The notes under the pieces: model-generated
Databases searched by the model: none
What the model saw: only the letters and a program-made list of their open reading frames with translations
What the model was told of the DNA's origin: nothing
Assembly (NCBI RefSeq): GCF_003334405.1
Contig: NZ_QOWM01000001.1
Source of the DNA: Escherichia coli
GTDB lineage: Bacteria > Pseudomonadota > Gammaproteobacteria > Enterobacterales > Enterobacteriaceae
Length of the DNA stretch: 64,000 nt
Reading direction: 5' to 3' (one strand)
Shown: positions 1 through 64,000 of the stretch, piece by piece
How the letters are laid out: every line of letters starts with the position of its first letter
Numbering within the stretch: the first letter of the stretch is position 1
Program-made: the position numbers and the translations under genes

Positions 1-727
1 AGAACTGATTGTCGAAGTGATTGACGGAACGCTCTCACCGCTCGCGCAGGCATTGATGCAAACCGGTTTGCTGCCCGCAGGTGTTACGCCCGAAATCATT
101 ACGCTTTCTGGCGGCGTGGGCGAATGTTATCGCCACCAGCCCGCCGACCCGTTCTGTTTTGCCGATATTGGCCCGCTGCTGGCAACTGCGCTGCATGACC
201 ATCCGCGCCTGCGTGAGATGAACGTACAGTTTCCGGCGCAAACCGTGCGCGCCACGGTGATTGGCGCGGGCGCGCATACCCTTTCGCTCTCTGGCAGCAC
301 AATCTGGCTTGAGGGCGTACAACTGCCGCTGCGCAATTTGCCGGTGGCGATCCCGATTGATGAAACGGATCTGGTGGGGGCCTGGCAACAGGCGCTGATT
401 CAGCTGGATCTTGATCCCAAAACTGACGCGTACGTGCTGGCGCTTCCCGCCTCGCTGCCTGTGCGTTACGCCGCGGTACTGACGGTCATCAACGCGTTGG
501 TCGATTTCGTCGCGCGTTTTCCGAATCCGCATCCCCTGCTGGTGGTGGCCGGGCAGGACTTTGGTAAAGCTCTGGGCATGTTGTTGCGCCCACAGCTACA
601 ACAACTCCCGTTGGCAGTCATTGACGAAGTGATTGTCCGCGCGGGGGACTATATCGACATTGGTACGCCTCTTTTTGGCGGATCGGTTGTGCCGGTGACG
701 GTGAAATCACTCGCATTTCCTTCCTGA
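1..727 (+). CDS. eutA: ethanolamine utilization protein EutA (ammonia-lyase reactivase), 5'-truncated at window edge
   Basis: Open frame runs from the window start to a stop at 725-727, 12 bp upstream of eutB; position and order match the eut operon (eutA-eutB-eutC-eutL-eutK-eutR). Identity by synteny and recollection, not by search. Confidence 0.85.
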   Translation, partial: ELIVEVIDGTLSPLAQALMQTGLLPAGVTPEIITLSGGVGECYRHQPADPFCFADIGPLLATALHDHPRLREMNVQFPAQTVRATVIGAGAHTLSLSGSTIWLEGVQLPLRNLPVAIPIDETDLVGAWQQALIQLDLDPKTDAYVLALPASLPVRYAAVLTVINALVDFVARFPNPHPLLVVAGQDFGKALGMLLRPQLQQLPLAVIDEVIVRAGDYIDIGTPLFGGSVVPVTVKSLAFPS

Positions 728-738
728 GGGAACGACTT

Positions 739-2100
739 ATGAAACTAAAGACCACATTGTTCGGCAATGTATATCAGTTTAAGGATGTAAAAGAGGTGCT
801 GGCTAAAGCCAACGAACTGCGTTCGGGGGATGTGCTGGCGGGCGTCGCAGCGGCAAGCTCACAGGAGCGCGTGGCGGCAAAGCAGGTGTTGTCGGAAATG
901 ACCGTAGCGGACATCCGCAATAATCCGGTGATTGCCTATGAAGATGACTGCGTGACGCGGCTGATTCAGGACGATGTTAACGAAACGGCCTACAACCAGA
1001 TTAAAAACTGGAGCATCAGCGAACTGCGTGAGTATGTGCTGAGCGATGAAACCAGCGTGGACGACATTGCCTTTACCCGCAAAGGGCTGACCTCGGAAGT
1101 GGTCGCGGCGGTAGCGAAGATTTGCTCCAACGCGGACCTGATCTACGGCGCGAAGAAAATGCCGGTAATCAAAAAGGCCAATACCACCATCGGTATTCCG
1201 GGCACCTTTAGCGCCCGTTTGCAGCCAAATGACACCCGTGACGACGTGCAAAGTATCGCCGCGCAAATCTACGAAGGGCTTTCCTTCGGGGTGGGCGATG
1301 CGGTGATCGGCGTTAACCCGGTGACTGACGACGTGGAAAACTTAAGCCGCGTGTTGGATACCATCTATGGCGTGATCGACAAATTCAACATCCCAACTCA
1401 GGGCTGTGTACTGGCGCACGTCACCACCCAGATCGAAGCGATCCGTCGTGGCGCACCGGGCGGGCTGATTTTCCAGAGTATCTGTGGCAGCGAAAAAGGG
1501 CTGAAAGAGTTTGGCGTGGAGCTGGCGATGCTCGACGAAGCGCGCGCAGTGGGCGCGGAGTTCAACCGTATCGCCGGGGAAAACTGCCTCTACTTCGAAA
1601 CCGGACAAGGCTCTGCGCTATCCGCTGGCGCTAACTTCGGCGCAGACCAGGTAACGATGGAAGCACGTAACTACGGGCTGGCGCGTCATTACGATCCGTT
1701 TATCGTCAACACCGTGGTCGGCTTTATTGGGCCGGAGTATCTCTACAACGACCGCCAGATTATCCGTGCTGGCTTAGAAGATCACTTTATGGGCAAGCTG
1801 AGCGGCATCTCTATGGGCTGTGACTGCTGTTATACCAACCACGCTGACGCTGACCAGAACCTCAACGAAAACCTGATGATCCTGCTCGCCACCGCAGGCT
1901 GCAACTACATCATGGGGATGCCGCTGGGTGATGACATCATGCTCAACTACCAGACCACCGCATTCCACGATACCGCCACTGTGCGTCAGTTACTCAACCT
2001 GCGCCCGTCACCGGAGTTTGAACGCTGGCTGGAAAGCATGGGCATTATGGCAAACGGTCGCCTGACCAAACGGGCGGGCGATCCGTCACTGTTCTTCTGA
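739..2100 (+). CDS. eutB: ethanolamine ammonia-lyase heavy chain (453 aa)
   Basis: 453-aa ORF with an RBS; followed 20 bp later by the 295-aa light chain; length and sequence consistent with E. coli EutB. Confidence 0.95.
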   Translation: MKLKTTLFGNVYQFKDVKEVLAKANELRSGDVLAGVAAASSQERVAAKQVLSEMTVADIRNNPVIAYEDDCVTRLIQDDVNETAYNQIKNWSISELREYVLSDETSVDDIAFTRKGLTSEVVAAVAKICSNADLIYGAKKMPVIKKANTTIGIPGTFSARLQPNDTRDDVQSIAAQIYEGLSFGVGDAVIGVNPVTDDVENLSRVLDTIYGVIDKFNIPTQGCVLAHVTTQIEAIRRGAPGGLIFQSICGSEKGLKEFGVELAMLDEARAVGAEFNRIAGENCLYFETGQGSALSAGANFGADQVTMEARNYGLARHYDPFIVNTVVGFIGPEYLYNDRQIIRAGLEDHFMGKLSGISMGCDCCYTNHADADQNLNENLMILLATAGCNYIMGMPLGDDIMLNYQTTAFHDTATVRQLLNLRPSPEFERWLESMGIMANGRLTKRAGDPSLFF

Positions 2101-2120
2101 TGACGCGGAGATAACATATC

Positions 2121-3008
2121 ATGGATCAAAAACAGATTGAAGAAATTGTACGCAGCGTGATGGCGTCAATGGGACAAGCGGCCCCCGCGCCGTCAGAAGC
2201 AAAGTGCGCCACCACCAACTGTGCGGCACCGGTGACCTCGGAAAGCTGTGCGCTGGATTTAGGTTCCGCTGAAGCAAAAGCGTGGATTGGTGTTGAAAAT
2301 CCGCATCGCGCAGACGTATTAACAAAACTGCGCCGCAGCACCGTGGCCCGCGTTTGTACCGGTCGTGCCGGTCCGCGTCCACGTACGCAGGCGCTGCTGC
2401 GTTTCCTGGCCGATCACTCTCGTTCGAAAGATACCGTACTGAAAGAAGTGCCGGAAGAGTGGGTGAAAGCGCAGGGCTTGCTGGAAGTACGCTCTGAAAT
2501 TAGCGACAAAAATCTCTACCTGACTCGCCCGGATATGGGCCGCCGCCTGTGTGCAGAAGCTGTTGAAGCGCTGAAAGCGCAGTGTGTTGCCAATCCGGAC
2601 GTACAGGTCGTTATTTCTGATGGCCTGTCAACTGATGCGATCACCGTGAACTACGAAGAGATCCTGCCACCGCTGATGGCGGGCCTGAAACAGGCCGGGC
2701 TGAAAGTCGGTACACCATTCTTTGTTCGTTATGGTCGCGTGAAGATTGAAGATCAGATCGGTGAGATCCTCGGCGCGAAAGTAGTGATCCTGCTGGTGGG
2801 CGAACGTCCGGGGTTGGGTCAGTCAGAAAGCCTCTCCTGCTACGCCGTTTACTCGCCGCGTATGGCGACCACCGTTGAGGCCGATCGCACCTGTATCTCT
2901 AACATTCACCAGGGCGGCACGCCGCCGGTTGAAGCCGCAGCCGTCATTGTGGATTTGGCGAAACGTATGCTGGAGCAGAAAGCATCCGGCATCAACATGA
3001 CCCGATAA
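2121..3008 (+). CDS. eutC: ethanolamine ammonia-lyase light chain (295 aa)
   Basis: 295-aa ORF immediately downstream of eutB; conserved operon context. Confidence 0.95.
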
Positions 3009-3017
3009 GGAGGCATC

Positions 3018-3677
3018 ATGCCAGCTTTAGATTTGATTCGACCGTCTGTCACCGCTATGCGGGTGATTGCCTCCGTTAACGCCGATTTTGCGCGTGAACT
3101 GAAATTGCCGCCGCATATTCGTAGCCTCGGTCTGATTTCTGCCGACTCCGATGACGTCACCTACATTGCCGCTGATGAAGCGACCAAGCAGGCGATGGTG
3201 GAAGTGGTGTATGGCCGCTCGCTATATGCGGGCGCTGCACACGGCCCGTCACCGACTGCCGGTGAAGTGCTGATTATGCTTGGTGGGCCAAACCCGGCGG
3301 AAGTGCGTGCAGGTCTGGATGCGATGATTGCGCATATTGAAAATGGCGCAGCTTTCCAGTGGGCTAATGACGCGCAAGATACGGCATTCCTGGCACATGT
3401 AGTTTCGCGTACCGGTTCTTATCTCTCATCAACCGCCGGGATCACGCTTGGCGATCCGATGGCGTATCTGGTGGCACCGCCGCTGGAAGCGACCTATGGC
3501 ATTGATGCAGCCCTGAAGTCTGCCGACGTACAGCTGGCGACCTATGTCCCGCCACCGTCTGAAACCAACTACTCGGCAGCATTTTTAACCGGTAGCCAGG
3601 CAGCGTGTAAAGCAGCCTGTAACGCCTTTACCGATGCAGTGCTGGAAATCGCGCGTAATCCAATCCAGCGTGCGTAA
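3018..3677 (+). CDS. eutL: bacterial microcompartment shell protein EutL (219 aa)
   Basis: 219-aa ORF tightly coupled to eutC (9-bp gap); expected position in the eut operon. Confidence 0.92.
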
Positions 3678-3689
3678 CGGAGGTTGCCG

Positions 3690-4190
3690 ATGATCAATGC
3701 ACTGGGATTGCTGGAAGTGGACGGCATGGTCGCCGCGATAGATGCAGCGGATGCCATGCTCAAAGCAGCTAACGTTCGTCTGCTCAGTCACGAAGTGCTT
3801 GACCCTGGTCGCTTAACGCTGGTGGTGGAAGGCGATCTGGCGGCGTGTCGTGCGGCGCTGGACGCAGGTTGTGCTGCCGCGATGCGTACCGGGCGTGTCA
3901 TCAGCCGCAAGGAGATCGGTCGGCCAGACGATGACACCCAGTGGCTGGTTACTGGCTTTAACCGCCAGCCGAAGCAACCCGTAAGGGAACCCGACGCGCC
4001 AGTTATCGTCGCGGAATCTGCTGACGAGTTGTTGGCGCTGTTAACATCAGTACGTCAGGGAATGACGGCAGGAGAAGTGGCTGCCCACTTTGGCTGGCCG
4101 CTGGAAAAAGCCAGAAATGCGCTCGAACAGCTCTTTTCTGCCGGGACGTTACGTAAACGCAGTAGTCGTTATCGTCTCAAGCCCCATTAA
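3690..4190 (+). CDS. eutK: microcompartment shell protein EutK (166 aa)
   Basis: ORF track starts at TTG 3684; the ATG at 3690 with GGAGG 6 nt upstream gives the expected 166 aa (MINALGLLEVDGM...). Confidence 0.88.
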   Translation: MINALGLLEVDGMVAAIDAADAMLKAANVRLLSHEVLDPGRLTLVVEGDLAACRAALDAGCAAAMRTGRVISRKEIGRPDDDTQWLVTGFNRQPKQPVREPDAPVIVAESADELLALLTSVRQGMTAGEVAAHFGWPLEKARNALEQLFSAGTLRKRSSRYRLKPH

Positions 4191-4235
4191 CCTGTCGGAG
4201 GTGCCGGGTGTCCTACAACACCCGGCATTAACATC

Positions 4236-5288
4236 ATGAAAAAGACCCGTACAGCCAATTTGCACCATCTTTATCATGAACCCTTACCCGAAAACCTGAA
4301 GCTCACGCCGAAGGTCGAAGTGGATAATGTTCATCAACGACAGACAACGGATGTCTATGAACATGCTTTAACGATTACCGCCTGGCAGCAGATTTACGAT
4401 CAGCTGCATCCGGGCAAGTTTCATGGTGAATTTACGGAAATTCTACTCGATGATATTCAGGTTTTTCGTGAATACACCGGTCTGGCGCTGCGTCAGTCGT
4501 GCCTGGTCTGGCCGAACTCGTTCTGGTTTGGCATTCCGGCGACGCGCGGTGAGCAGGGATTTATCGGTTCGCAATGTCTGGGAAGCGCGGAAATCGCCAC
4601 CCGCCCTGGTGGCACTGAATTTGAACTGAGCACGCCGGATGATTACACGATCCTGGGCGTGGTGCTTTCTGAAGATGTCATCACCCGGCAGGCTAACTTT
4701 TTGCATAACCCGGATCGGGTATTACATATGTTGCGTAACCAGTCGGCGCTGGAAGTGAAAGAGCAGCATAAAGCCGCGCTGTGGGGCTTTGTCCAACAGG
4801 CGCTGGCGACGTTTTGCGAGAATCCGGAAAATCTCCATCAGCCTGCAGTGCGAAAAGTGCTGGGGGATAATTTGCTAATGGCGATGGGGGCCATGCTGGA
4901 AGAAGCGCAACCAATGGTGACGGCGGAAAGCATCAGTCATCAGAGTTACCGTCGATTGCTTTCCCGCGCCCGTGAATATGTGCTGGAAAACATGTCCGAA
5001 CCGGTGACGGTGCTGGATTTGTGTAATCAACTGCATGTCAGCCGCCGCACGCTACAAAACGCGTTTCACGCTATTTTAGGCATTGGCCCGAACGCGTGGC
5101 TGAAACGCATTCGCCTGAACGCCGTACGCCGCGAACTGATAAGTCCGTGGTCGCAAAGTATGACGGTAAAAGACGCCGCCATGCAGTGGGGATTCTGGCA
5201 TCTGGGGCAATTTGCCACGGATTACCAGCAGCTGTTTTCCGAGAAGCCGTCACTGACGCTGCATCAGCGGATGCGGGAGTGGGGGTGA
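4236..5288 (+). CDS. eutR: AraC-family transcriptional activator of the eut operon (350 aa)
   Basis: 350-aa ORF with a C-terminal AraC-type HTH region; last gene of the eut cluster. Confidence 0.93.
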
Positions 5289-5293
5289 GGGAG

Positions 5294-6196
<903 letters not shown>

Positions 6197-7066
6197 TTAT
6201 CGCTTTTTCGAATGTGCTTTCTGGTTGTCGAACCAGTGGAAATAACTGATCACGCCTTCAGCAATCGCTGTGGCGATTTTCTGACGAAACGCCGCCGTGC
6301 CTAACAGCCGTTCTTCTTCCGGGTTGGTGATAAACGAGGTTTCCACCAGCACCGAAGGAACCGACGGTGATTTCAACACCACAAATGCCGCTTGTTCGGT
6401 GTTGCGGCTGTGCAGTTTATGCACCGGCTTAATCTTCTTCAGAATATGCGAGCCGAGCGTCAGACTATTTTTAATGGTATCTGTTTGCACCAGATCAAAC
6501 AGCACTTGTTGCAATAGGTGATCCTTGTCAGTCGCCTTTTTACCGGCAACTTCATCGGCGCGGTTTTCGCGTTCAGACAGGTATTTCGCCATTGCGCTAC
6601 TTGCCCCACGGTTAGAGAGGGCAAATACCGAAGCACCGGCAGCTTTCGGGTTGGTAAAGCCATCGGCATGAATTGACATAAACAGATCTGCGCCATGTTT
6701 ATGGGCGATTTCAACGCGATCGTAAAGTGGGATAAACGTATCGCCAGAACGCGTTAAACGCGCATCAATCCCATGATTACGCAAAATGGAACGGACGTTT
6801 TTAGCAATCGCCAGCACCACATGTTTTTCTTTCGAACCGTTGCGTCCGATCGCTCCGGTATCAATTCCGCCGTGACCTGGATCGAGAACAACGACACGTT
6901 TGCCGCCAGATTTTTTGGCTTTCGGCTTGCTGTGTCCGTTGCTGGTTTTTAAAAGTTCGTCTTTGGCGATGGCTTGCGACATTCCTGACAACGTCAGGGC
7001 AGCCAAACCGGCTTTCAGCACCTGGCGGCGCGAAGTGAGTGTTTTTAGTGGTTTAAAAGTGCTCAT
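6197..7066 (-). CDS. amiA: N-acetylmuramoyl-L-alanine amidase AmiA (289 aa)
   Basis: 289-aa ORF with an N-terminal twin-arginine signal (SRRQVLKAG) and an amidase_3-type catalytic region. Confidence 0.94.
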   Translation of the reverse strand: MSTFKPLKTLTSRRQVLKAGLAALTLSGMSQAIAKDELLKTSNGHSKPKAKKSGGKRVVVLDPGHGGIDTGAIGRNGSKEKHVVLAIAKNVRSILRNHGIDARLTRSGDTFIPLYDRVEIAHKHGADLFMSIHADGFTNPKAAGASVFALSNRGASSAMAKYLSERENRADEVAGKKATDKDHLLQQVLFDLVQTDTIKNSLTLGSHILKKIKPVHKLHSRNTEQAAFVVLKSPSVPSVLVETSFITNPEEERLLGTAAFRQKIATAIAEGVISYFHWFDNQKAHSKKR

Positions 7067-7279
7067 ACGGCCTGAGTTGTAATAATAAAGTTCCAGATGT
7101 TATATCGTATCGCGTAATCCGTTACGACGGTTTGCTGTTGAGAATTGTTTTACTTTTCATTTCAATAGTTGACAACTCCCCATTATGCCACTTTTTCAAC
7201 CGATTTTCGTCAGATATTGGCTAATTCGACCGTTCACGCCATAATCAGCCTTTTAACCCGCAAAAAGGTAACGAATACC

Positions 7280-7705
7280 ATGGAGATACGCGTATTTCGC
7301 CAGGAAGATTTCGAAGAGGTCATCACCCTTTGGGAGCGTTGCGACTTGCTGCGTCCGTGGAACGATCCGGAAATGGACATCGAGCGTAAGATGAACCATG
7401 ACGTCAGTTTGTTTTTGGTCGCTGAGGTAAACGGTGACGTGGTCGGAACGGTGATGGGCGGTTATGACGGGCATCGCGGGTCTGCTTATTATCTTGGCGT
7501 GCATCCAGAGTTTCGTGGGCGTGGGATTGCCAATGCGTTGCTTAATCGGCTGGAGAAAAAGCTGATTGCTCGTGGCTGCCCGAAAATTCAGATCAATGTG
7601 CCGGAAGATAACGACATGGTGCTCGGAATGTATGAACGCCTGGGATATGAACACGCCGACGTGCTGAGTCTGGGTAAGCGTTTGATTGAAGATGAAGAGT
7701 ACTGA
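7280..7705 (+). CDS. ypeA: GNAT-family N-acetyltransferase (141 aa)
   Basis: ORF track extends to 7169; the ATG at 7280 ([14 protein letters not shown]...) gives the expected 141 aa with a GNAT fold signature. Confidence 0.85.
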
Positions 7706-8141
7706 GTTTCATCCTGTCCATTATGATGCGCACGGTCGCCTGCGTTTACCCTTGCTCTTCTGGCTTGTGCTATTGCTTCAGGCGCGAACCTGGGTGCTGT
7801 TTGTCATTGCCGGTGCGTCGCGCGAGCAGGGTACTGCGCTGCTAAATCTGTTTTATCCCGATCACGATAATTTCTGGCTGGGGCTGATTCCTGGCATTCC
7901 GGCGGTGCTGGCGTTTTTGTTGAGCGGTCGGCGGGCTACGTTTCCTCGCACCTGGCGTGTACTCTATTTTCTGTTGCTGTTGGCGCAGGTGGTTTTACTT
8001 TGCTGGCAACCGTGGCTGTGGCTGAACGGTGAATCCGTTAGCGGTATCGGTCTGGCGCTGGTAGTGGCGGATATTGTGGCGTTAATCTGGCTGCTGACCA
8101 ATCGACGTTTACGCGCTTGTTTTAATGAAGTAAAAGAATAA
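7692..8141 (+). CDS. yfeZ: inner membrane protein YfeZ (149 aa)
   Basis: Hydrophobic multi-TM ORF; ATG at 7692 overlaps the ypeA 3' end; the track start at 7686 is a TTG. Confidence 0.8.
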
Positions 8142-8201
8142 CGGCACTTTTTGGTGAATTTGCACTCCAAGCAACGTTATTGAATAACCAAAGGAAGTGA
8201 C

Positions 8202-8777
8202 ATGAAATCGCTGCGTTTAATGTTATGCGCTATGCCATTGATGCTGACCGGCTGTTCCACGATGTCGTCAGTTAACTGGTCTGCCGCTAACCCGTGGAAC
8301 TGGTTTGGGTCGTCCACCAAAGTGAGCGAGCAGGGCGTGGGTGAATTAACGGCGTCCACACCACTGCAAGAACAAGCCATTGCCGATGCGCTTGATGGCG
8401 ATTATCGCCTGCGCAGCGGAATGAAAACCGCGAACGGCAACGTGGTGCGCTTTTTTGAAGTGATGAAGGGCGACAACGTGGCGATGGTGATTAACGGCGA
8501 TCAAGGCACGATCAGTCGCATTGACGTGCTGGATAGCGATATTCCTGCTGACACCGGTGTTAAAATCGGTACACCGTTTAGCGACCTTTACAGCAAAGCA
8601 TTTGGCAATTGCCAAAAAGCTGATGGTGATGATAATCGTGCCGTCGAATGTAAAGCCGAAGGCAGTCAACATATTAGCTACCAGTTCAGCGGGGAATGGC
8701 GTGGTCCTGAAGGGTTAATGCCTTCGGACGATACCCTGAAAAACTGGAAAGTCAGTAAAATTATCTGGCGGCGTTAA
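8202..8777 (+). CDS. yfeY: lipoprotein YfeY (191 aa)
   Basis: Signal peptide ending in lipobox LTGCS; 191 aa. Confidence 0.85.
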   Translation: MKSLRLMLCAMPLMLTGCSTMSSVNWSAANPWNWFGSSTKVSEQGVGELTASTPLQEQAIADALDGDYRLRSGMKTANGNVVRFFEVMKGDNVAMVINGDQGTISRIDVLDSDIPADTGVKIGTPFSDLYSKAFGNCQKADGDDNRAVECKAEGSQHISYQFSGEWRGPEGLMPSDDTLKNWKVSKIIWRR

Positions 8778-8788
8778 TTTGCGTCTGA

Positions 8789-9772
<984 letters not shown>

Positions 9773-9794
9773 GCGTTTCTGATTCATTGATTAA

Positions 9795-9824
9795 AGGCCA
9801 GGCAGTAACATTACTGACTGGCCT
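9795..9824. repeat. stem-loop copy 1 (ggccag-g-cagtaa-ca-ttactg-a-ctggcc) directly after the yfeX stop
   Basis: Hairpin seen in sequence; an imperfect copy (2 mismatches over about 28 bp) recurs at 9977-10006, on the far side of the BIME. Confidence 0.7.
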
Positions 9825-9849
9825 CAGATTGTTGACCAAGTGCGCGTTG

Positions 9850-9955
9850 TACACGCCGGATGCGGCGTGAACGCCTTATCCGGCCTACGAAATCGTGCTA
9901 ATTCAATATATTGTGGGCTCCACGTAGGCCTGATAAGCGTAGCGCATCAGGCAGT
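9850..9955. repeat. BIME: two inverted REP (repetitive extragenic palindrome) units
   Basis: REP-type palindromes gccggatgcggcgtgaacgccttatccggcctac and gtaggcctgataagcgtagcgcatcaggc; the six-frame ORFs here are spurious. Confidence 0.85.
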
Positions 9956-9976
9956 TTTGCGTTTGTCAGCACTCTC

Positions 9977-10011
9977 AGACCAGCCAGTAACATTACTGAC
10001 TGGCCTTTTTA
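9977..10011 (+). terminator. intrinsic terminator (hairpin copy 2 plus T-run) for yfeX-direction transcripts
   Basis: Hairpin gaccagccagtaacattactgactggcc followed by TTTTT; sits just before the yfeW stop on the opposite strand. Confidence 0.6.
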
Positions 10012-11316
10012 TTACTTCTGCTTTAACGCCGCATACACCTGATCAACTACCCAACCATAAGTTGCAATCGGCAACTGACCGCTTTCGAACATATTGGGAT
10101 TCTTTTGCGGATCGGCAACCGGCGAATGTGGCTTGTTGCTTAACATCACAATCGTCATATGATTCACCGGATCGATAACGGTCACCGTTCCGGTCCAGCC
10201 AGTGTGACCGTAGGTTTGCGGGCTTGCCAGCGTGCCAAACGTCGGCGTCATGGTGGCATTACCATTCACGCGCCAGCCGAGGCCAAAAGTGGCATCTTCC
10301 TTAGAGCTGGTGGTGAACATCTTCACCGTTTCCGCATTGAACAGCTGCACATCACCATAGCCCCCGCCGTTCAGCATCGTTTGCATTAACACCGCAATAT
10401 CGCCGGTATTGGAAAACAAACCTGCGTGCCCGGAAACGCCGCCCATCGAATAAAAGGCTTTTTCATCGTGCACCTGACCCCAGAGAGTGGAGGTGCGGAT
10501 ATTCGGGAAATGGATCACGCCATCGCGGGTATTGCCGTTCAATTCCGTGGCGGCAATTTGTTGCGGTTTAAAGCCTTTCAGCAGCGGGTTAAATACCGTA
10601 TGTGTCAGGCCGAGCGGGCGATAAATCGACTCTTCAACATAGCGGTCAAGCGGCTGACCGGTAACCGACTCGACGATAAATCCAAGCAGCATATAATCGA
10701 CATCGCTGTAGATATGTTTGCTGCCGGGCTGATATTCCAGCGGCGTGCGCTTGATCATCTCCAGCGTCTGGCCTTTATCCTGGGAATATAACGCGCCCGC
10801 GACCGCTTTATTCGGGTATTGCGGATCTGCCGGGAAACCGCCGCTGTGATGCAGCAGGTCAGAAATCCGCAGGGTGTTTTTGCCTTTAATGGTGTCATTT
10901 GGACTATCGGCAAACCCCGGAATATATTTCGCAATCCGATCGTCAGGATGCAGTTTGCCTTCGCTCATCAGCTTTTGCAGGGCGAAGTTCGTGGCGTACA
11001 TTTTGGTGTTTGAGGCCAGGTCATACAGCGTCCCGGTGGTGGCTTTGACAGGCTGTTCCATCAACACGCTGCCATCGTACTTTTTCGCCGCTCCCCAGGC
11101 TTTGCGATACACAATCTGATTATCTTTAATGATCAGCAGGTTTACGCTGGGATAACCGACATCAACTTGCTGGCTAATCCAGCGATCCATCTGGTTAAGC
11201 CGTTCGACGTTAAACCCTGCTTTCTCTGGCGAGCTTTCTGTCAGAACAGGGTATTTTGCGGCGCTGACGCTACAACTAACAGCCAGCAGAGAAAGATAGA
11301 GCATTGTCCGTTTCAT
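10012..11316 (-). CDS. yfeW: penicillin-binding protein 4B, beta-lactamase-family DD-peptidase (434 aa)
   Basis: SxxK active-site motif (ASNTK) in the translation; start at 11316 lies 4 bp downstream of the murP stop; the track ORF is extended to 11403. Confidence 0.9.
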   Translation of the reverse strand: MKRTMLYLSLLAVSCSVSAAKYPVLTESSPEKAGFNVERLNQMDRWISQQVDVGYPSVNLLIIKDNQIVYRKAWGAAKKYDGSVLMEQPVKATTGTLYDLASNTKMYATNFALQKLMSEGKLHPDDRIAKYIPGFADSPNDTIKGKNTLRISDLLHHSGGFPADPQYPNKAVAGALYSQDKGQTLEMIKRTPLEYQPGSKHIYSDVDYMLLGFIVESVTGQPLDRYVEESIYRPLGLTHTVFNPLLKGFKPQQIAATELNGNTRDGVIHFPNIRTSTLWGQVHDEKAFYSMGGVSGHAGLFSNTGDIAVLMQTMLNGGGYGDVQLFNAETVKMFTTSSKEDATFGLGWRVNGNATMTPTFGTLASPQTYGHTGWTGTVTVIDPVNHMTIVMLSNKPHSPVADPQKNPNMFESGQLPIATYGWVVDQVYAALKQK

Positions 11317-11320
11317 GATA

Positions 11321-12745
<1,425 letters not shown>

Positions 12746-12748
12746 GGG

Positions 12749-13645
12749 TTATTCCTTGTCTAAAACCTGACGAATAAAGCCGCCGTGTTGATCCAGGCGT
12801 TTTTTAGCTTCTGCGGCATCGAGATTTTTCAGCACCATCACAATGGCCGTTTTACAGTTGCGCTCGCAAGCAATTAACGCCGCTTCCGCTTGCTCTGCGC
12901 TACATCCGGTGGCGTTTTTAACAATATTGACCTGTCGCACATGCAGTTTTTCGTTGGTGGCGACCACATCGACCATCAGGTTGCCGAACACTTTGCCGGA
13001 TTTAATCATCAGCCCGGTGGAAAGCATATTGAGCACCAGTTTCTGCGCTGTACCTGCTTTCATCCGCGAAGAACCGGTAACAACTTCGGCACCTACAATC
13101 GGTGTAATGGCAAACTCAGCGGTGGTTGAAACGGCGCTCCCCGGATTACAGGAAATTCCCACTGTGCGGCAGCCGAGCTGGCGTGCGTATTCCAGTCCGG
13201 CAATCACATACGGCGTGCGACCGCTGGCAGCAATGCCAACCACCACATCCTGTGCCGTTAAATTAATATTTTTCAGATCATTAACACCGCCTTCCCGGCT
13301 ATCTTCCGCGCCTTCCACCGCGTGCTGAATGGCATATTCGCCGCCAGCAATCAAACCAACCACCAGACCCGGTTTCACGCCGTAGGTGGGCGGACATTCG
13401 CTGGCATCCAGAATCCCCAGACGACCGGATGTTCCCGCACCGAGGTAAATCAGACGCCCGCCGCCGCTTACCTGGGCGTGGATAACATCGATCGCCGCGG
13501 CGATATCCGGCAGTACGCGCTCAACGGCAAGCGGTACGGTTTTATCTTCATCGTTGATAATCCGGCACATTTCCAGCGTCGATACGCGGTCAATTTCAGC
13601 CGAGGCGGTGTTCGAGCCTTCAGTAATCATCTTTTCAAATTGCAT
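12749..13645 (-). CDS. murQ: N-acetylmuramic acid 6-phosphate etherase (298 aa)
   Basis: SIS-domain protein of 298 aa; first gene of the murQP-yfeW unit, divergent from murR. Confidence 0.95.
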
Positions 13646-13808
13646 CGGTGGTGACCTTACTATTTACGATCAAATAATTGCAGATGTATGGAATCATATA
13701 TCCCGAATTGACAGGCTTAAAGGAATCATTGAGTCTACACTCGCAGAGTGTGAAGAGCGTCATAAGAACTTAAGCGGAATTTATGCTGCCAGCCCAGGAG
13801 AGTGGAAG

Positions 13809-14666
13809 ATGTTGTACCTGACGAAAATAAGCAATGCGGGGAGTGAATTCACCGAAAACGAGCAAAAAATCGCTGACTTTCTGCAGGCCAACGTGAGTGA
13901 GCTGCAATCCGTTTCTTCACGGCAGATGGCGAAACAGCTCGGCATTAGCCAGTCGAGCATAGTGAAATTTGCCCAAAAACTCGGCGCGCAAGGATTTACT
14001 GAATTGCGTATGGCGTTAATAGGCGAATACAGTGCCAGCCGGGAGAAAACGAATGCCACGGCACTGCACCTGCACAGTTCGATTACCAGTGATGATTCGC
14101 TGGAAGTGATCGCGCGCAAACTGAATCGCGAAAAAGAGCTGGCGCTGGAGCAAACCTGCGCGTTGCTCGATTACGCGCGGCTGCAAAAAATCATTGAGGT
14201 CATCAGTAAAGCACCGTTTATCCAGATAACGGGCCTGGGCGGATCGGCGCTGGTGGGGCGCGATCTGTCGTTCAAACTGATGAAAATTGGCTATCGCGTG
14301 GCCTGCGAAGCCGACACGCACGTACAAGCCACCGTTTCCCAGGCGTTGAAAAAAGGCGATGTACAAATCGCTATCTCTTACAGCGGCAGTAAAAAAGAGA
14401 TTGTCTTGTGCGCAGAAGCGGCACGAAAGCAGGGGGCAACGGTGATTGCCATTACTTCTCTGACTGACTCTCCGCTGCGGCGGCTGGCGCATTTCACCCT
14501 CGATACCGTTTCCGGAGAAACCGAATGGCGTAGCTCGTCGATGTCTACCCGCACGGCGCAAAATTCTGTTACCGATTTACTGTTTGTTGGCCTTGTGCAA
14601 CTCAATGATGTGGAGTCATTGAAAATGATTCAGCGCAGCAGTGAGCTAACACAACGCCTGAAATGA
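13809..14666 (+). CDS. murR: RpiR/SIS-family repressor MurR (285 aa)
   Basis: Start at the ATG for [14 protein letters not shown]..., in frame with the longer track ORF from 13554; N-terminal HTH plus SIS domain. Confidence 0.9.
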
Positions 14667-14794
14667 TGCATAAAGCAGCGACTGGATTGAGATTTTCCTG
14701 AATTAGTGAGCTGATCCGCAGCAATATTTTGTTTATCCTGTATTTTCAGAGGGAATGGAGTGTAACGCTCTGTATTAACAAGGAGAGCATTAAA

Positions 14795-15586
14795 ATGGGT
14801 AAACTCACGGGCAAGACAGCACTGATTACGGGCGCATTGCAGGGAATTGGCGAAGGAATTGCCAGAACTTTTGCACGTCATGGCGCGAACCTAATCTTGC
14901 TGGATATCTCCCCTGAGATCGAAAAGCTGGCGGACGAACTGTGTGGTCGTGGTCATCGCTGTACGGCGGTTGTCGCCGATGTGCGTGACCCGGCGTCGGT
15001 AGCCGCAGCTATCAAACGCGCGAAGGAAAAAGAAGGGCGCATTGATATCCTGGTGAATAACGCAGGCGTTTGTCGTCTGGGCAGTTTCCTCGATATGAGC
15101 GATGACGATCGCGATTTCCATATTGACATCAATATTAAAGGCGTATGGAACGTCACGAAGGCGGTGCTGCCGGAGATGATTGCCCGCAAAGATGGTCGCA
15201 TTGTGATGATGTCTTCAGTCACTGGTGATATGGTGGCCGATCCTGGCGAAACGGCGTACGCCTTAACGAAAGCGGCGATTGTTGGCCTGACAAAATCGCT
15301 GGCGGTGGAGTACGCGCAGTCTGGTATTCGCGTTAACGCCATTTGCCCGGGATACGTGCGCACACCAATGGCGGAAAGCATTGCCCGCCAGTCGAACCCG
15401 GAAGATCCAGAGTCGGTGCTGACTGAAATGGCGAAAGCAATCCCGATGCGTCGCCTCGCCGATCCGCTGGAAGTCGGCGAACTGGCGGCCTTCCTCGCAT
15501 CGGATGAATCCAGCTATTTAACCGGTACACAGAATGTGATTGATGGCGGCAGCACACTGCCGGAGACGGTTAGCGTCGGTATCTGA
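14795..15586 (+). CDS. ucpA: short-chain dehydrogenase/reductase UcpA (263 aa)
   Basis: ATG at 14795 with AGGAG upstream; Rossmann motif TGALQGIGEG and catalytic YxxxK (YALTK) present. Confidence 0.9.
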   Translation: MGKLTGKTALITGALQGIGEGIARTFARHGANLILLDISPEIEKLADELCGRGHRCTAVVADVRDPASVAAAIKRAKEKEGRIDILVNNAGVCRLGSFLDMSDDDRDFHIDINIKGVWNVTKAVLPEMIARKDGRIVMMSSVTGDMVADPGETAYALTKAAIVGLTKSLAVEYAQSGIRVNAICPGYVRTPMAESIARQSNPEDPESVLTEMAKAIPMRRLADPLEVGELAAFLASDESSYLTGTQNVIDGGSTLPETVSVGI

Positions 15587-15889
15587 TTCACCTCTGTTTC
15601 CTCCCTGCATTTGTGGGGAGGATTTCGTCTTGAACTAAGTTCACCAGGCTATTTTATTTGTCATTTTGGCCCCGGGCAGTGCTCGAAATCCTCACGTACT
15701 ATGTGTACGCTCCGGTTTCTCCGCGCTGTTCGTGTCCAAACTGACTGCAACAATTACGCCTGTTGAACCAAGTTCTTATTCCCTTTTCAACTTCCAAATC
15801 ACCAAACGGTATATAAAACCGTTACTCCTTTCACGTCCGTTATAAATATGATGGCTATTAGAAAGTCATTAAATTTATAAGGGTGCGCA

Positions 15890-16906
15890 ATGGCCGTTAA
15901 CTTACTGAAAAAGAACTCACTCGCGCTGGTCGCTTCTCTGCTGCTGGCGGGCCATGTACAGGCAACGGAACTGCTGAACAGTTCTTATGACGTCTCCCGC
16001 GAGCTGTTTGCCGCCCTGAATCCGCCGTTTGAGCAACAATGGGCAAAAGATAACGGCGGCGACAAACTGACGATAAAACAATCTCATGCCGGGTCATCAA
16101 AACAGGCGCTGGCGATTTTACAGGGCTTAAAAGCCGACGTTGTCACTTATAACCAGGTGACCGACGTACAAATCCTGCACGATAAAGGCAAGCTGATCCC
16201 GGCCGACTGGCAGTCGCGCCTGCCGAATAATAGCTCGCCGTTCTACTCCACCATGGGCTTCCTGGTGCGTAAGGGTAACCCGAAGAATATCCACGATTGG
16301 AACGACCTGGTGCGCTCCGACGTGAAGCTGATTTTCCCGAACCCGAAAACGTCGGGTAACGCGCGTTATACCTATCTGGCGGCATGGGGCGCAGCGGATA
16401 AAGCTGACGGTGGTGACAAAGGCAAAACCGAACAGTTTATGACCCAGTTCCTGAAAAACGTTGAAGTGTTCGATACTGGCGGTCGTGGCGCGACCACCAC
16501 TTTTGCCGAGCGCGGCCTGGGCGATGTGCTGATTAGCTTCGAATCGGAAGTGAACAACATCCGTAAACAGTATGAAGCGCAGGGCTTTGAAGTGGTGATT
16601 CCGAAAACCAACATTCTGGCGGAATTCCCGGTGGCGTGGGTTGATAAAAACGTGCAGGCCAACGGTACGGAAAAAGCCGCCAAAGCCTATCTGAACTGGC
16701 TCTATAGCCCGCAGGCGCAAACCATCATCACCGACTATTACTACCGCGTGAATAACCCGGAGGTGATGGACAAACTGAAAGACAAATTCCCGCAGACCGA
16801 GCTGTTCCGCGTGGAAGACAAATTTGGCTCCTGGCCGGAAGTGATGAAAACCCACTTCACCAGCGGCGGCGAGTTAGACAAGCTGTTAGCGGCGGGGCGT
16901 AACTGA
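15890..16906 (+). CDS. cysP: thiosulfate/sulfate-binding periplasmic protein CysP (338 aa)
   Basis: Signal peptide plus periplasmic binding fold; first gene of cysPUWA. Confidence 0.95.
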
Positions 16907-17739
16907 TGTTTGCTGTCTCCTCCAGACGCGTGCTGCCGGGCTTTACCTTAAGCCTCGGCACCAGTCTGCTGTTTGTGTGCCTGATTTTGCTGCTGCCGCT
17001 CTCCGCGCTGGTGATGCAACTGGCCCAGATGAGCTGGGCGCAGTACTGGGAGGTGATCACCAACCCGCAGGTGGTCGCGGCCTACAAAGTAACGCTGCTG
17101 TCGGCGTTTGTGGCATCGATTTTTAACGGCGTTTTCGGTCTGCTGATGGCGTGGATCCTAACCCGCTATCGCTTCCCAGGCCGCACGCTGCTTGATGCGC
17201 TGATGGATTTACCCTTTGCGCTGCCAACGGCTGTCGCCGGTTTAACGCTGGCCTCGCTCTTTTCCGTAAACGGTTTTTACGGTGAATGGCTGGCGAAGTT
17301 TGATATCAAAGTCACCTATACATGGCTGGGGATTGCGGTGGCTATGGCCTTTACCAGCATTCCGTTTGTGGTGCGTACCGTGCAGCCGGTGCTGGAAGAG
17401 TTAGGCCCGGAATATGAAGAAGCGGCGGAAACGCTTGGTGCAACGCGCTGGCAGAGTTTCTGCAAAGTGGTGCTGCCGGAGCTTTCTCCGGCGCTGGTGG
17501 CGGGCGTGGCGCTGTCGTTTACCCGTAGTCTTGGTGAATTTGGCGCGGTGATTTTTATCGCCGGAAATATCGCGTGGAAGACGGAAGTGACGTCGCTGAT
17601 GATTTTTGTGCGCTTACAGGAGTTTGATTACCCGGCAGCGAGCGCGATTGCTTCGGTGATCCTCGCGGCATCTCTGCTGCTGCTGTTCTCAATTAACACT
17701 CTGCAAAGTCGCTTTGGTCGGCGTGTGGTAGGTCATTAA
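16906..17739 (+). CDS. cysU: sulfate/thiosulfate ABC transporter permease CysU (CysT) (277 aa)
   Basis: Start overlaps the cysP stop; multi-TM ABC permease. Confidence 0.95.
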   Translation: MFAVSSRRVLPGFTLSLGTSLLFVCLILLLPLSALVMQLAQMSWAQYWEVITNPQVVAAYKVTLLSAFVASIFNGVFGLLMAWILTRYRFPGRTLLDALMDLPFALPTAVAGLTLASLFSVNGFYGEWLAKFDIKVTYTWLGIAVAMAFTSIPFVVRTVQPVLEELGPEYEEAAETLGATRWQSFCKVVLPELSPALVAGVALSFTRSLGEFGAVIFIAGNIAWKTEVTSLMIFVRLQEFDYPAASAIASVILAASLLLLFSINTLQSRFGRRVVGH

Positions 17740-18614
17740 TGGCGGAAGTTACCCAATTGAAGCGTTATGACGCGCGCCCGATTAACTGGGGCAAATGGTT
17801 TCTGATTGGCATCGGGATGCTGGTTTCGGCGTTCATCCTGCTGGTGCCGATGATTTACATCTTCGTGCAGGCATTCAGCAAGGGGCTGATGCCGGTTTTA
17901 CAGAATCTGGCCGATCCGGACATGCTGCACGCCATCTGGCTGACGGTGATGATCGCGCTGATTGCCGTACCGGTAAACCTGGTGTTCGGCATTCTGCTGG
18001 CCTGGCTGGTGACGCGCTTTAACTTCCCTGGACGCCAGTTACTGCTGACGCTACTGGACATTCCGTTTGCCGTATCGCCGGTGGTTGCCGGTCTGGTGTA
18101 TTTGCTGTTCTACGGCTCTAACGGCCCGCTCGGCGGTTGGCTCGACGAGCATAACCTGCAAATTATGTTCTCCTGGCCGGGAATGGTGCTGGTCACCATC
18201 TTCGTGACGTGTCCGTTTGTGGTGCGCGAACTGGTGCCGGTGATGTTAAGCCAGGGCAGCCAGGAAGACGAAGCGGCGATTTTGCTTGGCGCGTCCGGCT
18301 GGCAGATGTTCCGTCGCGTCACATTACCGAACATCCGCTGGGCGCTGCTTTATGGCGTGGTGTTGACCAACGCCCGCGCAATTGGCGAGTTTGGCGCGGT
18401 GTCGGTGGTTTCCGGCTCGATTCGCGGCGAAACCCTGTCGCTGCCGTTACAGATTGAATTGCTGGAGCAGGACTACAACACCGTCGGCTCCTTTACCGCT
18501 GCGGCGCTGTTAACGCTGATGGCGATTATCACCCTGTTTTTAAAAAGTATGTTGCAGTGGCGCCTGGAGAATCAGGAAAAACGCGCACAGCAGGAGGAAC
18601 ATCATGAGCATTGA
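17739..18614 (+). CDS. cysW: sulfate/thiosulfate ABC transporter permease CysW (291 aa)
   Basis: Start overlaps the cysU stop (translational coupling); ABC permease. Confidence 0.95.
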
Positions 18615-19701
18615 GATTGCCAATATTAAGAAGTCGTTTGGTCGCACCCAGGTGCTGAACGATATCTCACTGGATATTCCTTCAGGTCAGATGGTCGCGT
18701 TGCTGGGGCCGTCCGGTTCCGGGAAAACCACGCTGCTGCGCATTATCGCCGGGCTGGAGCATCAAACCAGCGGGCATATTCGCTTCCACGGCACCGACGT
18801 GAGCCGCCTGCACGCACGTGATCGTAAAGTCGGTTTCGTGTTCCAGCATTACGCGCTGTTCCGCCATATGACGGTGTTCGACAATATCGCTTTTGGCCTG
18901 ACGGTGCTGCCGCGTCGCGAGCGCCCGAATGCCGCAGCCATCAAAGCGAAAGTGACAAAATTGCTGGAAATGGTCCAGCTTGCCCATCTGGCGGATCGTT
19001 ATCCGGCGCAGCTTTCCGGCGGCCAGAAACAGCGCGTGGCGCTGGCGCGCGCGCTGGCTGTGGAACCGCAAATTCTGCTGCTTGATGAACCGTTTGGCGC
19101 GCTGGATGCGCAGGTGCGTAAAGAGCTGCGTCGCTGGCTGCGTCAACTCCATGAAGAACTAAAATTCACCAGCGTTTTTGTGACCCACGATCAGGAAGAA
19201 GCGACCGAAGTAGCTGATCGTGTAGTTGTGATGAGCCAGGGCAATATTGAACAGGCTGACGCGCCGGATCAGGTATGGCGCGAACCGGCGACCCGTTTTG
19301 TGCTCGAATTTATGGGCGAAGTGAACCGCCTGCAGGGAACCATTCGCGGCGGGCAGTTCCATGTTGGCGCGCATCGCTGGCCGCTGGGCTACACACCTGC
19401 GTATCAGGGGCCGGTGGATCTCTTCCTGCGCCCTTGGGAAGTGGATATCAGCCGCCGTACCAGCCTCGATTCGCCGCTGCCGGTACAGGTACTGGAAGTC
19501 AGCCCGAAAGGTCACTACACCCAATTAGTGGTGCAGCCGCTGGGGTGGTACAACGAACCGCTGACGGTCGTGATGCATGGCGACGATGCCCCGCAGCGTG
19601 GCGAGCGTTTATTCGTTGGTCTGCAACATGCGCGGCTGTATAACGGCGACGAGCGTATCGAAACCCGCGATGAGGAACTTGCTCTCGCACAAAGCGCCTG
19701 A
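18604..19701 (+). CDS. cysA: sulfate/thiosulfate ABC transporter ATPase CysA (365 aa)
   Basis: Walker [10 protein letters not shown] and ABC signature LSGGQKQR present; overlaps the cysW end by 11 bp. Confidence 0.96.
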
Positions 19702-19721
19702 TAGGTTGAGTGAATGTTAAA

Positions 19722-19755
19722 CGCCCGGAGGCGCTTCCCGCGATCCGGGCTTTTT
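19722..19755 (+). terminator. putative intrinsic terminator after cysA
   Basis: GC-rich stem (gcccgga...tccgggc) followed by TTTTT. Confidence 0.5.
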
Positions 19756-19769
19756 AATGGCAAGGTTTG

Positions 19770-19815
19770 TAACCTGTAGACCTGATAAGACGCGCAAGCG
19801 TCGCATCAGGCAACA
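19770..19815. repeat. REP element between cysA and cysM
   Basis: Palindromic gtagacctgataagacgcgcaagcgtcgcatcaggc, REP-like. Confidence 0.75.
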
Positions 19816-19834
19816 CCACGTATGGATAGAGATC

Positions 19835-20746
19835 GTGAGTACATTAGAACAAACAATAGGCAATACGCCTCTGGTGAAGTTGCAGCGAATGGGGCCGGAT
19901 AACGGCAGTGAAGTGTGGTTAAAACTGGAAGGCAATAACCCGGCAGGTTCGGTGAAAGATCGTGCGGCACTTTCGATGATCGTCGAGGCGGAAAAGCGCG
20001 GGGAAATTAAACCGGGTGATGTCTTAATCGAAGCCACCAGTGGTAACACCGGCATTGCGCTGGCAATGATTGCCGCGCTGAAAGGCTATCGCATGAAATT
20101 GCTGATGCCCGACAACATGAGCCAGGAACGCCGTGCGGCGATGCGTGCTTATGGTGCGGAACTGATTCTTGTCACCAAAGAGCAGGGCATGGAAGGTGCG
20201 CGCGATCTGGCGCTGGAGATGGCGAATCGTGGCGAAGGAAAGCTGCTCGATCAGTTCAATAATCCCGATAACCCTTATGCGCATTACACCACCACTGGGC
20301 CGGAAATCTGGCAGCAAACCGGCGGGCGCATCACTCATTTTGTCTCCAGCATGGGGACGACCGGCACTATCACCGGCGTCTCACGCTTTATGCGCGAACA
20401 ATCCAAACCGGTGACCATTGTCGGCCTGCAACCGGAAGAGGGCAGCAGCATTCCCGGCATTCGCCGCTGGCCTACGGAATATCTGCCGGGGATTTTCAAC
20501 GCTTCTCTGGTGGATGAGGTGCTGGATATTCATCAGCGCGATGCGGAAAACACCATGCGCGAACTGGCGGTGCGGGAAGGAATATTCTGTGGCGTCAGCT
20601 CCGGCGGCGCGGTTGCCGGAGCACTGCGGGTGGCAAAAGCTAACCCTGACGCGGTGGTGGTGGCGATCATCTGCGATCGTGGCGATCGCTACCTTTCTAC
20701 CGGGGTGTTTGGGGAAGAGCATTTTAGCCAGGGGGCGGGGATTTAA
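19835..20746 (+). CDS. cysM: cysteine synthase B / O-acetylserine sulfhydrylase B (303 aa)
   Basis: GTG start giving MSTLEQTIGNTPLV...; PLP-lysine motif SVKDR present; the track ORF is extended upstream into the REP. Confidence 0.9.
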   Translation: MSTLEQTIGNTPLVKLQRMGPDNGSEVWLKLEGNNPAGSVKDRAALSMIVEAEKRGEIKPGDVLIEATSGNTGIALAMIAALKGYRMKLLMPDNMSQERRAAMRAYGAELILVTKEQGMEGARDLALEMANRGEGKLLDQFNNPDNPYAHYTTTGPEIWQQTGGRITHFVSSMGTTGTITGVSRFMREQSKPVTIVGLQPEEGSSIPGIRRWPTEYLPGIFNASLVDEVLDIHQRDAENTMRELAVREGIFCGVSSGGAVAGALRVAKANPDAVVVAIICDRGDRYLSTGVFGEEHFSQGAGI

Positions 20747-20779
20747 GGATTAATAGCATCGGAGACTGATGACAAACGC

Positions 20780-20885
<106 letters not shown>

Positions 20886-20934
20886 AAACAAAGCGCACTT
20901 TTTTAACAGTTGTTGCTGCCGACAAATGCAGTAT

Positions 20935-21669
20935 TTAATTTTCGTGAGGAAACGCCGTAAGGTCATCAATCATTTTTTGAAGTATTGGTGAGTCCTGACC
21001 GTCACCCCATTGAAGAATTTTTGCGGTAAGCTGATGACGCGCTAGTGCATTGAGTCCCATCTTTTTAAGTTTATGGGAGATTTTACCCATGACTTTAATC
21101 TGACCGAATGCAGTTGCGTAGGTAATCATATTGCTCTGGATAGTGCTCATTTCATCGACTAGTAATTGCGCACGAACATCCTCTTCAAGAATACTGTCCA
21201 TAGCGATGTATTTCATACCCCACATAGTTTCAATTAACATTTGAGGGAAATCAGCACAGTCCAGATCCGGCTCTTTACGGAGGCTATTTTCAAGAACGTT
21301 TAGAGCATCAGCACCTTCATCGCTGCCAAAAGGAGATTCTTCATCCCAGCAACACATATAAAGTGGATCAGTAAAATGGCACTGGAAGTTTGGGTGTGAC
21401 GTTTTAACATGTAACCCAATTTCTTCATCATCAAAATAGTAGCGATCCATGAAGTTAAACTTTGGATCTTCTTGATAGCCTTTCTTCATTTTTGCGGCAA
21501 TCAATTTACTGGCTTCTTTCAGACACTGTTCTTCATTATCGAACTCTTTTGTCTGGAATTTACCAATACTACCTACCTTGCCATAGTTGACAGCTAAACT
21601 ATCCCCTTCGTAATCTATCCACCAAAATTTATTCGATTTTTCATCGTGATAAATAAAGCGTTTTTTCAT
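20935..21669 (-). CDS. yfeS: WGR-domain protein YfeS (244 aa), function unknown
   Basis: N-terminal WGR-like segment (WWIDYEGDSLAVNYGKVGSIGK); locally AT-rich gene. Confidence 0.8.
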   Translation of the reverse strand: MKKRFIYHDEKSNKFWWIDYEGDSLAVNYGKVGSIGKFQTKEFDNEEQCLKEASKLIAAKMKKGYQEDPKFNFMDRYYFDDEEIGLHVKTSHPNFQCHFTDPLYMCCWDEESPFGSDEGADALNVLENSLRKEPDLDCADFPQMLIETMWGMKYIAMDSILEEDVRAQLLVDEMSTIQSNMITYATAFGQIKVMGKISHKLKKMGLNALARHQLTAKILQWGDGQDSPILQKMIDDLTAFPHEN

Positions 21670-21701
21670 GTTACCTCCTGTAAATGCCTTCCCAAAGCGG
21701 A

Positions 21702-22076
21702 TTAATTTCCTTCCGCAGGCACCGTTTTATCCGTCTGCGCAATTAACGCATGTAAAAAAGGCTGTGCGTTCTCATCGCTCTTACCGGGGATCTTCACAAT
21801 ATACGGCTTCCCAGTAATCGATGACGACGAAGCAACCTTATCAATAAACTGCTCGGCAGTGTCAATGCGGTTACGGGTATTGCCGAGCTTCAGACGCAGA
21901 TGAGAAACCGCTTCATAGCAGGTATGTTCATCACCGTTGCGCACAAATATCAAATCCTTTTTCTGTGCTAATCCCTCCAGCATGGCGTTGATGCGGGCTT
22001 CTTCATGGGCAGTTAACTTCGCGTAAACGGGGAGTGTCATTAGTAGTGTAATGACCAGACAAATGATTTTCTTCAT
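21702..22076 (-). CDS. yfeK: secreted protein YfeK (124 aa), function unknown
   Basis: Cleavable signal peptide ([19 protein letters not shown]); AT-rich; immediately upstream of yfeS on the same strand. Confidence 0.8.
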
Positions 22077-22101
22077 TGAATTACCTTATCCTTGTTTTGT
22101 G

Positions 22102-22144
<43 letters not shown>

Positions 22145-22180
22145 TTACGATGAGGATCATCGGCAAGGAGAAAAAATTAA

Positions 22181-23032
22181 ATGAGTAGTTTGTTGTTGTT
22201 TAACGATAAGAGTAGGGCACTGCAGGCGGATATCGTCGCCGTGCAGTCGCAGGTGGTTTACGGCAGCGTGGGCAACAGCATTGCCGTGCCTGCTATCAAA
22301 CAGAACGGCCTGAATGTCTTTGCCGTGCCGACGGTATTGCTGAGCAATACGCCGCATTATGACACTTTCTACGGTGGTGCGATTCCGGACGAATGGTTTA
22401 GCGGCTATTTGCGTGCGCTTCAGGAGCGTGATGCGCTGCGCCAACTTCGTGCTGTAACCACGGGCTATATGGGAACGGCATCGCAAATCAAAATCCTTGC
22501 CGAGTGGCTGACTGCGCTACGCAAAGACCATCCTGACCTATTGATCATGGTCGATCCGGTGATTGGCGATATTGATAGCGGAATTTATGTCAAACCTGAC
22601 CTTCCCGAAGCGTATCGACAATATTTACTGCCGCTGGCGCAGGGAATTACCCCCAATATCTTTGAGTTGGAAATCCTGACCGGTAAAAATTGCCGCGATC
22701 TCGACAGTGCCATTGCTGCCGCAAAAAGTCTGCTTTCAGACACATTAAAATGGGTGGTGGTTACCAGCGCCTCCGGTAATGAAGAAAATCAGGAGATGCA
22801 GGTTGTGGTGGTCACTGCCGACAGCGTGAATGTCATTTCCCATTCACGGGTAAAAACCGACCTGAAAGGGACTGGCGACCTGTTTTGTGCTCAGCTCATC
22901 AGTGGCTTGCTGAAAGGGAAGGCGTTAACCGATGCAGTGCACCGAGCGGGGTTGCGCGTACTGGAAGTGATGCGCTACACCCAGCAGCATGAGAGCGATG
23001 AATTGATTTTGCCGCCGCTGGCGGAAGCATAA
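22181..23032 (+). CDS. pdxK: pyridoxal/pyridoxine/pyridoxamine kinase PdxK (283 aa)
   Basis: Ribokinase-like PfkB fold; 283 aa. Confidence 0.93.
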
Positions 23033-23060
23033 AAAAATGGCGCCGATGGGCGCCATTTTT
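23031..23060. terminator. bidirectional intrinsic terminator shared by pdxK (+) and crr operon (-)
   Basis: Perfect hairpin atggcgcc-gatg-ggcgccat flanked by an A-run on one side and a T-run on the other. Confidence 0.75.
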
Positions 23061-23074
23061 CACTGCGGCAAGAA

Positions 23075-23584
23075 TTACTTCTTGATGCGGATAACCGGGG
23101 TTTCACCCACGGTTACGCTACCGGACAGTTTGATCAGTTCTTTGATTTCGTCCATGTTGGAGATAACAACCGGAGTCAGGGTAGACTTGGCTTTCTCTTC
23201 CAGCAGCGGCAGATCAAATTCAATGACAGTATCGCCAACTTTCACGCGCTGACCTTCTTCAGCAATACGCTTGAAGCCTTCGCCTTTCAGTTCAACGGTG
23301 TCGATACCGAAGTGGACGAACAGTTCAACGCCGCTATCAGATTCGATAGAGAATGCGTGGTTGGTTTCAAAGATTTTACCAATGGTGCCGTCTACTGGCG
23401 CGACCATTTTGTTACCCGTTGGTTTGATAGCAATACCATCACCAACGATTTTTTCCGCAAAAACGACATCCGGCACGTCTTCGATATTGACGATCTCGCC
23501 AGAGAGCGGAGCAATGATCTCAATAGTTCCGGTATCCTTCTTGTCGTCGGAAACCAGAGATTTCAGTTTATCGAACAAACCCAT
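23075..23584 (-). CDS. crr: PTS glucose-specific EIIA component (169 aa)
   Basis: 169-aa ORF, last gene of ptsH-ptsI-crr. Confidence 0.97.
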
Positions 23585-23624
23585 GATCTTCTCCTAAGCA
23601 GTAAATTGGGCCGCATCTCGTGGA

Positions 23625-25352
23625 TTAGCAGATTGTTTTTTCTTCAATGAACTTGTTAACCAGCGTCATTAACTCGTCCGTTGTCGGTTGAGCAAGAGCC
23701 TGCTCTGCTAACACCTTCGCATCTTCGAAGTTCGTGTTACGGATAATCTTCTTAATGCGCGGGATAGAAATGGCGCTCATAGAGAATTCGTCCAGACCCA
23801 TCCCCAGCAACAGAAGTGTAGCACGTTCATCGCCAGCAAGCTCACCACACATGCCAGTCCATTTGCCTTCAGCATGAGAAGCATCAATAACTTGCTTGAT
23901 CAAGTTCAGCACGGACGGTGACATTGGCTGGTAAAGGTGTGAAATCATATCATTACCACGGTCAACTGCCAGAGTGTACTGCGTTAAATCATTGGTGCCG
24001 ATACTAAAGAAATCAACTTCTTTGGCTAAATGACGTGCAATTGTTGCGGCAGCCGGTGTTTCCACCATTACGCCGATTTCAATTGACTCGTCAAACGCTT
24101 TACCTTCGTCGCGCAGTTCCTGTTTGTAGATTTCGATCTCTTTGCGCAGTGCACGCACTTCTTCAACAGAGATGATCATCGGGAACATAATGCGCAATTT
24201 ACCGAAAGCCGAGGCACGCAGGATAGCGCGGAGCTGATCGCGCAGGATCTCTCTACGATCCATCGCGATACGGATAGCGCGCCAGCCGAGGAACGGGTTC
24301 TCTTCTTTCGGGAAGTTCATGTATGGCAGCTCTTTGTCGCCGCCGATGTCCATGGTACGAACGATAACCGCTTGCGAGCCACACGCTTCAGCCACTGCTT
24401 TGTAAGCAGCAAACTGTTCTTCTTCAGTGGGCAGTGCGTCGCGGTCCATGAACAGGAACTCAGTACGATACAGACCAACGCCTTCAGCGCCGTTACGCTC
24501 TGCACCTTCAACGTCACGAACCGTACCAATGTTAGCGCATACTTCTACCTGGTGACCGTCCAGCGTAATAGCTGGCAGATCTTTCAGTTTAGCAAGCTCT
24601 GCTTTTTCAGAAGCCACTTGCTCCTGAACAGCGCGCATTTTATCAATAACTTCGTTGGTTGGATTGACGTAAACCTGATTATTTACGGCATCCAGAATCA
24701 GATAGTCGTCATTTTTCACCTGAGAGGTGACGCTACCGGTACCCACGATAGCAGGTAGTTCCAGAGAACGCGCCATGATAGAGGTGTGGGAAGTACGGCC
24801 ACCCGCGTCGGTGATGAAACCCAGCACCTTCTTCAGGTTCAGCTGTGCGGTTTCGGACGGCGTCAGGTCAGCGGCAACCAGAATGACTTCATCCTGAATG
24901 GCGCTCAGGTCGATAATCTTCAGGCCCAGGATGTTGCGCAGCAGGCGCTTACCGATATCACGTACGTCAGCCGCACGTTCTTTCAGGTATTCATCATCCA
25001 GCTCTTCCAGGGCAGAAGCCTGACCTTCGATAACTTCATGAGCAGCTGCGTCAGCTGTCATGTGCTTATCTTTAATCAGGGCTATGATTTCCTGCTCCAG
25101 CTCCTCATCTTCGAGCAGCATAATATGCCCTTCAAAGATGGCTTCTTTTTCTTCACCGAACGTTTCACCAGCTTTCGTTTTGATCGTTTCCAGCTGGGCT
25201 GATGCCTTGGCACGACCGCTCAGAAAACGTTCAACTTCCTGATCAACCTGGTCGGCAGAAATTTTTTTCCGGTCAATGACAATTTCGTCTTCTTTCAGAA
25301 GCAGAGCTTTACCGAAAGCGATACCCGGGGATGCTAAAATGCCTGAAATCAT
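23625..25352 (-). CDS. ptsI: PTS Enzyme I (575 aa)
   Basis: 575-aa PEP-utilising enzyme; conserved operon context. Confidence 0.97.
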
Positions 25353-25396
25353 AACCCTACCTTACTTGTGACTGATTTTTAAAAGAACCCGGGAAA

Positions 25397-25654
25397 TTAC
25401 TCGAGTTCCGCCATCAGTTTAACCAGATGTTCAACCGCTTTCTGCTCGTCTTCGCCTTCTGCGGAGATAGTCACAACGGTACCTTGAGTCAGGCCCAGAG
25501 TCTGCAGTTTAAACAGGCTTTTCGCGCTGGCGCTTTTGCCGTTGGAAGTCACAGTAATTTCAGAAGTGAAGCCCTTAGCTTCTTTTACAAACTGGGCAGC
25601 AGGGCGGGTGTGCAGACCGTTCGGAGCGGTAATGGTAACTTCTTGCTGGAACAT
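25397..25654 (-). CDS. ptsH: phosphocarrier protein HPr (85 aa)
   Basis: 85 aa with the active-site His15 context ([10 protein letters not shown]). Confidence 0.97.
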
Positions 25655-25986
25655 TGTATTTCCCCAACTTATAGGTTTAGTGTTGTGGAACTAAAGTCTA
25701 GCCTGGCGGTTCGACTTTAGCCTGTATTGTTAGCGCCAGTTTTTAACAGACGCGACGCACGAAGAGCGCAATACAGTCCATTGCTGGCGGGTGTTGACCG
25801 CTGACGTTTCGTACGTCATTAAACATTATGCCGCTAAAGGAAGAATTGAACCAAATCATAAAATCGATTCAGCTTTGGCTTTTCCTGTAACGATTAATTT
25901 CGCGCATCAAAATAATTAGTCTGGTTAAATACCAGTTCCGACAGGCTGAATCAATGCCAGGAGGGGCGAAAGTTTGAAGCAGGCCA

Positions 25987-26015
25987 CAAAAAAGCACCTA
26001 AAAAGGTGCTTTTTT
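25987..26015. terminator. bidirectional intrinsic terminator downstream of cysK
   Basis: Hairpin agcacc-taaaaa-ggtgct flanked by A6 and T5 runs. Confidence 0.7.
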
Positions 26016-26037
26016 ACGCATTTTTAACAAGCTGGCA

Positions 26038-38502: not shown

Positions 38503-39918
38503 ATGAAAATCAAAACTCGCTTCGCGCCAAGCCCAACAGGCTATCTGCACGTTGGCGGCGCGCGTACTGCTCTTTACTCCTGGCTTTTTGCACGTAACCA
38601 CGGCGGTGAGTTCGTGCTGCGTATTGAAGACACCGATCTTGAGCGTTCCACGCCGGAAGCTATCGAAGCCATTATGGATGGCATGAACTGGCTGAGCCTG
38701 GAGTGGGATGAAGGTCCGTACTACCAGACCAAACGTTTTGATCGCTACAACGCGGTGATCGATCAGATGCTGGAAGAGGGCACTGCTTATAAATGCTATT
38801 GCTCTAAAGAGCGCCTGGAAGCGCTGCGCGAAGAGCAAATGGCGAAAGGTGAGAAGCCGCGTTATGACGGTCGCTGCCGCCACAGCCATGAGCATCATGC
38901 TGATGATGAACCGTGTGTTGTACGTTTTGCTAACCCGCAGGAAGGTTCTGTTGTTTTTGACGATCAGATCCGTGGTCCGATCGAGTTCAGCAACCAGGAA
39001 CTGGACGATCTTATTATCCGCCGTACCGATGGTTCCCCAACCTATAACTTCTGTGTGGTTGTCGATGACTGGGATATGGAAATCACCCACGTTATCCGTG
39101 GCGAAGACCATATCAACAACACGCCACGCCAGATCAACATTCTTAAGGCCCTGAAAGCGCCGGTGCCGGTTTACGCGCACGTTTCTATGATCAATGGCGA
39201 TGACGGTAAAAAACTGTCCAAACGTCACGGGGCAGTCAGCGTAATGCAGTATCGTGATGACGGTTATTTGCCAGAAGCACTGCTGAACTATCTGGTGCGT
39301 CTGGGCTGGTCCCACGGCGATCAGGAAATCTTCACTCGTGAAGAGATGATCAAATACTTCACTTTGAATGCCGTCAGCAAATCTGCCAGTGCGTTCAACA
39401 CCGACAAGCTGCTGTGGCTGAACCATCACTACATTAACGCGCTGCCGCCGGAGTATGTTGCTACTCACTTACAGTGGCACATTGAGCAGGAAAATATCGA
39501 TACCCGTAACGGCCCGCAGCTGGCTGATCTGGTGAAACTGCTGGGCGAACGCTGCAAGACGCTGAAAGAGATGGCACAGAGCTGCCGTTATTTCTACGAA
39601 GATTTTGCTGAGTTCGATGCCGACGCCGCGAAAAAACATCTGCGTCCGGTAGCGCGTCAGCCGCTGGAAGTGGTTCGTGACAAACTGGCCGCGATTACTG
39701 ACTGGACCGCTGAAAACGTTCATCACGCTATTCAGGCGACGGCGGATGAGCTGGAAGTGGGTATGGGTAAAGTTGGTATGCCGCTGCGTGTCGCCGTAAC
39801 CGGTGCGGGGCAGTCTCCAGCACTGGATGTTACCGTTCACGCAATTGGTAAGACCCGCAGTATCGAGCGTATCAACAAAGCGCTGGATTTTATTGCTGAA
39901 CGCGAAAATCAGCAGTAA
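38503..39918 (+). CDS. gltX: glutamyl-tRNA synthetase (471 aa)
   Basis: Class I motifs: HIGH-type ([13 protein letters not shown]) and KMSKS-type (KLSKR); 471 aa. Confidence 0.97.
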
Positions 39919-39935
39919 TTAGCGTGTAAAAAGAT

Positions 39936-39967
39936 AAACGGCAGGAGATAATATCCTGCCGTTTTTT
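39936..39967. terminator. bidirectional intrinsic terminator between gltX and yfeD
   Basis: Hairpin cggcagg-agataatat-cctgccg followed by T6; A/T-rich on the other side. Confidence 0.7.
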
Positions 39968-39969
39968 AT

Positions 39970-40362
39970 TTATGCTGATTCGTCAATATCGAGACGGGCG
40001 AGGAAATTGCGAATTCCTTCACGTGACAAAAATTGCGCGACTTTTTCCTGCTCAATGTCTGTCATATTATCTATCGCGTTGATGATTTGTCGATACGCCG
40101 GGGCGCGTGCTCCAGGAGCGTATTCAGCAATTCTCTCTTCAGCTTCCATCAACATTGGTGTGTTATGGAAGGCTGGCGTGTTCTGAATAAACTCGCAAAC
40201 TTGCGTATCGACCAGAATAAGTCTGGCACGACCGCCTTTCACGCCGGGAAATTTTTCCGTTTTCCAGCCTTTTTCTCTGATCCAACGGTTAACAGTTTGT
40301 TTAGCCACACCGAGGCATTCAGCCAGTTCTTCGGTGGTCATTTTATTGCGTAATCTTTTCAT
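39970..40362 (-). CDS. yfeD: putative HTH DNA-binding protein YfeD (130 aa)
   Basis: N-terminal HTH-like segment (TTEELAECLGVAKQTVNRWIREKGW); paralogous to the adjacent yfeC. Confidence 0.85.
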   Translation of the reverse strand: MKRLRNKMTTEELAECLGVAKQTVNRWIREKGWKTEKFPGVKGGRARLILVDTQVCEFIQNTPAFHNTPMLMEAEERIAEYAPGARAPAYRQIINAIDNMTDIEQEKVAQFLSREGIRNFLARLDIDESA

Positions 40363-40363
40363 A

Positions 40364-40708
40364 TTATTTGCTATCGCGAATCCCTAAGCGTTGTAACAAT
40401 CCGATAATCCCTTCCCGCAGAAGCAAGGATGTAAACTGTTTTTGTTCAACTGGCGTCATCTCTTTCGCCAGTGTCACCAGCAATACTTCAAGCGGCGCAT
40501 CACCAGAAAGGGCAGGCGCTTCTCCCTGACCTTCTGGACGTTCAGCATTGCGAATATATTCACGAACCTGTTCATTGACGTGAACCAGTCGGGCTTTGCC
40601 ACCCTGGACGCCAGGTTTTGGTGACGTTGTCCAGCCTTCCTTGCGTACCCATTTATTAATGGTCTGGCGGCTATAGCCGGTCAGTCTGGCAAGTTCATCT
40701 GGTGTCAT
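40364..40708 (-). CDS. yfeC: putative HTH DNA-binding protein YfeC (114 aa)
   Basis: Stop 1 bp upstream of the yfeD start; same motif architecture as YfeD (TPDELARLTGYSRQTINKWVRKEGW ... PGVQGGKARL); the track ORF begins 5 codons upstream at 40723. Confidence 0.82.
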   Translation of the reverse strand: MTPDELARLTGYSRQTINKWVRKEGWTTSPKPGVQGGKARLVHVNEQVREYIRNAERPEGQGEAPALSGDAPLEVLLVTLAKEMTPVEQKQFTSLLLREGIIGLLQRLGIRDSK

Positions 40709-40883
40709 CCTCTCCTTGAACATAACAATTCCCTGAATGTATGTGGGTCTATTAGTAGTTCATTTTATAACACCACTTTACAGGAAACCGTGACATGAAT
40801 AACTACTGAATGCGAGCGGTTTTCCAAAATTGTTCATTTGCCTGATTTTTCAGCGATTGAAACTACACGTTGCAATTTGCCGT

Positions 40884-40912
40884 TGACACATTCGGGCGGA
40901 ATTCATATGATG
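40884..40912 (+). promoter_or_regulatory. sigma70 promoter of the tRNA-Ala gene with GC-rich discriminator
   Basis: TTGACA, 17-bp spacer, TATGAT, followed by gccgcccg (stringent-type discriminator) about 30 nt before the tRNA. Confidence 0.6.
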
Positions 40913-40943
40913 CCGCCCGTCAACTCGACAAGCTTTACGTGAC

Positions 40944-41019
<76 letters not shown>

Positions 41020-41027
41020 AATTTCCA

Positions 41028-41056
41028 ACCCTCGCTGCAAAGCGGGGGTTTTTTGT
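41028..41056 (+). terminator. intrinsic terminator after tRNA-Ala
   Basis: Hairpin ccctcgc-tgcaaa-gcggggg followed by T6. Confidence 0.65.
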
Positions 41057-41227
41057 CTCTGCTTTTTGCCGCTTTTGTAATACAGTCTACGTCCGGGTTA
41101 GTGCCGCCTGGTGAAAGCATCATTGGATGAAAAATCGGCAACAGGCTGGCCCCCTGTTTGCTTCGCGATGCGAATAAACTTATTATTTTTGTGCCTGAAA
41201 ACCCCGATCAGTGAGAGTAGTGTACTC

Positions 41228-43417
41228 ATGTTTGTGGAGCATAACCTGATAAAAAATATCAAGATATTCACACTAGCGTTTACGCTCACCGTGGTACTTA
41301 TTCAGCTATCCCGTTTTATTTCGCCACTTGCCATTATCCATTCCAGTTATATCTTTCTGGCGTGGATGCCACTGTGCGTAATGCTGTCAATCTTGTTTAT
41401 CTTTGGCTGGCGCGGTGTCGTTCCCGTTTTATGCGGGATGTTTTGCACCAATCTGTGGAACTTTCATCTCTCTTTTTTACAGACTGCGGTCATGCTCGGT
41501 AGCCAGACGTTTGTCGTGTTGTGTGCCTGCGCAATATTACGCTGGCAGCTGGGGACGCGTTGGCGTTATGGATTGACCAGCCGATATGTCTGGCAACGTC
41601 TGTTCTGGCTTGGTTTGGTGACGCCGATCGGCATCAAATGCAGCATGTATCTTGTGGGGAGCTTCTTTGATTTCCCGCTAAAGATATCCACCTTTTTCGG
41701 CGATGCGGATGCCATTTTCACGGTCGTTGATTTGCTAAGCCTTTTCACCGCTGTGCTGATTTACAACATGCTTTTCTACTATCTCACTCGCATGATTGTA
41801 AGTCCCCACTTTGCGCAGATATTGTGGCGCAGGGATATCGCTCCGTCGTTGGGCAAAGAGAAACGCGCATTTACCTTAAGCTGGCTGGCAGCGTTAAGCG
41901 TGCTGCTACTTCTGTTGTGCACACCTTATGAAAACGACTTTATTGCCGGTTACCTGGTACCCGTTTTCTTCATCATCTTTACCCTCGGGGTCGGTAAGCT
42001 TCGCTATCCGTTTTTAAATCTCACCTGGGCTGTTTCAACGCTTTGCCTTCTGAATTACAACCAGAACTTTTTGCAAGGGGTGGAAACCGAATATTCGCTG
42101 GCATTTATTCTTGCGGTGCTGATTTCCTTTAGCGTTTGCCTGCTCTATATGGTGCGCATTTATCATCGCAGTGAATGGCTTAATCGCCGCTGGCATTTGC
42201 AGGCGCTGACAGATCCGTTAACGCTCCTACCCAACTTTCGTGCGTTGGAACAAGCGCCGGAGCAAGAGGCGGGCAAGAGTTTTTGCTGCCTGCGCATTGA
42301 TAATCTTGAGTTTATGAGTCGTCATTACGGCTTAATGATGCGCGTTCACTGTATCCGCTCAATTTGCCGTACGCTGCTGCCGTTGATGCAGGAAAACGAA
42401 AAGTTGTATCAATTGCCGGGTAGTGAACTGCTGTTAGTGCTGAGCGGGCCGGAAACGGAAGGGCGACTCCAGCATATGGTTAACATCCTGAATAGTCGGC
42501 AAATTCACTGGAACAATACCGGGCTGGATATGGGCTATGGTGCTGCCTGGGGGCGTTTTGATGGAAATCAGGAAACCCTGCAACCCTTGTTGGGGCAGTT
42601 AAGCTGGCTGGCGGAGCAATCCTGCGCACATCATCATGTGCTGGCGCTGGATAGCAGAGAGGAGATGGTTTCCGGGCAGACCACTAAACAGGTGCTATTG
42701 CTGAATACCATTCGCACGGCGTTAGATCAGGGTGATTTGCTGCTCTACGCCCAGCCAATTCGCAACAAAGAGGGTGAAGGTTATGATGAGATCCTCGCGC
42801 GACTGAAATATGACGGCGGCATTATGACCCCGGATAAGTTTCTGCCCCTTATTGCTCAGTTTAACCTTAGCGCGCGTTTTGATTTGCAAGTGCTGGAATC
42901 CTTGTTGAAGTGGCTGGCAACACACCCTTGCGACAAAAAAGGACCGCGCTTTTCAGTCAATTTAATGCCGCTCACGCTGCTGCAAAAGAATATTGCCGGG
43001 CGGATTATTCGTCTGTTTAAGCGTTATCACATCTCCCCGCAGGCGGTCATTCTTGAGATCACCGAGGAGCAGGCGTTTTCTAACGCAGAAAGCAGCATGT
43101 ACAACATCGAGCAGCTGCATAAGTTTGGTTTCCGGATTGCGATTGATGACTTTGGCACCGGATATGCCAACTACGAACGGTTAAAGCGTTTGCAGGCTGA
43201 TATCATCAAAATTGATGGCGTCTTTGTGAAAGATATTGTCACGAACACGCTGGATGCGATGATTGTGAGATCAATTACCGATCTGGCGAAAGCGAAGTCA
43301 TTGAGTGTGGTCGCGGAGTTTGTCGAGACGCAACAGCAGCAGGCGCTATTGCATAAGCTCGGGGTGCAATATCTGCAAGGGTATTTGATTGGTCGCCCGC
43401 AGCCATTAGCTGATTAA
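41228..43417 (+). CDS. pdeA: c-di-GMP phosphodiesterase PdeA (YfeA): membrane sensor domain, degenerate GGDEF, EAL (729 aa)
   Basis: ATG at 41228 (MFVEHNLIKN...), N-terminal multi-TM region, C-terminal EAL domain; the track ORF is extended upstream to 41111. Confidence 0.9.
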   Translation: MFVEHNLIKNIKIFTLAFTLTVVLIQLSRFISPLAIIHSSYIFLAWMPLCVMLSILFIFGWRGVVPVLCGMFCTNLWNFHLSFLQTAVMLGSQTFVVLCACAILRWQLGTRWRYGLTSRYVWQRLFWLGLVTPIGIKCSMYLVGSFFDFPLKISTFFGDADAIFTVVDLLSLFTAVLIYNMLFYYLTRMIVSPHFAQILWRRDIAPSLGKEKRAFTLSWLAALSVLLLLLCTPYENDFIAGYLVPVFFIIFTLGVGKLRYPFLNLTWAVSTLCLLNYNQNFLQGVETEYSLAFILAVLISFSVCLLYMVRIYHRSEWLNRRWHLQALTDPLTLLPNFRALEQAPEQEAGKSFCCLRIDNLEFMSRHYGLMMRVHCIRSICRTLLPLMQENEKLYQLPGSELLLVLSGPETEGRLQHMVNILNSRQIHWNNTGLDMGYGAAWGRFDGNQETLQPLLGQLSWLAEQSCAHHHVLALDSREEMVSGQTTKQVLLLNTIRTALDQGDLLLYAQPIRNKEGEGYDEILARLKYDGGIMTPDKFLPLIAQFNLSARFDLQVLESLLKWLATHPCDKKGPRFSVNLMPLTLLQKNIAGRIIRLFKRYHISPQAVILEITEEQAFSNAESSMYNIEQLHKFGFRIAIDDFGTGYANYERLKRLQADIIKIDGVFVKDIVTNTLDAMIVRSITDLAKAKSLSVVAEFVETQQQQALLHKLGVQYLQGYLIGRPQPLAD

Positions 43418-43424
43418 CAGGCGT

Positions 43425-43457
43425 AAAAAAACCGGGGAATTATCCCCGGCTTTTTTA
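43425..43457. terminator. bidirectional intrinsic terminator between pdeA and nupC
   Basis: Hairpin ccgggga-attat-tccccgg flanked by A7 and T6. Confidence 0.7.
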
Positions 43458-43466
43458 TGTATGGTC

Positions 43467-44669
43467 TTACAGCACCAGTGCTGCGATTGACGCAGACAGC
43501 ACACTCACCAGGGTAGAGCCGTAAACCAGCTTCAGACCGAAGCGAGAAACCACGTTACCTTGCTCTTCATTCAGGCCTTTAACTGCACCTGCGATAATCC
43601 CGATTGAAGAGAAGTTAGCGAAGGAAACCAGGAACACAGAGATGATGCCTTCAGCACGCGGAGAGAGCGTGGAAGCAATTTTCTGCAGATCCATCATCGC
43701 AACGAACTCGTTGGAAACCAGTTTGGTCGCCATGATACTGCCCACTTGCAGTGCTTCACTGGAAGGAACACCCATCACCCATGCAATCGGATAGAAGATG
43801 TAGCCCAGGATGCCCTGGAAGGAGATGCTGTAGCCAAACCAGCCAGTAACGGTGGCAAACAGTGCGTTCAGCGCGGCGATCAGGGCGATAAAGCCAATCA
43901 GCATCGCGGCAACGATAATGGCAACTTTGAAACCTGCCAGAATGTATTCACCCAGCATTTCGAAGAAGCTCTGACCTTCGTGCAGGTTGGACATCTGGAT
44001 GTTTTCTTCACTGGCATCAACACGGTAAGGATTGATCAGCGACAGCACGATAAAGGTGCTGAACATGTTCAGTACCAGCGCAGCAACGACGTATTTCGGT
44101 TCCAGCATGGTCATGTATGCACCAACGATGGACATCGACACGGTGGACATTGCCGTGGCAGCCATGGTGTACATACGATTACGGGAGATTTTGCCGAGGA
44201 TATCTTTATAGGCAATAAAGTTTTCAGACTGACCCAGAATCAGGGAGCTGACGGCGTTAAAGGATTCCAGTTTGCCCATGCCGTTGACTTTGGAGAGCAG
44301 GAAACCAATTGCGCGGATGATCACCGGCAACACGCGAATGTGCTGGAGAATACCGATCAGTGCAGAGATAAAGACGATTGGGCACAGCACTTTCAGGAAG
44401 AAGAATGCCAGGCCTTGATCATTCATGCTACCAAAGACGAAGTTAGTCCCTTCGTTGGCAAATCCGAGCAGTTTTTCGAACATTTCGGAGAAGCCTTTCA
44501 CGAAGCCTAAACCAACGTCGGAGTTCAGGAAGAACCACGCCAGTAACACTTCGATAACAAGCAGTTGAATAACATAACGGATACGAATTTTTTTGCGGTC
44601 GCTGCTTACCAGCAGTGCGAGAATCGCAACAACGGCAAGTGCCAGTACAAAATGAAGGACGCGGTCCAT
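43467..44669 (-). CDS. nupC: nucleoside:H+ symporter NupC (400 aa)
   Basis: Start at [14 protein letters not shown]...; concentrative nucleoside transporter family; the track ORF is extended 13 codons. Confidence 0.93.
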
Positions 44670-44934
44670 ATTTGCTCCAAATATGAGGCAGGTTAAATTT
44701 CCGTGCACATTCTATGTAACATGGTTAAGGAAAACGAGATCTGACACACACTATAATGACGTCCTGTGACAGGCTTCAAAAATAGTGATCTGTCATACAT
44801 TTCTGCTATGTTGTGTATGGAAGCTGAAAGTTATGTAAATGTGCTAACATTAAACATAACCATAACATTCAAGTCATCAATCTTTTCGTAGTCATAATCC
44901 TGGTCTATCAGAGAAATCACCACAATCCATTTAA

Positions 44935-44956
44935 ATGAATTTGATAATCATTCTCG
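44935..44956 (+). promoter_or_regulatory. putative Fur box in the mntH promoter
   Basis: gataatcattctc matches the 3' part of the Fur consensus GATAATGATAATCATTATC with one mismatch; about 50 bp upstream of the mntH start. Confidence 0.4.
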
Positions 44957-44970
44957 TTTGGTATAGCATG

Positions 44971-44992
44971 AAACATAGCAAAGGCTATGTTT
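44971..44992 (+). promoter_or_regulatory. MntR operator palindrome upstream of mntH
   Basis: Perfect inverted repeat AAACATAGC-aaag-GCTATGTTT about 15 bp upstream of the mntH start codon. Confidence 0.7.
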
Positions 44993-44995
44993 TAG

Positions 44996-46243
<1,248 letters not shown>

Positions 46244-46264
46244 TTGAATGAGCGTCGCATCTGG

Positions 46265-46365
<101 letters not shown>

Positions 46366-46383
46366 CTCCATTGGCGGACGCGT

Positions 46384-46710
46384 TTAATGGCGGTGCCCAT
46401 GACCCCGGCCTTTTCCGCGATGATCGTCACGATCGCGCCAGCCTTCACGATAGCCACGCTCATACGCTTTACGCTTATCCCAGCCACGGTGGTAGCCATT
46501 ATCATGACGCCACCAACGGTTTTTGCGCCACTCATAATTGCGATGCCAGTAGTCACGGTCGCGCCAGTGACCACCGTCCCAGTAATTACCGTAATGATCG
46601 CGATCGCCAATTTGTAATTTGATTGATGGCAGTAGGGTGATTTCACCTGCGTTTGCTGCAAGCGGGGTAAATGCCATCAGGGCGGCCGCCAGAAACAGTG
46701 ACCTGAACAT
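46384..46710 (-). CDS. ypeC: secreted low-complexity His/Arg/Trp/Asp-rich protein YpeC (108 aa)
   Basis: Signal peptide ([21 protein letters not shown]) followed by a repetitive region ([32 protein letters not shown]...GHGHRH); the repeats generate several overlapping spurious ORFs. Confidence 0.8.
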
Positions 46711-46824
46711 TGTTATTCTCCTTCACGCTCGAAGCCGTCAGCGGCCTGTTAACGCAATATTACGGGGAGGTAAAGCCCCGTATCATCGCCATAACTCTTA
46801 AATCATAAAGGAGAGCATTTTTTG

Positions 46825-48081
46825 CTAAACGTTATCGTGGGGTGGCTGTTGCTTCGGACGATTGACCATCATCATCGGCTTACCTGCTAATAACAGCCAT
46901 GCCGGAAGCATGACGATACAGAGCAGCGGTAGCAATGTGGTATTGGGTACAACGACTGCCGCCATAAAAAGACTTAACCAGCCATCGCGTGTTACCACCA
47001 GCACGATGCCGAGAATAGCGCAAGAAACGGTTATTGCCGCTGGTACGGCGGGAACGTGCTCATGCAGCATCAACCCTAATGCCACGCCGACAAACACTGC
47101 CGGGAAGATTCGCCCACCGCGAAAGCCACTGGCGGCAGCAACGACCAGGGCGGCAAGTTTAATTACCGCCAGCAAAAAGTAATCGCTGGTGCTGAAAGCC
47201 TGATTTGCCACCATCTGCTGCATCTCATCCAGCCCTTTAAACAGCGAAACTGGTCCACCAATAACCCCCAGAATACCGAGAATAAATCCGCCAATACCCA
47301 GCACGAGCACCGGATTTTTCATTTGATGCATCATCGCGTGCAACCGTGGTAAGCACCATACGGCGACCATCCCTGCTGCGATGGCAATCGCCGCGACAAT
47401 TGCACCGCTGAGAATATCGGTCATTTCCATCTGTCCGTAATGAGCAATGGGCAGTGAAAAATGAGGATGGAAAAATAATCCGGTAGTAAGTGCACCAGCT
47501 GCTGCCGCCATTAACGGCGCAAAGAGACGATCCCATAGCGGAACTTCACTACTGCCATTTAAGGTTTGCGAAAATATCAACGCCGCCGCAACAGGAGTGC
47601 CAAACAGTGCGCCGATGGTTCCGGCAGAGGCTAAAATAGTCCACTCCATTCGGTTGACGCGCGGTAACAGACGAGCGCCAATGGCAACCGCAAGGGCGAT
47701 ATTGACGGTCATGATCGGATGTTCCGGCCCCAGGCTGACGCCGCCAGCAAGACCGAGAATTAATGCTACGATAAGTCCAGGTAGCGCAGAGGGCGGAACC
47801 GGTGCGCCGATCAGCGGTTCACAGGCGGGGTCTGGTCCGGCATGACCCTGGCTGAAACGGATAACCAACCCCACCGCAATACCCGTTAGCGTTAATACAC
47901 CGATGATCCAGAGGGGTGAATCCTGGGCTATCCCCAGAGTTCCCGGCAGTCGTTGCCAGAGCAAATTCTGTAATACCGAGGCGATTTTCATCACCACAAT
48001 CAGAATAAGACTGGACGCAATCCCAATTGCCACGGCGGGGAGCGATAATAACAACATGGTTCTGGCTCGCGGATGGAGCAT
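46825..48081 (-). CDS. yfeO: ClC-family anion channel-like membrane protein YfeO (418 aa)
   Basis: Polytopic membrane protein with a glycine-rich helix pattern typical of ClC channels. Confidence 0.88.
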
Positions 48082-48284
48082 GTTCTATTCCTTATGCGGG
48101 GTCAGATACTTAGTTTGCCCAGCTTGCAAAAAGGCATCGCTGCAATTGGTGCTGAAACGATAAAGTAATTGTGTGACCCAGATCGATATTTACAGGGAGC
48201 CTGCCTTTCCGGCGTTGTTGTTATGCCCCCAGGTATTTACAGTGTGAGAAAGAATTATTTTGACTTTAGCGGAGCAGTTGAAGA

Positions 48285-49250
48285 ATGACAAAGTATGCAT
48301 TAGTCGGTGATGTGGGCGGCACCAACGCACGTCTTGCTCTGTGTGATATTGCCAGTGGTGAAATCTCGCAGGCTAAGACCTATTCAGGGCTTGATTACCC
48401 CAGCCTCGAAGCGGTCATTCGCGTTTATCTTGAAGAACATAAGGTCGAGGTGAAAGACGGCTGTATTGCCATCGCTTGCCCAATTACCGGTGACTGGGTG
48501 GCGATGACCAACCATACCTGGGCGTTCTCAATTGCCGAAATGAAAAAGAATCTCGGTTTTAGCCATCTGGAAATTATTAACGATTTTACCGCTGTATCGA
48601 TGGCGATCCCGATGCTGAAAAAAGAGCATCTGATTCAGTTTGGTGGCGCAGAACCGGTCGAAGGTAAGCCTATTGCGGTTTACGGTGCCGGAACGGGGCT
48701 TGGGGTTGCGCATCTGGTCCATGTCGATAAGCGTTGGGTAAGCTTGCCAGGCGAAGGCGGTCACGTTGATTTTGCGCCGAATAGTGAAGAAGAGGCCATT
48801 ATCCTCGAAATATTGCGTGCGGAAATTGGTCATGTTTCGGCGGAGCGCGTGCTTTCTGGCCCTGGGCTGGTGAATTTGTATCGCGCAATTGTGAAAGCTG
48901 ACAACCGCCTGCCAGAAAATCTCAAGCCAAAAGATATTACCGAACGCGCGCTGGCTGACAGCTGCACCGATTGCCGCCGCGCATTGTCGCTGTTTTGCGT
49001 CATTATGGGCCGTTTTGGCGGCAATCTGGCGCTCAATCTCGGGACATTTGGCGGCGTGTTTATTGCGGGCGGTATCGTGCCGCGCTTCCTTGAGTTCTTC
49101 AAAGCCTCCGGTTTCCGTGCCGCATTTGAAGATAAAGGGCGCTTTAAAGAATATGTCCATGATATTCCGGTGTATCTCATCGTCCATGACAATCCGGGCC
49201 TTCTCGGTTCCGGTGCACATTTACGCCAGACCTTAGGTCACATTCTGTAA
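48285..49250 (+). CDS. glk: glucokinase (321 aa)
   Basis: N-terminal ATP-binding motif ([12 protein letters not shown]); 321 aa. Confidence 0.97.
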
Positions 49251-49264
49251 ATCCTTCCTTTTAT

Positions 49265-49295
49265 ATCGGGAGGTAACTCTCCCGATAATCTTTTA
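49265..49295 (+). terminator. putative intrinsic terminator after glk
   Basis: Hairpin atcgggag-gtaact-ctcccgat followed by a T-rich tract. Confidence 0.55.
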
Positions 49296-49468
49296 AATCA
49301 TACAGTTTATTCAATTTTTCTTTGTGTCCCCTCACAAGGTCGACCTGCGTCACACTTCCGTACAGCGGGATTAATTCTCCAGTAAATGCATTATTTGTCT
49401 GGTAACGGCGATTTGTTTTGCACGTTCATAATTTCACTCGTCAACTATCACTGAACGAGGAATTAACG

Positions 49469-49795
49469 ATGAGTAAGAAACTGATTGCCTTATGTGCCTG
49501 CCCGATGGGCCTGGCTCACACCTTTATGGCCGCTCAGGCGCTGGAAGAAGCGGCGGTAGAAGCCGGTTATGAAGTGAAAATTGAAACCCAGGGCGCGGAC
49601 GGTATCCAGAATCGCCTGACGGCGCAGGATATCGCCGAAGCGACCATCATCATCCACTCCGTGGCAGTTACCCCGGAAGATAACGAACGTTTCGAATCAC
49701 GCGACGTTTATGAAATCACTTTGCAGGACGCAATTAAAAACGCTGCGGGCATCATCAAAGAAATCGAAGAGATGATTGCCTCTGAACAACAGTAA
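49469..49795 (+). CDS. fryB: PTS fructose-like EIIB component (108 aa)
   Basis: ATG at 49469 (MSKKLIALCACPMG) with the EIIB phospho-cysteine motif; the track ORF is extended upstream to 49418. Confidence 0.9.
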   Translation: MSKKLIALCACPMGLAHTFMAAQALEEAAVEAGYEVKIETQGADGIQNRLTAQDIAEATIIIHSVAVTPEDNERFESRDVYEITLQDAIKNAAGIIKEIEEMIASEQQ

Positions 49796-49816
49796 TATTC
49801 GACAGGGATAATTGTT

Positions 49817-51064
49817 ATGGCCATTAAAAAACGCAGTGCAACCGTTGTGCCTGGCGCATCCGGTGCGGCAGCGGCAGTTAAGAATCCGCAGGCCTCTAAA
49901 ACCAGCTTCTGGGGTGAACTCCCGCAGCATGTGATGTCAGGGATTTCACGCATGGTGCCGACCTTAATTATGGGCGGTGTGATCCTCGCTTTCAGCCAGC
50001 TGATTGCTTATAGCTGGCTTAAAATTCCTGCTGAGATCGGCATCATGGATGCTCTTAATAGCGGGAAATTCTCCGGTTTCGACCTCTCCTTACTTAAATT
50101 TGCCTGGCTGTCGCAGTCCTTCGGCGGCGTGTTGTTTGGTTTTGCCATTCCGATGTTTGCTGCTTTTGTGGCGAACTCTATCGGTGGCAAACTGGCGTTC
50201 CCGGCTGGTTTTATCGGCGGGTTGATGTCTACCCAGCCGACGCAACTGCTGAACTTCGATCCCAGCACTATGCAATGGGCGACCTCTTCGCCGGTGCCGT
50301 CCACCTTCATTGGTGCGCTGATTATTTCTATCGTTGCCGGTTACCTTGTGAAGTGGATGAACCAGAAAATCCAGTTACCGGATTTCCTGTTAGCGTTCAA
50401 AACCACATTTTTGCTCCCGATTCTTTCCGCCATTTTTGTCATGCTGGCGATGTACTACGTCATCACCCCCTTTGGTGGCTGGATCAACGGCGGTATCCGT
50501 ACTGTGCTGACTGCCGCAGGTGAGAAGGGCGCGCTGATGTACGCAATGGGGATCGCCGCGGCGACAGCAATCGACCTTGGTGGCCCGATCAACAAAGCCG
50601 CAGGTTTTGTTGCCTTCAGCTTTACCACTGACCACGTATTACCGGTCACCGCTCGTTCTATCGCTATCGTTATTCCGCCGATTGGTCTGGGGCTGGCGAC
50701 CATTATCGACCGTCGTTTAACCGGCAAACGCCTGTTCAACGCTCAACTTTATCCGCAGGGTAAGACCGCCATGTTCCTGGCGTTTATGGGGATCAGTGAG
50801 GGTGCGATTCCGTTTGCGCTGGAAAGCCCCATCACCGCCATTCCGTCGTATATGGTCGGCGCTATTGTCGGCTCAACCGCCGCTGTCTGGCTGGGCGCAG
50901 TGCAATGGTTCCCGGAGTCCGCTATCTGGGCATGGCCGCTGGTCACTAACCTGGGCGTCTATATGGCGGGGATCGCGCTGGGGGCAGTCATAACTGCGCT
51001 GATGGTGGTGTTCCTGCGTCTGATGATGTTCCGTAAAGGCAAATTGTTAATCGATAGCCTGTAA
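49817..51064 (+). CDS. fryC: PTS fructose-like EIIC component (415 aa)
   Basis: Polytopic EIIC-type permease. Confidence 0.92.
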
Positions 51065-51078
51065 GAAGGAAAATCCAG

Positions 51079-52164
51079 ATGACATTACTCGCTTCGCTGC
51101 GCGACTGGCTTAAGGCGCAACAACTGGATGCAGTGCTTCTCTCCTCACGGCAGAACAAACAGCCGCATCTGGGGATCTCCACCGGATCAGGTTATGTGGT
51201 GATTAGCCGTGAAAGTGCGCACATTCTGGTGGATTCGCGCTATTACGTTGAGGTGGAAGCCCGTGCGCAAGGCTACCAGCTGCATTTGCTTGACGCGACG
51301 AACACGCTTACCACTATCGTCAATCAAATCATTGCCGATGAACAGTTGCAAACGCTCGGTTTTGAGGGCCAGCAGGTGAGTTGGGAAACCGCGCACCGCT
51401 GGCAGTCTGAACTCAATGCGAAACTGGTTAGCGCCACGCCGGATGTGCTGCGGCAAATCAAAACGCCAGAGGAGGTGGAGAAAATCCGCCTCGCCTGTGG
51501 GATTGCTGATCGCGGTGCAGAGCATATTCGCCGCTTTATTCAGGCGGGGATGAGCGAGCGCGAGATAGCCGCTGAACTGGAGTGGTTTATGCGCCAGCAG
51601 GGCGCAGAAAAAGCCTCTTTTGACACCATTGTCGCCAGTGGCTGGCGTGGGGCGCTGCCGCACGGCAAAGCCAGCGACAAGATTGTTGCAGCGGGCGAGT
51701 TTGTCACTCTCGATTTCGGTGCGCTGTATCAGGGCTACTGCTCTGATATGACGCGCACCTTGCTGGTGAATGGCGAAGGGGTGAGCGCCGAATCTCACCC
51801 GCTGTTTAACGTCTATCAAATTGTCCTGCAGGCACAGCTCGCAGCAATCTCCGCGATTCGCCCCGGCGTGCGCTGCCAGCAGGTTGACGATGCCGCGCGC
51901 CGGGTCATTACAGAAGCAGGTTATGGCGACTATTTCGGTCATAACACCGGTCACGCTATCGGCATTGAAGTTCATGAAGATCCGCGTTTTTCACCGCGGG
52001 ACACCACGACGCTACAGCCAGGCATGTTACTGACCGTGGAGCCGGGGATTTATTTGCCAGGGCAAGGGGGCGTGCGCATCGAAGATGTTGTGCTGGTTAC
52101 CCCGCAAGGCGCAGAAGTGCTCTACGCCATGCCGAAAACAGTGTTGCTCACGGGAGAGGCATAA
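51079..52164 (+). CDS. ypdF: M24-family Xaa-Pro aminopeptidase (361 aa)
   Basis: Creatinase/prolidase fold with the metal-ligand histidine context ([13 protein letters not shown]). Confidence 0.9.
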
Positions 52165-53201
52165 TGGATTTATCGCTATTAAAAGCGTTGAGCGAGGCAG
52201 ATGCGATCGCCTCCTCGGAACAGGAAGTGCGGCAGATCCTGCTGGAAGAAGCGGATCGCCTGCAAAAAGAAGTGCGATTTGATGGTCTGGGATCGGTGCT
52301 GATCCGCCTGAATGAATCGACAGGTCCGAAGGTGATGATCTGTGCGCATATGGACGAAGTGGGATTTATGGTGCGCAGCATCTCCCGCGAAGGGGCGATT
52401 GATGTGCTGCCGGTTGGCAACGTACGCATGGCTGCCCGCCAGCTGCAGCCGGTGCGCATCACCACCCGTGAAGAGTGCAAAATTCCAGGCCTGCTTGACG
52501 GCGACCGGCAGGGGAATGACGTCAGCGCCATGCGCGTGGACATTGGTGCGCGCTCCTATGACGAAGTGATGCAGGCGGGAATTCGTCCCGGCGATCGCGT
52601 CACGTTTGATACCACTTTTCAGGTTCTCCCTCACCAGCGAGTGATGGGGAAAGCCTTTGATGACCGCCTCGGTTGCTATCTGCTGGTGACGTTACTGCGC
52701 GAACTGCACGACGCCGAACTACCTGCGGAAGTGTGGCTGGTGGCAAGTTCCAGCGAAGAGGTGGGATTACGCGGCGGGCAAACTGCCACCCGCGCGGTGT
52801 CGCCGGACGTCGCCATTGTGCTTGATACCGCCTGCTGGGCGAAAAACTTTGATTATGGCGCGGCTAACCATCGCCAGATTGGTAACGGGCCGATGCTGGT
52901 GTTAAGCGACAAGTCGCTGATTGCGCCGCCAAAACTTACCGCCTGGGTCGAAACCGTGGCGGCAGAAATTGGCGTGCCGTTGCAGGCAGATATGTTCAGC
53001 AACGGCGGCACGGACGGCGGGGCGGTGCACTTAACCGGCACCGGCGTGCCCACAGTGGTGATGGGGCCAGCAACCCGCCATGGACATTGCGCCGCATCGA
53101 TTGCCGATTGCCGCGACATTTTGCAGATGCAGCAACTTTTATCTGCCCTTATTCAACGTCTTACGCGTGAGACGGTTGTTCAACTGACGGATTTCAGATG
53201 A
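52164..53201 (+). CDS. ypdE: M42-family aminopeptidase (345 aa)
   Basis: FrvX/M42 peptidase-like sequence; start overlaps the ypdF stop. Confidence 0.9.
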
Positions 53202-53225
53202 TCTCCTGATTAACCCGGAGCGGTT

Positions 53226-55721
53226 ATGTTAACGATTCAATTTCTCTGTCCTTTGCCTAACGGTCTACATGCTCGTCCGGCGTGGGAACTTAAAGAACAG
53301 TGCAGCCAGTGGCAAAGCGAAATCACTTTTATTAACCATCGCCAGAACGCAAAGGCAGATGCGAAAAGCTCGCTGGCGCTGATTGGCACCGGCACCCTAT
53401 TTAATGACAGTTGCAGCCTGAACATTAGCGGCAGCGATGAAGAGCAGGCGCGGCGCGTGCTGGAAGAGTACATCCAGGTGCGCTTTATCGACAGCGACAG
53501 CGTTCAGCCTACGCAGGCAGAACTGACGGCGCATCCGCTGCCGCGTTCATTAAGCCGCCTTAACCCGGATTTACTGTACGGCAATGTGCTGGCAAGCGGC
53601 GTCGGCGTGGGTACGCTGACCCTGTTACAAAGCGACAGCCTCGACAGTTATCGGGCAATCCCCGCCAGTGCGCAAGATTCCACCCGGCTGGAGCACAGCC
53701 TGGCAACGCTTGCCGAGCAACTGAACCAGCAATTGCGTGAGCGTGACGGCGAAAGCAAAACTATCCTCAGCGCCCATTTGTCGCTGATTCAGGATGATGA
53801 ATTTGCAGGCAATATCCGTCGCCTGATGACAGAACAGCATCAGGGGCTGGGGGCGGCGATCATCAGCAATATGGAGCAGGTTTGCGCCAAACTTTCTGCC
53901 TCTGCCAGCGATTATCTGCGCGAACGTGTTAGCGACATTCGCGATATCAGCGAACAGTTGCTGCATATCACCTGGCCGGAACTGAAGCCGCGCAACAAGC
54001 TGGTGCTTGAAAAACCGACCATTCTGGTGGCTGAAGATTTAACCCCAAGCCAGTTTTTGAGCCTTGATTTGAAAAATCTTGCGGGCATGATTCTGGAGAA
54101 AACCGGGCGCACCTCGCATACACTGATTCTGGCCCGTGCCTCGGCGATCCCGGTACTGAGTGGCTTGCCGCTGGATGCGATTGCCCGTTATGCCGGGCAA
54201 CCTGCAGTGCTTGACGCCCAGTGCGGCGTGCTGGCGATTAACCCGAATGACGCGGTGAGCGGTTATTATCAGGTCGCGCAGACGCTGGCGGATAAACGCC
54301 AAAAACAACAGGCGCAGGCTGCCGCGCAGCTGGCCTATTCCCGTGATAACAAGCGTATTGATATTGCGGCGAATATCGGCACCGCTCTGGAAGCGCCAGG
54401 CGCGTTTGCCAACGGCGCGGAAGGTGTCGGGCTGTTCCGTACCGAAATGCTCTATATGGATCGCGACAGCGCGCCGGACGAGCAGGAGCAATTTGAAGCC
54501 TACCAGCAGGTGCTACTGGCGGCGGGCGACAAGCCGATTATCTTCCGCACGATGGACATCGGCGGCGATAAAAGCATTCCTTATCTGAATATTCCCCAGG
54601 AAGAGAACCCGTTCCTCGGCTATCGCGCGGTACGTATTTACCCGGAATTTGCTGGCCTGTTCCGCACTCAACTGCGGGCCATTTTGCGCGCCGCCAGTTT
54701 CGGCAACGCCCAGTTGATGATCCCGATGGTTCACAGCCTCGATCAGATCTTATGGGTGAAAGGCGAGATCCAAAAAGCGATCGTTGAGCTTAAGCGCGAT
54801 GGCCTGCGTCATGCAGAGACGATTACGCTTGGGATCATGGTGGAAGTTCCGTCGGTGTGCTACATCATCGACCACTTCTGCGATGAGGTCGATTTCTTCA
54901 GTATCGGCTCCAACGATATGACCCAGTATCTGTATGCGGTCGATCGTAATAACCCGCGCGTATCGCCGCTATATAACCCGATTACGCCATCGTTCCTGCG
55001 CATGTTGCAGCAAATAGTTACCACTGCGCATCAGCGGGGCAAATGGGTAGGCATTTGCGGTGAACTGGGCGGTGAAAGCCGTTATCTGCCGCTACTGCTT
55101 GGGCTGGGCCTGGATGAGCTGAGTATGAGTAGCCCGCGTATTCCGGCGGTGAAAAGCCAGCTTCGTCAACTGGATAGCGAGGCGTGTCGGGAACTGGCGC
55201 GTCAGGCATGTGAATGCCGCAGTGCGCAGGAAATTGAAGCGTTACTCACCGCCTTTACGCCGGAAGAAGACGTTCGCCCACTGCTGGCGCTGGAGAATAT
55301 CTTTGTTGATCAGGATTTTAGCAATAAAGAGCAGGCGATCCAGTTCCTGTGCGGCAACCTCGGCGTTAACGGGCGCACTGAACATCCGTTTGAGCTGGAA
55401 GAAGATGTCTGGCAGCGGGAAGAGATTGTTACCACCGGCGTTGGTTTTGGCGTAGCGATCCCGCACACCAAATCTCAGTGGATCCGTCATTCCAGTATCA
55501 GCATTGCCCGGCTGGCGAAACCGATTGGCTGGCAGTCAGAAATGGGCGAAGTCGAACTGGTGATCATGCTGACGCTGGGTGCTAACGAAGGGATGAATCA
55601 TGTGAAAGTCTTCTCGCAGCTGGCGCGTAAACTGGTGAATAAAAACTTCCGCCAGTCGTTGTTTGCCGCGCAAGATGCACAAAGTATCCTGACGCTGCTG
55701 GAAACAGAATTAACCTTCTGA
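53226..55721 (+). CDS. fryA: multidomain PTS protein FryA (HPr-like, Enzyme I-like and EIIA-like domains; 831 aa)
   Basis: N-terminal HPr-like His motif (GLHARPA), central PEP-utilising enzyme domain, C-terminal EIIA-Fru-like domain. Confidence 0.92.
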   Translation: MLTIQFLCPLPNGLHARPAWELKEQCSQWQSEITFINHRQNAKADAKSSLALIGTGTLFNDSCSLNISGSDEEQARRVLEEYIQVRFIDSDSVQPTQAELTAHPLPRSLSRLNPDLLYGNVLASGVGVGTLTLLQSDSLDSYRAIPASAQDSTRLEHSLATLAEQLNQQLRERDGESKTILSAHLSLIQDDEFAGNIRRLMTEQHQGLGAAIISNMEQVCAKLSASASDYLRERVSDIRDISEQLLHITWPELKPRNKLVLEKPTILVAEDLTPSQFLSLDLKNLAGMILEKTGRTSHTLILARASAIPVLSGLPLDAIARYAGQPAVLDAQCGVLAINPNDAVSGYYQVAQTLADKRQKQQAQAAAQLAYSRDNKRIDIAANIGTALEAPGAFANGAEGVGLFRTEMLYMDRDSAPDEQEQFEAYQQVLLAAGDKPIIFRTMDIGGDKSIPYLNIPQEENPFLGYRAVRIYPEFAGLFRTQLRAILRAASFGNAQLMIPMVHSLDQILWVKGEIQKAIVELKRDGLRHAETITLGIMVEVPSVCYIIDHFCDEVDFFSIGSNDMTQYLYAVDRNNPRVSPLYNPITPSFLRMLQQIVTTAHQRGKWVGICGELGGESRYLPLLLGLGLDELSMSSPRIPAVKSQLRQLDSEACRELARQACECRSAQEIEALLTAFTPEEDVRPLLALENIFVDQDFSNKEQAIQFLCGNLGVNGRTEHPFELEEDVWQREEIVTTGVGFGVAIPHTKSQWIRHSSISIARLAKPIGWQSEMGEVELVIMLTLGANEGMNHVKVFSQLARKLVNKNFRQSLFAAQDAQSILTLLETELTF

Positions 55722-55723
55722 CG

Positions 55724-56581
55724 TTAGCCCTGAAAACGGGCGCTGTACTCTCCCGGCGTCAGACCAAACTGACGCCGGAAAACGCGACAAAAATAGTCGC
55801 TATCCGGAAAACCGCAACGCTGTGCCACTTCATGAATTGACAGATGATATTTCTGCAAAATCATCCTCGCCTTCGCCATTCGCACCCAACGCACATACTC
55901 GATAAAACGCATCGTTCCATGCTGAGCAAACAGTTTTGACAGATGATTGGGCGTGATATTAAAAAACTGCGCCACGCTCTCGCGGGTGAGCGGCTGGGCA
56001 TAATTATCCTGAACCCAGTTACAAATGCTGTGATAGAGAAAATCGCCGCGCGGCTGCGAATTGCCCGGCGGCATATTCACCACGCTACGGCAAAGATGCA
56101 GCAAACTTAACACCAGCGGCTGAATGATATTTTGCTCCAGCGGCGAACGGCTAAGATGGGTGAGGGCGGTAAGCATCGCTTCACCTTCACCGCGTTGCAG
56201 GCTGGGAAGCTGGATCTGGCGAGCAGGATGCAACAACGACGTGGTGCGGCTATCGTAAAACGATAACCCAAGCCAGGTCGGAGCGAACACCAGGCTTAAC
56301 AGCATCACCGGTTTGTTGTTGACCGGTAAATTAGCCGCGCGCGCCGGAATAAACAGCATTTCTCCTTCCACCAAACGTTGCTGCTTTGCTTCCAGCAGAT
56401 TGCCGTATTCGCCGCGCAGCACGATATCCAGACGGGGAAAATCAATACATAAACTGCCCACCGGCAACGAGGCAGGCTGGCTGGCAAACCAGACGCGCCC
56501 CAGTAGTTGCGGGTTAAGCACCAGGCCGCTGAACAGATCGGCGAAAAATTGTTGATCGGCGGGCAAGCCTGGTGCTTTCAT
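55724..56581 (-). CDS. ypdC: AraC-family transcriptional regulator YpdC (285 aa)
   Basis: C-terminal AraC-type HTH; downstream of ypdAB on the same strand. Confidence 0.88.
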   Translation of the reverse strand: MKAPGLPADQQFFADLFSGLVLNPQLLGRVWFASQPASLPVGSLCIDFPRLDIVLRGEYGNLLEAKQQRLVEGEMLFIPARAANLPVNNKPVMLLSLVFAPTWLGLSFYDSRTTSLLHPARQIQLPSLQRGEGEAMLTALTHLSRSPLEQNIIQPLVLSLLHLCRSVVNMPPGNSQPRGDFLYHSICNWVQDNYAQPLTRESVAQFFNITPNHLSKLFAQHGTMRFIEYVRWVRMAKARMILQKYHLSIHEVAQRCGFPDSDYFCRVFRRQFGLTPGEYSARFQG

Positions 56582-56593
56582 GAAAGTTCCCGA

Positions 56594-57328
56594 TTAAAGA
56601 TGCATTAACTGGCGAAATTCTTTCACTTTGCTGCGGCTGACCGGCACTTCAAAATCCAGATCTTTCAGTCGCAGAATGTAGGTGTTATTAAACCACGGTT
56701 CGATTTCGCGTATTTTGTTCAGATTGACACAAAATGAGCGATGGCAGCGGAAAAAATGCGACGGCGGCAGTTTGCTGCAAAATTCGGTAATGTTCATCGG
56801 CATTACGTAGGATTCACGCCGCGTATAGACAAAGGTCATTTTCTCGTGCGCTTCGGCGTAATAGATATCGTTAATTGGCGTGACGATTATTCGCTCATCT
56901 TTCACCAGATTAATGGTGTCATTCTCACGCGTTACCGTCGCGGCAGGCGTACTGCTGGTCTGCTGTTGTTGCCAGGCCGCTTCCAGTTTTTGCAGCATCC
57001 CGGTAATACGTGACTCCTGATACGGTTTGAGAATGTAGTCAAACGCCTCCAGTTCAAACGCTTCTACCGCATGTTCTTTCCACGCGGTGATGAACACAAT
57101 AAACGGTTTATGGGCGAACTGGCTGATGTTTTGCGCCAGCAATACGCCATCCAGCGACGGAATATTGATATCCAGAAAAATGGCGTCGACGCGGTTATGC
57201 TGCAAAAACTTCAACACGTCCAGACCGTCGTCAAAGGTGCCGACAATCTCCATCTGGCTGTGCTCTTTAATTAGCCAGCTCAGTTCCTGTTGTGCCAGGA
57301 ATTCGTCTTCAACAATGATGACTTTCAC
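56594..57328 (-). CDS. ypdB: LytTR-family response regulator YpdB (244 aa)
   Basis: REC domain plus LytTR DNA-binding domain; GTG start at 57328 with GGAG 7 nt upstream; the track uses TTG at 57346. Confidence 0.88.
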   Translation of the reverse strand: MKVIIVEDEFLAQQELSWLIKEHSQMEIVGTFDDGLDVLKFLQHNRVDAIFLDINIPSLDGVLLAQNISQFAHKPFIVFITAWKEHAVEAFELEAFDYILKPYQESRITGMLQKLEAAWQQQQTSSTPAATVTRENDTINLVKDERIIVTPINDIYYAEAHEKMTFVYTRRESYVMPMNITEFCSKLPPSHFFRCHRSFCVNLNKIREIEPWFNNTYILRLKDLDFEVPVSRSKVKEFRQLMHL

Positions 57329-57342
57329 AATATCACTCCGGC

Positions 57343-59040
57343 TCAAAGCAATAACGTAGCCTGTGAGGCGACTGGGGTGCGTTGGTTAGGAATGTAAAAC
57401 GCAATTTCCGTCCCCGGCTCCAGGCGGCGGATATGCAGCCCCTCGCCATACAATAACTTCACGCGATGATGGACATTCAGCAGGCCAATTTTATTGCCCG
57501 GCATTTCATTCGCTTCGACCCGCTCAATCACCTTTGGATCGATGCCGTGCCCGGTATCTCGCACCGCAATGCGTACCCGATTTCCGCACTCTGCAACGCT
57601 GATGGTGACAACGCCTTTACCTTTGCAAGGCTGAATACCGTGGACAATGGCGTTCTCCACCAACGGCTGGATCAGCAGGCTGGGAATGCAGCAATTCACC
57701 TCTTCATCAATATCATAGATAACCGTCAGCTTGTCACCAAAGCGGGCCTGCTCAATGGCAATATAGTCTTTAATTTGATACAGCTCTTTTTTGATATCGA
57801 TTTGCTCATCGTCTTTTAATTCAATGTTATAGCGCAGATAACGCGACAGATTAAAGATCAACTGGCGAGCGGTATCCGGATTCAGACGGATTGACGATGA
57901 AATAGCGTTCAGAGCGTTAAACAGAAAATGGGGATTAATTTTGCTTTGCAGGGCGCGAAGCTCTGCCTTATTTGCCATTTCACGTAGCTGCTCGGCGCGT
58001 GAAACCTCCAGTTGCGTGGAGATGATTTGCGACAGACCGACCGCCATTTCCTGTAATGACGAGGTGATCTGATGCGCGTGGCAGTAGTAAATTTTCAGCG
58101 TTCCGGTCACGACCCCTTTCTCCCACAATGGGATCACCAGCATGGAATGAATCTCTGGTGTGCGGTGGGCTTCATCATTGTTTTTAATGATGATTTTTCC
58201 GTAATTCATCGCCTGACGGGTAGTCGGGCTAATGAAGTCATCGCCATTCTGATAGTTATGTTCACCCACGCCAACATAGGCCAGCACATGATCGGTATTA
58301 GTAATCGCCACCGCATCGGCGTGAATGTCATCGCGGATAATTTCGCAGACCTTGCGTAATGACTCGCTATTGACATGGCGAAACAGCGGTAGCGTTTTGT
58401 TGGCGATATCCAGCGCCAGCTTGGCCTGCCGCGCGGCGCTGGCCTCTTTTTCGCCCTCAACGCTTTGCACCAGAAGCACAATAAAGCCGATACAGACGCT
58501 ACCGAGGATCATTGGAATGCCGATTTTAGAGACGATATCGATCCCCAACGCGGTAGTTGGTGCCCAGACAATTACCAGAATCATGGTCAACGTCTCACAC
58601 AACATGCCGCCGAGAATACCGACGCGCCAGCGCTGTGCTTTGGGGATTTTCAGGTTGATCCAGCCCGATATACAACCCGCCAGAATGCTGGTGATAAAGC
58701 AGGGGATCGCCGTCACGCCGCCGATATCAATTAAATACCGGTGAATACCCGCAATCACGCCGGTAATGATGCCTACCCACGGGCCAAACAGAATCCCGCC
58801 GGACATCACCGCGATAATACGTACGTTCACCAGCGAGCCTTCTACGGGAACGCCGGACCAGGTGCTGAACAGGGCGAACAGCGAGAAAATGGCGGTAACG
58901 GCGAGCAATTCTTTTGGGGAGTGCGCCGACTTGTGCAACAGTTCGCGAAACAGGCGGATACGGATGAGAAAGAACAGGCAGATAAGCATTAACGCTGCCC
59001 GATCGAAGACCGCCAGCAGCATGTTGAATATTTCGTGCAC
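57343..59040 (-). CDS. ypdA: LytS-type sensor histidine kinase YpdA (565 aa)
   Basis: N-terminal multi-TM 5TM-Lyt domain, GAF-like segment, His-kinase H-box region ([13 protein letters not shown]) and ATPase domain. Confidence 0.92.
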
Positions 59041-59415
59041 GGGTGACTCTGAATAAGGATTAAACCTCTATGATAGGTAACCTGAAGGCTGATGACCAGC
59101 AGGCCGTTTTTGAGGAAAAACCACAATTTTAAAATGGGATTGATAGATAAATGGTGTATTAGCAATGCATCTCTTGATAATGCACTTCTGGTTAGTAAAT
59201 TTATTGAAATTATTATGTTAATAAAATGAGTGGTAATTTTCTTGTTAGCGCAGATAAATTTCCTGTTTTTAAAGCAGAGTTCCTCATTTAACGTCATTAA
59301 TAAAATGTTCTAAAACGCTGGACAGACAGAAATTAATCAGGCTATTTTCAAAACAGCCACCATCGTGGCAGCGTCGCTCGGACGGTCCGGGCGCTAACGT
59401 TAATCTGAGGAAATT

Positions 59416-60654
59416 ATGGCTGACACTCGCCCTGAACGTCGCTTTACGCGCATTGATCGTCTCCCGCCCTACGTTTTTAACATCACCGCTGAACTGAAAA
59501 TGGCTGCGCGTCGGCGCGGCGAAGATATTATCGATTTCAGCATGGGTAACCCGGACGGTGCGACTCCGCCGCATATCGTCGAAAAATTATGTACTGTGGC
59601 CCAGCGCCCGGACACGCATGGTTACTCCACTTCACGCGGCATTCCGCGGTTACGTCGCGCCATTTCCCGCTGGTATCAGGATCGCTACGACGTTGAAATC
59701 GACCCGGAATCAGAAGCCATCGTCACTATTGGTTCGAAAGAGGGCCTGGCGCATCTGATGCTGGCGACGCTGGATCATGGTGACACGGTGCTGGTGCCGA
59801 ATCCAAGTTACCCGATCCATATTTATGGCGCGGTGATTGCCGGGGCGCAGGTACGCTCAGTGCCGCTGGTGGAAGGTGTCGATTTCTTCAACGAACTGGA
59901 GCGAGCCATTCGTGAAAGTTATCCGAAACCGAAGATGATGATCCTCGGCTTCCCGTCAAACCCAACCGCGCAATGCGTGGAACTGGAGTTCTTCGAAAAA
60001 GTAGTGGCGCTGGCGAAACGCTACGATGTGCTGGTGGTCCATGACCTGGCCTATGCCGATATCGTCTACGATGGCTGGAAAGCGCCGTCAATTATGCAGG
60101 TACCGGGTGCACGCGATGTGGCAGTCGAGTTCTTTACGCTGTCGAAAAGCTACAACATGGCGGGCTGGCGTATCGGCTTTATGGTTGGCAACAAAACGCT
60201 GGTCAGCGCCCTGGCTCGTATTAAAAGCTATCACGATTACGGCACCTTTACGCCGTTGCAGGTGGCGGCGATTGCGGCGCTGGAGGGCGATCAACAGTGC
60301 GTGCGCGACATTGCCGAACAGTACAAACGCCGCCGTGATGTATTGGTTAAAGGGCTGCATGAAGCGGGCTGGATGGTTGAAATGCCGAAGGCTTCGATGT
60401 ATGTCTGGGCGAAAATCCCGGAACCATATGCGGCCATGGGATCGCTGGAATTTGCCAAGAAGCTCCTTAACGAAGCGAAGGTTTGTGTCTCGCCGGGGAT
60501 TGGCTTTGGCGACTATGGTGATACGCATGTTCGCTTTGCACTGATTGAAAACCGCGACCGTATTCGTCAGGCCATCAGAGGGATTAAAGCGATGTTCCGT
60601 GCCGACGGTTTACTACCCGCCAGCAGCAAACATATTCACGAAAACGCGGAATAA
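59416..60654 (+). CDS. alaC: class I PLP aminotransferase, glutamate-pyruvate aminotransferase AlaC (412 aa)
   Basis: Aminotransferase fold with the PLP-lysine motif ([12 protein letters not shown]). Confidence 0.93.
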
Positions 60655-60673
60655 ACACCGTCGTCAGAAATGC

Positions 60674-60701
60674 AAACAGGAGCCTGATGGCTCCTGTTTT
60701 T
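60674..60701. terminator. bidirectional intrinsic terminator between alaC and ypdK
   Basis: Hairpin acaggagcc-tgat-ggctcctgt followed by T5. Confidence 0.7.
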
Positions 60702-60718
60702 CATTGCACAGTTTGCTT

Positions 60719-60790
60719 TTAGATCATCAGGGCAAAAGTACCGGCCCAAACGATGACCATAAAAGAAATGCCCATAAAGAAATATTTCAC
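60719..60790 (-). CDS. ypdK: small membrane protein YpdK (23 aa), GTG start
   Basis: Minus-strand frame GTG-AAA-TAT-TTC-TTT-ATG-GGC... encodes MKYFFMGISFMVIVWAGTFALMI; a single TM helix; below the ORF-track threshold. Confidence 0.65.
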   Translation of the reverse strand: MKYFFMGISFMVIVWAGTFALMI

Positions 60791-61145
60791 TTTACATCTC
60801 TCCGCGTAATTACTGTTACGCCTGAATGACTTCATTACACCTGATACAGTGAGTTGACACCGGGCAAAGCGACCTTAAAAGCCCTGTATTTTACCGTGGG
60901 CATCACCCCAGAATTCTGAGCTAAACTGCTCGAGACGGCGCTAATGTACGCCTAAAACTGAAACGAGACAAGAGGCATTTTCTTATTTACTTTTAGTAAC
61001 TTACAAGTGTCTCATATCGGCGACAGTTTAATTTCTGACGGTAATAATTAGATATTCAGCGAAGGAAAAAACCTTAAGAAAAAAGCCATAAAAACCATGA
61101 GGTTATTATGGCCGATTTGAGGAGGGAAAGAGTAAGAGCAGTTTG

Positions 61146-62066
61146 TTAAATGTACAACGACGATTCTCCCACCGGGCGCGTTTTAAAGCGACGGTGGATC
61201 CAGAGGTACTGCTCCGGTGCGCGCATGATCTCTTTCTCGATAATCTTGTTCATATAGGCAGCGGCTTGATTTTCATCTGTCGGGTAGCCTTCCATCTCTG
61301 GGGTGATGAACAAACGATATCCGCTGTAATCCGCTTTTCTTACCATCGTTACGGTCAACATGGCTGCGCCAGAGAGACGGGAGAGAACATAGGTGCCATT
61401 GGTTGTGGCGACATTTTCCACCGCAAAGAACGGCGCGAAGGAGCTGCCTTTACGACCATAATCCTGATCGGGAGCAAACCATACCGCTTCACCTTTCTTC
61501 AGTGCACCGACAATGCCGCGCAGATTATTTCTGCCGATCATCGCTTTGTTAGAGCGCATGCGCCCACGGGTCTGCACCCATTCCATCAGCTGATTATTAT
61601 GTGGACGATAGGTAGCCATCATTGGTTGGCACAGTCCCATCACGCGGCCGCCCAGTTCCAGCGACATAAAATGGACGCCGACAACCATTACGCCGCGATT
61701 TTGCATTTGTGCGCGTTTAAGGTTATCCAACCCTTCAACATCAAACCATTTACGTACGCGACTGTCGGGCCAGAACCATGCCATGCCGGTTTCTACCAGC
61801 GCCATGCCGAGTGAACGAAAGTTTTCGGCAATCATCTTCTCGCGTTCTTCCGCAGAATGCTGCGGGAAACAAAGTTCCAGGTTTTTACGGGCGATAGATT
61901 CACGACGTTTCAGGAATGGTCGCGCCATTGCGCCAATACGCGTGCCGAGAAAGCAGAGAACAGGATAAGGAAGCTGTACCCAAAGCCAGAGTACACCAAG
62001 CCCAAACCATGTGAGCCAGTAGCGAGGATGTAGAAACTCGCGGGAAAATTTGCATTGTGGAAACAT
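61146..62066 (-). CDS. lpxP: lipid A palmitoleoyl-ACP acyltransferase LpxP (306 aa)
   Basis: HtrB/LpxL-family acyltransferase; start at MFPQCKFSREF...; the track ORF is extended 22 codons upstream. Confidence 0.9.
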   Translation of the reverse strand: MFPQCKFSREFLHPRYWLTWFGLGVLWLWVQLPYPVLCFLGTRIGAMARPFLKRRESIARKNLELCFPQHSAEEREKMIAENFRSLGMALVETGMAWFWPDSRVRKWFDVEGLDNLKRAQMQNRGVMVVGVHFMSLELGGRVMGLCQPMMATYRPHNNQLMEWVQTRGRMRSNKAMIGRNNLRGIVGALKKGEAVWFAPDQDYGRKGSSFAPFFAVENVATTNGTYVLSRLSGAAMLTVTMVRKADYSGYRLFITPEMEGYPTDENQAAAYMNKIIEKEIMRAPEQYLWIHRRFKTRPVGESSLYI

Positions 62067-62418
62067 AGTTACCTTCTGTAGATACGAATTGTTGTATCGC
62101 AGAAGATTCCATGTCGACAGCGGTACACTCAATTGGTTGGGCCATCATGTACGACAATGGTTCCTGTAAAGAGTGTAAAGACTAGTCAGGACATAACCAC
62201 GAGGAGCATGAAGGCGGTATCTGTACTTTATCACTCGCTGACTGCTTTCAGCTACTGATTATTAATCGTGCAAAGTAAATATTTTTCCGTACACAACAGT
62301 CTTGCATTTAACATGCTGTTTTCATTGATGCTTAGCAAAAATTGCCAGAGGTTAAGGATTGTCTTACTATTAAAGTGACTGAAGTTACAGGTTTTTTAGC
62401 GCGGCAGGAGGTTGAGCT

Positions 62419-62661
62419 ATGATTAATTTATGGATGTTTCTCGCCCTGTGTATTGTCTGCGTAAGCGGCTACATCGGTCAGGTACTGAACGTGGTATCGG
62501 CGGTCTCTTCTTTCTTCGGCATGGTGATCCTCGCTGCACTCATTTATTACTTCACCATGTGGTTAACTGGCGGTAATGAACTAGTGACGGGGATATTTAT
62601 GTTTCTTGCCCCGGCTTGTGGCTTGATGATTCGCTTTATGGTGGGGTATGGCAGGCGGTAG
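62419..62661 (+). CDS. yfdY: small membrane protein YfdY (80 aa)
   Basis: 80-aa ORF with two hydrophobic helices. Confidence 0.75.
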   Translation: MINLWMFLALCIVCVSGYIGQVLNVVSAVSSFFGMVILAALIYYFTMWLTGGNELVTGIFMFLAPACGLMIRFMVGYGRR

Positions 62662-62737
62662 TGGGTCAGGATGGCTCATTTGGGCAGGTGTTCACATCAG
62701 CATCAGACATGATTGTTCACCTGCCATGTGAAAGACG

Positions 62738-63013
62738 CTATCGCACAGGATGAATAAGATAATTCGCCTTTGTCGGAAAAGGGGGCGGCATTTCTTCTGT
62801 GAGGTTTAATGGTGGCGCATCTTCTCTCATCTTAAACAAAATCGCCTGTGATGGCTGAAGTTTTGTAGAGTGTGTGGTCGTCATCGCTGATGTTTTTTCA
62901 GTCTCTTTATAGCTCCTCTCACTTCCACCACCCGAAATGGAAAATGCAAAAACATTGCATGCCATAATAGAGACCAATAAAAATAAGCTGAAAAGTATTA
63001 AGTTTACTTTCAT
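62738..63013 (-). CDS. ypdI: small lipoprotein YpdI (91 aa)
   Basis: Signal peptide with lipobox-like MAC (LLVSIMACNVF); AT-rich. Confidence 0.75.
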   Translation of the reverse strand: MKVNLILFSLFLLVSIMACNVFAFSISGGGSERSYKETEKTSAMTTTHSTKLQPSQAILFKMREDAPPLNLTEEMPPPFPTKANYLIHPVR

Positions 63014-63155
63014 AGAAAGTTATCCTGAAAATGGTTCACTGAGAACCTACGATGTTATGGCTGTATTTACATTTAATTAATCAGTATTTACATCGATATA
63101 ATAAATGACATCTCTTTGTGGTATATAAGAATAGTTCTCTGCGACAGGAAGCATA

Positions 63156-63213
63156 TTCCTACAATTGTAAGACTAAAATACTTCTTGCGATAATAACTAC
63201 AACTGTAAGATAA
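63156..63213 (+). promoter_or_regulatory. two tandem EvgA-box-like inverted repeats upstream of yfdX
   Basis: ttcctacaattgtaagac (63156-63173) and aactacaactgtaagata (63195-63212) each resemble the EvgA half-site pair TACA-N2-TGTAAGA. Confidence 0.45.
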
Positions 63214-63308
63214 CCCTTTCAAAATGACCGTTGCTCTCTGATTTCTCATTTCATGCTCACCCAATATGATGGCGGCGTTTTCTAAAACTGTTAAAGAATG
63301 AGGTAAGT

Positions 63309-63944
63309 ATGAAACGTTTAATTATGGCCACGATGGTCACAGCAATTCTGGCATCTTCAACTGTATGGGCTGCTGATAATGCTCCGGTAGCGGCACAACA
63401 GCAAACTCAGCAAGTTCAGCAAACCCAGAAAACGGCAGCGGCAGCAGAGCGTATCTCTGAACAAGGTTTATATGCGATGCGTGACGTGCAGGTAGCGCGC
63501 CTGGCTCTGTTTCATGGCGATCCAGAAAAGGCAAAAGAACTGACCAATGAAGCTTCCGCTTTGCTGTCAGATGACAGTACCGAATGGGCAAAGTTCGCTA
63601 AGCCAGGTAAAAAGACCAATCTCAATGATGACCAATATATTGTCATTAATGCATCTGTCGGAATTTCTGAGAGTTATGTAGCAACTCCCGAAAAAGAAGC
63701 CGCGATAAAAATTGCCAATGAAAAAATGGCGAAAGGGGATAAAAAGGGCGCAATGGAAGAGCTTCGCCTGGCCGGTGTTGGCGTAATGGAAAACCAATAT
63801 CTGATGCCACTTAAACAGACTCGTAATGCACTTGCTGATGCGCAGAAACTGCTTGATAAAAAGCAATACTACGAGGCAAACCTGGCGCTTAAAGGTGCGG
63901 AAGATGGAATCATCGTCGATAGCGAAGCACTGTTTGTGAACTAA
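63309..63944 (+). CDS. yfdX: periplasmic protein YfdX (211 aa)
   Basis: Signal peptide ([21 protein letters not shown]) plus a helical Q/A-rich mature region. Confidence 0.88.
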
Positions 63945-64000
63945 TGCTGACAGGCAGTATATTGAGGTAAAGGATTTAACTCCCTCCAGCCGACAATTTT

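Follow-up and report, generated by a model that had tools for sequence, protein, structure and literature searches.

An uninterrupted eutA-eutB junction in Escherichia coli that matches the empty attachment site of IntZ-type islands

Results

The eutA-eutB junction is contiguous

In the 64,000-nucleotide stretch of Escherichia coli DNA analysed here (the window), eutA is followed directly by eutB. We consider it highly probable that this is an ordinary uninterrupted junction, that is, an empty attB for IntZ-type islands, in a natural strain that is neither MG1655 nor W3110, and that most likely no island has ever occupied the site. The window covers the last five and a half eut genes, with eutS to eutH and the promoter lying outside it. 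The order eutA-B-C-L-K-R is present, and EutB, EutC, EutL, EutK and EutR each scored above the curated NCBIfam cutoff. The features are as follows:

1-727, plus strand: 3' part of eutA, ethanolamine ammonia-lyase reactivating factor, entering from the left window edge; TGA at 725-727
720-727, plus strand: attB core CTTCCTGA, 8 bp, including the eutA stop; single copy in the window
726-729, plus strand: Shine-Dalgarno-like GAGG, overlapping the eutA stop, 9 nt 5' of the eutB ATG
728-738, plus strand: eutA-eutB spacer GGGAACGACTT, 11 nt, by direct reading
739-2100, plus strand: eutB, ethanolamine ammonia-lyase large subunit (NCBIfam NF011649, 664.7 bits, cutoff 554, E 6e-200)
2121-3008, plus strand: eutC, ethanolamine ammonia-lyase small subunit (NCBIfam NF003971, 339.7 bits, cutoff 230)
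3018-3677, plus strand: eutL, microcompartment shell protein (NCBIfam NF011934, 399.9 bits)
3690-4190, plus strand: eutK, microcompartment shell protein (NCBIfam NF012010, 361.5 bits)
4236-5288, plus strand: eutR, AraC-type activator of the eut operon (NCBIfam NF007522, 789.4 bits)

The reading frame from 17 to 727 encodes the C-terminal half of EutA, matching positions 232-467 of the 467 in profile NF007991 (E 6e-167); its score falls under the NCBIfam full-length cutoff because the gene is truncated by the window edge. The listed open reading frame of eutK begins at a TTG at 3684, the profile match starts from residue 3, and the K-12 annotation gives the gene 501 nt.

Read directly, the junction is cgcatttccttccTGAgggaacgacttATGaaacta, and positions 700-760 run ggtgaaatcactcgcatttccttccTGAgggaacgacttATGaaactaaag... 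The first-pass annotation of this DNA had described eutA and eutB as contiguous, and this is confirmed: only an 11-nt spacer separates the TGA at 725-727 from the ATG at 739-741. Its distance of 12 bp counts from the last base of the stop to the first base of the start, and the untranslated spacer itself (728-738) is 11 nt long. This spacer was unchanged across every occupied and unoccupied genome that we compared, and the GAGG at 726-729 that precedes it is a putative ribosome-binding site for eutB. We found no integrase gene, phage gene or additional DNA between eutA and eutB, and the boundary is of the kind usual between genes inside an operon. The gene order is that of the 17-gene operon eutSPQTDMNEJGHABCLKR of Salmonella enterica and most E. 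coli (e.g., Nissle 1917), and the intergenic spacers in the window are short, as is typical of co-transcribed genes and as in the uninterrupted eut operon.

The junction carries a single copy of the CPZ-55 attachment core

The annotation of MG1655 (NC_000913.3) bears out the statement, made in the first reading of the window, that the prophage CPZ-55 lies between eutA and eutB in that strain. There, eutB occupies 2557318-2558679 and eutA 2565481-2566884, and CPZ-55 is annotated exactly between them at 2558691-2565480 (6,790 bp, ~6.8 kb), comprising intZ to yffS (b2442-b2450) with intZ adjoining the eutB-side end. IntZ of MG1655 matches the tyrosine integrase model NCBIfam PRK09692 (E 4e-72). 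When the window was aligned with both MG1655 junctions, CTTCCTGA was the sole sequence common to the two ends of the prophage. The eutA-side junction reads ...CATTTCCTTCCTGA / ATGCGG (in longer form ...CGCATTTCCTTCCTGA / ATGCGGTATTC...) and the eutB-side junction reads ...GATTCTTCCTGA / GGGAACG (in longer form ...CATCGATTCTTCCTGA / GGGAACGACTTATG...), the slash marking the boundary. In agreement with this core, the 8-bp duplication at the CPZ-55 site has been published, on the opposite strand, as 5'-TCAGGAAG-3' (PMC6379469).

The site in the window thus resembles the attB of CPZ-55 in MG1655 in its position after the eutA stop, its core and the 11-nt spacer before eutB, but differs from it in being unoccupied and in lying in a non-K-12 background with ~13 SNPs in 64 kb. 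Since the core occurs once in the window and carries no insert, the attachment site is unoccupied. Moreover, positions 700-760 correspond to the product of precise excision, being found exactly in W3110, while the TOP10 junction was identical in alignment. Because its sequence equals that of sites that islands have demonstrably occupied, the site in the window is a putative substrate for IntZ integration.

We considered and rejected two extensions of the core. A longer att duplication was suggested by a BLAST match of the eutB-side end back to window position 705, which needs four gaps (AATCA-TCG-ATT--CTTCCTGA versus AATCACTCGCATTTCCTTCCTGA); without gaps the att match extends over 8 bp only, or 9 of 10. 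The arm diverges further in the diverged islands described below (CACTCATCACTT), the island-type att arm being GAAAAATGYCAMTCATC...TTCTTCCTGA, and the sequence beyond the 8-bp core represents at most a resemblance to an integrase arm. The sequence TTTCC[TTCCTGA]GGGAA forms a dyad about the core with 4 of 5 matches, which is too weak for integrase-binding half-sites.

The empty site is the usual state in E. coli

We surveyed 5,426 complete E. coli genomes with a 701-nt query across the junction, which matched in 5,424 of them. The eutA-eutB match was contiguous in 4,965 of these 5,424 genomes (91.5%). An intZ-type gene directly adjoins eutB in 394 of the complete genomes; CPZ-55 proper, at an identity of at least 99%, is present in 213, and about 180 natural genomes have diverged islands at the same core. 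Among the matches listed, the carriers of CPZ-55 bear mostly K-12 or laboratory names (MG1655, BW25113, J53, MC1061, MC4100, NEB10-beta, WG1). Other split matches include IS-mediated rearrangements, as in strain 102651. Congruently with the published occupancy of 8% of 638 genomes (PMC6379469), this survey upholds the description of the junction as a known variable insertion point.

One carrier, T142A (pig farm, China), has CPZ-55 junctions identical to those of MG1655, and throughout the region its protein accessions are those of K-12; rather than a farm isolate, this may be a laboratory K-12 strain or a contaminant.

Diverged islands occupy the same core in natural isolates

We compared three natural isolates whose islands have diverged from CPZ-55 and encode IntZ homologues, namely 1504D004 (island of 12.4 kb), TB354 (11.4 kb) and EP91B (9.6 kb). 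All three use the same core CTTCCTGA at the same position as CPZ-55: the islands start directly after the eutA TGA and end ...TTCTTCCTGA before GGGAACGACTT-ATG, and the core is the only sequence common to both ends in each of them. In TB354 and EP91B, intZ and its flank are ~85-88% identical to K-12, and the IntZ homologue of 1504D004 matches PHROG 1 (tyrosine integrase, E 2e-69).

The cargo of the islands varies and includes tape-measure-like and small-terminase-like proteins, a module of gadC, murI and a decarboxylase fragment, and a YafO-type toxin. The larger islands (loci L005, 11423-13603, and L010, 12516-14696) encode a 726-aa protein that matches the PHROG 1538 tape-measure families (E 4e-103), which suggests that they are decayed siphovirus-type prophages. 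Despite the small-terminase-like protein, no capsid or large terminase genes were recognisable in these larger islands, which may be either decayed siphovirus prophages or satellite-like elements; our literature search for CPZ-55 as a phage satellite found no paper.

As a separate observation, a gadC-like antiporter gene, a gene annotated as murI and part of a gene for a pyridoxal-dependent decarboxylase lie together in TB354 (L009, 12385-15425) and in strain 102651 (L006, 21675-24715). IS1, IS5 and IS903 flank this module, an acid-resistance-like cargo inside an eut-site island.

Several K-12 stocks lack CPZ-55

The absence of the prophage is not peculiar to strains outside K-12. In W3110 (NC_007779.1), which is without CPZ-55, eutB (2562764-2564125) and eutA (2564137-2565540) are separated by the same 11-nt spacer. 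Published reports describe the loss of CPZ-55 from W3110 and EMG2 (PMC9997739), its loss from ER2796 by "precise excision" (PMC4444293) and its absence from RV308 (PMC4239343) and XL1-Blue (PMC11148124). The TOP10 assembly CP080620 is also contiguous at eutA-eutB, and the 37.4 kb next to the junction show 100% identity with MG1655, so that its junction is what precise excision from K-12 leaves behind. The site in the window is identical to the one left in W3110, TOP10 and ER2796 after loss of the prophage. Natural excision of CPZ-55 occurs at a frequency of less than 1 per 100,000 cells (under 1e-5 per cell; PMC3105296).

These results limit what the junction says about the source of the DNA. 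The first-pass annotation had concluded from it that the strain was other than K-12 MG1655 or W3110, and had added that the same 12-bp spacing in a K-12 reference would make the observation moot. W3110 has precisely that spacing. Because W3110 and other K-12 derivatives are without CPZ-55, a contiguous junction excludes MG1655, as had been claimed, but is compatible with W3110 and with K-12 at large. The further description of the operon as ancestral is likely to be right, yet precise excision leaves an identical sequence (e.g., in TOP10), so that the junction gives no proof of it.

Stocks of the same name vary in their CPZ-55 content: NZ_CP084899.2 (W3110-P) and NZ_CM143902.1 (W3110) carry it and NC_007779.1 (W3110) does not. 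NEB10-beta (NZ_CP053604.1) carries the prophage and TOP10 (NZ_CP080620.1) is without it. The TOP10 assembly has xapR adjoining rpsT and an rtT element, pointing to a rearrangement or to misassembly. K-12 AG100 (NZ_LN832404.1), also without CPZ-55, has a perfect 90-bp tandem duplication (L002, 3259-3438) homologous to window positions ~653-742. It takes in the last part of eutA, the spacer and the bases just ahead of eutB, and the additional copy is entered in RefSeq as an 'EutA' fragment of 24 aa. Site-specific excision at the 8-bp core does not account for this duplication, which is either real or an assembly artefact.

The sequence points to a close natural relative of K-12 as the source

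Apart from IS186 and the tRNA arrays, the whole window is collinear with K-12, with ~13 substitutions over 64 kb (identity 99.98%). In the first ~38 kb, the same seven substitutions separate it from MG1655, TOP10 and W3110 (2325, 8124, 9452, 14339, 19499, 33181 and 38058), together with one 1-nt indel relative to MG1655 and W3110; TOP10 aligned without gaps to window position 38113. The first mismatch to any of the three is at 2325, and the eutA part is without difference. Compared with MG1655, the window has no CPZ-55 and no IS186, only one tRNA-Val and one tRNA-Ala gene, and the seven SNPs and one indel just listed. W3110 shares the junction, but is separated from the window by ~13 SNPs and has IS186 and tRNA copies that are absent from it.

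Several natural isolates, of cattle, wastewater and human origin, show 100% identity with positions 1-25000 of the window and are contiguous at the junction, and K-12 differs at five of the SNPs within this segment. The SNPs shared against all three K-12 genomes, the structural differences and the perfect natural matches together indicate a close natural relative of K-12 and not a K-12 stock. Judged from its sequence, the DNA stems from a natural strain that is phylogroup-A-like, differs very little from K-12 over this region and is neither MG1655 nor W3110.

Part of the structural difference probably reflects the assembly. At 38090-38244 the window has one tRNA-Val(UAC) and a tRNA-Lys, where K-12 has valU-valX-valY-lysV, and at 40944-41019 it has one tRNA-Ala(GGC), where K-12 has alaX-alaW. 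The IS186C element (IS186/IS421) found between nupC and pdeA in MG1655 and W3110 is absent from ~43435-43446. The closest complete genome, USMARC-51408 (100% over positions 1-25000), has three Val and one Lys tRNAs, two Ala tRNAs, and an IS186/IS421 between nupC and pdeA in the opposite orientation. Given the full arrays of USMARC-51408, the shorter ones of the window look like repeat collapse; they are probably due to the collapse of tandem repeats in a short-read assembly, real deletions being possible. The missing IS186 reflects either an empty IS target or an element dropped by the assembler.

Discussion

The junction described here is correctly read as uninterrupted, and it is ordinary: the empty site is the usual state of E. 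coli, found in about nine genomes in ten, and the site, its 8-bp repeat and its prevalence of ~8% have already been published. Because 91.5% of genomes are in the empty state, a site that was never occupied is much more likely than one that was vacated, and we infer the former as the most likely history. That the lineage once held CPZ-55 or a related IntZ island, precisely excised to leave a single CTTCCTGA, is unlikely in our judgement, even though the window is nearly K-12 in sequence (~13 SNPs in 64 kb), CPZ-55 has been lost repeatedly and independently with exactly this sequence as the result (W3110, TOP10, RV308, ER2796, XL1-Blue, EMG2), and excision has a measured frequency, below 1e-5 per cell (PMC3105296). 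Against such a restored junction stands the distribution of the prophage, since CPZ-55 proper is found in 213 genomes and its carriers among the matches listed are mostly K-12 laboratory derivatives, while the natural isolates that are 100% identical to the window over 25 kb are contiguous; with emptiness the default, the extra event is not needed.

That the window comes from a K-12 derivative of the W3110 or TOP10 type after loss of CPZ-55, and not from another strain, we find hardly credible. The identical junction in W3110 and TOP10 and the 99.98% identity to K-12 are consistent with it, and the absence of IS186 and the short tRNA arrays could be assembly collapse, given that USMARC-51408 has both. 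However, the seven SNPs of the first 38 kb are common to the comparisons with MG1655, TOP10 and W3110, the density of ~13 SNPs over 64 kb is several times that of the heavily mutagenised ER2796 (249 changes genome-wide; PMC4444293), and the segment in which K-12 has five SNPs is matched perfectly by several natural isolates. The same apparent collapse of repeats, in the tRNA arrays and at the place of IS186, could be taken to mean that the strain has an island and that the assembler joined eutA to eutB across it; the probability of this is close to negligible. The islands are unique sequence whose ends share 8 bp, far too short for a mis-join, so that an assembler would break the contig and not skip the island, and the junction is base for base that of thousands of complete genomes. 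An ordinary junction at an empty attB, in a natural strain close to K-12, is therefore the reading that we retain, and none of our observations speaks against the site being empty.

The comparisons show part of the mechanism. IntZ-type islands recombine at CTTCCTGA just after the eutA stop, leaving the core at both island ends. Insertion preserves the reading frame of eutA and disturbs neither the 11-nt spacer nor the putative ribosome-binding region of eutB, and exit can be precise. The predicted cost, drawn from gene orientation and the literature, is that 7-12 kb of oppositely oriented DNA would come to lie between the upstream promoter and eutBCLKR; in BW25113, the insertion of CPZ-55 prevents functional eut expression (PMC7617246). 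With a single core and no insert, eutA and eutB of the window could be transcribed together, as they are in Salmonella and in the majority of E. coli.

This arrangement resembles those of e14 in icd and DLP12 at argU, in which a tyrosine integrase likewise acts at the 3' end of a gene with the coding sequence preserved, and in which precise excision is also seen in laboratory stocks. It differs from them in the length of the duplication, which is 8 bp here, 163 bp in the case of e14 and 47 bp in that of DLP12 (PMC6379469), and in its cost, which at the eut site would be polarity on the downstream operon genes and not damage to the target gene.

One may go further and imagine the IntZ-type islands as a reversible on/off switch of ethanolamine utilisation, in the manner of 'active lysogeny', with the window in the 'on' state: polar silencing of eutBCLKR would follow from integration at the core and be undone by precise excision. 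Precise excision, its recurrence in laboratory stocks and the ~180 natural genomes with diverged islands are consistent with this, but the measured frequency of excision is very low (less than 1e-5 per cell; PMC3105296) and we regard such a switch as very unlikely.

Beyond annotation bookkeeping, the importance of the finding is small. The presence or absence of CPZ-55 is a poor marker for K-12, W3110 and many K-12 stocks having lost the prophage, and the attB core at 720-727 offers a means of scoring the integration hotspot elsewhere in the species and beyond this genome. For the strain itself, the uninterrupted junction means a potentially functional distal eut operon.

Follow-up and report, generated by a model that had tools for sequence, protein, structure and literature searches.

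Results

The window, a stretch of 64,000 nt of Escherichia coli DNA, contains the convergent genes yfeX (porphyrinogen peroxidase; 8873-9772, + strand), whose 299-residue translation has a match at 100%, and yfeW (pbp4B; 10012-11316, - strand), both placed by the annotation of identical E. coli records. The 239-nt spacer between the two coding sequences reads as a complete BIME-1 element lying between direct copies of a 30-nt terminator-like hairpin that the two genes have in common. The first copy, H1 (9795-9824, arms 9795-9808 and 9811-9824, located without regard to strand by repeat search and folding), starts 22 nt past the yfeX stop codon, is preceded by AAA and has no T-run after it; its sequence is that of the lone hairpin in aligned BIME-free E. 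coli. The second copy, H2 (9977-10006, found in the same way), carries the substitutions G2A and G7C in its left arm and runs into TTTTT on the + strand (10006-10010), which, by alignment with empty alleles, is the T-run that the lone terminator had originally. From the H2 foot it is 5 nt to the yfeW stop codon (10012-10014, - strand). The two copies, AGGCCAGGCAGTAACATTACTGACTGGCCT and AGACCAGCCAGTAACATTACTGACTGGCCT, are identical at 28/30 positions and are spaced 182 nt start to start. An earlier note on this DNA had described a stem-loop after yfeX recurring with two mismatches some 180 bp on, its second copy just before the yfeW stop and followed by a T-run, with two REP units between the copies, and in each of these particulars the description is borne out. 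Within the 64 kb a 26-nt hairpin pattern allowing up to 3 mismatches matches H1, H2 and, in reverse, the near-palindromic H1, and nothing else; the number expected from 100 shuffles is 0.00.

Both copies form a stem-loop, with arms of 14 nt and a loop of 2-4 nt. Calculated RNA folding energies are -18.6 kcal/mol (H1) and -11.3 kcal/mol (H2) on the + strand, and -19.7 and -20.8 kcal/mol, respectively, on the - strand. The two substitutions in H2 are asymmetric in their effect on the strands, weakening the hairpin of the + strand RNA and leaving an unbroken 13-bp stem, G.U pairs included, on the - strand. A simple terminator scan called neither copy, because the stem has an internal mismatch. 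The designation of the repeat as a terminator hairpin in the earlier note stands as regards the stem-loop fold but not as regards the scan, which called only the perfectly paired Citrobacter ortholog described below. Folded as single-stranded DNA, the whole of 9790-10012 forms one long hairpin (-56.6 kcal/mol, z -8.7).

The gap between H1 and H2 is filled entirely by the 152-nt BIME-1 (9825-9976), all parts of which are given here on the + strand. A left outer motif, CAGATTGTTGACCAAGTGCGCGTTGTACAC (9825-9854), conserved in paralogous BIME-1 copies, is followed by a Y-type REP, or palindromic unit (9855-9888; inverted repeats I2 and I5), which ends in CTAC and so has the iREP orientation on this strand. 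The long (L) linker of 35 nt (9889-9923) is conserved in all aligned paralogs and leads to a Z1-type REP (9924-9952; identified by inverted repeats and paralog alignment), which begins with GTAG. The right outer motif, AGTTTTGCGTTTGTCAGCACTCTC (9953-9976), completes the element, the family consensus ending in ...CTC exactly at the start of H2. Together with H1 the element makes up a 182-nt repeat unit (9795-9976), shown by Tandem Repeats Finder and by comparison of units to vary in copy number in Escherichia. The Y and Z1 types were assigned from similarity to loci listed as 98-nt REPs and from the consensus sequences of the two types. Within the L linker, AATTCAATATATTG (9900-9913) differs by one mismatch from the IHF consensus WATCAANNNNTTR and is a putative IHF site.

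The ends of the BIME-1 family were set with an alignment of 5 and then of 14 paralogous loci, among them the copy between cysM and yfeS (REP174; 20762-20908, - strand), which has 88% identity to the yfeX-yfeW element over positions 6-152 of the latter. The family begins (T)CAGATTGTTGAC... and ends ...GTCA(G/T)CA(C/G)TCTC, and H1 and H2 adjoin these ends to within about 1 nt, with no spacer. The duplicated segment is the entire stem-loop, symmetric about its dyad. The element has the composition of a BIME-1, Y and Z1 palindromic units in inverted orientation with CTAC/GTAG tags, and aligns with 13 paralogs; it is extragenic and present once at this site in the window, but not in Escherichia sp. 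E1V33 (two copies) or MOD1-EC7003 (about seven). Its REP doublet is predicted to fold into a long single-stranded DNA hairpin, as in a REPIN, and its termini are imperfect inverted repeats (9/12). Positions 9854-9951 correspond to REP176 in the REP table for MG1655 (bioRxiv 10.64898/2026.03.23.713779 supplement). All REP-derived Rfam matches of the element are sub-threshold, including that of the Y REP to naRNA4, and the L linker scores 27.3 bits against ES036/CssrF, below the gathering score of 37.6. Per E. coli genome the Y REP matches at some 40 places or more. At cysM-yfeS the BIME-1 is preceded by a 15-nt imperfect copy (12/15; 20916-20930) of its own right end (20766-20780), which may be what is left of another tandem copy.

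To compare alleles, a 501-nt query was run against 5,426 complete E. coli genomes. It was found entire in 1,400, and in most of the others the place is exactly 182 nt shorter. This and three further queries agree on about 1,400-1,410 occupied genomes (~26%); ~48% are empty with yfeW intact and ~26% empty with an internal yfeW deletion, i.e. ~74% are without the 182 nt. In the aligned empty alleles (EC93, O157:H7 and two divergent strains) there is a single hairpin, AAAGGCCAGGCAGTAACATTACTGACTGGCCTTTTTATTA, which joins the left context of H1 to the right context of H2. The comparison with BIME-free genomes proposed in the earlier note has therefore come out as it foresaw, with exactly one hairpin and alleles differing by exactly one hairpin plus BIME; the state it named as contrary, two hairpins without a BIME, was not found, a metagenome pattern scan yielding 13 unrelated chance matches. 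Nor was an H2-type hairpin found at empty sites, which is uninformative because the crossovers that would produce one (within the first 7 nt) are expected to be rare. Every occupied E. coli allele sampled spans exactly one unit. Occupied alleles are at least 99.6% identical, whereas empty ones are diverse (92-99% identity to K-12), and some occupied and empty alleles have flanks identical over 251 nt. The hairpin and junction sequences are restricted to yfeX-yfeW in E. coli, with 1,410 genomes matching at no more than two places each.

Several strains depart from these alleles. About a quarter of complete E. coli genomes (e.g. BL21, Ecol_732 and the ST131 strain EC958) have the internal yfeW/pbp4B deletion; they keep the single hairpin, and of yfeW there remain 45 nt at the 3' end and a 5' piece that is annotated as a pseudogene. 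In E. coli PEC1020 (record positions ~480-1185) an IS200C, of the IS200/IS605 family, directly follows the T-run of the lone yfeX-yfeW hairpin; BIME-1 ends, too, are found at positions of this kind, a hairpin foot with T-run. A record labelled E. coli SCPM-O-B-8794, with a yfeX 94.7% identical to that of K-12, has a different BIME-1 directly between yfeX and murP (3401-3560), and neither the hairpin nor yfeW.

The locus was also retrieved via YfeX, with each species represented by a single genome. Citrobacter sp. R56, Awk 4 and NCU1 each have one orthologous hairpin directly 3' of yfeX, AAAGGCCAG[T/C]CAGTGAT[G/A]TCACTGACTGGCCTTTTT, and no BIME; that of R56 is a perfect 16-bp stem (-29.3 kcal/mol) and is called by the terminator scan. 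As the Citrobacter ortholog stands alone, this comparison dates the hairpin before the BIME at yfeX-yfeW. Two further records from the search are of doubtful origin: the metagenome-assembled genome 'Citrobacter sp. HRGM_Genome_0066' has yfeX contigs of both E. coli and Citrobacter type and is a mixed bin, and on a contig assigned to Chryseobacterium sp. 18061 the encoded YfeX shares 91% identity with the E. coli protein, suggestive of contamination.

Other Escherichia carry the element at the same site. E. whittamii has hairpin-BIME-hairpin, Escherichia sp. E1V33 two units and a closing hairpin (H-B-H-B-H; 2.2 copies by Tandem Repeats Finder) and Escherichia sp. MOD1-EC7003 7.2 units by the same program, a number that may be inexact as this is a short-read draft assembly. 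E. albertii has hairpin-BIME and then a deletion into yfeW; in strain NBRC 107761 (~1110-1125) this deletion, at an ACTCT microhomology, joins the BIME's right end to the interior of yfeW, and both H2 and the 3' portion of the gene are gone. The number of hairpin-BIME units in Escherichia is accordingly 0, 1, 2 or about 7, with a final hairpin always closing the series, and at 0, 1, 2.2 and 7.2 copies the 182-nt unit is a variable-number tandem repeat. The units of the MOD1-EC7003 array have a lineage-specific substitution in common and differ from one another by 2-9 nt. The BIMEs at this site in other Escherichia are 94.7-97.4% identical to that of K-12, the paralogs only 83-88%, and among species the BIME divergence tracks that of yfeX (92-97.7% identical). 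Close by, the yfeZ-yfeY spacer (window 8142-8201) is empty in K-12 and holds a BIME-1 in three other Escherichia species (records ~1320-1830), with a 5-bp flanking repeat TAACG in two of the three; MOD1-EC7003 has there three tandem units of 130 nt, each including 9 nt of flank.

A second, independent whole-hairpin repeat is present between the convergent genes yfiE and srmB, where a 24-nt direct repeat abuts both ends of a BIME-1, its two copies reading AATGTCGGGATTAAACCCGGCATT and AATACCAGGCTTAAACC(C/T)GGCATT. This BIME-1 is found in 2,525 E. coli genomes, K-12 included, and the others are 176 nt shorter. The empty allele has one perfect hairpin, AATGCCGGGCTTAAACCCGGCATT (-20.5 and -21.3 kcal/mol on the two strands), from which each of the two occupied copies differs by two private substitutions. 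No single crossover between the present copies can therefore yield the empty hairpin, which looks ancestral. The yfiE-srmB alleles support a duplication of the hairpin associated with insertion.

The placement of BIME-1 relative to stem-loops was surveyed at 14 loci, a convenience sample of paralogs found by similarity and of 98-99-nt REPs from a table of REPs near Rho-dependent termination sites. Nine of the latter were added from that table (preprint 10.64898/2026.03.23.713779), with their sequences taken from MG1655, and among these nine a locus-specific stem-loop lies at one BIME-1 end at dacB-obgE, mrcA-nudE, yajD-tsx, gltD-gltF, glpD-yzgL, asnB-umpH, pgm-ybfP and ugpB-livF. Counting as abutment, by a simple stem-loop rule, a hairpin whose foot is no more than about 3 nt from where the element is projected to end, we found hairpins at 12 of 28 junction sides (10 of 14 loci), six at the left end and six at the right, against 11 of 227 control windows from the same loci (Fisher p=1.7e-7). 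The hairpins beside other BIME-1 copies all differ in sequence. Whole-hairpin duplication occurs at just two of the 14 loci and so is not the rule, the flanking repeat being 30, 24, about 5 or 0 nt long according to the locus. For this small, non-random sample the counts indicate that BIME-1 elements in general sit at the feet of locus-specific stem-loops, and the hairpin duplication at yfeX-yfeW can be read as a special case of such hairpin-foot targeting.

At yajD-tsx, occupied in 3,805 E. coli genomes, comparison with the empty allele shows the element directly after the yajD stop codon and directly before the A-run and foot of a hairpin that predates it, and nothing is duplicated. Several paired changes distinguish the terminator hairpin of the occupied yajD-tsx allele from that of the empty one (GCCGGGAATAAATCCCGGC vs GCCGGATATGGAATCCGGC), which suggests that the two alleles have long been separate. 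The mrcA-nudE BIME-1 is fixed in E. coli, and at cysM-yfeS no clean comparison with an empty site was obtained, the gene content differing among other strains. The copy at yidB-gyrB (MG1655 3877437-3877834) aligns over the two REPs and the linker only, the gyrB terminator-like hairpin AAAAAGGGCGGAGATGATCTCCGCCCTTTT taking the place of the left outer motif. No BIME-1 was found in one 50-kb piece of MG1655, and a scan of viral contigs for BIME-1 returned the fepA-entD copy only.

Discussion

REPs and BIMEs are the most abundant repeats of E. coli, and at stake here are the route by which they reach new sites and the way they recognise targets. The yfeX-yfeW and yfiE-srmB loci provide clean pairs of occupied and empty alleles in which the whole host hairpin is duplicated. 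Our preferred account, which we hold to be probable though well short of certain, is an ancient integration at the foot of the yfeX-yfeW hairpin that duplicated the whole hairpin, followed by loss and gain of units through recombination or slippage. The integration would have happened once, in an ancestor of Escherichia. Formally, the duplication would correspond to opposite-strand breaks at the two feet of the hairpin, with the element joined between them and the hairpins, single-stranded at first, completed by fill-in; equivalently, the element could integrate on each strand of an extruded hairpin, with the loops repaired afterwards. Recombination or replication slippage between the hairpin copies would later delete or amplify the unit, deletion giving the exact empty site of most E. 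coli, and such changes in unit number would require repeat recombination or slippage alone and no transposase. The proposal of the earlier note, that a BIME insertion duplicated its target hairpin, gains support from the empty alleles, Citrobacter and yfiE-srmB; the duplication event itself, and how it came about, we infer. Its origin in the insertion event is the most economical reading, and the duplication could also have preceded or followed the insertion.

Since other Escherichia species share this BIME and its site, one old insertion, before the Escherichia radiation, is the most economical reading of the comparisons, and for the same reason many of the empty sites in E. coli are probably secondary precise losses rather than a retained ancestral state. 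Empty sites need not be ancestral, since a duplicated hairpin permits exact loss. The single hairpin that the earlier note supposed to be ancestral is indeed the state of Citrobacter, with no BIME, but is probably not what most of the empty sites in E. coli retain, these being secondary on the reading preferred here. The main observation against an old insertion is how little the occupied E. coli alleles vary, which alone would suggest a young one.

That observation is the core of the argument for a recent insertion in a K-12-like lineage, the single hairpin being the ancestral state retained throughout E. coli. The proposal of the earlier note, taken in its simplest form, amounts to such a recent insertion. 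It would account for the 74% of E. coli without a BIME, for some 1,400 occupied alleles at least 99.6% identical beside empty ones at 92-99% to K-12, and for the flanks shared without difference over 251 nt. Against it, the BIME is found with identical boundaries and hairpin copies in E. albertii, E. whittamii, E1V33 and MOD1-EC7003, which differ from K-12 by 4-8% in yfeX, its divergence scales with that of the flanks, and it is improbable that five lineages independently received one paralog at an identical nucleotide position unless integration is strongly site-specific; we regard a recent insertion as unlikely. We give still less credence to a hairpin already present in tandem, or as one copy for each gene, between whose copies a BIME later entered without duplicating anything. 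Most BIME-1 loci do look like hairpin-foot integrations without duplication, and a tandem hairpin junction would present two feet, but no such H-H state was found (the metagenome scan giving unrelated matches only), the outgroups carry one hairpin, neither copy is separated from the BIME by a spacer, and the coincidence would have to repeat at yfiE-srmB.

Much the same low probability attaches to two insertions, one at the 3' foot (H-B) and one at the 5' foot (B-H), joined by a crossover within the BIME to give H-B-H. This requires three events at each of two loci, neither a B-H nor an intact H-B allele was seen at yfeX-yfeW (the H-B of E. albertii precedes a deletion), and the reciprocal product, a BIME with no hairpin, was not seen there either; in its favour, both feet are used across loci, with six abutments at each end, and an element on both strands of an extruded hairpin would also leave H-B and B-H daughters. 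That the hairpin might belong to the mobile element, a composite of hairpin and BIME moving as one, agrees with what is amplified in tandem. Hairpin and junctions are, however, confined in E. coli to yfeX-yfeW (1,410 genomes, at most two places each), the hairpin is without the BIME in Citrobacter and in 74% of E. coli, and other BIME-1 copies neighbour hairpins of differing sequence, so that a composite seems to us highly improbable.

For the integration itself, TnpA_REP is a candidate. This transposase is reported to act on single strands, to cut on both sides of inverted REP hairpins and to need only C^T (PMC3333891). It is possible, and we put it forward tentatively, that structure guides BIME-1 integration to the feet of terminators and other stem-loops: the REP-associated Y1 transposase could treat an extruded hairpin as an inverted REP and cut at its feet, with strand use and repair then determining whether H-B, B-H or H-B-H results. 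The Y1 transposases of IS200/IS605 type, the REP-associated one included, are described as making no target duplication (PMC3333891, PMC2817692). This expectation is contradicted at yfeX-yfeW (30 nt) and yfiE-srmB (24 nt) and holds at yajD-tsx. A cleavage motif for TnpA_REP at the junctions was considered and rejected. The yfeX-yfeW feet read GGCC^T on both strands, like the iREP-II site and the minimal C^T (PMC3333891), and the junctions at yfiE-srmB and yfeZ-yfeY are without C^T; since those of the second locus lack it, no sequence motif for TnpA_REP is supported. Also rejected was an inverted duplication by template-switch extension of a palindrome, as the yfeX-yfeW copies differ by 2 mismatches in direct orientation vs 5 in inverted, and at yfiE-srmB both loops keep the same polarity. 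Structure-directed integration at hairpin feet, if true, would give elements of this class their first target rule and integration footprint, and it raises the question of terminator hairpins as targets of TnpA_REP. In the literature accessible to full-text search we found no description of hairpin duplication by BIME-1, of tandem arrays of hairpin and BIME-1 or of hairpin-foot placement, and no target rule for REPIN or BIME-1 integration.

The split of the terminator has predicted consequences for both genes. The hairpin of the empty site has an energy of about -20 kcal/mol on both strands, followed by U5 on the + strand and UUUAAU on the - strand. In K-12 the U5 follows H2, with its weak stem (-11.3 kcal/mol), and H1 has no U-tract on the + strand. 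Each of the convergent transcripts in K-12, as can be deduced from the arrangement, would meet a hairpin without a U-tract first, cross the BIME and then reach a hairpin with its own U-tract. The yfeX transcript would pass H1, then the BIME, then H2 (-11.3 kcal/mol) with its U5; that of yfeW would pass H2 in reverse complement (a perfect 13-bp stem at -20.8 kcal/mol, G.U pairs included, and no U-tract), then the BIME, then the reverse complement of H1 with UUUAAU. A region of NusG/Rho-dependent termination is listed just past H2 (window 9994-10108, + strand; MG1655 2549310-2549424; bioRxiv 10.64898/2026.03.23.713779 supplement). The natural alleles with 0, 1, 2 or 7 units are suited to gauging the effect of a BIME within a terminator on termination and on the mRNA stability of both genes.

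The yfeX-yfeW element can be set against several known systems. BIME-1 elements are polymorphic for presence among strains of E. coli, and REPs tend to lie between convergent genes (PMC1187871, PMC3333891). The element agrees with the described BIME-1 (RIP/RIB) in composition, GTAG/CTAC tags, L linker, outer motifs, position in a convergent-gene spacer and presence/absence polymorphism (PMC1187871, PMC3333891). BIME-1 is, however, described as single-copy at each locus and without flanking direct repeats, whereas the yfeX-yfeW element is flanked by a duplicated 30-nt host hairpin, together with which other Escherichia amplify it in tandem. With REPINs, presumably mobilised by RAYT or TnpA_REP (a Y1 HUH transposase), it has in common the inverted REP doublet, the long hairpin and a dynamics of excision and insertion deduced from comparison of strains, and MG1655 carries rayT (supplement table, bioRxiv 10.64898/2026.03.23.713779). 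The mechanism of IS200/IS605 type is described as leaving no target duplication, whereas BIME-1 shows placement at hairpin feet and, twice, duplication of the whole hairpin. In BIME-2 arrays copy number varies between strains and the units at one locus resemble each other (PMC3333891), and in both respects BIME-2 and atypical BIME arrays are like the present one. Their units, however, are REPs and BIME linkers only, whereas here the unit includes a locus-specific terminator hairpin, and its amplification is therefore explained by recombination between hairpins or units with no need of a transposase.

Like a MITE, the element is short and non-coding, with imperfect terminal inverted repeats (9/12) and, at yfeX-yfeW, a flanking direct repeat of the target. 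MITEs, however, combine terminal inverted repeats with a target-site duplication of fixed length, whereas that beside BIME-1 is not fixed (30, 24, ~5 or 0 nt) and, when long, is a whole stem-loop, which argues for a structure-dependent event and not for a DDE transposase with a fixed stagger. As to terminators, 78 REPs are reported to lie within predicted bidirectional ones (preprint 10.64898/2026.03.23.713779). The empty state of yfeX-yfeW resembles a bidirectional intrinsic terminator, a GC-rich stem-loop with an A-run and a T-run between two stop codons. That of K-12, in contrast, is split, the BIME separating the A-run side from the T-run side with a copy of the hairpin on each.

Follow-up and report, generated by a model that had tools for sequence, protein, structure and literature searches.

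yfeS, a strain-variable gene on a sigma-E operon of Escherichia coli, is a candidate orphan immunity gene

The neighboring genes yfeS and yfeK of Escherichia coli appear to be two unrelated genes sharing one transcript, with yfeS being foreign cargo that is most likely an orphan toxin-immunity gene, a reading that we hold with about as much confidence as doubt. An initial annotation had described the pair as an AT-rich two-gene islet without assigned function that was acquired horizontally long ago. In our analysis, contrary to that description, yfeK and yfeS do not belong together.

Both genes lie on the minus strand of the 64,000-nucleotide stretch of DNA analyzed here (the window), and their placement between cysM and pdxK proved exact: based on the ORF coordinates, cysM ends at 20746 and pdxK starts at 22181, with the 244-aa ORF of yfeS occupying 20935..21669 and the 124-aa ORF of yfeK occupying 21702..22076 (both are RefSeq names). 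A BIME had also been noted on one side of the pair, and an inverted repeat search located it as two inverted REPs (~20785-20816 and ~20848-20883) in the intergenic region between cysM and yfeS (20747..20934). Three copies of the REP consensus were counted in the window, against a chance expectation of 0, and ~39 matching places per E. coli genome; within the BIME, the REP-related Rfam families ES036 and naRNA4 were matched. On the other side of the pair, the minus-strand sequence GAAACTT-N16-TCAAA (22137-22110) fits the sigma-E promoter pattern and is the predicted promoter yfeKp, ~35 nt upstream of the yfeK ATG. The sigma-E consensus reportedly consists of a GGAACTT-like -35 element, a 16-nt spacer, and a TCAAA -10 element. 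Assignment of yfeK-yfeS to the sigma-E regulon has been described (PMC2685091, PMC11502571, PMC3326320), as has a yfeK-yfeS operon (PMC11502571, PMC2685091). In the 32-nt spacer between the two genes (21670..21701, minus strand), the yfeS ATG is preceded at a distance of 5 nt by AGGAGGT, a strong Shine-Dalgarno sequence. A terminator scan gave two minus-strand matches, both within the yfeK coding sequence, and none in the spacer, which is consistent with co-transcription.

The two genes differ in base composition. yfeS has a GC content of 39.2% and a GC3 of 36.7%, compared with 51.6% GC for the whole window and 59-62% GC3 for cysM and pdxK, while yfeK is near normal (46.4% GC, 51.2% GC3) and resembles crr (47.3% and 53.5%, respectively). 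The proposed AT-richness of both genes thus holds for yfeS and not for yfeK. Orthologues of yfeK are found in Klebsiella, Salmonella, Citrobacter, and Enterobacter, and YfeK is 85% identical in Pseudocitrobacter, ~80% in Klebsiella, and 74% in Salmonella; judged from these sequence comparisons, yfeK is inherited vertically across Enterobacteriaceae. Since yfeK is vertically inherited on this evidence and host-like in composition, the pair does not form an islet: yfeK is a core gene, yfeS alone is foreign, and the two are not one acquisition unit. Uniform presence together with host-like codon usage characterizes yfeK and not yfeS.

YfeK itself belongs to DUF5329 (PF17263, E=5.6e-31) and is a full-length member of NCBIfam PRK10318 (NF007646), scoring 276.7 bits, above the cut-off of 171. 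Its N-terminus reads as a Sec signal peptide without a lipobox (residues 1-19, 22020..22076, minus strand), with predicted cleavage before K20, and the n, h, and c regions and the V-x-A at -3/-1 are kept across orthologues in alignment A3. The earlier description of YfeK as a small secreted protein agrees with this reading.

yfeS was present in 1387 of 5426 complete E. coli genomes (25.6%). Junction comparisons delimited a presence/absence segment of 966 nt (20748..21713) that comprises the BIME, yfeS, the spacer, and the last three sense codons plus the stop codon of yfeK. In ~74% of E. coli and in Pseudocitrobacter faecalis this filled segment is replaced by 7 nt (ATTATTG), which leaves 2 nt between the stop codons of cysM and yfeK; the empty site has the same sequence in different lineages. 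A simple mobile-element insertion was considered and rejected: despite the 8-nt GGATTAAT at both ends of the filled segment, ATTATTG corresponds to no exact excision or target-site product. The YfeK C-terminus follows the allele, ending in PAEGN (124 aa) with the filled allele, including in K-12, and in PAQ (122 aa) with the empty allele, the shorter protein being the form of most E. coli. Since the filled-allele C-terminus resembles those of Klebsiella and Superficieibacter, the sequences hint that the empty allele may be the derived form.

The same two alleles, filled and empty, were found in Pseudocitrobacter. Between K-12 and Pseudocitrobacter, dS is 0.19 for yfeS, compared with 0.45 for cysM, 1.27 for yfeK, and 1.50 for pdxK; yfeS is ~96% identical between E. 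coli and Pseudocitrobacter, and the 5' end of yfeK is ~50% identical. yfeS has been exchanged between Escherichia and Pseudocitrobacter, and, with a dN/dS of 0.13-0.16 in the K-12 comparison, it is under purifying selection. A search of 100,044 species genomes gave enterobacterial yfeS matches only in Pseudocitrobacter and in a fragment from an Escherichia sp., with the remaining matches falling in Firmicutes, Bacteroidota, Fusobacteria, Neisseria, and others. The nearest YfeS relatives outside the two genera, in Paenibacillus, Bacteroides, Clostridia, Fusobacterium, and Neisseria, are 45-58% identical. With regard to possible vectors, a 70%-identical "plasmid" match proved to be a chromosomal piece full of errors in which ptsI-crr-pdxK-yfeK-yfeS-cysM are frameshifted, and no full-length YfeS homologue was detected among 50,697 phage records. 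Taken together, these data support the view that yfeS is foreign and horizontally acquired and that its acquisition is neither old nor fixed; of the old horizontal acquisition originally suggested for the pair, the horizontal part stands for yfeS, while the great age and the inclusion of yfeK do not. Whatever YfeS does, the locus is a clean case of a presence/absence allele common to two genera.

YfeS is a cytoplasmic protein that lacks a signal peptide and consists of two domains. Residues 1-72 (21454..21669, minus strand) form a basic module (pI 8.6) of four strands and a helix, and residues 9-71 match the Pfam WGR family (PF05406, E=1.2e-17), as the initial annotation had recognized. WGR is present in all 55 homologues, drawn from several phyla, that make up alignment A1, and an AF2 model of YfeS (pLDDT 96, pTM 0.92) has the WGR fold at the N-terminus, superposable on solved WGR domains. 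The association with PARP-type and nucleic-acid-associated proteins held as a resemblance of fold and went no further, since the Pfam search of YfeS returned WGR only, with no ART/PARP, HTH, or effector domain, and no ART-like structural neighbor was found for the C-domain.

Residues 73-244 (20938..21453, minus strand) form an acidic, all-helical domain (pI 4.6) that matched no family in Pfam, NCBIfam, PADLOC, PHROGs, or PDB sequence searches and has no solved structural relative. In the model this domain is a plain helical bundle whose structural neighbors are TPR-like or designed repeats and include no enzymes. It is also mobile, standing alone in some proteins and fused in others to DUF4240 or DUF4253, which are DUFs of the same arrays and not proven immunity domains. 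The family as a whole is acidic (median pI 4.9) and conserved, with a mean column identity of 53% across phyla in A1. Its most conserved stretch, residues 89-123 (21301..21405, minus strand; KTSHPNF...Y..C.DEE.PFGSDEG.D.L in alignments A1 and A2), contains the invariant residues T90, H92, Y104, P113, G115, D117, G119, and D121; K192 is likewise invariant. Of the acidic, cysteine-containing C-terminal region described earlier, the acidity and the lack of a Pfam match were borne out, whereas the cysteines are mostly unconserved: C107 is kept in 46 of the 55 homologues, and C97, C106, and C138 in only 1-2.

Two possible relatives of YfeS were compared with it directly. Names in AFDB suggested a MolR-type protein, but the C-domain, compared by hhalign with a MolR-like protein of 1262 aa, gave a probability of 0.8%, which indicates that the MolR labels are annotation carry-over; the match between YfeS and E. 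coli WGR+DUF4132 proteins is limited to residues 3-74. The DUF4259 profile (PF14078) weakly matched 1 of 31 YfeS members (E=0.065), and hhalign of the C-domain with DUF4259 gave probabilities of 6-23% (best E=9e-4) for an alignment at the level of motifs.

Homologues of YfeS recur in arrays of small genes. One that is 54% identical to YfeS is a cassette in Bacteroidales arrays headed by a XerD-like recombinase and containing Imm10, Imm19, Barstar, SUKH/SMI1_KNR4, Macro, and DUF4304. In the loci L005-L008, a 379-aa Phage_integrase/SAM_1/SAM_4 protein precedes a run of 10-20 small genes in the same direction, one of them the YfeS homologue. [quoted passage not shown] L005-L008 show this combination of recombinase and co-directional genes, low and skewed GC, and integron-like repeats, with their recombinase having been set beside that of rAID-1 by domain architecture and length only.

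Arrays with a YfeS homologue also occur in Paenibacillus, where they include Imm10, DUF2750 (=Imm16), five SMI1_KNR4/SUKH genes, and Imm68; in a metagenome, with WapI; and in Fusobacterium, with SUKH-3, SUFU, Ank, DMP19, DUF4259, DUF4253, and DUF1963. In Neisseria, a gatCAB operon contains a YfeS homologue together with SUFU, DUF2262, and DUF4303. The YfeS-family arrays are one-directional and fit the "heterogeneous polyimmunity loci" described previously (PMC3482391). Many of the array neighbors are themselves DUFs, and some YfeS homologues are solitary among housekeeping genes, as in a Dysgonomonas trp operon and in Pseudomonas.

By guilt by association with these neighbors, we infer that YfeS is an immunity protein. 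In favor of this assignment are the array context, the fusions to DUF4240 and DUF4253, the acidity of the family, the sigma-E operon, and the harmlessness of yfeS overexpression. Against it, the family is unusually conserved for an immunity protein, and its invariant polar residues may mean an enzyme or ligand site; the E. coli copy and some homologues are solitary, and no cognate toxin was seen in the loci screened. This screen, a regex search within +/-8 kb of 80 loci for Rhs YD-repeat, CdiA/VENN, and PAAR motifs, found none of them, and an NCBIfam search of 10 large neighbors returned TPR proteins, a kinase, and gatA/gatB and no toxin. Our literature search found nothing linking WGR or yfeS to immunity; neither term appears in the searched text of Zhang et al. 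2012 (PMC3482391) or in the body of the article by Ross et al. (bioRxiv 10.1101/471110).

In the explanation that we propose, yfeK is the ancestral, sigma-E-regulated Enterobacteriaceae gene for a small secreted DUF5329 product, and yfeS is single-gene cargo that arrived horizontally, together with or beside the BIME, and is driven from the yfeK promoter. It is polymorphic in E. coli and Pseudocitrobacter and has been swapped between the genera by recombination via the conserved flanks, and the family moves across phyla as a cassette of heterogeneous polyimmunity loci, including the Bacteroidales rAID-1 arrays. YfeS would bind and neutralize the toxic domain of an effector from a competing bacterium, with the conserved acidic surface TSHP...PFGSDEGxD as a putative contact site that possibly mimics nucleic acid toward a nuclease-type toxin. 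Control by sigma-E would lift the level of YfeS upon envelope damage.

The same observations bear on other explanations. YfeS could be a nucleic-acid-binding sensor or regulator whose WGR binds DNA ends or RNA and whose helical domain signals or regulates, which we consider improbable. The WGR fold resembles those of PARP1 and PARP3, which contact DNA breaks, the module is basic, AFDB relatives are named MolR or molybdate regulator, and yfeS transcripts increase after restriction-induced DNA damage (PMC2685091). However, this induction parallels that of rpoE and the whole sigma-E regulon and is not specific to yfeS (PMC2685091), the C-domain has no counterpart in the MolR-like WGR+DUF4132 protein by hhalign, Pfam finds no DNA-binding HTH or effector domain, and regulators are not expected to be exchanged as cassettes of recombinase-linked arrays across phyla. 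Alternatively, the C-domain could be an enzyme or small-molecule binder, for example of a nucleotide or ADP-ribose-type ligand, with T, H, D, D, and K as an active site and WGR for targeting. The clustering of invariant polar residues in 89-123 together with K192, the conservation across phyla, the recurrence of Macro domains in the same Bacteroidales arrays, and the weak motif-level similarity to DUF4259 are in keeping with this idea, yet the plain helical bundle with its TPR-like and designed neighbors matched no catalytic family in Pfam, NCBIfam, or PDB, and the G/P/D-rich motif fits a structural loop or protein-binding surface equally well; we regard an enzyme as rather unlikely.

We give still less credence to yfeS being a single-gene anti-phage defense or phage-derived counter-defense gene. 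Its patchy, HGT-driven distribution and strain variability would suit such a gene, but PADLOC returned no family for YfeS or YfeK, and the neighbors of its homologues are immunity-type families and not restriction, Abi, or CBASS-type genes; three PHROG families do match YfeS, although only in the WGR module, and short Listeria records labeled phage contain the C-domain on its own, whereas the full-length protein is absent from the phage records surveyed above. Least of all do we favor a single yfeK-yfeS module, with YfeS as cytoplasmic antidote or partner of a growth-arresting YfeK or with a joint role in envelope stress, which strikes us as very unlikely. The genes share an operon and a sigma-E promoter, and overexpression of yfeK stops growth while that of yfeS does not (PMC2685091). 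Nevertheless, yfeK lacks a yfeS partner in ~74% of E. coli and in all other genera examined, some Pseudocitrobacter excepted, none of the YfeS-family loci examined outside Escherichia and Pseudocitrobacter has a DUF5329 neighbor, YfeK is predicted to be exported and YfeS has no signal peptide, and their dS values reflect different evolutionary histories. The obligate co-occurrence of a toxin-antidote pair is thus lacking, and the distribution largely refutes one.

The sole reported yfeS phenotype is that the deletion is sensitive to boric acid, with partial complementation (PMC11502571), a sensitivity for which the immunity model does not account.

Returning to the orphan immunity gene, a more specific and more speculative version, which we put forward tentatively as possible and short of probable, is that YfeS represents an uncatalogued interbacterial immunity family whose basic WGR and acidic helical domains jointly trap a nucleic-acid-targeting or ADP-ribosylating effector, and that the orphan copy in K-12 is wired to sigma-E so that damage from an attack induces protection. 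The allele itself has moved between Escherichia and Pseudocitrobacter. That neither gene has an assigned function remains accurate for experimental data, but genomic context now yields a specific hypothesis for YfeS. K-12 still has a number of genes without a function, yfeS among them, and the hypothesis is concrete and cheaply testable in the best-equipped of model organisms, for which the Keio deletion and the ASKA clone are available. If true, the catalogue of immunity proteins would gain a new family and the WGR fold its first non-PARP role; laboratory E. coli would hold an acquired defense against the toxins of other gut bacteria; expression of an orphan immunity gene would be tied to the sigma-E envelope-stress response; and there would be a handle on the many cassettes that lack annotation in the rAID arrays of Bacteroidales and the polyimmunity arrays of Firmicutes and Fusobacterium.

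Among known proteins, the first 72 residues of YfeS share the WGR fold and sequence signature with PARP1, PARP2, and PARP3 and with bacterial WGR proteins (PF05406). YfeS resembles B. fragilis 2RA8 and MolR in that a short N-terminal WGR is joined to a variable C-terminal part; unlike PARPs and MolR, it lacks DUF4132 and the PARP regulatory and catalytic domains, and its C-domain is unrelated to the C-terminal parts of 2RA8 or MolR. DUF4259 and the YfeS C-domain are both small, acidic, and helical, occur in the same arrays, and have a similar G/S-D-x-G-x-D-x-L near the start and K-x-G-K later, at an hhalign probability no higher than 23%. YfeK is an ordinary member of DUF5329/PRK10318 except for the 124-aa PAEGN C-terminus of K-12. 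Barstar, the colicin Im proteins, and DMP19 are acidic nuclease inhibitors, and YfeS would be like them an acidic cytoplasmic protein that acts by binding and not by catalysis. Genes of the Barstar and DMP19 families occur in the same arrays as YfeS homologues. YfeS has no sequence or fold relationship to Barstar, Im proteins, or DMP19, and a common mechanism would be an analogy only. Like orphan immunity genes, the YfeS family has a patchy distribution over the phyla, and its members mostly lack an adjoining toxin gene. In contrast with rAID-1 and polyimmunity cassettes, E. coli yfeS stands alone within a host operon, flanked by yfeK and cysM, with a BIME and neither recombinase nor attC-like repeats at its locus; genes of its family, however, lie inside such arrays (PMC3482391; bioRxiv 10.1101/471110), which are low in GC, one-directional, and strain-variable.

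ORF calls identified the window as the cysPUWAM / yfeS / yfeK / pdxK / crr-ptsI region of E. coli K-12, and MG1655 was 100% identical to the region, with the RefSeq names "WGR domain-containing protein" for yfeS and "YfeK family protein" for yfeK. The initial annotation described this pair as an AT-rich two-gene islet whose composition suggested old horizontal acquisition, and the coordinates it gave were exact, 20935 being the stop of yfeS and 22076 the start of yfeK. While yfeS (20935-21669, minus strand, 244 aa) was strongly AT-rich (GC 39.2%, GC3 36.7%, against a window GC of 51.6% and a GC3 of 59-62% for cysM and pdxK), yfeK (21702-22076, minus strand, 124 aa) was only mildly low (GC 46.4%, GC3 51.2%) and no different from crr, so the claimed AT-richness applies to yfeS but not to yfeK. 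The BIME said to bound one side of the pair was recovered as two inverted REP elements in the 188-nt cysM-yfeS spacer; the REP consensus occurred 3 times in the window versus 0 expected (~39 per E. coli genome). Further REP copies at 9855-9888 (+) and 46272-46305 (+) carried 1 and 2 mismatches to the yfeS-adjoining element. Rfam matches inside the BIME (20807-20849, minus strand, and 20853-20889, plus strand), namely ES036 (CssrF) sRNA (40.9 bits; gathering score 37.6) and naRNA4, a REP-derived nucleoid-associated RNA matched in part and below gathering, probably arise from REP sequence and not from a separate gene.

A sigma-E-type promoter sequence (GAAACTT-N16-TCAAA, 22137-22110) lies upstream of yfeK, and the 32-nt yfeK-yfeS spacer carries an AGGAGGT ribosome-binding site; a terminator scan found no terminator-like site in this spacer. 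Previous studies treat yfeK-yfeS as a single sigma-E-dependent operon and report that yfeK overexpression arrests growth, that yfeS overexpression has no effect, and that ΔyfeS is sensitive to boric acid, with partial complementation (PMC2685091; PMC11502571; PMC3326320).

yfeK (DUF5329; NCBIfam PRK10318) is a core gene, with orthologues of 65-85% identity throughout the Enterobacteriaceae (Pseudocitrobacter, Klebsiella, Superficieibacter, Salmonella, Citrobacter, and Enterobacter). In contrast, yfeS was present in 1387 of 5426 complete E. coli genomes, where its alleles formed two groups of at least 99% and ~97% identity. In E. coli lacking yfeS, only 2 nt separate the cysM and yfeK stops, and this junction was the same in the four strains compared, including ATCC 25922. 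The polymorphic segment (20748-21713 in K-12) consists of 966 nt comprising the BIME, yfeS, the spacer, and the last three sense codons and stop of yfeK, which the empty allele replaces with 7 nt, so that YfeK ends in PAQ* instead of PAEGN*. In two genera, PAEGN* is the ending where yfeS is present and PAQ* where it is absent (21702-21713, YfeK alignment A3); the allele boundary therefore lies inside the yfeK coding sequence. The 124-aa terminus of filled alleles resembles those of Klebsiella and Superficieibacter, a likeness that hints that the empty allele may be the derived form.

The yfeS gene can be dispensed with and has decayed in some lineages: IS1A cuts the gene in two in E. coli LR-03 (NZ_AP027474.1; matches H1 and H13), and truncated or frameshifted products are recorded for Shigella flexneri (homologue P0042; Q0T288). 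An apparent plasmid copy (locus L104, NZ_CP098226.1, pZ0117EC0005-3, PLSDB) was set aside; it carries ptsI-crr-pdxK-yfeK-yfeS-cysM-cysA in chromosomal order with many frameshifts and appears to be a piece of chromosome, either mis-assembled or error-rich.

Pseudocitrobacter carries both alleles, joined as in E. coli: locus L016 has the order yfeK(PAEGN), yfeS, BIME, cysM, and in P. faecalis (L018) yfeK(PAQ) adjoins cysM directly. Between K-12 and Pseudocitrobacter, dS was 0.19 for yfeS, 0.45 for cysM, 1.27 for yfeK, and 1.50 for pdxK, the dN/dS of yfeS was 0.13, and 60-nt windows were ~96% identical in yfeS versus 42-52% at the yfeK 5' end and upstream. yfeS has therefore been under purifying selection and moved between the genera long after their split, presumably by homologous recombination through conserved flanks. 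The yfeK surroundings are a hotspot for small cargo genes: a 135-aa SnoaL_3/DUF4440 gene occupies the yfeK-cysM slot in Klebsiella huaxiensis (L020, 3898-4305) and lies upstream of yfeK instead in Pseudocitrobacter L016 and L018 (2981-3388), and a CSS-motif/EAL gene sits between crr and pdxK in Pseudocitrobacter.

Among 5.8 billion proteins searched, the named enterobacterial homologues of yfeS came from Escherichia and Shigella only; the best named matches after these (44-58% identity) were from Paenibacillus, Dysgonomonas, Lysinibacillus, and Clostridium. Scanning one genome from each of 100,044 species yielded 137 loci, of which only Pseudocitrobacter and one Escherichia sp. fragment were enterobacterial; the remainder came from Paenibacillus, Bacillus, Listeria, Clostridia, Bacteroides, Flavobacterium, Fusobacterium, Neisseria, and Eikenella, as well as from one Pseudomonas, Actinomycetota, Synergistota, and a Methanomassiliicoccaceae archaeon. 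Mobile accessory genes are distributed in this way. The archaeal C-domain homologue (45% identity; termite-gut MAG contig, L054, 4215-4712) could reflect cross-domain transfer or a binning artefact. Taken together, these data show yfeS to be a selectively constrained cargo gene that varies among strains, has been exchanged horizontally, and forms an addition to the core sigma-E yfeK operon. The observation behind the initial annotation was largely right, and its islet reading half right: yfeS was acquired horizontally, but yfeK is core with its own history.

The AlphaFold2 model of YfeS (55-sequence alignment) was confident, with a pLDDT of 96 and a pTM of 0.92. Residues 1-72 form the anticipated WGR domain (Pfam E=1.2e-17, with agreement from a PDB profile search; module pI 8.6), and no PARP catalytic or regulatory domain was found in YfeS. 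Residues 73-244 form a helical domain that is acidic (pI 4.6) and uncharacterised, as had been proposed, with no Pfam family found; its AFDB50 matches were uncharacterised family members only, some with inherited "MolR" names, a relationship that hhalign rejected, and weak similarity at the motif level hints at a possible relationship to DUF4259. Conservation across the family is high, with T90, H92, Y104, P113, G115, D117, G119, D121, K192, and G195 invariant. Among 768 representatives of the C-domain profile (1.84 billion proteins searched), the domain occurs alone (~170 aa), behind a single or double WGR module, together with additional domains at the N-terminus, and before DUF4253, in one case with N-terminal DUF4240 and TPR as well. 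A 449-aa Paenibacillus macquariensis protein (L101, 9001-10350) adds to WGR and C-domain a ~200-residue C-terminal region that resembles an SMI1/KNR4 immunity domain by eye, with no precomputed Pfam match, and may be a "polyimmunity protein" fusion.

The main new result is the genomic company of YfeS homologues. The contig collection has 97 blocks with P0026, a Bacteroidales homologue 54% identical to YfeS, and the arrays read consist of a 379-aa XerD-like tyrosine recombinase (41% GC) followed by 10-20 co-directional small genes (32-34% GC), including Imm10, Imm19, Barstar, SUKH_5/SMI1_KNR4, Macro, DUF4304, and Cys_rich_CPCC. attC-like TAACAA-palindrome-CATTA repeats bound nearly every array gene, the YfeS-like cassette included; in locus L005 (1500-12729), such repeats, ~50 nt long with an imperfect palindrome, follow almost every cassette, and whole-cassette duplications within the array (D1-D3, 91-100% identity) suggest ongoing shuffling. 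Other arrays held Imm10, DUF2750 (Imm16), five SMI1_KNR4/SUKH genes, Imm68, DUF1963, and DUF4303 (Paenibacillus); WapI and Cys_rich_CPCC (a JGI metagenome contig); and DUF4241, DUF4253, DUF1963, DMP19, DUF2262, DUF4259, SUKH-3, Ank, and SUFU (Fusobacterium). In Neisseria, a WGR gene, DUF6714, DUF4303, DUF2262, and SUFU intersperse the gatCAB operon; at L106 (7131-16762; also L060-L064), seven to eight small accessory genes lie within the essential gatC-gatA-gatB operon (at L106, WGR/YfeS-like, DUF6714, DUF4303, DUF2262 twice, then SUFU), a set of polyimmunity type carried by a housekeeping operon. The YfeS family is thus a recurrent cassette of polyimmunity arrays that fuses with other array families.

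We infer, at about even chances, that YfeS acts as an orphan immunity protein by binding a toxin that enters the cell. Against this role, the array association is indirect, and no cognate toxin was found, either as Rhs or CdiA motifs within 8 kb in 80 loci or among 10 large neighbours compared with NCBIfam models. The unusual conservation of polar residues also counts against it, being compatible with an enzymatic or ligand-binding role. Less probably, YfeS could be a nucleic-acid sensor or regulator, or an enzyme. A phage defence function is a further, less likely alternative, and PADLOC returned no match for YfeS. That YfeS is a partner of YfeK is essentially excluded by the distribution of the two genes. 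If YfeS does confer immunity, its toxin might be directed at nucleic acid, its acidic conserved motif might form the toxin interface, and sigma-E control might tie its expression to attack-induced envelope damage, steps that are more speculative than immunity itself. The immunity hypothesis is easy to test, since the gene sits in E. coli K-12.

The YfeS family is so far uncatalogued as a polyimmunity or interbacterial-defence type: the Ross et al. preprint does not name WGR in its main text, and neither WGR nor yfeS is mentioned in the searched portion of Zhang et al. (PMC3482391). The yfeS gene itself would belong to a familiar class, as a solitary orphan cassette of polyimmunity / acquired-interbacterial-defence type. 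Solitary homologues inserted in housekeeping operons, in the Dysgonomonas trp operon and at a Pseudomonas locus, share the arrangement of E. coli yfeS. In recombinase, gene order, base composition, and repeats, the Bacteroidales arrays match the published definition of rAID-1 (recombinase-associated acquired interbacterial defence) clusters, some members of which neutralise T6SS toxins experimentally (bioRxiv 10.1101/471110), and they likewise fit the "heterogeneous polyimmunity loci" of Zhang et al. 2012.

Follow-up and report, generated by a model that had tools for sequence, protein, structure and literature searches.

The yfeC-yfeD gene pair of Escherichia coli as a probable core operon of regulators related to the phage Mu repressor c

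Two small genes on the minus strand of an Escherichia coli chromosome, encoding similar helix-turn-helix (HTH) proteins and lying beside a tRNA gene, raise the question of whether they are the residue of an integrated element or belong to the core chromosome. A preliminary description, made from the sequence alone, had favoured the residual regulatory module of an element. The pair was analysed within a 64,000-nucleotide stretch of contig NZ_QOWM01000001.1 (assembly GCF_003334405.1), referred to below as the window. The reading that we favour, with a probability of roughly 0.8, is that the genes form a core operon of two paralogous PF07037 DNA-binding regulators, truncated chromosomal homologues of the phage Mu repressor c and not the remnant of a recent element.

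Identity and organisation of the gene pair

The upstream gene, yfeC (b2398; 40364..40723, minus strand), is a 119-aa ORF predicted to encode a Mu-type winged HTH with a two-helix hairpin C-terminal to it, and the downstream gene, yfeD (b2399; 39970..40362, minus strand), is a 130-aa ORF paralogous to it. The junction reads TAA-T-ATG: the stop codon of yfeC (40366-40364) and the ATG of yfeD (40362-40360) are separated by the single base 40363. The two proteins share 38% identity over 127 columns (BLASTP, E 3e-27), a paralogy far above chance, and the coordinates and the alignment together confirm the initial account of tandem minus-strand paralogues 1 nt apart.

A 1251-base query spanning both genes matched several complete E. 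coli genomes at 100% identity, and the features there are named yfeD and yfeC. Positions 40700-41150, which take in the start of yfeC, the intergenic region and tRNA-Ala, are the same as in MG1655 except for one missing tRNA unit. As their sequence is nearly identical and their neighbours (gltX convergent, alaWX divergent, pdeA and nupC) are shared, the pair are the orthologues of E. coli K-12 yfeC and yfeD, from which nothing substantial differs except the annotated length of YfeC. PGAP reports the 119-aa ORF, whereas the K-12 annotation has 114 aa, beginning at Met6 (ATG 40708), with an AAGGAG sequence ahead of it; the RefSeq product name of YfeC is YfeC-like transcriptional regulator. These are already known, named core genes, for which a Pfam family exists and both ChIP-exo maps and mutant phenotypes are available; finding the pair was hence a re-discovery and does not in itself change existing knowledge.

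Both proteins are full-length, above-threshold members of Pfam PF07037 (YfeC-like, formerly DUF1323). The model was matched over positions 1-122 of 122 by residues 8-129 of YfeD (1.1e-63, 213 bits) and by residues 6-118 of YfeC (4.5e-51, 173 bits), and the early guess of a DUF1323-type family thus proved correct. The three motifs that had been picked out by eye, namely the N-terminal HTH, the PGVxGGxARL segment and the C-terminal tail, are all real and are conserved in a 52-member family alignment. Invariant or nearly invariant positions in this alignment were T7, E10, L11, A12, G16, Q20, T21, N23, W25, R27, W31, G38, V39, G41, G42, A44 and R45, and, towards the C-terminus, M89, T90, E93, R103, E104, G105, L110, R112, L113 and I115.

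A candidate promoter of yfeC was located 41-49 nt upstream of the ATG at 40723, as the extended -10 element TGTTATAAA (40764..40772, minus strand). Of 70 orthologous intergenic regions, 69 have TGnTATAA at this position; a simple sigma-70 scan did not call the candidate, for which a good -35 is absent. The two genes would be co-transcribed from this conserved element, divergently from the tRNA-Ala operon, and their transcript would end at a bidirectional intrinsic terminator common to the convergent gltX and yfeD (39936..39964; also inverted repeat I1), whose 11-bp stem includes 6 G-C pairs and which has T-runs on each strand. Since the gap is 1 nt and no clear Shine-Dalgarno sequence is visible before the yfeD ATG, translation of yfeD is probably coupled to that of yfeC. 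Across the loci listed, the gap ranges from -20 to +19 and equals 1 nt in 51 of the 80 species.

Conservation of the locus and its tRNA neighbours

The tRNA gene noted at the outset was identified as tRNA-Ala(GGC) (alaX/alaW; 40944..41019, plus strand; ARAGORN, Rfam 63 bits). It lies 220 nt upstream of yfeC as a divergent neighbour, outside the yfeC-yfeD operon, and is preceded by a promoter of its own, TTGACA-17-TATGAT (40883-40911; 11/12 matches). One copy is found in the window, compared with two in MG1655.

The gene pair was present in all 5426 complete E. coli genomes (5426/5426). The order nupC-pdeA-tRNA-Ala(GGC) / yfeC-yfeD / gltX-tRNA-Val-tRNA-Lys, with the pair in tandem, was found in 80/80 Enterobacteriaceae species examined, this set being the 80 loci listed; in Erwinia and Chimaeribacter a single family copy is found beside gltX, and PF07037-family copies also lie beside gltX on two unassigned Enterobacterales-like contigs. 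A search among 1.84 billion proteins gave 280 representatives of the family at E<=0.001, mostly fragments, and the named members belong to the Enterobacteriaceae, Erwiniaceae and Yersiniaceae; the PF07037 family is confined to the Enterobacterales. Neighbour-joining placed all 80 first genes in one clade and 73 of 79 second genes in another, and the duplication is older than the radiation of most Enterobacteriaceae. The dN/dS values of yfeC and yfeD (0.06-0.23) indicate that both genes are under purifying selection.

This distribution bears directly on the proposal that the pair is the leftover repressor- or excisionase-type module of a decayed prophage or island integrated at the adjacent tRNA gene, a proposal that now appears very improbable. 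It is true that these are small HTH proteins with weak matches to models of excisionases, terminase small subunits and transposase N-termini (27.7 bits to TIGR01764 against a cut-off of 28.8; 7e-9 to phrog_4151), that the G+C content of yfeC-yfeD is slightly low (45-48%, against 50-55% in gltX), that tRNA genes stand on both sides and that the protein type is related to the phage Mu repressor. Yet the locus is fixed in the species and syntenic across the family, Erwinia and Chimaeribacter, both genes are under purifying selection, and there is no integrase or other mobile-element gene nearby, the initial observation on this point having been correct for the whole interval between xapR and nupC. 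Whereas islands integrate at the 3' ends of tRNA genes, yfeC-yfeD is found 5' of tRNA-Ala and, with respect to the valU-lysV operon, likewise upstream. No repeat of the tRNA-Ala 3' end, and no att repeat, was found in the 64-kb window, and the composition profile was unremarkable. Mobile genes, an att repeat, a 3' position and variable presence are thus all missing.

Homologues in prophages or integrative elements, which the preliminary description had suggested looking for, were not found in phage genomes: when 50,697 phage records were searched by tblastn with YfeC and YfeD, no match reached E<=1e-3, and those at E<=5 were short and at HTH level only. In a plasmid collection, 13 of 72,556 records matched; these were rejected as a sign of mobility, as six are chromosome-sized (0.57-5.4 Mb) and 12 of the 13 were typed as non-mobilizable. 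The excisionase model TIGR01764 scored 27.7 bits with YfeD and 18.7 bits with YfeC, below its curated cut-off of 28.8. The likeness to phage small-terminase-like proteins is limited to the HTH (hhalign probability 97% over 38 columns), where the family, phrog_4151 (matches of 7e-9 and 1.5e-6) and the excisionase/AlpA-type HTH_17 (4.9e-7) have a similar T-x-x-E-[IL]-A-x-x-x-G-V-S-R-Q-T-[IV]-N-[RK]-W. In the viral proteins, which are 147 aa long and encoded immediately upstream of terminase large subunit genes, the similarity ends after the HTH, and neither the GVKGG wing nor the common C-terminal motif is present. Ten IMG/VR loci were likewise rejected as family members, being of phrog_4151 type or Nu1-like, placed beside terminase large subunits and similar in the HTH only; the relatives on viral contigs are probable small terminases, which have the HTH in common with the family and lack the wing motif.

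The remnant reading is therefore largely refuted for any event within the Enterobacteriaceae: fixation, synteny, the 5' position, the missing repeat and the missing phage matches do not support it. Its authors had themselves named homologues confined to the same core context as the observation that would speak against it, and that context is what homologues keep in the 80 Enterobacteriaceae species, Erwinia and Chimaeribacter. Adjacency to tRNA genes would then be an ancestral trait of the gltX neighbourhood and not an integration scar. What stands of the suggested phage link lies at a much deeper level and not at this locus: because the family is homologous to Mu c, this type of protein may plausibly have arisen long ago in connection with phages, with transfer in either direction.

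Relationship to the repressor of phage Mu

The best PDB match of the family profile was the I-alpha domain of the Mu transposase (1TNS, E 0.0034), with GW-x6-GVKGGKA in common, and hhalign aligned the family with residues 1-81 of the Mu transposase at a probability of 94%. Comparison with Mu c alone gave a probability of 93% over 105 columns. When a 12-sequence alignment of the Mu c family was used, the values were 97%, E 8.8e-11 and 107 columns (Mu c residues 16-133), compared with E 0.21 for a reversed-sequence control; the N-terminal half alone gave 96% (E 7e-9) and the C-terminal half alone a modest 64% (E 6.5e-5). The Mu-type Pfam model PF02316 matched YfeC at E 0.048, below the Pfam threshold, and was not among the best 25 of 28 matches of YfeD with E<=10, so the evidence tying the family to Mu c comes from profile-profile comparison and from intermediate sequences. 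More basal family members have precomputed PF02316 matches, intermediates bear both Pfam signatures, and some members are labelled 'HTH Mu-type domain' or 'Mu DNA-binding domain' in the source databases. In plain BLASTP, family members from Serratia rubidaea matched both YfeC (E 1.8e-10 over 112-115 aa) and Mu c (E 7e-13). At the level of sequence profiles, these results identify the YfeC/YfeD family as homologous to the Mu repressor c.

The alignment to Mu c (Repc) and to the I-alpha domain of the Mu transposase (PF02316, HTH_Tnp_Mu_1; structures 1QPM/1G4D and 1TNS/1TNT) is collinear over about 107 columns. Shared with Mu c are W-x-[ST]-P-x-E-L in the winged HTH, the wing G-W-x6-G-V-[KQ]-G-G-[KR]-A, and a later helix motif, E-[LM]-[ET]-P-x-E...L-L-x-[KR]-x-G-[LI]-x-x-L-[LM]. 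The region of the recognition helix differs, being the canonical 'SRQTINKW' in YfeC/YfeD and 'SVAGVHYRA' in Mu, with two fewer residues than Mu. At 114-130 aa, YfeC and YfeD are also shorter than Mu c (196 aa), and no part of them matches Mu c residues 134-196. The part of Mu c beyond about residue 133 contains most of its leucine-rich multimerisation region, along with the tail governing its sensitivity to ClpXP. Judged by their predicted sequences, YfeC and YfeD thus stand outside the class of full-length Mu c-type repressors (~170-200 aa, with a multimerisation region and a regulatory tail). Unlike Mu c, they are encoded in the chromosomal core with no transposase or other Mu genes nearby: in tblastn searches of the 64-kb window, Mu c had no match at E<=1 and Mu Ner a single 25-aa match (E 0.033) about 9 kb from the pair, and the setting of a transposable prophage, with ner, A and B adjoining, is absent.

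An AlphaFold2 model of YfeC (mean pLDDT 81) has helices at residues 8-15 and 19-29, strands at 33-35 and 45-48, a helix at 51-59, a disordered segment at 63-74 and helices at 78-88 and 91-112, and shows a predicted winged HTH followed by a helical hairpin. The modelled helix-helix-strand-strand-helix order and the profile comparison agree on a Mu-type winged HTH with the GW...GVKGGKA wing. Foldseek comparison of the model with the PDB gave generic winged-helix regulators (best E 5e-3, TM < 0.4) plus BldC, the only compact structural match (TM 0.63 on the target); no Mu domains were among the 50 matches listed.

On this basis, the PGVxGGxARL segment would be the wing of a Mu-type winged HTH (GVKGGKA in Mu c and the Mu transposase) and would contact DNA. 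A disordered linker would lead to the C-terminal hairpin (E-M-T-P-x-E-Q...LL-R-E-G-I-x-G-LL), which corresponds to Mu c sequence C-terminal to the DNA-binding domain; from this alignment, a role in homo- or hetero-oligomerisation is proposed for it. The last ~60 residues of Mu c are missing from both proteins. Placing the family as a truncated chromosomal branch of the Mu c-type repressors therefore predicts where DNA is contacted (recognition helix and GVKGG wing) and where the proteins may oligomerise (C-terminal hairpin). It also corrects several existing labels: 'MerR family' (PGAP), 'LysR family' (a table in PMC4797297), 'toxin/antitoxin locus' (RASTA) and remnant of a tRNA island.

DNA binding and a possible link to sfsB

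The statement in the preliminary description that targets and function are unknown is outdated, since the literature now contains ChIP-exo and RNA-seq data as well as mutant phenotypes (PMC8464067, PMC5847654). ChIP-exo gave 50 sites for YfeC and 36 for YfeD, and a motif was obtained with MEME (E 7.1e-10); in a yfeC knockout, 205 genes were differentially expressed and the action of YfeC was mainly repressive (PMC8464067). In the same knockout yfeD was up, with a log2 fold-change of 4.3 (PMC8464067), which could reflect a polar or cassette effect instead of autorepression. A yfeC mutant of a K1 strain was impaired in small-intestine colonisation and in lethality (PMC5847654). From the ChIP-exo and RNA-seq data, the proteins would bind DNA site-specifically, with YfeC acting mainly as a repressor.

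Three other readings of the pair were weighed against this one. That YfeC and YfeD are abundant, low-specificity or nucleoid-associated, or otherwise non-transcriptional, DNA binders, whose 'regulon' is mostly ChIP noise at transcribed or open regions, is unlikely. Many low-signal sites fall at very highly expressed genes (rpmH, rpmB, rpsU, lpp) and one at a tRNA gene, 40% of the YfeC sites are intragenic and the targets have no coherent functional theme (PMC8464067); no convincing common motif was seen by inspection when a motif was re-derived from nine YfeC ChIP-exo peaks, and the compact match BldC is a small MerR-like protein that binds as multimers. Against this stand the very high signal to noise at some peaks (2057 at chaA, 209 at mukF, 187 at abgR), the published MEME motif (E 7e-10) and the 205 genes altered in the knockout (PMC8464067), and the YfeC and YfeD peaks at sfsB, which start at the same coordinate and are the only ones there among the validated factors, bar a weak neighbouring YciT site.

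The type II toxin-antitoxin pair predicted by RASTA-Bacteria and echoed in later papers is scarcely credible: the genes are small, adjacent and nearly overlapping, and at least one encodes an HTH, as in many antitoxins, but the partners are paralogues with the same DNA-binding architecture, single yfeC knockouts are viable, Erwinia and Chimaeribacter have single-copy versions, and the fixed, strictly syntenic core locus differs from the mobile and patchy distribution of typical toxin-antitoxin loci. No toxin family was found in Pfam, NCBIfam or PADLOC for either protein beyond HTH-level matches, PADLOC giving an HTH-level match to mad1 only. As far as the predicted proteins indicate, a toxin domain, non-homologous partners and patchy distribution are all lacking. 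Classical MerR-family effector-sensing activators are suggested by the PGAP name of YfeD ('MerR family transcriptional regulator'), and the Mu-type, excisionase and MerR HTHs do belong to one fold superfamily according to the SUPERFAMILY assignment in the supplement of PMC8464067. The probability of this reading is nevertheless very low: MerR_1 matched at E 0.32 (YfeD) and 0.24 (YfeC), and in the YfeC model the places of a long antiparallel coiled-coil and an effector-binding C-terminus are taken by a disordered linker and a short helical hairpin, so that, as modelled, the features of the MerR family are not present. NCBI also names the Mu repressor 'MerR family', which marks the label as generic.

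Within the favoured reading of a core operon of Mu c-like regulators, a further connection is suggested by Serratia rubidaea, where a tandem pair of 120-aa family members lies divergent from, and 144 nt away from, an orthologue of sfsB (66% identity to E. coli SfsB, 57% to Mu Ner). SfsB (Nlp) is a Ner-like protein, homologous to Mu Ner, and the arrangement is that of Mu, with c leftward and ner rightward. Unlike in Mu, the genes flanking the Serratia locus belong to the core (argR and mdh; ispB and rplU), and it includes no transposase; E. coli has its yfeCD at gltX and its sfsB at ispB, some 0.8 Mb from each other. A decayed repressor-like gene was searched for at the E. coli ispB-sfsB locus and none was found.

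For the placement of published ChIP-exo sites, the offset from NC_000913.2 to NC_000913.3 was taken to be +1978, presumably within a few nt, from the older gltX coordinates. With this assumed offset, the strongest YfeD peak, which is common to YfeC, would map to the first ~50 nt of E. coli sfsB. The YfeC site labelled 'yfeC' (NC_000913.2 2516052-2516085) falls approximately at 40997..41030, at the 3' end of tRNA-Ala and its terminator and not at the yfeC promoter.

These observations would fit regulation of sfsB by YfeC/YfeD; in the part of the published results considered here, sfsB is not among the genes reported as differentially expressed in the yfeC knockout. Tentatively, YfeC/YfeD and SfsB may be a dispersed, domesticated Mu-like immunity switch of c-type and ner-type regulators, fixed in an ancestor of the Enterobacterales, in which YfeC/YfeD would be a hetero-oligomeric repressor of the Ner-like partner and the E. 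coli pair would still bind the start of sfsB; we regard this as possible, though doubtful. Cross-reaction of YfeC/YfeD with operators or the enhancer of Mu-like phages entering the cell is also conceivable, with effects on immunity or transposition. The relationship to Mu c, the c/ner-like layout in S. rubidaea and the SfsB hypothesis are what the present analysis adds for a poorly understood regulator pair, and a functional link to SfsB, if confirmed, would clearly exemplify a bistable switch of phage type that the host has retained for its own regulation.

A weak candidate binding word, TTTCCAAAA (40821..40829, plus strand), was noted ~100 nt upstream of yfeC as one of only two matches in the 64-kb window to TTTCC.?AA[AT]A, a pattern picked post hoc. 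The word was absent upstream of yfeC in about 69 other species. It occurs inside two YfeC ChIP-exo peaks and twice in the intergenic region between sfsB and the repressor-like genes of S. rubidaea.

Identity of the gene pair and its neighbourhood

The genes yfeD (39970..40362, 130 aa) and yfeC (40364..40723, 119 aa) are ORFs of the minus strand. The yfeC stop codon TAA (40366-40364) is separated by one base (40363) from the ATG of yfeD (40362-40360), and the two proteins are 38% identical (BLASTP, 127 columns, E 3e-27). Both matched the Pfam family PF07037 'YfeC-like' (once DUF1323) along their whole length (YfeD 1.1e-63, YfeC 4.5e-51). The tRNA-Ala(GGC) gene (40944-41019) is carried by the plus strand, opposite to the pair. 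The preliminary description of two paralogous minus-strand ORFs, 1 nt apart and beside a tRNA-Ala gene, was borne out in every detail by the ORF list, the sequence and BLASTP, and its guess of a DUF1323-type family was correct.

The yfeC-yfeD feature is already known: a 1251-base query spanning the pair matched 5426/5426 complete E. coli genomes and was 100% identical in several, where the features are yfeD, yfeC, tRNA-Ala and gltX. The annotated K-12 neighbourhood is xapR, lysV-valYXU, gltX, yfeD, yfeC, alaW-alaX, pdeA and nupC. Between 40700 and 41150 the window equals MG1655, barring the loss of one of two tandem tRNA-Ala units (115 bp), so that a single tRNA-Ala(GGC) gene (40944-41019) stands for alaW and alaX. 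Likewise, a single tRNA-Val(UAC) gene was present at 38090-38244, compared with valU, valX and valY in K-12; these lower copy numbers reflect either recombinational collapse of the repeats or an assembly artefact. An RtT RNA (37934-38059, minus strand; Rfam RF00391, 46.7 bits for a gathering score of 45) was located downstream of the tRNA-Lys gene and is annotated likewise in K-12 strain ER1709.

For the transcription unit, 70 orthologous yfeC-tRNA intergenic regions were compared by phylogenetic footprinting. The tRNA promoter was conserved (TTGACA-17-TATGAT, 40883-40911) and, on the minus strand, an extended -10 element TGnTATAA (40772-40764) kept its place, 46-50 nt ahead of the yfeC ATG, in 69/70 species. 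A dyad GCGAG-N4-CTCGC with variable spacer, some 100 nt before the yfeC ATG (window equivalent ~40805-40830), was perfect in 21/70 species and had at most one mismatch in 37/70 (loci L021-L079 of the species scan); it is degenerate in E. coli, which keeps the right half only. The dyad is probably a binding site for some factor. The yfeC start is ambiguous (40706-40723): PGAP uses ATG 40723 (119 aa) and K-12 uses the Met6 ATG 40708 (114 aa), just upstream of which AAGGAG is found, and both candidates are kept across genera. No Shine-Dalgarno sequence was evident before yfeD, which starts 1 nt past the yfeC stop, an arrangement from which translational coupling may be expected. A bidirectional terminator (39936-39964, both strands) is common to yfeD and the convergent gltX.

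Inheritance of the locus

The pair had been likened to the residual regulatory modules of integrated elements, for which small HTH gene pairs next to a tRNA gene are typical; the refuting condition set for that reading, homologues confined to one core chromosomal context, was put to the test. When one genome was scanned for each of 100,044 species, 301 species had a relative; the best 80 of these were all Enterobacteriaceae (~25 genera), and the two genes were in tandem in 80/80 loci, 1 nt apart in 51. The neighbours were conserved across the 80 loci: nupC, pdeA and tRNA-Ala(GGC) flank the pair at one end, and at the other comes the convergent gltX, then tRNA-Val and tRNA-Lys; the exceptions were some Kosakonia-type loci (gltX non-adjacent) and some Citrobacter (pdeA missing). 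Outside the Enterobacteriaceae, a single copy convergent with gltX was found in Erwinia and in Chimaeribacter (Yersiniaceae), the latter near mntH, nupC and two tRNA-Ala genes, and one or two copies adjoin gltX in two contigs without taxon assignment.

None of 50,697 phage records matched the pair (tblastn). Thirteen of 72,556 'plasmid' records did, six of them being chromosome-sized (0.57-5.4 Mb) and 12/13 typed as non-mobilizable. No integrase was found around the pair in the ORF list or the annotated neighbourhood, as the preliminary description had noted for mobile-element genes, and a search for a repeat of the tRNA 3' end was negative. Integrative elements occupy the 3' ends of tRNAs; the pair is 5' to each of the tRNA operons that flank it. 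The G+C content of the pair (45-48%) is only slightly low. The conserved synteny, the lack of phage matches, integrase and tRNA repeat, and the 5' position argue against a remnant of a tRNA-integrated element: yfeC-yfeD is part of the core genome and has been inherited vertically, and its position beside tRNA genes goes back to the ancestral gltX neighbourhood. The earlier interpretation therefore stood for architecture and family, and was not supported for an element origin.

In a neighbour-joining tree, 80/80 first-position genes formed one clade and 73/79 second-position genes another; the duplication is therefore older than most of the enterobacterial family's radiation. Intermediate second copies were limited to three Atlantibacter loci (L058, L065, L066), L077 (deposited as Citrobacter freundii) and Entomohabitans. 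Three copies were present in one Enterobacter species (Enterobacter sp. BIGb0383, L051 5001-6144: one yfeC-like and two yfeD-like members in tandem). Both genes had dN/dS of 0.06-0.23, with about twice as many amino-acid changes in yfeD as in yfeC. The family is tiny (280 representatives at E<=0.001 among 1.84 billion, mostly fragments), and its named members are from Enterobacteriaceae, Erwiniaceae and Yersiniaceae.

Relation to the Mu repressor and transposase

A family profile built from 52 members was searched against all PDB sequences, and the best match was the DNA-binding domain I-alpha of Mu transposase (1TNS, E 0.0034), in which the family segment 'MTtEELAellGvarqt..inrWvreqgWkteklpGvkGGrA' aligns with 'VSPKELANLPGLPKTSAGVIYVAKKQGWQNRTRAGVKGGKA'. 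In profile-profile comparisons, the family matched residues 1-81 of Mu transposase (probability 94%), Mu repressor c (93%, 105 columns) and a Mu c family alignment of 12 sequences (97%, E 8.8e-11, 107 columns, Mu c residues 16-133); a reversed-sequence control gave E 0.21. The Mu c alignment runs collinearly and extends to a second block, in which the family 'E-M-T-P-x-E-Q-K-Q...L-L-L-R-E-G-I-x-G-L-L' faces 'E-L-E-P-D-E-A-R-K-A-L-K-L-L-S-K-G-G-L-x-A-L-M'. Compared apart, the halves gave probabilities of 96% (N-terminal, E 7e-9) and 64% (C-terminal, E 6.5e-5). Both Pfam signatures were present in basal family members, and proteins of Serratia rubidaea bridge the families by BLASTP (YfeC, E 1.8e-10 over 112-115 residues; Mu c, E 7e-13).

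Some source databases already name members 'HTH Mu-type domain-containing' or 'Mu DNA-binding domain', and thus the N-terminal relation is not new; the literature search returned no paper discussing the Mu relation of either terminus. Given this homology, the PGV.GG.ARL motif forms the wing in a winged helix of the Mu type, and the REGI..L..RLgI tail corresponds to the Mu c segment after the DNA-binding domain; the family has no equivalent of the final ~60 Mu c residues. In the AlphaFold2 model (mean pLDDT 81), two helices, two strands and a helix are followed by a disordered linker (63-74) and a two-helix hairpin. Foldseek searches of this model against the PDB returned only generic winged-helix regulators and BldC, an outcome that is uninformative rather than contradictory. 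The homology to Mu c that reaches past the HTH is directly testable, and is one of two points of interest here. Labels elsewhere are inconsistent: PGAP assigns 'MerR family' to YfeD and also to Mu repressor c, and both YfeC and YfeD are listed under LysR in a table of PMC4797297.

The pair also weakly matched phrog_4151 and ten IMG/VR loci encoding 147-aa HTH proteins or 203-aa Nu1-like ones. The similarity covered only the 38-column HTH, with no wing motif, and these proteins were rejected as family members (superfamily-level HTH similarity). In the two loci inspected (L083, 4466-6450; L084, 4950-6967), the HTH gene is immediately upstream of a 510-525-aa ORF, which in L083 matches the terminase large subunit family phrog_38 (2e-66) and in L084 overlaps by 4 nt; the phrog_4151 members, annotated only 'DNA binding protein', are probably small terminase subunits. 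In long proteins (400-1900 aa; P0193, P0196, P0198, P0203 and others), the HTH part of the profile matched at 5-15 separate places, as multi-HTH repeats.

Published function and the sfsB locus

The statement that targets and function were unknown was outdated: ChIP-exo sites, expression changes and mutant phenotypes have been published (PMC8464067, PMC5847654). With both proteins tagged, 50 YfeC and 36 YfeD sites were obtained, the YfeC motif being described as inverted TTC-rich repeats with 6 nt between them (Gao et al. 2021, PMC8464067). The yfeC knockout had 205 differentially expressed genes, 16/20 direct targets were repressed by YfeC, and yfeD changed by +4.3 (log2), which could be a cassette effect; the mutant is also cited there as releasing more extracellular DNA (PMC8464067). 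An E. coli K1 yfeC mutant was a poor coloniser of the small intestine in neonatal rats and was less lethal (PMC5847654). In EHEC, LEE1 expression was unaffected by yfeC deletion. RASTA-Bacteria predicted yfeD/yfeC to be a toxin-antitoxin pair, a reading argued against by the paralogy, the absence of a toxin domain and the core synteny.

Many low-signal ChIP-exo sites were at very highly expressed genes. Published coordinates were converted with a provisional offset of +1978, based on older gltX coordinates. The 'yfeC' site so converted coincided with the alaX 3' end and terminator (window ~40997-41030), not with the yfeC promoter; it may be a high-transcription artefact or real binding at the tRNA operon. 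The strongest YfeD peak (signal to noise 57.6) starts at the same coordinate as a YfeC peak (28.6), presumably at ~+23 to +52 nt of sfsB by the same offset. Among all factors of the dataset, this peak was present only for YfeC and YfeD, with a weak YciT site ~40-70 nt upstream.

In S. rubidaea, a tandem pair of 120-aa family members (90% identical to each other) is located between mdh/argR and ispB-rplU-rpmA, not at gltX, and is divergent from an sfsB orthologue 144 nt away (L102 3940-5357, GCA_014840855.1). The protein encoded by this orthologue shares 66% identity with E. coli SfsB and 57% with Mu Ner. The Mu immunity region has the same layout, its c-type repressor and ner-type gene being divergent, and ispB also adjoins sfsB in E. 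coli. The 144-nt intergenic region contains two copies of TTTCC(T)AAAA. That YfeC/YfeD and SfsB come from one c/ner-like module, and are perhaps still functionally connected, is a tentative and rather unlikely reading: sfsB does not figure among the genes reported as differentially expressed, and a search of the E. coli ispB-sfsB locus for remains of a repressor-like gene was negative, both of which count against it. The sfsB link is the second point of interest and is directly testable; interest overall is low to moderate. Elsewhere in the window, Mu Ner weakly matched 30691-30765 (tblastn, 44% over 25 aa, E 0.033), probably an unrelated HTH.

Follow-up and report, generated by a model that had tools for sequence, protein, structure and literature searches.

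The mntH promoter region of Escherichia coli carries a Fur box, a predicted MntR operator, and the overlapping small open reading frame ypeD

RESULTS AND DISCUSSION

Locus, coordinates, and cross-species alignment

The site analyzed here is located in the nupC-mntH intergenic region of the E. coli chromosome, within a 64,000-nucleotide stretch (the window) to which all positions refer unless other numbering is given. In window orientation, the RefSeq gene order is pdeA, nupC (-), mntH (+), ypeC (-), and yfeO (-). The identity of MntH was confirmed with NCBIfam model NF001923 (622.6 bits versus a cutoff of 430). A 701-nt query across the site was present in 5425 of the 5426 complete genomes of E. 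coli. In enteric bacteria, manganese is imported chiefly by MntH, and the mntH promoter joins iron, manganese, and peroxide inputs, which makes it relevant to oxidative-stress defence and to survival under host metal withholding. The features of the region are listed in Table 1.

The alignment of K-12 with positions 44884 to 45024 was gapless, with a single mismatch at 44962 (T in the window, C in K-12), so that K-12 coordinates could be converted exactly to window positions. The conversion was window = 45005 + (2512706 - x), where x is the coordinate in NC_000913.3; U00096.2 numbering equals NC_000913.3 minus 1978, an offset that was checked on the mntH coordinates. The T at 44962 lies in the promoter spacer, just 5' of the -10 hexamer, and is C in most E. 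coli as well as in K-12; the exact 66-mer of the window was found in just 137 of 5399 records.

For comparison across species, a genome collection was scanned with MntH, which yielded 80 loci from approximately 25 genera of Enterobacteriaceae with 89 to 99% protein identity, and the 300 nt upstream of each mntH ATG were aligned. Loci of Yersinia, Serratia, and Erwinia lay beyond the 80. Mean identities (Table 1) were calculated against the window for 75 non-Escherichia species.

Table 1. Features of the mntH control region, with mean identity to the window in 75 non-Escherichia species
Feature	Position	Strand	Mean identity	Basis or remark
Weak mntH-direction transcription start sites (TSSs)	44819, 44858	+		Kim et al. 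2012, supplementary table
Candidate OxyR site, ATAa-N7-CTAT-N7-ATca-N7-CcAT	44894..44930	.		Directly 5' of the -35 hexamer
ypeD (b4819), 29 codons	44935..45024	+		K-12 RefSeq; 2512687-2512776 (-) there
Fur box, GAATTTGATAATCATTCTC	44937..44955	.	0.92	15/19 versus Fur consensus; within ChIP-exo peak
-35 hexamer TTGATA, predicted sigma-70	44941..44946	+	1.00	Consensus scan; inside the Fur box
-10 hexamer TAGCAT, predicted	44964..44969	+	0.92	Consensus scan
MntR operator (assigned by sequence), AAACATAGC-AAAG-GCTATGTTT	44971..44992	.	Left arm, 1.00; AAAG spacer, 1.00; right arm, 0.88	9-4-9 palindrome
mntH Shine-Dalgarno (SD) sequence AGAGG	44994..44998	+	0.93	6 nt 5' of ATG 45005
mntH CDS	45005..46243	+		RefSeq annotation; 412-aa ORF; Nramp-family Mn2+/H+ symporter

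The mntH promoter and its Fur box

A consensus scan of positions 44600 to 45100 returned a sole sigma-70-like promoter in the direction of mntH, with 17 nt between its two hexamers and a score of 9/12. Across species, the -35/-10 spacing stays at 16 to 17 nt despite indels. The predicted -10 hexamer varies solely as TA-n-n-n-T (TAGCAT, 54; TAGCTT, 11; TAATAT, 6; TAACAT, 5; TAGTTT, 3; TAGCCT, 2), as would be anticipated for a -10 element. From this promoter, we infer a transcription start at approximately 44976.

The -35 hexamer is embedded in a Fur box. Fur sites were scored as the number of positions, out of 19, that matched the 19-bp consensus GATAATGATAATCATTATC, and the box at 44937-44955, which contains GATAATCATTCTC (44943-44955), was one of two hits that reached 15/19, a score that nothing else in the 64-kb window exceeded. 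In total, 29 sites in the window scored 13/19 or better. The first-pass annotation had pointed to a Fur-box-like sequence 5' of the palindrome described below, and this score bears it out. Of the 80 cross-species loci, 69 hold a single exact copy of the string TTGATAATCATTC.

Published occupancy and expression data agree with the assignment. Gao et al. 2023 reported a K-12 Fur ChIP-exo peak for mntH (P75, 2510767-2510798). The peak is labelled "Intergenic," and its coordinates are thus those of U00096.2; they convert to window positions 44935-44966, an interval comprising the Fur box, the -35 hexamer, and the spacer. The comparison with Fur footprints that had been proposed for this site places Fur on the predicted box in vivo. 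In delta-fur mutants, mntH was derepressed in all nine strains tested (log2 fold change, 1.16 to 3.30), and it is one of the 36 genes that make up the core Fur regulon of these strains. The information-theory model of Chen et al. 2007 placed a 19.9-bit, two-site Fur cluster at -56 from mntH, which corresponds to window position 44949. Fur-dependent repression of mntH also has promoter-lacZ data behind it.

Upstream transcription starts and a candidate OxyR site

A search for the main mntH TSS found no entry near mntH in Cappable-seq supplements, and the table of Kim et al. 2012 held just weak upstream starts and antisense starts. The two weak starts in the direction of mntH are those at 2510914 (11 reads, 5' UTR of 186 nt) and 2510875 (5 reads, 147 nt); their upstream 51-mers match window positions 44769-44819 and 44808-44858, respectively. 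Both starts lie upstream of the Fur and MntR operators, and for transcripts from them the repressors would be roadblocks, not occluders. The same source lists a minus-strand TSS at window position 45017 (13 reads), 12 nt inside mntH, which was assigned to nupC with a 348-nt leader. Transcription from that start would yield an antisense RNA covering the start of mntH and both the MntR and Fur boxes.

Upstream of the promoter, a candidate OxyR site was recognized with a consensus of four ATAG-type elements at 10-bp spacing (ATAGnTnnnAnCTAT-N7-ATAGnTnnnAnCTAT). Its score of 13/20 is not distinctive, since approximately 11 sites reach 13 or more in the window. The candidate is conserved in part (0.61 overall; CTAT and ATC are invariant), and CTATCAGAGAAATCA (44905-44919) forms a conserved block across genera. 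Position, partial conservation, and the statement in reviews that the promoter has an OxyR site, rather than the score, support 44894-44930 as a candidate OxyR site.

A palindrome matching MntR-described promoters

An exact search located the palindrome AAACATAGCAAAGGCTATGTTT at 44971-44992, and a repeat finder resolved it into two 9-nt arms (44971-44979 and 44984-44992) that are 100% complementary and separated by 4 nt. It begins 2 nt past the predicted, conserved -10 hexamer and ends 1 nt before the SD sequence and 12 nt before the mntH ATG, which substantiates the earlier description of a perfect 9-4-9 palindrome just 5' of the mntH start. The same description had called the Fur and MntR operators adjacent; they are close, but they do not abut, because a 15-bp gap (44956-44970) that contains the predicted -10 hexamer separates them.

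Perfect inverted repeats with 9-bp arms are not rare. They occurred at approximately 13 loci in the window, mostly as GC-rich terminator-like stems, versus approximately 2.8 in shuffled sequences, so the significance of this palindrome rests on its position, its motif match, and its conservation. With up to three mismatches, the palindrome pattern was unique in the window, versus 0.03 occurrences expected.

The core ATAGC-N4-GCTAT recurs in K-12 in the promoter regions of dps (AAGTATAGCACCGGCTATGTGT, upstream), mntS (AGATATAGCACAGGCTATATTA, at the rybA/mntS 5' end), and mntP (GAATTTAGCCAAAGCTATGTTT and AGACATAGCTTAGGCTATATTA, two upstream sites). These palindromes match the mntH site at 14 to 15 of 18 arm positions, and matches as good were found elsewhere only twice in approximately 340 kb of other loci. 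Common to all of these sites is (A/T)TAGC-N4-GCTAT(A/G)T. The perfect 9-bp palindrome is confined to the mntH site, and the spacer differs everywhere. The gene dps is reportedly under MntR control. As cited, Waters et al. 2011 described repression of mntS and activation of mntP by MntR; the mntP sites, approximately 360 to 420 nt upstream of the ATG, mediate activation rather than repression. The cognate regulator gene, mntR, lies outside the window; in the annotation of E. coli K-12, it is b0817.

According to reviews, mntH is repressed by both Fur and Mn-MntR and induced via OxyR, and each of the three proteins has its own site in the promoter. In a chromosomal reporter study, Mn2+ plus Fe2+ served to repress the mntH promoter. 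The assignment of 44971-44992 as the putative MntR operator is supported by these observations. Full-text literature searches for the operator sequence retrieved only unrelated papers with AAACATAGC and no match with ATAGCAAAGGCTAT.

Two further occurrences of TAGC-N4-GCTAT were considered as auxiliary MntR operators and rejected. The one at 45142-45154 lies in mntH, in the conserved stretch ASFGY; it has no matching flanks and is not kept at synonymous sites in other species, which indicates a by-product of coding. The one at 15000 is in coding sequence, and its flanking arms do not match. Both were taken as chance occurrences.

Conservation of the operators and alternative readings of the palindrome

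The left arm and the AAAG spacer of the palindrome are invariant in the 81 sequences, save for one spacer change in one of them. The right arm is GCTATGTTT in 21 sequences, GCTATATTT in 44, and GCTATATCT in 12, and the remaining 4 have gaps in its last two aligned columns. The perfect 9-bp palindrome is limited to Escherichia, Citrobacter, Salmonella, and Kluyvera (21/81), and the variation in the right arm defines the conserved recognition core as AAACATAGC-AAAG-GCTAT(A/G)T. Other MntR sites vary in the left arm and spacer, unlike the strictly conserved left arm and AAAG at mntH. This is stricter than MntR recognition seems to need; an additional constraint is likely, probably that of the transcription start region. 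In Trabulsiella odontotermitis TbOT1.10 (L030, approximately 1451-1500), a 16-nt tandem duplication (ATATTTCAGAGGCAGA) directly follows the MntR core and repeats the end of the right arm plus the SD sequence.

Among six E. coli alleles chosen across the identity range, changes were seen in the promoter spacer, at one inner position of the -10 hexamer, and at 44970; none of the six had a change in the palindrome. A single E. coli strain differs within the Fur box, where position 44949 is A instead of C.

The number of inverted repeats and of partial Fur matches in the window might suggest that AT-rich intergenic DNA produced both the palindrome and the Fur-like string by chance. This has next to no probability. 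Both elements are near-invariant over approximately 25 genera, while mean identity is 0.53 in the promoter spacer outside the Fur box and 0.61 in the SD-to-ATG spacer (0.57 in the nupC-proximal half of the intergenic region); Fur occupies its box in vivo, and the palindrome motif is common to other promoters described as MntR controlled. Conservation and the ChIP-exo data refute the chance reading.

It is also very unlikely that the palindrome functions in the mntH leader as an RNA hairpin (through stability, attenuation, or translational control), instead of or besides being a DNA operator. A fully transcribed palindrome would indeed form a hairpin of -14 kcal/mol (z = -5.2), with a free SD sequence immediately 3' of it, and the weak TSSs at 44819 and 44858 would place it in the transcript. 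From the predicted main start, however, the left arm would be mostly untranscribed and the leader unstructured (z = +0.9). Compensatory changes were zero across the 81 sequences: at 44974/44989, 21 species have C-G and 60 have C-A, and at 44972/44991, 12 species have A-C. The AAAG loop is near-invariant, which a hairpin loop need not be. The lack of compensatory change indicates that selection acts on the half-sites in the DNA and on the promoter rather than on a helix in RNA, and with covariation absent, an RNA hairpin as the primary function was rejected. An Rfam scan of 44400-45300 (E <= 1) gave no match, and a promoter/terminator scan gave no terminator-like site.

Integrated control of mntH and comparison with known systems

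We consider it very probable that the region is the mntH sigma-70 promoter with Fur and MntR repressor sites, plus a probable OxyR site. Since the Fur box contains the -35 hexamer, Fe2+-Fur bound at 44937-44955 would, under iron sufficiency, deny RNA polymerase access to the promoter. When manganese is sufficient, Mn2+-MntR, a dimer of the DtxR family, would bind 44971-44992 and block initiation, given that the palindrome lies 2 nt past the -10 hexamer and over the predicted start. During peroxide stress, OxyR probably activates from the conserved block at approximately 44894-44930. At the outset, the two sites had been described as consistent with known dual iron and manganese control of mntH, and that reading agrees with the ChIP-exo peak, the delta-fur derepression, the reviews, and the core motif in dps, mntS, and mntP.

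The Fur motif of mntH is said to overlap the -35 hexamer, and the MntR inverted repeat is said to lie between the -10 hexamer and the ribosome-binding site, a layout that agrees with the one in the window. The E. coli and Salmonella mntH promoter described by Patzer & Hantke 2001 and Kehres et al. 2000 and 2002, as cited, is the same locus, with Fe-Fur and Mn-MntR repression and OxyR activation. Nothing substantive differs between that promoter and the window, which departs from K-12 by the one spacer base at 44962. The Fur/MntR (and OxyR) control region of mntH is therefore already known and ordinary, in line with the first-pass annotation, which claimed no novelty; the sole addition concerns ypeD (see below).

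Related systems share parts of this arrangement. The Salmonella sitABCD promoter (Ikeda et al. 2005, as cited) belongs to another manganese importer and is likewise repressed by Fur and MntR through separate sites, but sitABCD is a different operon and is absent from the window. In Yersinia pestis, mntH encodes an Nramp manganese importer that is repressed via a Fur site, as here, according to a review summary of Perry et al. 2012; by that account, Yersinia lacks MntR, and Fur takes both the iron and the manganese responses, whereas the window has a predicted dedicated MntR operator. The yybP-ykoY Mn2+ riboswitch, which controls mntP in E. coli, similarly responds to manganese in cis from the 5' region of a manganese transport gene. 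It works through RNA, in contrast to the mntH region, where neither an Rfam family (44400-45300) nor covariation was found.

The small open reading frame ypeD

The K-12 annotation includes ypeD, an ORF that spans the Fur box, the promoter, the MntR box, and the mntH start, and whose first base (44935) is also the first base of the interval originally singled out for analysis. In many strains, PGAP annotates from an internal ATG at 44968 an 18-aa "hypothetical protein" (WP_418134935.1; L001, 3369-3425); the name "protein YpeD" is also used. YpeD came to light through profiling by Ribo-RET plus Ribo-Api, and its conservation in Salmonella and Citrobacter koseri was reported (Stringer 2021). In its translation, LIIIL corresponds to TTG-ATA-ATC-ATT-CTC, that is, to the Fur box, and KHSKGY corresponds to the MntR box.

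A reading in which the conserved block encodes a functional small protein, YpeD, with the operator likeness secondary, draws on the RefSeq annotation, on the detection by profiling, on upstream TSSs whose transcripts would include the ypeD ATG, and on the presence of that ATG in 72 of 81 species. The frame itself, however, is poorly kept, and we regard this reading as extremely unlikely. The 29-codon ORF is retained in only 12 of the 81 species; a stop follows codon 11 in 40 species and codon 8 in three Escherichia lineages, six species have neither ATG nor GTG at the ypeD start, and 12 species read the palindrome in a different frame (LNIAKAIF instead of KHSKGYV). Within E. coli, an allele with TAA at ypeD codon 9 occurs as an identical 66-mer in 727 complete records. 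Conservation at ypeD codon positions 1, 2, and 3 was 0.78, 0.84, and 0.90, the reverse of a coding pattern, compared with 0.85, 0.83, and 0.73 for mntH codons 1 to 10. At ypeD codons 8 to 10, which lie in the promoter spacer, where the DNA is free to vary, residue changes are non-conservative. ypeD has no NCBIfam match, and no Shine-Dalgarno sequence precedes its ATG.

Because its ATG precedes the -35 hexamer, ypeD could be translated only from transcripts other than those of the main promoter, and the starts at 44819 and 44858 would supply them. With the frame not conserved and third positions the most conserved, the reported conservation looks like that of operator DNA. Most likely, ypeD is a by-product: operator DNA that is open by chance and translated occasionally from weak upstream transcripts. 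This case advises caution in small-protein annotation, in that amino-acid conservation by itself should not count as evidence of a functional peptide; for YpeD, it is explained by the transcription factor sites embedded in the ORF.

In the Escherichia-Salmonella-Citrobacter clade, which has the perfect 9-bp repeat, an ORF of 24 to 29 codons usually extends from the Fur box to within mntH. A scenario can be drawn for this clade in which translation of ypeD through the hairpin, on long-leader mRNAs from the weak starts at 44819 and 44858, tunes mntH translation independently of the main promoter, and in which ypeD translation may end at or inside the mntH start; we judge it quite improbable.

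Other elements in the window

Toward nupC, a second K-12 Fur ChIP-exo peak with no target gene listed (P76, 2511044-2511073) converts to window positions 44660-44689, at the nupC start codon; no match of at least 13/19 to the Fur consensus was present in that interval. A perfect 8-3-8 inverted repeat, CATATTTG-CTC-CAAATATG, at 44667-44685 spans the nupC ATG and SD sequence and is exact in 53 of 80 species, and its predicted RNA fold was not significant (z = -0.9). A second strongly conserved block of the intergenic region, nearer to nupC (44727-44815), is presumably the nupC CRP/CytR control region; it has CRP-like half-sites (TGTGA-N6-TCAAA, 44765-44780) and, on the minus strand, a promoter-like site (44779-44750).

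On the other side of nupC, the pdeA (yfeA)-nupC gap is just 49 nt in the window (43418-43466). At this junction, K-12 carries IS186C and FORC 064 an IS421-family element; the strain of the window has no insertion. Farther away, two identical terminator-like hairpins, AAAAAAGCGCCTTTAGGGCGCTTTTTT, occur 156 nt apart at 37903-37929 and 38059-38085. The second of them lies just downstream of the minus-strand genes for tRNA-Lys(ttt) and tRNA-Val(tac) (38090-38244), which are the only two tRNA genes in 37000-39000.

Follow-up and report, generated by a model that had tools for sequence, protein, structure and literature searches.

ypeC of Escherichia coli is an already described gene that belongs to a known family (DUF2502) and has published regulators, and together with its paralogue yaaX it is among the most strongly Rcs-dependent genes; the literature that we searched assigns a biochemical function to neither. 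In an O157:H7 isolate with a disrupted rcsB gene, ypeC was down 23.7-fold and shared with ycfJ (down 25-fold) the largest changes among genes of unknown function, and ypfG was down 4.6-fold (PMC5343319). An inhibitor of LolCDE raised ypeC 42–60-fold and yaaX 8–12-fold and co-induced the wca genes, osmB, bdm, rcsA, ivy, spy and otsAB; that study itself makes no assignment of ypeC to Rcs (PMC5105897). Colicin M induces yaaX, which is listed as a member of the RcsB regulon (PMC2731931, PMC3599342). The promoter of a Serratia DUF2502 gene, taken from an Rcs-on transcriptome, was used in one of three Rcs-responsive luminescent reporter plasmids (PMC8470065).

MarA and SoxS bind at ypeC as well. MarA ChIP-seq in ETEC located a ypeC site, gcattttttgctaaa, for which binding of purified MarA was scored '+++', and ypeC is also a SoxS ChIP-exo target, being one of seven sites common to the MarA ChIP-seq and SoxS ChIP-exo sets (PMC5684230). 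The site obtained by SoxS ChIP-seq in Salmonella is the identical 15-mer (PMC10268841). In the literature searched, we found no report of an effect of MarA, SoxS or Rob on ypeC transcription, or of a contribution of ypeC to resistance.

Here we analyse ypeC within a 64,000-nucleotide stretch of E. coli chromosomal DNA (the window). A sequence-only reading of the window had described its product as a secreted, repeat-dominated protein and tentatively proposed a metal-buffering or envelope-stress role, pointing to the neighbouring Mn/Fe transporter gene mntH. The envelope-stress part of that proposal agrees with the published rcsB, LolCDE-inhibitor and MarA/SoxS data, as well as with the Rcs induction of the paralogue yaaX and of the Serratia homologue.

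Results

ypeC is a core gene under purifying selection

ypeC lies on the minus strand at positions 46384..46710 (108 codons and a TAA stop). It is flanked by nupC (minus, 43467–44708) and mntH (plus, 45005–46243) on one side and by yfeO (minus, 46825–48081) and glk (plus, 48285–49250) on the other. The ORF had been named YpeC from its letters, and this identification was correct: the protein is exactly as quoted, and the 701 bases spanning the gene are 100% identical to K-12 MG1655 and other strains, where they are annotated as mntH, ypeC and yfeO. Besides the ORF listing and the identity to K-12, the assignment draws on a dN far below dS and on Pfam, in which YpeC matches DUF2502 (PF10697) with E=1e-23 and a score of 83.8, over residues 23–106 and model positions 1–90 of 90. 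An NCBIfam search with YpeC gave no family match. PADLOC returned no match for ypeC either, and a role as a component of a defence system was rejected on this basis. Two overlapping ORFs in other frames (46302–46661 and 46363–46622) are mechanical shadows of ypeC.

Of 5426 complete E. coli genomes, 5425 carry the gene. In a sample of 40 rows taken over the whole E. coli ranking, all 39 full-length alleles are exactly 327 bp long. An ISEcp1 insertion truncates ypeC in one strain, showing that the gene can be lost. Five diverged alleles differ from that of K-12 by 7–13 synonymous and 0–2 nonsynonymous substitutions (pS 0.10–0.19; pN 0–0.008), and the low pN relative to synonymous change extends into the low-complexity tail. 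The protein sequence is under strong purifying selection, which acts on the exact sequence and not merely on its composition.

YpeC is predicted to be exported and is biased in composition

The N-terminus of YpeC reads MFR, continues with a hydrophobic core and closes with A-N-A/GE, which is the form of a Sec signal peptide. It spans residues 1–21 (46648..46710, minus), with signal peptidase I cleavage predicted from the sequence after A21. A19 and A21 are invariant or nearly so in YpeC orthologues, and the N-terminal layout is common to all members of the family, which is consistent with the earlier claim of a secreted protein. Because it contains no Cys, YpeC is not a lipoprotein. We infer Sec-dependent export of the precursor and cleavage after A21, which would release a soluble, strongly basic periplasmic protein of 87 residues.

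These 87 residues include 18.4% R, 14.9% G, 11.5% D, 10.3% H, 9.2% W and 8.0% Y. In the long ORFs of the window, the same amino acids are less frequent by a factor of 2 to 6 (R 5.5%, G 7.6%, D 4.4%, H 2.4%, W 1.4% and Y 2.4%), a comparison that bears out the description of YpeC as rich in His, Arg, Trp and Asp. C, F, M and V are absent from the mature protein, and of its last 71 residues, 70 belong to the nine types R, K, D, E, H, W, Y, G and N. The GRAVY value is −2.1 and the pI is about 10, with a net charge of +7.6 at pH 7 and about +17 at pH 5. Across 70 unique Enterobacteriaceae orthologues, the median pI is 9.8 and the median Trp count is 8.

The statement that the protein is dominated by short repeats did not survive analysis. 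Tandem Repeats Finder detected no tandem repeat in ypeC, and the sole direct repeat at the DNA level is one 16-nt pair that encodes WRDRD twice. The recurrence of 3-mers in the protein equals the shuffle expectation (k=3, P=0.52), and the WRDRD pair alone is marginal (k=5, P about 0.05); k-mer recurrence agrees with composition. The variation in repeat number among strains that had been suggested as a check does not occur, the sampled full-length E. coli alleles being uniform in length. YpeC is compositionally biased, not repetitive. Given the lack of repeats and the fixed length within E. coli, a reading of ypeC as a repeat or contingency locus was rejected.

A short conserved core is followed by a low-complexity tail

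Alignment, AlphaFold2 modelling and identity with YaaX delimit a conserved core at about residues 28–70 (46501..46629, minus). In a family-wide alignment of 33 sequences, the core follows the motif P..(V/L)S(L/I)xIGDRDxxGxYWDGxxWRDxxxW, which in YpeC continues to YEWRxNRWW near residue 70. G35, G41, Y43, W44 and G46 are invariant in this alignment, and P28, D36, D38, D45, W49, R50 and W55 nearly so. YpeC has the combination of a signal peptide and the motif IGDRDxxGxYWDGxxWRDxxxW; the motif occurs in 203 of 234 retrieved sequences, and some DUF2502 members carry the core in duplicate. The family-wide alignment indicates that the true DUF2502 domain is the short core.

Word-indexed and exhaustive HMM searches gave a family size of 278 clusters at 90% identity; at 50% identity, 118 clusters were found among 1.84 billion representatives. 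Pfam describes DUF2502 as restricted to Enterobacteriaceae. The family is in fact wider, occurring in Erwinia, Pantoea, Yersinia, Hafnia and Deefgea and, as a large clade, in Dechloromonas, Azonexus, Accumulibacter and other Rhodocyclaceae, where the proteins end in CPPGQAKKGxC in place of His. The membership of YpeC in DUF2502 is unaffected by this wider range. Since the Rhodocyclaceae are not known to have the Rcs system, the function of the core fold cannot be specific to Rcs.

AlphaFold2, run with the 33-sequence alignment, modelled residues 31–70 at a pLDDT of 87–94, with short strands around YWDGGHW, a helix at residues 52–58 and a hairpin at residues 59–68. A run with a shallower alignment gave the same picture. 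The core is therefore predicted to be a small folded hairpin-helix module rich in Trp and Arg. A structure search of AFDB50 with this fold returned DUF2502 proteins only, and a search of the PDB returned nothing similar.

The remainder of the protein, residues 71–108 (46387..46500, minus), is a low-complexity polyampholyte tail that is predicted to be disordered (pLDDT below 50). DUF2502 tails vary in sequence and are always rich in R, G, H, D, P and W; in YpeC, a specific block of 14 residues is conserved among orthologues. The 70 unique Enterobacteriaceae orthologues range from 104 to 119 residues in whole length through (G/R)H expansions of the tail, a variation seen between species only. 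The tail closes with a His/Gly/Arg cluster, defined by the orthologue alignment as residues 97–108 (46387..46422, minus). At least three His residues fall within the last 10 positions in 68 of the 70 orthologues, and H106 and H108 are nearly invariant. Judged by composition, such a conserved cluster is chemically likely to bind Zn, Ni or Cu in vitro. We infer from sequence and model that YpeC is made of two modules, the Trp/Arg-rich hairpin-helix core and a disordered Arg/Asp/Gly tail with a terminal His cluster.

Conserved elements upstream of ypeC

For the analysis of the 5' region, we aligned 73 unique Enterobacteriaceae upstream regions and recorded blocks conserved at 90% or more; synteny and marbox occurrence were counted in 80 species-level loci from GTDB genomes. 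The most distal element is a marbox, GCATTTTTTGCTAAA, at 46815..46829 on the plus strand. Its orientation with respect to ypeC is backward; it overlaps the stop codon of yfeO and lies about 105–119 bp upstream of the ypeC ATG. The match is exact and unique in the window, and this 15-mer is letter for letter the MarA-bound site of ETEC and the SoxS site of Salmonella. With up to 3 mismatches allowed, 72 of 79 species loci have a marbox, and its distance to the ATG is constant at about 118 bp; by chance, about 0.2 such loci would be expected.

Between the marbox and the −10 region lies a conserved element, TTTAAGAGTT (46793..46802, minus; at least 90% conserved), a candidate RcsB half-site that matches the left half (TAAGA) only of the RcsAB box. 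With the full RcsAB consensus, TAAGAATATTCCTA, no site with 3 or fewer mismatches was found near ypeC. The lack of a canonical box at this tolerance is a point, though not a decisive one, against direct binding of RcsB to the ypeC promoter.

A candidate −10 hexamer, TAATAT, is located at 46757..46762 (minus) in the block CGTAATAT, which is at least 90% conserved. It has no good −35 partner, as expected for an activator-dependent promoter, and a scan with the sigma-70 consensus found no full promoter match and no terminator relevant to ypeC. In the presumed 5' UTR, a small GC hairpin (AGGCCG-CTGA-CGGCTT; 46732..46747, minus), which includes the conserved TTAACAGGCC, is retained in most species. 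Some species show variants with G-C to A-U changes on both sides (AAGCCG..CGGCTC, GACCG..GGTC). The folding energy of the hairpin is unexceptional (z=−0.82, single-sequence folding), and RNAalifold reported no structure for the 5'-UTR alignment, into which distant sequences brought gaps. A Shine-Dalgarno sequence, GAAGGAG (46718..46724, minus), is placed 7 nt before the ATG within CGATCGTGAAGGAGAA, which is conserved at 90% or more across the 73 regions.

The gene upstream of ypeC is yfeO in Escherichia only (4 loci) and gpr or ipdC elsewhere. Marbox, TTTAAGAGTT, −10-like hexamer, hairpin and Shine-Dalgarno sequence accompany ypeC across the Enterobacteriaceae while this upstream gene differs. 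The conserved blocks thus point to a compact, activator-type promoter that belongs to ypeC itself. Neither a Fur box nor an MntR palindrome is present in them. Together with the published expression and binding data, these features support the view of ypeC as an envelope-stress gene under a control of its own, in which two inputs, Rcs and MarA/SoxS, come together.

The neighbourhood of ypeC and mntH is inherited

As the sequence-only reading had noted, ypeC converges on mntH. The two stop codons are 140 bp apart, and the spacer is filled by two REP elements that form a BIME (46251..46360, no strand), with inverted repeats at 46272–46301 and 46328–46359. The REP sequence matches the REP consensus exactly and has a further copy at 19776–19811; a search of the spacer against Rfam gave only sub-threshold matches to naRNA4, which is REP-derived. 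In other genera, ypeC and the Nramp gene are separated by only about 35–80 bp.

The regulators of mntH are Fur, MntR and OxyR. A Fur-like site, GATAATCATTCTC (44943–44955), can be read from the sequence upstream of mntH, followed by a perfect MntR-type palindrome, AAACATAGCAAAGGCTATGTTT (44971–44992), the only one in the window. The operators that had been invoked to connect ypeC with metals do exist, but at a distance from ypeC: they sit at the 5' end of mntH, about 1.4 kb past the ypeC stop codon and about 1.7 kb from its start, with the whole of mntH in between.

In 66 of 74 Enterobacteriaceae species loci, ypeC converges on an adjacent Nramp gene (median gap 55 bp), and this arrangement persists where the ypeC orthologue falls below 50% identity. 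Eight Citrobacter species have lost it. Synteny extends over the whole ipdC-gpr-ypeC-mntH-nupC block, and the adjacency of ypeC and mntH therefore carries no specific signal; it is inherited block synteny. yaaX lies between thrC and yaaA, and distant DUF2502 members occur in unrelated contexts. The argument from adjacency consequently fails, given that the genes converge, have separate promoters and answer to different regulators, that the inherited synteny is lost in Citrobacter and that the paralogue is found elsewhere. Co-regulation of ypeC with mntH was rejected on the grounds of geometry, the separate promoter and the different regulators.

Discussion

On balance, we favour the interpretation that ypeC is a stress gene transcribed on its own, with a product that acts in the periplasm and may bind an anionic or glycan component of the envelope, and that YpeC is not a partner of MntH. 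According to this proposal, ypeC would be induced by envelope damage (through Rcs and lipoprotein-trafficking stress) and by MarA/SoxS acting at the marbox. The exported protein might then bind its ligand through Arg and Trp contacts, a step that we advance with low certainty. Candidate ligands would be phospholipid or LPS head groups, peptidoglycan, colanic acid or osmoregulated glucans. The His-rich end could make such envelope binding sensitive to pH or to divalent metals. YpeC would have no part in the work of the Mn/Fe importer. An anionic or glycan ligand is favoured because of the charge of the protein, its Arg/Trp chemistry and the genes that are co-regulated with it by Rcs. As a deduction from composition, the binding of anionic envelope components is suggested with little certainty. 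The conserved His cluster and the persistent neighbourhood of mntH, for their part, count against this interpretation in so far as they would fit a role in metal handling.

Several other explanations can be weighed against this one. The low-complexity translation and the mechanical ORFs in other frames of the same stretch might suggest that the ORF arose by chance in DNA of biased composition or is an artefact of the spacer with its REP elements. The probability of this is negligible, contradicted as it is by the Pfam match, the status of ypeC as a fixed-length core gene of E. coli, a dN/dS close to zero, orthologues throughout Enterobacterales and one paralogue within E. coli, the conserved Shine-Dalgarno sequence and promoter, and the large regulated changes in published transcriptomes; selection and conservation refute a spurious ORF. 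A functional coupling to mntH, in which YpeC would for instance hold Mn or Fe for uptake and share Fur/MntR control, would fit the convergent adjacency in 66 of 74 species, including orthologues below 50% identity. It would also fit the fact that both genes are under oxidative-stress regulators, SoxS for ypeC and, from textbook knowledge, OxyR for mntH. We nevertheless hold such coupling to be very improbable. The genes stand with their stop codons face to face, the operators at 44943–44992 are 1.4 kb beyond the ypeC stop, and ypeC has a conserved promoter of its own. The synteny involves the whole block, with the adjacency lost in 8 Citrobacter species, and both yaaX (at thrC-yaaA) and the distant members sit elsewhere. 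By the Irving-Williams series, moreover, His-rich sites bind Mn(II) poorly.

A metal function independent of mntH deserves more attention: YpeC could be a periplasmic buffer or chaperone for Zn, Ni or Cu, protecting the envelope in a ZraP-like manner by means of its His/Asp-rich mature part and chiefly the C-terminal (G/R)H cluster. Rcs is reported to be induced by high external Zn, among other signals. Despite drift in the length and sequence of the tail, 68 of 70 orthologues retain the His cluster, and YaaX and distant DUF2502 members have His-rich ends too. All four silver-adapted cusS mutants share changes in 23 genes, yaaX and zraP among them (PMC10920338). One Pantoea homologue is even named 'zinc ABC transporter substrate-binding protein', which is probably an annotation artefact of its His-rich stretch. 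Against a metal buffer, invariance in the family falls on G, Y, W, D and R residues of the core and not on His, and the Rhodocyclaceae clade has CPPGQAKKGxC instead of a His end. The known regulators of ypeC respond to envelope and to drug or oxidative stress and are not metal sensors. The main texts of the literature searched report neither metal-dependent expression of ypeC nor metal binding by YpeC, and no metal study is among the publications there that mention the gene. We consider a metal buffer possible but unlikely. Hydrophilins are defined by a Gly content above 6% and high hydrophilicity, values that YpeC attains (Gly 14.9%, GRAVY −2.1). It could accordingly be a disordered, Gly-rich bulk product of Rcs or RpoS conditions that protects against desiccation, cold or osmotic stress with no specific ligand, possibly self-associating through Arg-aromatic contacts. 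ypeC is co-induced with osmB, otsAB and the colanic acid genes, and meta-analyses that cover several stresses list it as a hub or core gene. A DUF2502 gene was among the most strongly induced after 4 weeks in soil at 4 °C, although that study does not state which paralogue (PMC10667640). The core, however, is sequence-specific, with near-invariant positions and a confidently predicted fold, and purifying selection acts on the exact sequence beyond composition, so that a hydrophilin-like protectant seems to us a distinctly doubtful explanation.

A bolder reading can also be formulated, to which we give as little credence as to the hydrophilin-like protectant. DUF2502 might be an orphan periplasmic mini-domain in which a Trp/Arg 'zipper' hairpin core and a His-ended disordered polyampholyte form a pH- or metal-gated binder of anionic envelope polymers or membranes, or even a condensate-forming protein. 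If this were true, such a switchable binder would be an overlooked direct physical effector of the Rcs response and, separately, of some Betaproteobacteria. The value of the locus as a discovery is otherwise small, given that databases and the literature already cover ypeC, its family and its regulators and that the link to Mn/Fe transport fails. What the analysis does provide is a narrower set of targets: a Trp/Arg core of 40 residues whose predicted fold is unlike those in the PDB, a His-capped tail, and a compact promoter in which the marbox keeps a fixed position and a second element is conserved.

Comparison with described systems places YpeC as follows. Its closest relative is YaaX (b0005), the sole DUF2502 paralogue in E. 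coli, which shares the signal peptide and the core (62% identity over residues 2–66) and diverges thereafter. Like YpeC, YaaX has a His-rich C-terminal end and is Rcs-induced (PMC2731931, PMC3599342, PMC5105897). It differs in its tail, which contains a PPPPP stretch and lacks a YpeC-specific block of 10 residues, and in its location (thrC-yaaX-yaaA), which has no metal transporter nearby. In the literature searched, moreover, no MarA or SoxS site is reported for yaaX, in contrast to ypeC. OsmB, YmgD/YmgG, Bdm, Ivy, YpfG, YcfJ and Spy resemble YpeC in being small exported or envelope proteins of the Rcs response that go up on Lol inhibition and down in an rcsB mutant, but they are unrelated to it in sequence and fold.

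ZraP binds zinc and is controlled by ZraSR. Proteins of this type, like YpeC, are small, periplasmic and stress-induced, with ends rich in His and Gly; there is no homology between the two, since searches of Pfam, NCBIfam and the PDB with YpeC led to DUF2502 or to nothing. With the targets of the mar/sox/rob system (acrZ, micF, ybjC, ycgZ and others), ypeC shares a marbox to which both MarA (in vivo and in vitro) and SoxS bind, whereas YpeC is not a component of efflux, porins or repair. Finally, as a lead only, we presume a resemblance to Trp/Arg-rich cationic peptides of the indolicidin, tritrpticin and lactoferricin type and to Trp-zipper hairpins. YpeC differs from these peptides in being an endogenous, predicted periplasmic protein with many acidic residues; what it would have in common with them are RWWR and YWDGGHW-type motifs, a high positive charge and, in the predicted structure, beta-hairpins with aromatic residues on both strands.

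Regulatory elements upstream of ypeC and mntH

The MarA/SoxS site (marbox) of the ypeC promoter lies at 46815–46829 and overlaps the final codons and the stop codon (46825–46827) of yfeO, the gene upstream. In Escherichia, this regulatory site of ypeC is therefore located partly within coding sequence; in other genera, it sits 3′ of gpr or ipdC. A second block, TTTAAGAGTT (46793–46802), which is at least 90% conserved across 73 unique upstream regions, is positioned between the −10-like hexamer and the marbox. This candidate element resembles half an RcsB box, and a loosely similar stretch, TTAGAGATTAGG, occurs in the upstream region of the paralogue yaaX (positions 1140–1152 of the retrieved locus L001).

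A small GC hairpin at 46732–46747, in the presumed 5′ UTR of ypeC, is kept in most Enterobacteriaceae (orthologous loci L027–L105). Both sides of the stem are altered in some loci (AAGCCG..CGGCTC, GACCG..GGTC), and the stem is enlarged in Raoultella. The folding energy calculated from the single sequence was unremarkable (z = −0.82). The hairpin may act as an mRNA-stabilising 5′ stem-loop of ypeC.

The promoter region of the convergent gene mntH holds two operator-like sequences within 44943–44992: a Fur-like site, GATAATCATTCTC, and, just 5′ of the start codon, a perfect 22-bp palindrome of the MntR type, AAACATAGCAAAGGCTATGTTT. Both agree with what is expected from the literature on mntH.

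The mntH–ypeC spacer and variation of ypeC in E. coli

The spacer between mntH and ypeC is occupied by two REP hairpins (BIME; 46251–46360), which gave sub-threshold matches to the REP-derived Rfam family naRNA4. A further copy of the spacer REP is present at 19776–19811 of the window. As the spacer spans only ~35–80 bp in other genera, the REPs are an insertion in the Escherichia lineage.

Several E. coli database clusters (family proteins P0002, P0003, P0006, P0011, P0028, and P0107) contain a 135-aa variant of YpeC, in which a frameshift at the second-to-last codon bypasses the stop, so that translation reads into the REP element (...GHGHRIKHIRQWSTMPDATLARLIRPTNRLFNA). These variants are either real alleles or sequencing errors.

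In E. coli EC488 (NZ_CP109874.1, locus L021), ypeC is truncated at its 5′ end and annotated as a pseudogene, with an ISEcp1 transposase gene directly upstream. At least one clinical isolate can therefore do without ypeC. Across 5426 E. coli genomes, a ypeC match was absent altogether from one, and one copy was plasmid-borne.

DUF2502 proteins outside the Enterobacteriaceae

Two assemblies labelled with the names of non-enteric taxa contain ypeC sequences, namely Rhizobium wenxiniae (L026, a 398-bp contig; 100% identity to the E. coli protein) and Chryseobacterium sp. 18061 (L079; 80% identity). Both are most likely contaminant contigs. A DUF2502 homologue of Pantoea rodasii (AFDB A0A0B1RBG7, 112 aa) bears the database name 'Zinc ABC transporter substrate-binding protein', which is probably an annotation transferred from ZnuA-type proteins with their His-rich loop, and not functional evidence.

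A large DUF2502 clade is found in the Rhodocyclaceae, including Dechloromonas, Azonexus, and Accumulibacter (P0185, P0195, P0164, P0176, and P0236–P0352; locus L022). Its members carry the core motif once or twice, and their C-terminus, CPPGQAKKG(R/N)C, replaces the His end with a sequence containing two cysteines. Pfam describes DUF2502 as restricted to Enterobacteriaceae, a restriction that the Rhodocyclaceae clade contradicts.

Follow-up and report, generated by a model that had tools for sequence, protein, structure and literature searches.

The fry locus of Escherichia coli raises the question of why a fructose-like sugar PTS should be encoded together with two aminopeptidases, and which of the neighboring regulators controls it. 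The window analyzed here was a 64,000-nucleotide stretch of E. coli DNA (NZ_QOWM01000001.1), the relevant features of which are listed in Table 1. The fryBC-ypdFE-fryA operon is a locus already annotated, and the core locus is carried by 5415 of 5426 complete E. coli genomes. ORFs and RefSeq annotation place all eight genes where the initial annotation had put them, with ypdA, ypdB, and ypdC next to fry on the opposite strand, and its domain calls were confirmed with NCBIfam models, among which the kinase-domain matches of YpdA were weak.

Table 1. Genes and putative promoter elements of the fry-ypdABC region (window coordinates)
Feature	Position	Strand	Remarks
glk terminator-like hairpin	49264..49287	+	TATCGGGAGGTAACTCTCCCGATA then T-rich tail; sets glk apart from fry promoter
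CRP-like 16-mer	49339..49354	+	GTCGACCTGCGTCACA; 7/10 to TGTGA-N6-TCACA; centre about -92.5 from inferred start
Direct repeat 1	49370..49386	+	ATTAATTCTCCAGTAAA; phylogenetic footprint; candidate distal YpdC half-site
Direct repeat 2	49390..49406	+	ATTATTTGTCTGGTAAC; 12/17 identical to repeat 1; abuts -35 position
-10 hexamer	49427..49432	+	CATAAT; conserved in at least 90% of 22-sequence alignment
fryB	49469-49795	+	PTS EIIB, Fru family; Cys11 within ACPMGLAHT motif
fryC	49817-51064	+	PTS EIIC, Fru family; 415 aa
ypdF	51079-52164	+	Small M24B aminopeptidase P/prolidase-type enzyme
ypdE	52164-53201	+	M42 (TET-type) aminopeptidase
fryA	53226-55721	+	HPr-Enzyme I-EIIA-Fru fusion; PGAP label 'ptsP'
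ypdC	55724-56581	-	AraC-family regulator; RhaR-like across residues 47-281
ypdB	56594-57328	-	LytTR response regulator
ypdA	57343-59040	-	LytS-type kinase

As for the PTS proteins, FryB matched TIGR00829 at 92 bits (NCBIfam cut-off, 76.85), with Cys11 as the active-site cysteine. FryC scored 157.0 bits against TIGR01427, just under the NCBIfam cut-off of 157.55; Pfam PF02378 is recorded for its orthologues, and its predicted membership of the Fru family is clear. FryA matched TIGR01417 (506 bits) and TIGR00848 (138 bits), and its phospho-acceptors are H15 of HPr (GLHARP), H298 of EI (GRTSHT), and H747 of EIIA (GVAIPH). YpdF and YpdE matched their NCBIfam equivalog models NF007310 and NF007421 at 819 and 681 bits, respectively. 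The solved structure of YpdF (PDB 5CNX) has the pita-bread fold and five ligands of M24B, and alignment to Pyrococcus furiosus prolidase (1PV9), with the ligand numbering that we take to be correct, found D212, D223, H292, E321, and E335 intact. YpdE, whose Shigella orthologue has been solved (PDB 1YLO), retains the co-catalytic metal ligands and the catalytic Glu of M42 (H62, D166/D167, E198-E199, D221, and H308) upon alignment to PhTET2 (1Y0R), for which the ligand numbering is likewise our assumption. Metal ligands and phospho-sites are all present in the fry-operon proteins, and the genes are under purifying selection (dN/dS of 0.02 to 0.17 against four species).

The five fry genes had been described as one tightly packed unit with two embedded metallo-aminopeptidases, and this held: their junctions measure 21, 14, -1, and 24 bp, the third being a TAATG overlap in which the ypdE start and the ypdF stop share 1 nt. 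Terminator-like sites are not in excess (11 found versus 14.4 expected), gene order is identical in about 25 enterobacterial loci, and the genes form one transcription unit in the list of PMC2731931, with all of which a predicted single transcript from fryB to fryA is consistent. The fry and ypdABC genes converge, their stop codons separated by 2 bp, and so have no common promoter region.

From glk's own terminator-like hairpin upstream, the fry promoter was deduced to lie within 49290-49468, inside the interval proposed initially (49250-49470), with a predicted transcription start near 49439. The -10 hexamer differs by one base in Kluyvera and Serratia sp. H1w. A CRP-like site was found from the alignment of upstream regions; in the 17 of 22 regions in which it and the -10 box could both be placed, it lies a fixed 88 nt upstream of that box, the E. 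coli copy (150->238) being placed by this offset; it agrees with the consensus at 7 of 10 positions, versus 9 of 10 in Serratia sp. H1w and in L082. Downstream of the CRP-like site lie 17-bp direct repeats with a 20-bp period, conserved across genera with unrelated upstream genes. Of the 11 loci scanned for their loose core motif ATNANTTNTCNNGTAA (at most 1 mismatch), 9 have it, with nearly all matches at the fry promoter; the exceptions are one additional match just downstream in locus L008 and one elsewhere in L009. Tandem half-sites about 21 bp apart that reach -35, beside an AraC-family gene, characterize AraC-type activator promoters, and such an arrangement is present here. The layout has the same inferred geometry as araBAD (CRP at about -93.5, AraC I1-I2 repeats to -35), with two 17-bp repeats 20 bp apart that end at -35, a CRP-like site farther out at about -92.5, and a weak -35; binding at these sites is predicted, and the repeats differ in sequence from araI. 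Because there is no good -35, the promoter is probably activator dependent.

The initial annotation had linked fry to ypdABC as a whole, and this link gained support for ypdC and none for the LytS/LytTR pair. Of 24 enterobacterial loci, 21 have ypdC next to fry, and ypdAB is missing from 12 of these; ypdC is not adjacent in the loci of Kluyvera, C. amalonaticus, and Citrobacter sp. MGH106. Several of the loci with an adjacent ypdC occupy another chromosomal site (rna/ahpF). In Cronobacter, Phytobacter, and Enterobacter vonholyi, ypdAB sits in the alaC-glk interval with neither fry nor ypdC. Since the two sets each occur apart, the adjacency of fry and ypdAB in E. coli is a juxtaposition, and ypdAB is a neighboring, separable module outside the fry cassette. 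The fry-ypdC block also shares a raised G+C (0.53 to 0.58, versus 0.49 to 0.50 for ypdAB and glk), and an AraC gene (45% identical) lies upstream of the cassette in L082. NCBIfam models identified an AraC-type HTH in YpdC, no Pfam family matched its ligand-binding domain, and YpdB was a LytR/BtsR-like response regulator. The LytS-type call for YpdA came from its RefSeq name and the Pfam domains of orthologues 88 to 92% identical (5TM-5TMR_LYT, His_kinase, and HATPase_c). YpdC is the likely regulator of fry, rather than the pyruvate sensor YpdA/YpdB, and would bind at the direct repeats.

That YpdA/YpdB controls fry, with fry and ypdABC as one functional unit, is very unlikely. The genes do lie side by side in Escherichia and in the Citrobacter freundii complex, ypdABC is listed as one unit (PMC2731931), and ypdC, 12 bp past ypdB in E. 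coli, is probably co-transcribed with ypdAB, so that pyruvate signalling could modulate YpdC levels indirectly. Against this, besides the separate occurrence of the two modules, stand the operator data and the target studied for this pyruvate-responsive two-component system, which is yhjX (PMC5552118, PMC4847170). The YpdB operator is a direct repeat, GGCATTTCAT-N11-GGCATTTCAT (PMC4847170), and a scan of 49250-49468 for it was empty even at 2 mismatches, contrary to the earlier suggestion that YpdB might act at the fry promoter; single copies of the motif gave 66 matches in the whole window versus 86 expected by chance.

The combination of PTS and peptidases is not confined to enterobacteria. 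A PTS IIB-IIC pair with an M24 peptidase gene next in line is also found in Firmicutes, namely in Enterocloster, Lacrimispora, Staphylococcus equorum, Solobacterium, Clostridium, and Tissierellia. The M24 gene directly follows IIC, each time amid different flanking genes, in all of the non-enterobacterial contexts inspected (Clostridium L027 and L094, L082/L083, L084-086, Enterocloster L087, Lacrimispora L088, S. equorum L089, Solobacterium L090, and Tissierellia L095). In seven contexts an M42 enzyme is the second peptidase; in two its place is taken by a PepV-like M20, a non-orthologous replacement. E. coli fry has the same core, in which M24 comes directly after IIB-IIC and is itself followed by another peptidase of the MH clan. 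A PatB-family C-S beta-lyase is present in every Firmicute locus extending beyond the peptidases and in 8 of 8 complete non-enterobacterial cassettes; all eight PLP enzymes tested scored above the PatB cut-off of TIGR04350 (344 to 367 bits versus 340), and their closest solved relatives are PatB and cysteine-S-conjugate beta-lyases. No such lyase was found in the E. coli fry operon or in any enterobacterial locus examined, and the nearby alaC product is merely 21 to 24% identical to the cassette lyases. The Firmicute cassettes use general EI/HPr and have a PRD-type regulator, and their PRD/EIIA regulators weakly match the FrvR model NF007366. Because the PTS-peptidase pairing is conserved across phyla, it is not a matter of chance, and the fry operon is the enterobacterial version of a self-contained, conserved mobile cassette found across phyla.

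What such a cassette may handle was approached through comparable systems. In line with the initial annotation, none of the papers found in the literature search names a substrate for the fry system. FryB, FryC, and the IIA domain of FryA match the model of MngA, also a Fru-family permease, below its cut-off. MngA transports 2-O-alpha-mannosyl-D-glycerate, a glycoside of a small acid, so the Fru family can accept conjugated sugars; its partner MngB differs in being a glycoside hydrolase, with no peptidases and no lyase there. E. coli frvABXR and sgcXBCQAER resemble fry in encoding a sugar-PTS permease with an M42 peptidase (the paralogues FrvX and SgcX), and both lack an assigned substrate, as does fry. 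YpdE scored 193 bits against NF007367, presumably the FrvX model. The sgc permease is of the Gat family, and we know of no M24 peptidase, fused HPr-EI-IIA protein, or AraC regulator in either system. The sgc module responds to nitrogen-containing slow-growth substrates (PMC13343008).

The full cassette has a further parallel in E. coli malX-malY, which pairs a PTS permease (EIICB) with a PatB/MalY-family PLP beta-lyase, and the relatives of the cassette lyase with solved structures include MalY (PDB 1D2F); the differences are a Glc-family permease, the lack of peptidases, the additional role of MalY as an anti-MalT regulator, and the lack of a lyase in E. coli fry. In the Cys-Gly-3M3SH thioalcohol pathway of Staphylococcus hominis, a PepV-like M20 dipeptidase followed by a PatB C-S lyase acts on an S-substituted Cys-containing dipeptide, and the S. 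hominis enzyme structures 6QP1/6QP2 are related to the cassette lyase. This substrate has no sugar moiety, its uptake is by a proton-coupled peptide transporter rather than a PTS, and the Clostridium cassette M20 enzymes scored 224 bits against the "Cys-Gly-3M3SH dipeptidase" model, well under the cut-off of 1025. Sugar-amino-acid conjugates are taken up and broken down by frlABCD, fraBDAE, and gfrABCDEF, the last via a PTS; these need SIS-domain deglycases and/or kinases, which fry cassettes do not have, and Gfr is of the Man family.

Taken together, we infer that the locus most likely serves the use of an amino acid or short peptide conjugated to a sugar, under the control of CRP and YpdC. 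Sugar-conjugated peptides are our best guess, to which the PatB beta-lyase of the full cassette lends some support. The composite reading, a single catabolic operon with its own promoter, serving as a cassette for such conjugates, activated by YpdC and CRP, and unrelated to YpdAB, has in our judgment an even chance of being right. Phosphate from PEP would pass through FryA's own HPr, EI, and IIA domains to FryB, and FryC would import and phosphorylate a sugar or polyol bearing an amino acid or short peptide, the peptide part of which YpdE and YpdF would trim in the cytoplasm. Where the cassette is complete, its beta-lyase would then split the sugar phosphate off a Cys- or Ser-type residue. Entry of the sugar phosphate into central metabolism would be the reason that no sugar-catabolic enzyme is encoded. 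As at araBAD, transcription would be activated by YpdC at the 17-bp direct repeat beside -35, with CRP assisting from about -92.5. Because aminopeptidases need a free alpha-amine, the possible conjugates are constrained. In E. coli, whose cassette is without the beta-lyase, the last step as proposed could operate only if MalY, MetC, or some other enzyme stood in for it, or if the substrate were a different one. Weighing against the composite reading are also the 7/10 match of the E. coli CRP-like site, the three loci without a ypdC beside fry, the ChIP-exo result in which YpdC sites did not appear under the conditions used (PMC8464067), and the reported in vitro activity of YpdE and YpdF on ordinary peptides.

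It is quite unlikely that the substrates are Amadori (fructosamine-type) glycated amino acids or peptides, taken up by the PTS and trimmed by the peptidases in the manner of frl/fra/gfr. The Man-family Gfr PTS for fructoselysine and glucoselysine is a precedent; the Fru-family IIB/IIC/IIA, the amino-acid- and peptide-processing enzymes in the operon, and the gut and urinary habitats of the host species would fit. However, the cassettes examined encode neither an SIS-type deglycase nor a kinase, alpha-glycation blocks the N-terminal amine of a peptide, so that aminopeptidases generally refuse such a peptide, and the C-S beta-lyase would have no obvious role. An ordinary-sugar PTS, or one cryptic or vestigial in E. 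coli, with the peptidases as housekeeping enzymes riding along, is also unlikely. YpdE and YpdF reportedly hydrolyse ordinary peptides in vitro, as Zheng et al. are said to have found in 2005. Laboratory media give no known phenotype or inducer, and ChIP-exo detected no YpdC sites under the conditions tested (PMC8464067). Such a view nevertheless sits poorly with the cross-phylum synteny amid unrelated flanks, the replaced second peptidase beside a constant PatB partner, the strong purifying selection, the near-universal retention in E. coli, and the lowered mouse bladder fitness of a UPEC ypdE deletion (competitive index, 0.30; PMC8767336).

Highly improbable is a regulatory phosphorelay rather than a transporter, in which FryA-FryB phosphorylation controls the peptidases or nitrogen/peptide metabolism, like PTS-Ntr. 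FryA is insulated from the general PTS by its own EI and HPr, and the lack of a sugar-catabolic enzyme would suit a relay too. Yet the full-length membrane protein FryC is 53 to 64% identical to the IICs of Firmicute cassettes, above the 38 to 47% of the enzymes, as expected for a working permease, and the Firmicute cassettes, which rely on the general EI/HPr, have a PRD-type regulator of the kind typical of substrate-inducible sugar PTS operons.

Returning to the pathway for sugar-conjugated amino acids or peptides, its widest implication, which we put forward as possible and rather doubtful, would be a new class of PTS substrates, small glyco-amino acids or glycopeptides that are imported, phosphorylated, and then taken apart in the cell, with two aminopeptidases and a PLP beta-lyase doing the work of a glycosidase, with YpdC as the sensor and a role in urinary-tract and gut fitness of E. 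coli. If so, examples of the substrate could be Cys/Ser-Pro-type pieces of glycoproteins from host, fungus, or plant that carry S- or O-glycosylation, or an aminoacyl-amino-sugar, for instance part of a thiol cofactor.

The gene set and positions proposed in the initial annotation were borne out by the ORF list, the RefSeq annotation, from which positions were likewise taken, and NCBIfam domains, and so were the close gene boundaries within the fry operon, whose intergenic junctions measure 21, 14, −1 (TAATG) and 24 bp. YpdA gave weak kinase-domain matches against NCBIfam, and its LytS-type assignment was made from the RefSeq name and the Pfam domains of 88-92% identical orthologues. As a feature the locus is not novel, being already annotated and partly characterised. 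The window is E. coli chromosomal DNA; its segment 49000-59500 is 100% identical to E. coli C, and among 5426 complete E. coli genomes, 5415 contain a stretch of at least 80% of this query.

Features of the fry locus and its surroundings
Feature	Position	Strand	Assignment or basis
glk	48285-49250	+	
glk hairpin with T-rich tail	49264-49287		terminator scan
CRP-like TCACA-containing 16-mer	49339-49354		conserved block
direct repeat 1, ATTAATTCTCCAGTAAA	49370-49386		imperfect 17-bp repeat, conserved block
direct repeat 2, ATTATTTGTCTGGTAAC	49390-49406		imperfect 17-bp repeat, conserved block
-10 hexamer CATAAT	49427-49432		conserved block; good -35 absent
fryB	49469-49795	+	Fru-family IIB (NCBIfam)
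fryC	49817-51064	+	Fru-family IIC (NCBIfam)
ypdF	51079-52164	+	YpdF equivalog, M24B (NCBIfam)
ypdE	52164-53201	+	YpdE equivalog, M42 (NCBIfam)
fryA	53226-55721	+	fused HPr + Enzyme I + IIA-Fru (NCBIfam)
ypdC	55724-56581	-	AraC-type HTH (NCBIfam)
ypdB	56594-57328	-	LytR/BtsR-like response regulator (NCBIfam)
ypdA	57343-59040	-	LytS-type (RefSeq name, orthologue Pfam domains)
alaC	59416-60654	+	

Homologues of YpdF were then compared, with one genome per species and the best 80 matches taken. These included 25 enterobacterial loci at 66% YpdF identity or more, and the next matches among the 80 came from Firmicutes, at about 45% or lower. The order fryB-fryC-ypdF-ypdE-fryA was kept in all enterobacterial loci long enough to judge. 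Outside Enterobacteriaceae, the closest relatives of YpdF and those of FryC share one arrangement. It reads AraC - IIB - IIC - M24 - M42 - HPr/EI/IIA - PLP enzyme at two loci (L082 and L083), and PRD/EIIA regulator - IIA - IIB - IIC - M24 - M42 - PLP enzyme in Enterocloster, Lacrimispora, Staphylococcus equorum, Solobacterium and the Ruminococcaceae-like metagenome contigs L084-086. A Tissierellia contig carrying the cassette ends within the M42 gene, and two Clostridium species have no M42 gene and carry a PepV-like M20 dipeptidase 5' of the regulator. Across the cassette loci, identity to the E. coli proteins is 62-80% for FryB, 53-73% for FryC and 38-65% for the enzymes. Since the flanks were unrelated in every case outside Enterobacteriaceae, the cassette is self-contained.

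All eight PLP enzymes tested scored above the curated PatB C-S lyase cut-off (344-367 bits versus 340), and the solved structures closest to them are those of PatB, cysteine-S-conjugate beta-lyases, cystalysin and MalY. No glycosidase, deglycase, kinase or aldolase is encoded in any of the cassettes examined. The enterobacterial cassette, in which IIA is fused to its own HPr and EI, has no beta-lyase and is best read as the version that lost it. We considered alaC as the "missing" PLP enzyme and rejected it on two grounds: its identity to the cassette lyases is 21-24%, and it also borders ypdAB in genomes that lack fry. No PTS linkage was seen for the other 55 Firmicute homologues of YpdF among the best 80 (38-45% identity, L028-L081); thus, the cassette cannot be predicted from M24B similarity alone. 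Taken together, these comparisons show a mobile, selectively maintained cassette in which a Fru-family permease is always coupled to an M24B peptidase, together with an M42/M20-type metallopeptidase, ancestrally a PatB beta-lyase and, in Proteobacteria, an AraC-family regulator gene. The PTS-peptidase pairing is ancient, with the beta-lyase as its constant partner outside Enterobacteriaceae.

Several individual loci deviate from this arrangement or carry further genes. In C. amalonaticus (L012 12146-14628), fryA matches as two overlapping tblastn pieces, which suggests a frameshifted gene or pseudogene. In Solobacterium (L090 7467-8951), an ISL3-family transposase lies between the cassette IIB and IIC genes, probably disrupting the operon, and further IS elements flank the cassette. 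Staphylococcus equorum has a second Fru-type PTS cluster about 1.5 kb downstream of the cassette (L089 15101-19245), separated from it by two unrelated genes and consisting of a PRD regulator, IIA, IIB, a 349-aa IIC 29% identical to FryC, and an aldolase. Upstream of the AraC-regulated cassette of L082 (576-6918) is a run of amidohydrolase genes encoding an ectoine-hydrolase-like M24 protein, two hydantoinase/carbamoylase-family M20 amidases, an Ldh_2 dehydrogenase and a glyoxalase.

The encoded proteins were then inspected for integrity. Alignment with P. furiosus prolidase showed the M24 metal ligands of YpdF (D212, D223, H292, E321 and E335) to be intact, and alignment with the P. horikoshii TET peptidase did the same for the M42 ligands of YpdE (H62, D166/D167, E198-E199, D221 and H308). 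Experimental structures exist for YpdF (PDB 5CNX) and the Shigella YpdE orthologue (PDB 1YLO). FryA carries H15, H298 and H747 in canonical HPr, EI and IIA motifs, and FryB has Cys11. In comparisons with E. whittamii, C. youngae, S. arizonae and Superficieibacter, dN/dS was 0.02-0.17 for every gene. By these sequence measures, the genes of the fry locus are functional. Zheng et al. (J Bacteriol 187:3671, 2005) reportedly identified YpdF as an Xaa-Pro/Met aminopeptidase and YpdE as an aminopeptidase of broad specificity. In the mouse bladder, a UPEC ypdE deletion strain loses against its competitor (competitive index 0.30; PMC8767336). Some Escherichia assemblies show a truncated ypdE (L002 11086-12066), and YpdF-YpdE fusions of 464-495 aa with M24 and M42 Pfam domains are predicted (P0002, P0008, P0012, P0015, P0026 and P0057); both presumably represent frameshifts at the TAATG overlap or assembly errors.

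The fryBC ypdF ypdE fryA genes and ypdA ypdB ypdC are listed as transcription units in PMC2731931, whose stress-pathway tables give mild responses for them. The two units are convergent and therefore have no common control region. The stop codons of fryA and ypdC are 2 bp apart (55721-55724) with no terminator between them, and the two transcripts must overlap as antisense in E. coli. The spacing between fryA and ypdC is wider in the C. freundii complex (about 380 bp) and in S. arizonae (about 110 bp). A perfect 10-bp inverted repeat at 55753-55778 (CCGGCGTCAG-N6-CTGACGCCGG), inside the coding 3' end of ypdC and 32 nt beyond the fryA stop, was rejected as a canonical terminator because a T-run is absent on both strands. 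Rfam yielded no RNA element in or near the fry locus; its distant gathering-level matches were two tRNAs with an adjoining RtT element (37934-38244), a third tRNA (40944-41016) and the ES036 (CssrF) sRNA (20807-20849). An 18-codon RefSeq "hypothetical protein" overlapping the mntH start (44968-45024; L001 1969-2025) may be a leader peptide.

We also compared the gene neighbourhoods of the regulators. The ypdC gene lies immediately downstream of fryA, in convergent orientation, in 21 of the 24 enterobacterial loci extending beyond fryA, the exceptions being Kluyvera, C. amalonaticus and Citrobacter sp. MGH106. Nine of these 21 (Escherichia and the C. freundii complex) also have ypdAB, which is missing in the remaining 12, found in S. 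enterica subsp. arizonae and diarizonae, Superficieibacter, several Enterobacter-like species, Pluralibacter and Serratia sp. H1w; in Superficieibacter, fry and ypdC occupy a different chromosomal site, between rna/dcuC and ahpF. At L082, an AraC gene with 45% identity stands upstream of the cassette. Conversely, the order alaC, ypdA, ypdB, glk occurs in Cronobacter sakazakii, Phytobacter ursingii and Enterobacter vonholyi (YpdA 88-92% identity), where neither ypdC nor fry is present at the ypdAB locus. G+C is 0.53-0.58 from fryC through ypdC (50000-56500) and 0.49-0.50 in ypdB/ypdA (56500-59000) and glk; this step matches the module boundaries defined by synteny and suggests separate origins. 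Thus, "ypdABC" of E. coli is a juxtaposition of two independent modules within the glk-alaC interval.

YpdA/YpdB is a pyruvate-responsive system whose characterised target is yhjX and whose operator is a direct repeat of GGCATTTCAT (PMC5552118, PMC4847170). A search of the fry promoter for this operator gave no match. One exact GGCATTTCAT occurs at 57500-57509, inside the ypdA coding sequence, which is chance level; no second copy lies nearby at N11 spacing, and the single-copy count across the window is below chance expectation. Control of fry by YpdAB, a functional tie implied in the initial annotation, is therefore not supported, the operator being absent from the fry promoter and the modules occurring separately, while the tie to YpdC is favoured by synteny. 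The comparison thus singles out YpdC, not YpdAB, as the candidate regulator to study for fry. In E. coli, ypdC starts 12 bp past ypdB and may be co-transcribed with ypdAB, which leaves room for indirect pyruvate input. ChIP-exo detected no YpdC peaks under the tested conditions (PMC8464067).

As glk ends in its own hairpin, the fry promoter is separate and lies within 49290-49468. We aligned 286 nt (280 nt upstream and 6 nt into fryB) from 22 loci, several of which have unrelated upstream genes, and obtained a single conserved block. Its direct repeats are identical at 12 of 17 positions, recur with a 20-bp period and extend to the -35 position. In all 17 sequences in which both were located, the CRP-like 16-mer is found 88 nt upstream of the -10 box, an offset that was itself used to place the E. 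coli site. Agreement of the 16-mer with the CRP consensus is 7/10 positions in E. coli and 9/10 in Serratia sp. H1w and L082. If transcription starts near 49439, the centre of the CRP-like site falls at about -92.5 and the repeats cover about -70 to -33, so that the putative geometry of CRP-like site, repeats and -35 is the same as that of araBAD, and the cassette promoter has the appearance of a CRP- and AraC-dependent one. Of 11 loci scanned (13-22 kb each), 9 carry the core repeat motif at the fry promoter; the only extra matches lie just downstream of the fry promoter in C. youngae and upstream of ypdC in S. arizonae, the second being a half-site with one mismatch. This S. enterica subsp. 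arizonae copy (GTCAGTTATCGCGTAA, minus strand, ~16003 of L009) is located between ypdC and alaC, some 400 bp upstream of ypdC, and is possibly an autoregulatory site or else a chance match. Neither the sigma-70 scan (13 promoter-like sites versus 8.7 expected) nor the terminator scan (11 terminator-like sites versus 14.4 expected) showed enrichment, and of their sites the glk hairpin alone proved informative. A scan promoter at 49260-49289 was rejected in favour of CATAAT, since it overlaps the glk hairpin and is not conserved. A TGTGT-N4-TCACA site at 49324-49337 (8/10 in a naive CRP scan) was also rejected, since it has the wrong spacing and is not conserved beyond Escherichia.

Literature searches turned up no substrate, inducer or regulator for fry, and the view that the locus is an unusual combination without an assigned substrate holds. 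We infer that the substrate consists of a sugar or polyol joined to an amino acid or to a short peptide. FryABC would take up and phosphorylate the conjugate, YpdE and YpdF would trim its peptide part, and the full cassette would free the product through beta-elimination at a Cys- or Ser-type residue, giving a sugar phosphate for which no dedicated enzyme would be required. The constant lyase and the replacement of M42 by a non-orthologous M20 enzyme argue that the enzymes act on the transported molecule. The weak points of this proposal are that the E. coli cassette has no lyase and that aminopeptidases need a free alpha-amine.

Amadori compounds are a rival substrate class, against which stand the lack of an encoded deglycase and the N-terminus, which would be blocked. 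The idea that housekeeping peptidases merely hitchhike on a cryptic sugar PTS conflicts with the synteny, with the purifying selection and with the bladder phenotype, and a purely regulatory phosphorelay is contradicted by the high conservation of IIC.

To our knowledge, the "fructose-like" systems fry, frv, frw and sgc are among the few E. coli K-12 transport operons without a substrate, and the recurrent pairing of a PTS permease with an M42 peptidase has never been explained. The sgc module, which includes the M42 paralogue SgcX and whose substrate is unassigned as for fry, is induced on nitrogen-containing slow-growth substrates (PMC13343008). The cassette is common in human gut Firmicutes; given this and the bladder defect of the UPEC ypdE mutant, the substrate is probably host- or diet-derived and of some ecological relevance. 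The comparative results make the question of fry function directly testable by concrete experiments.
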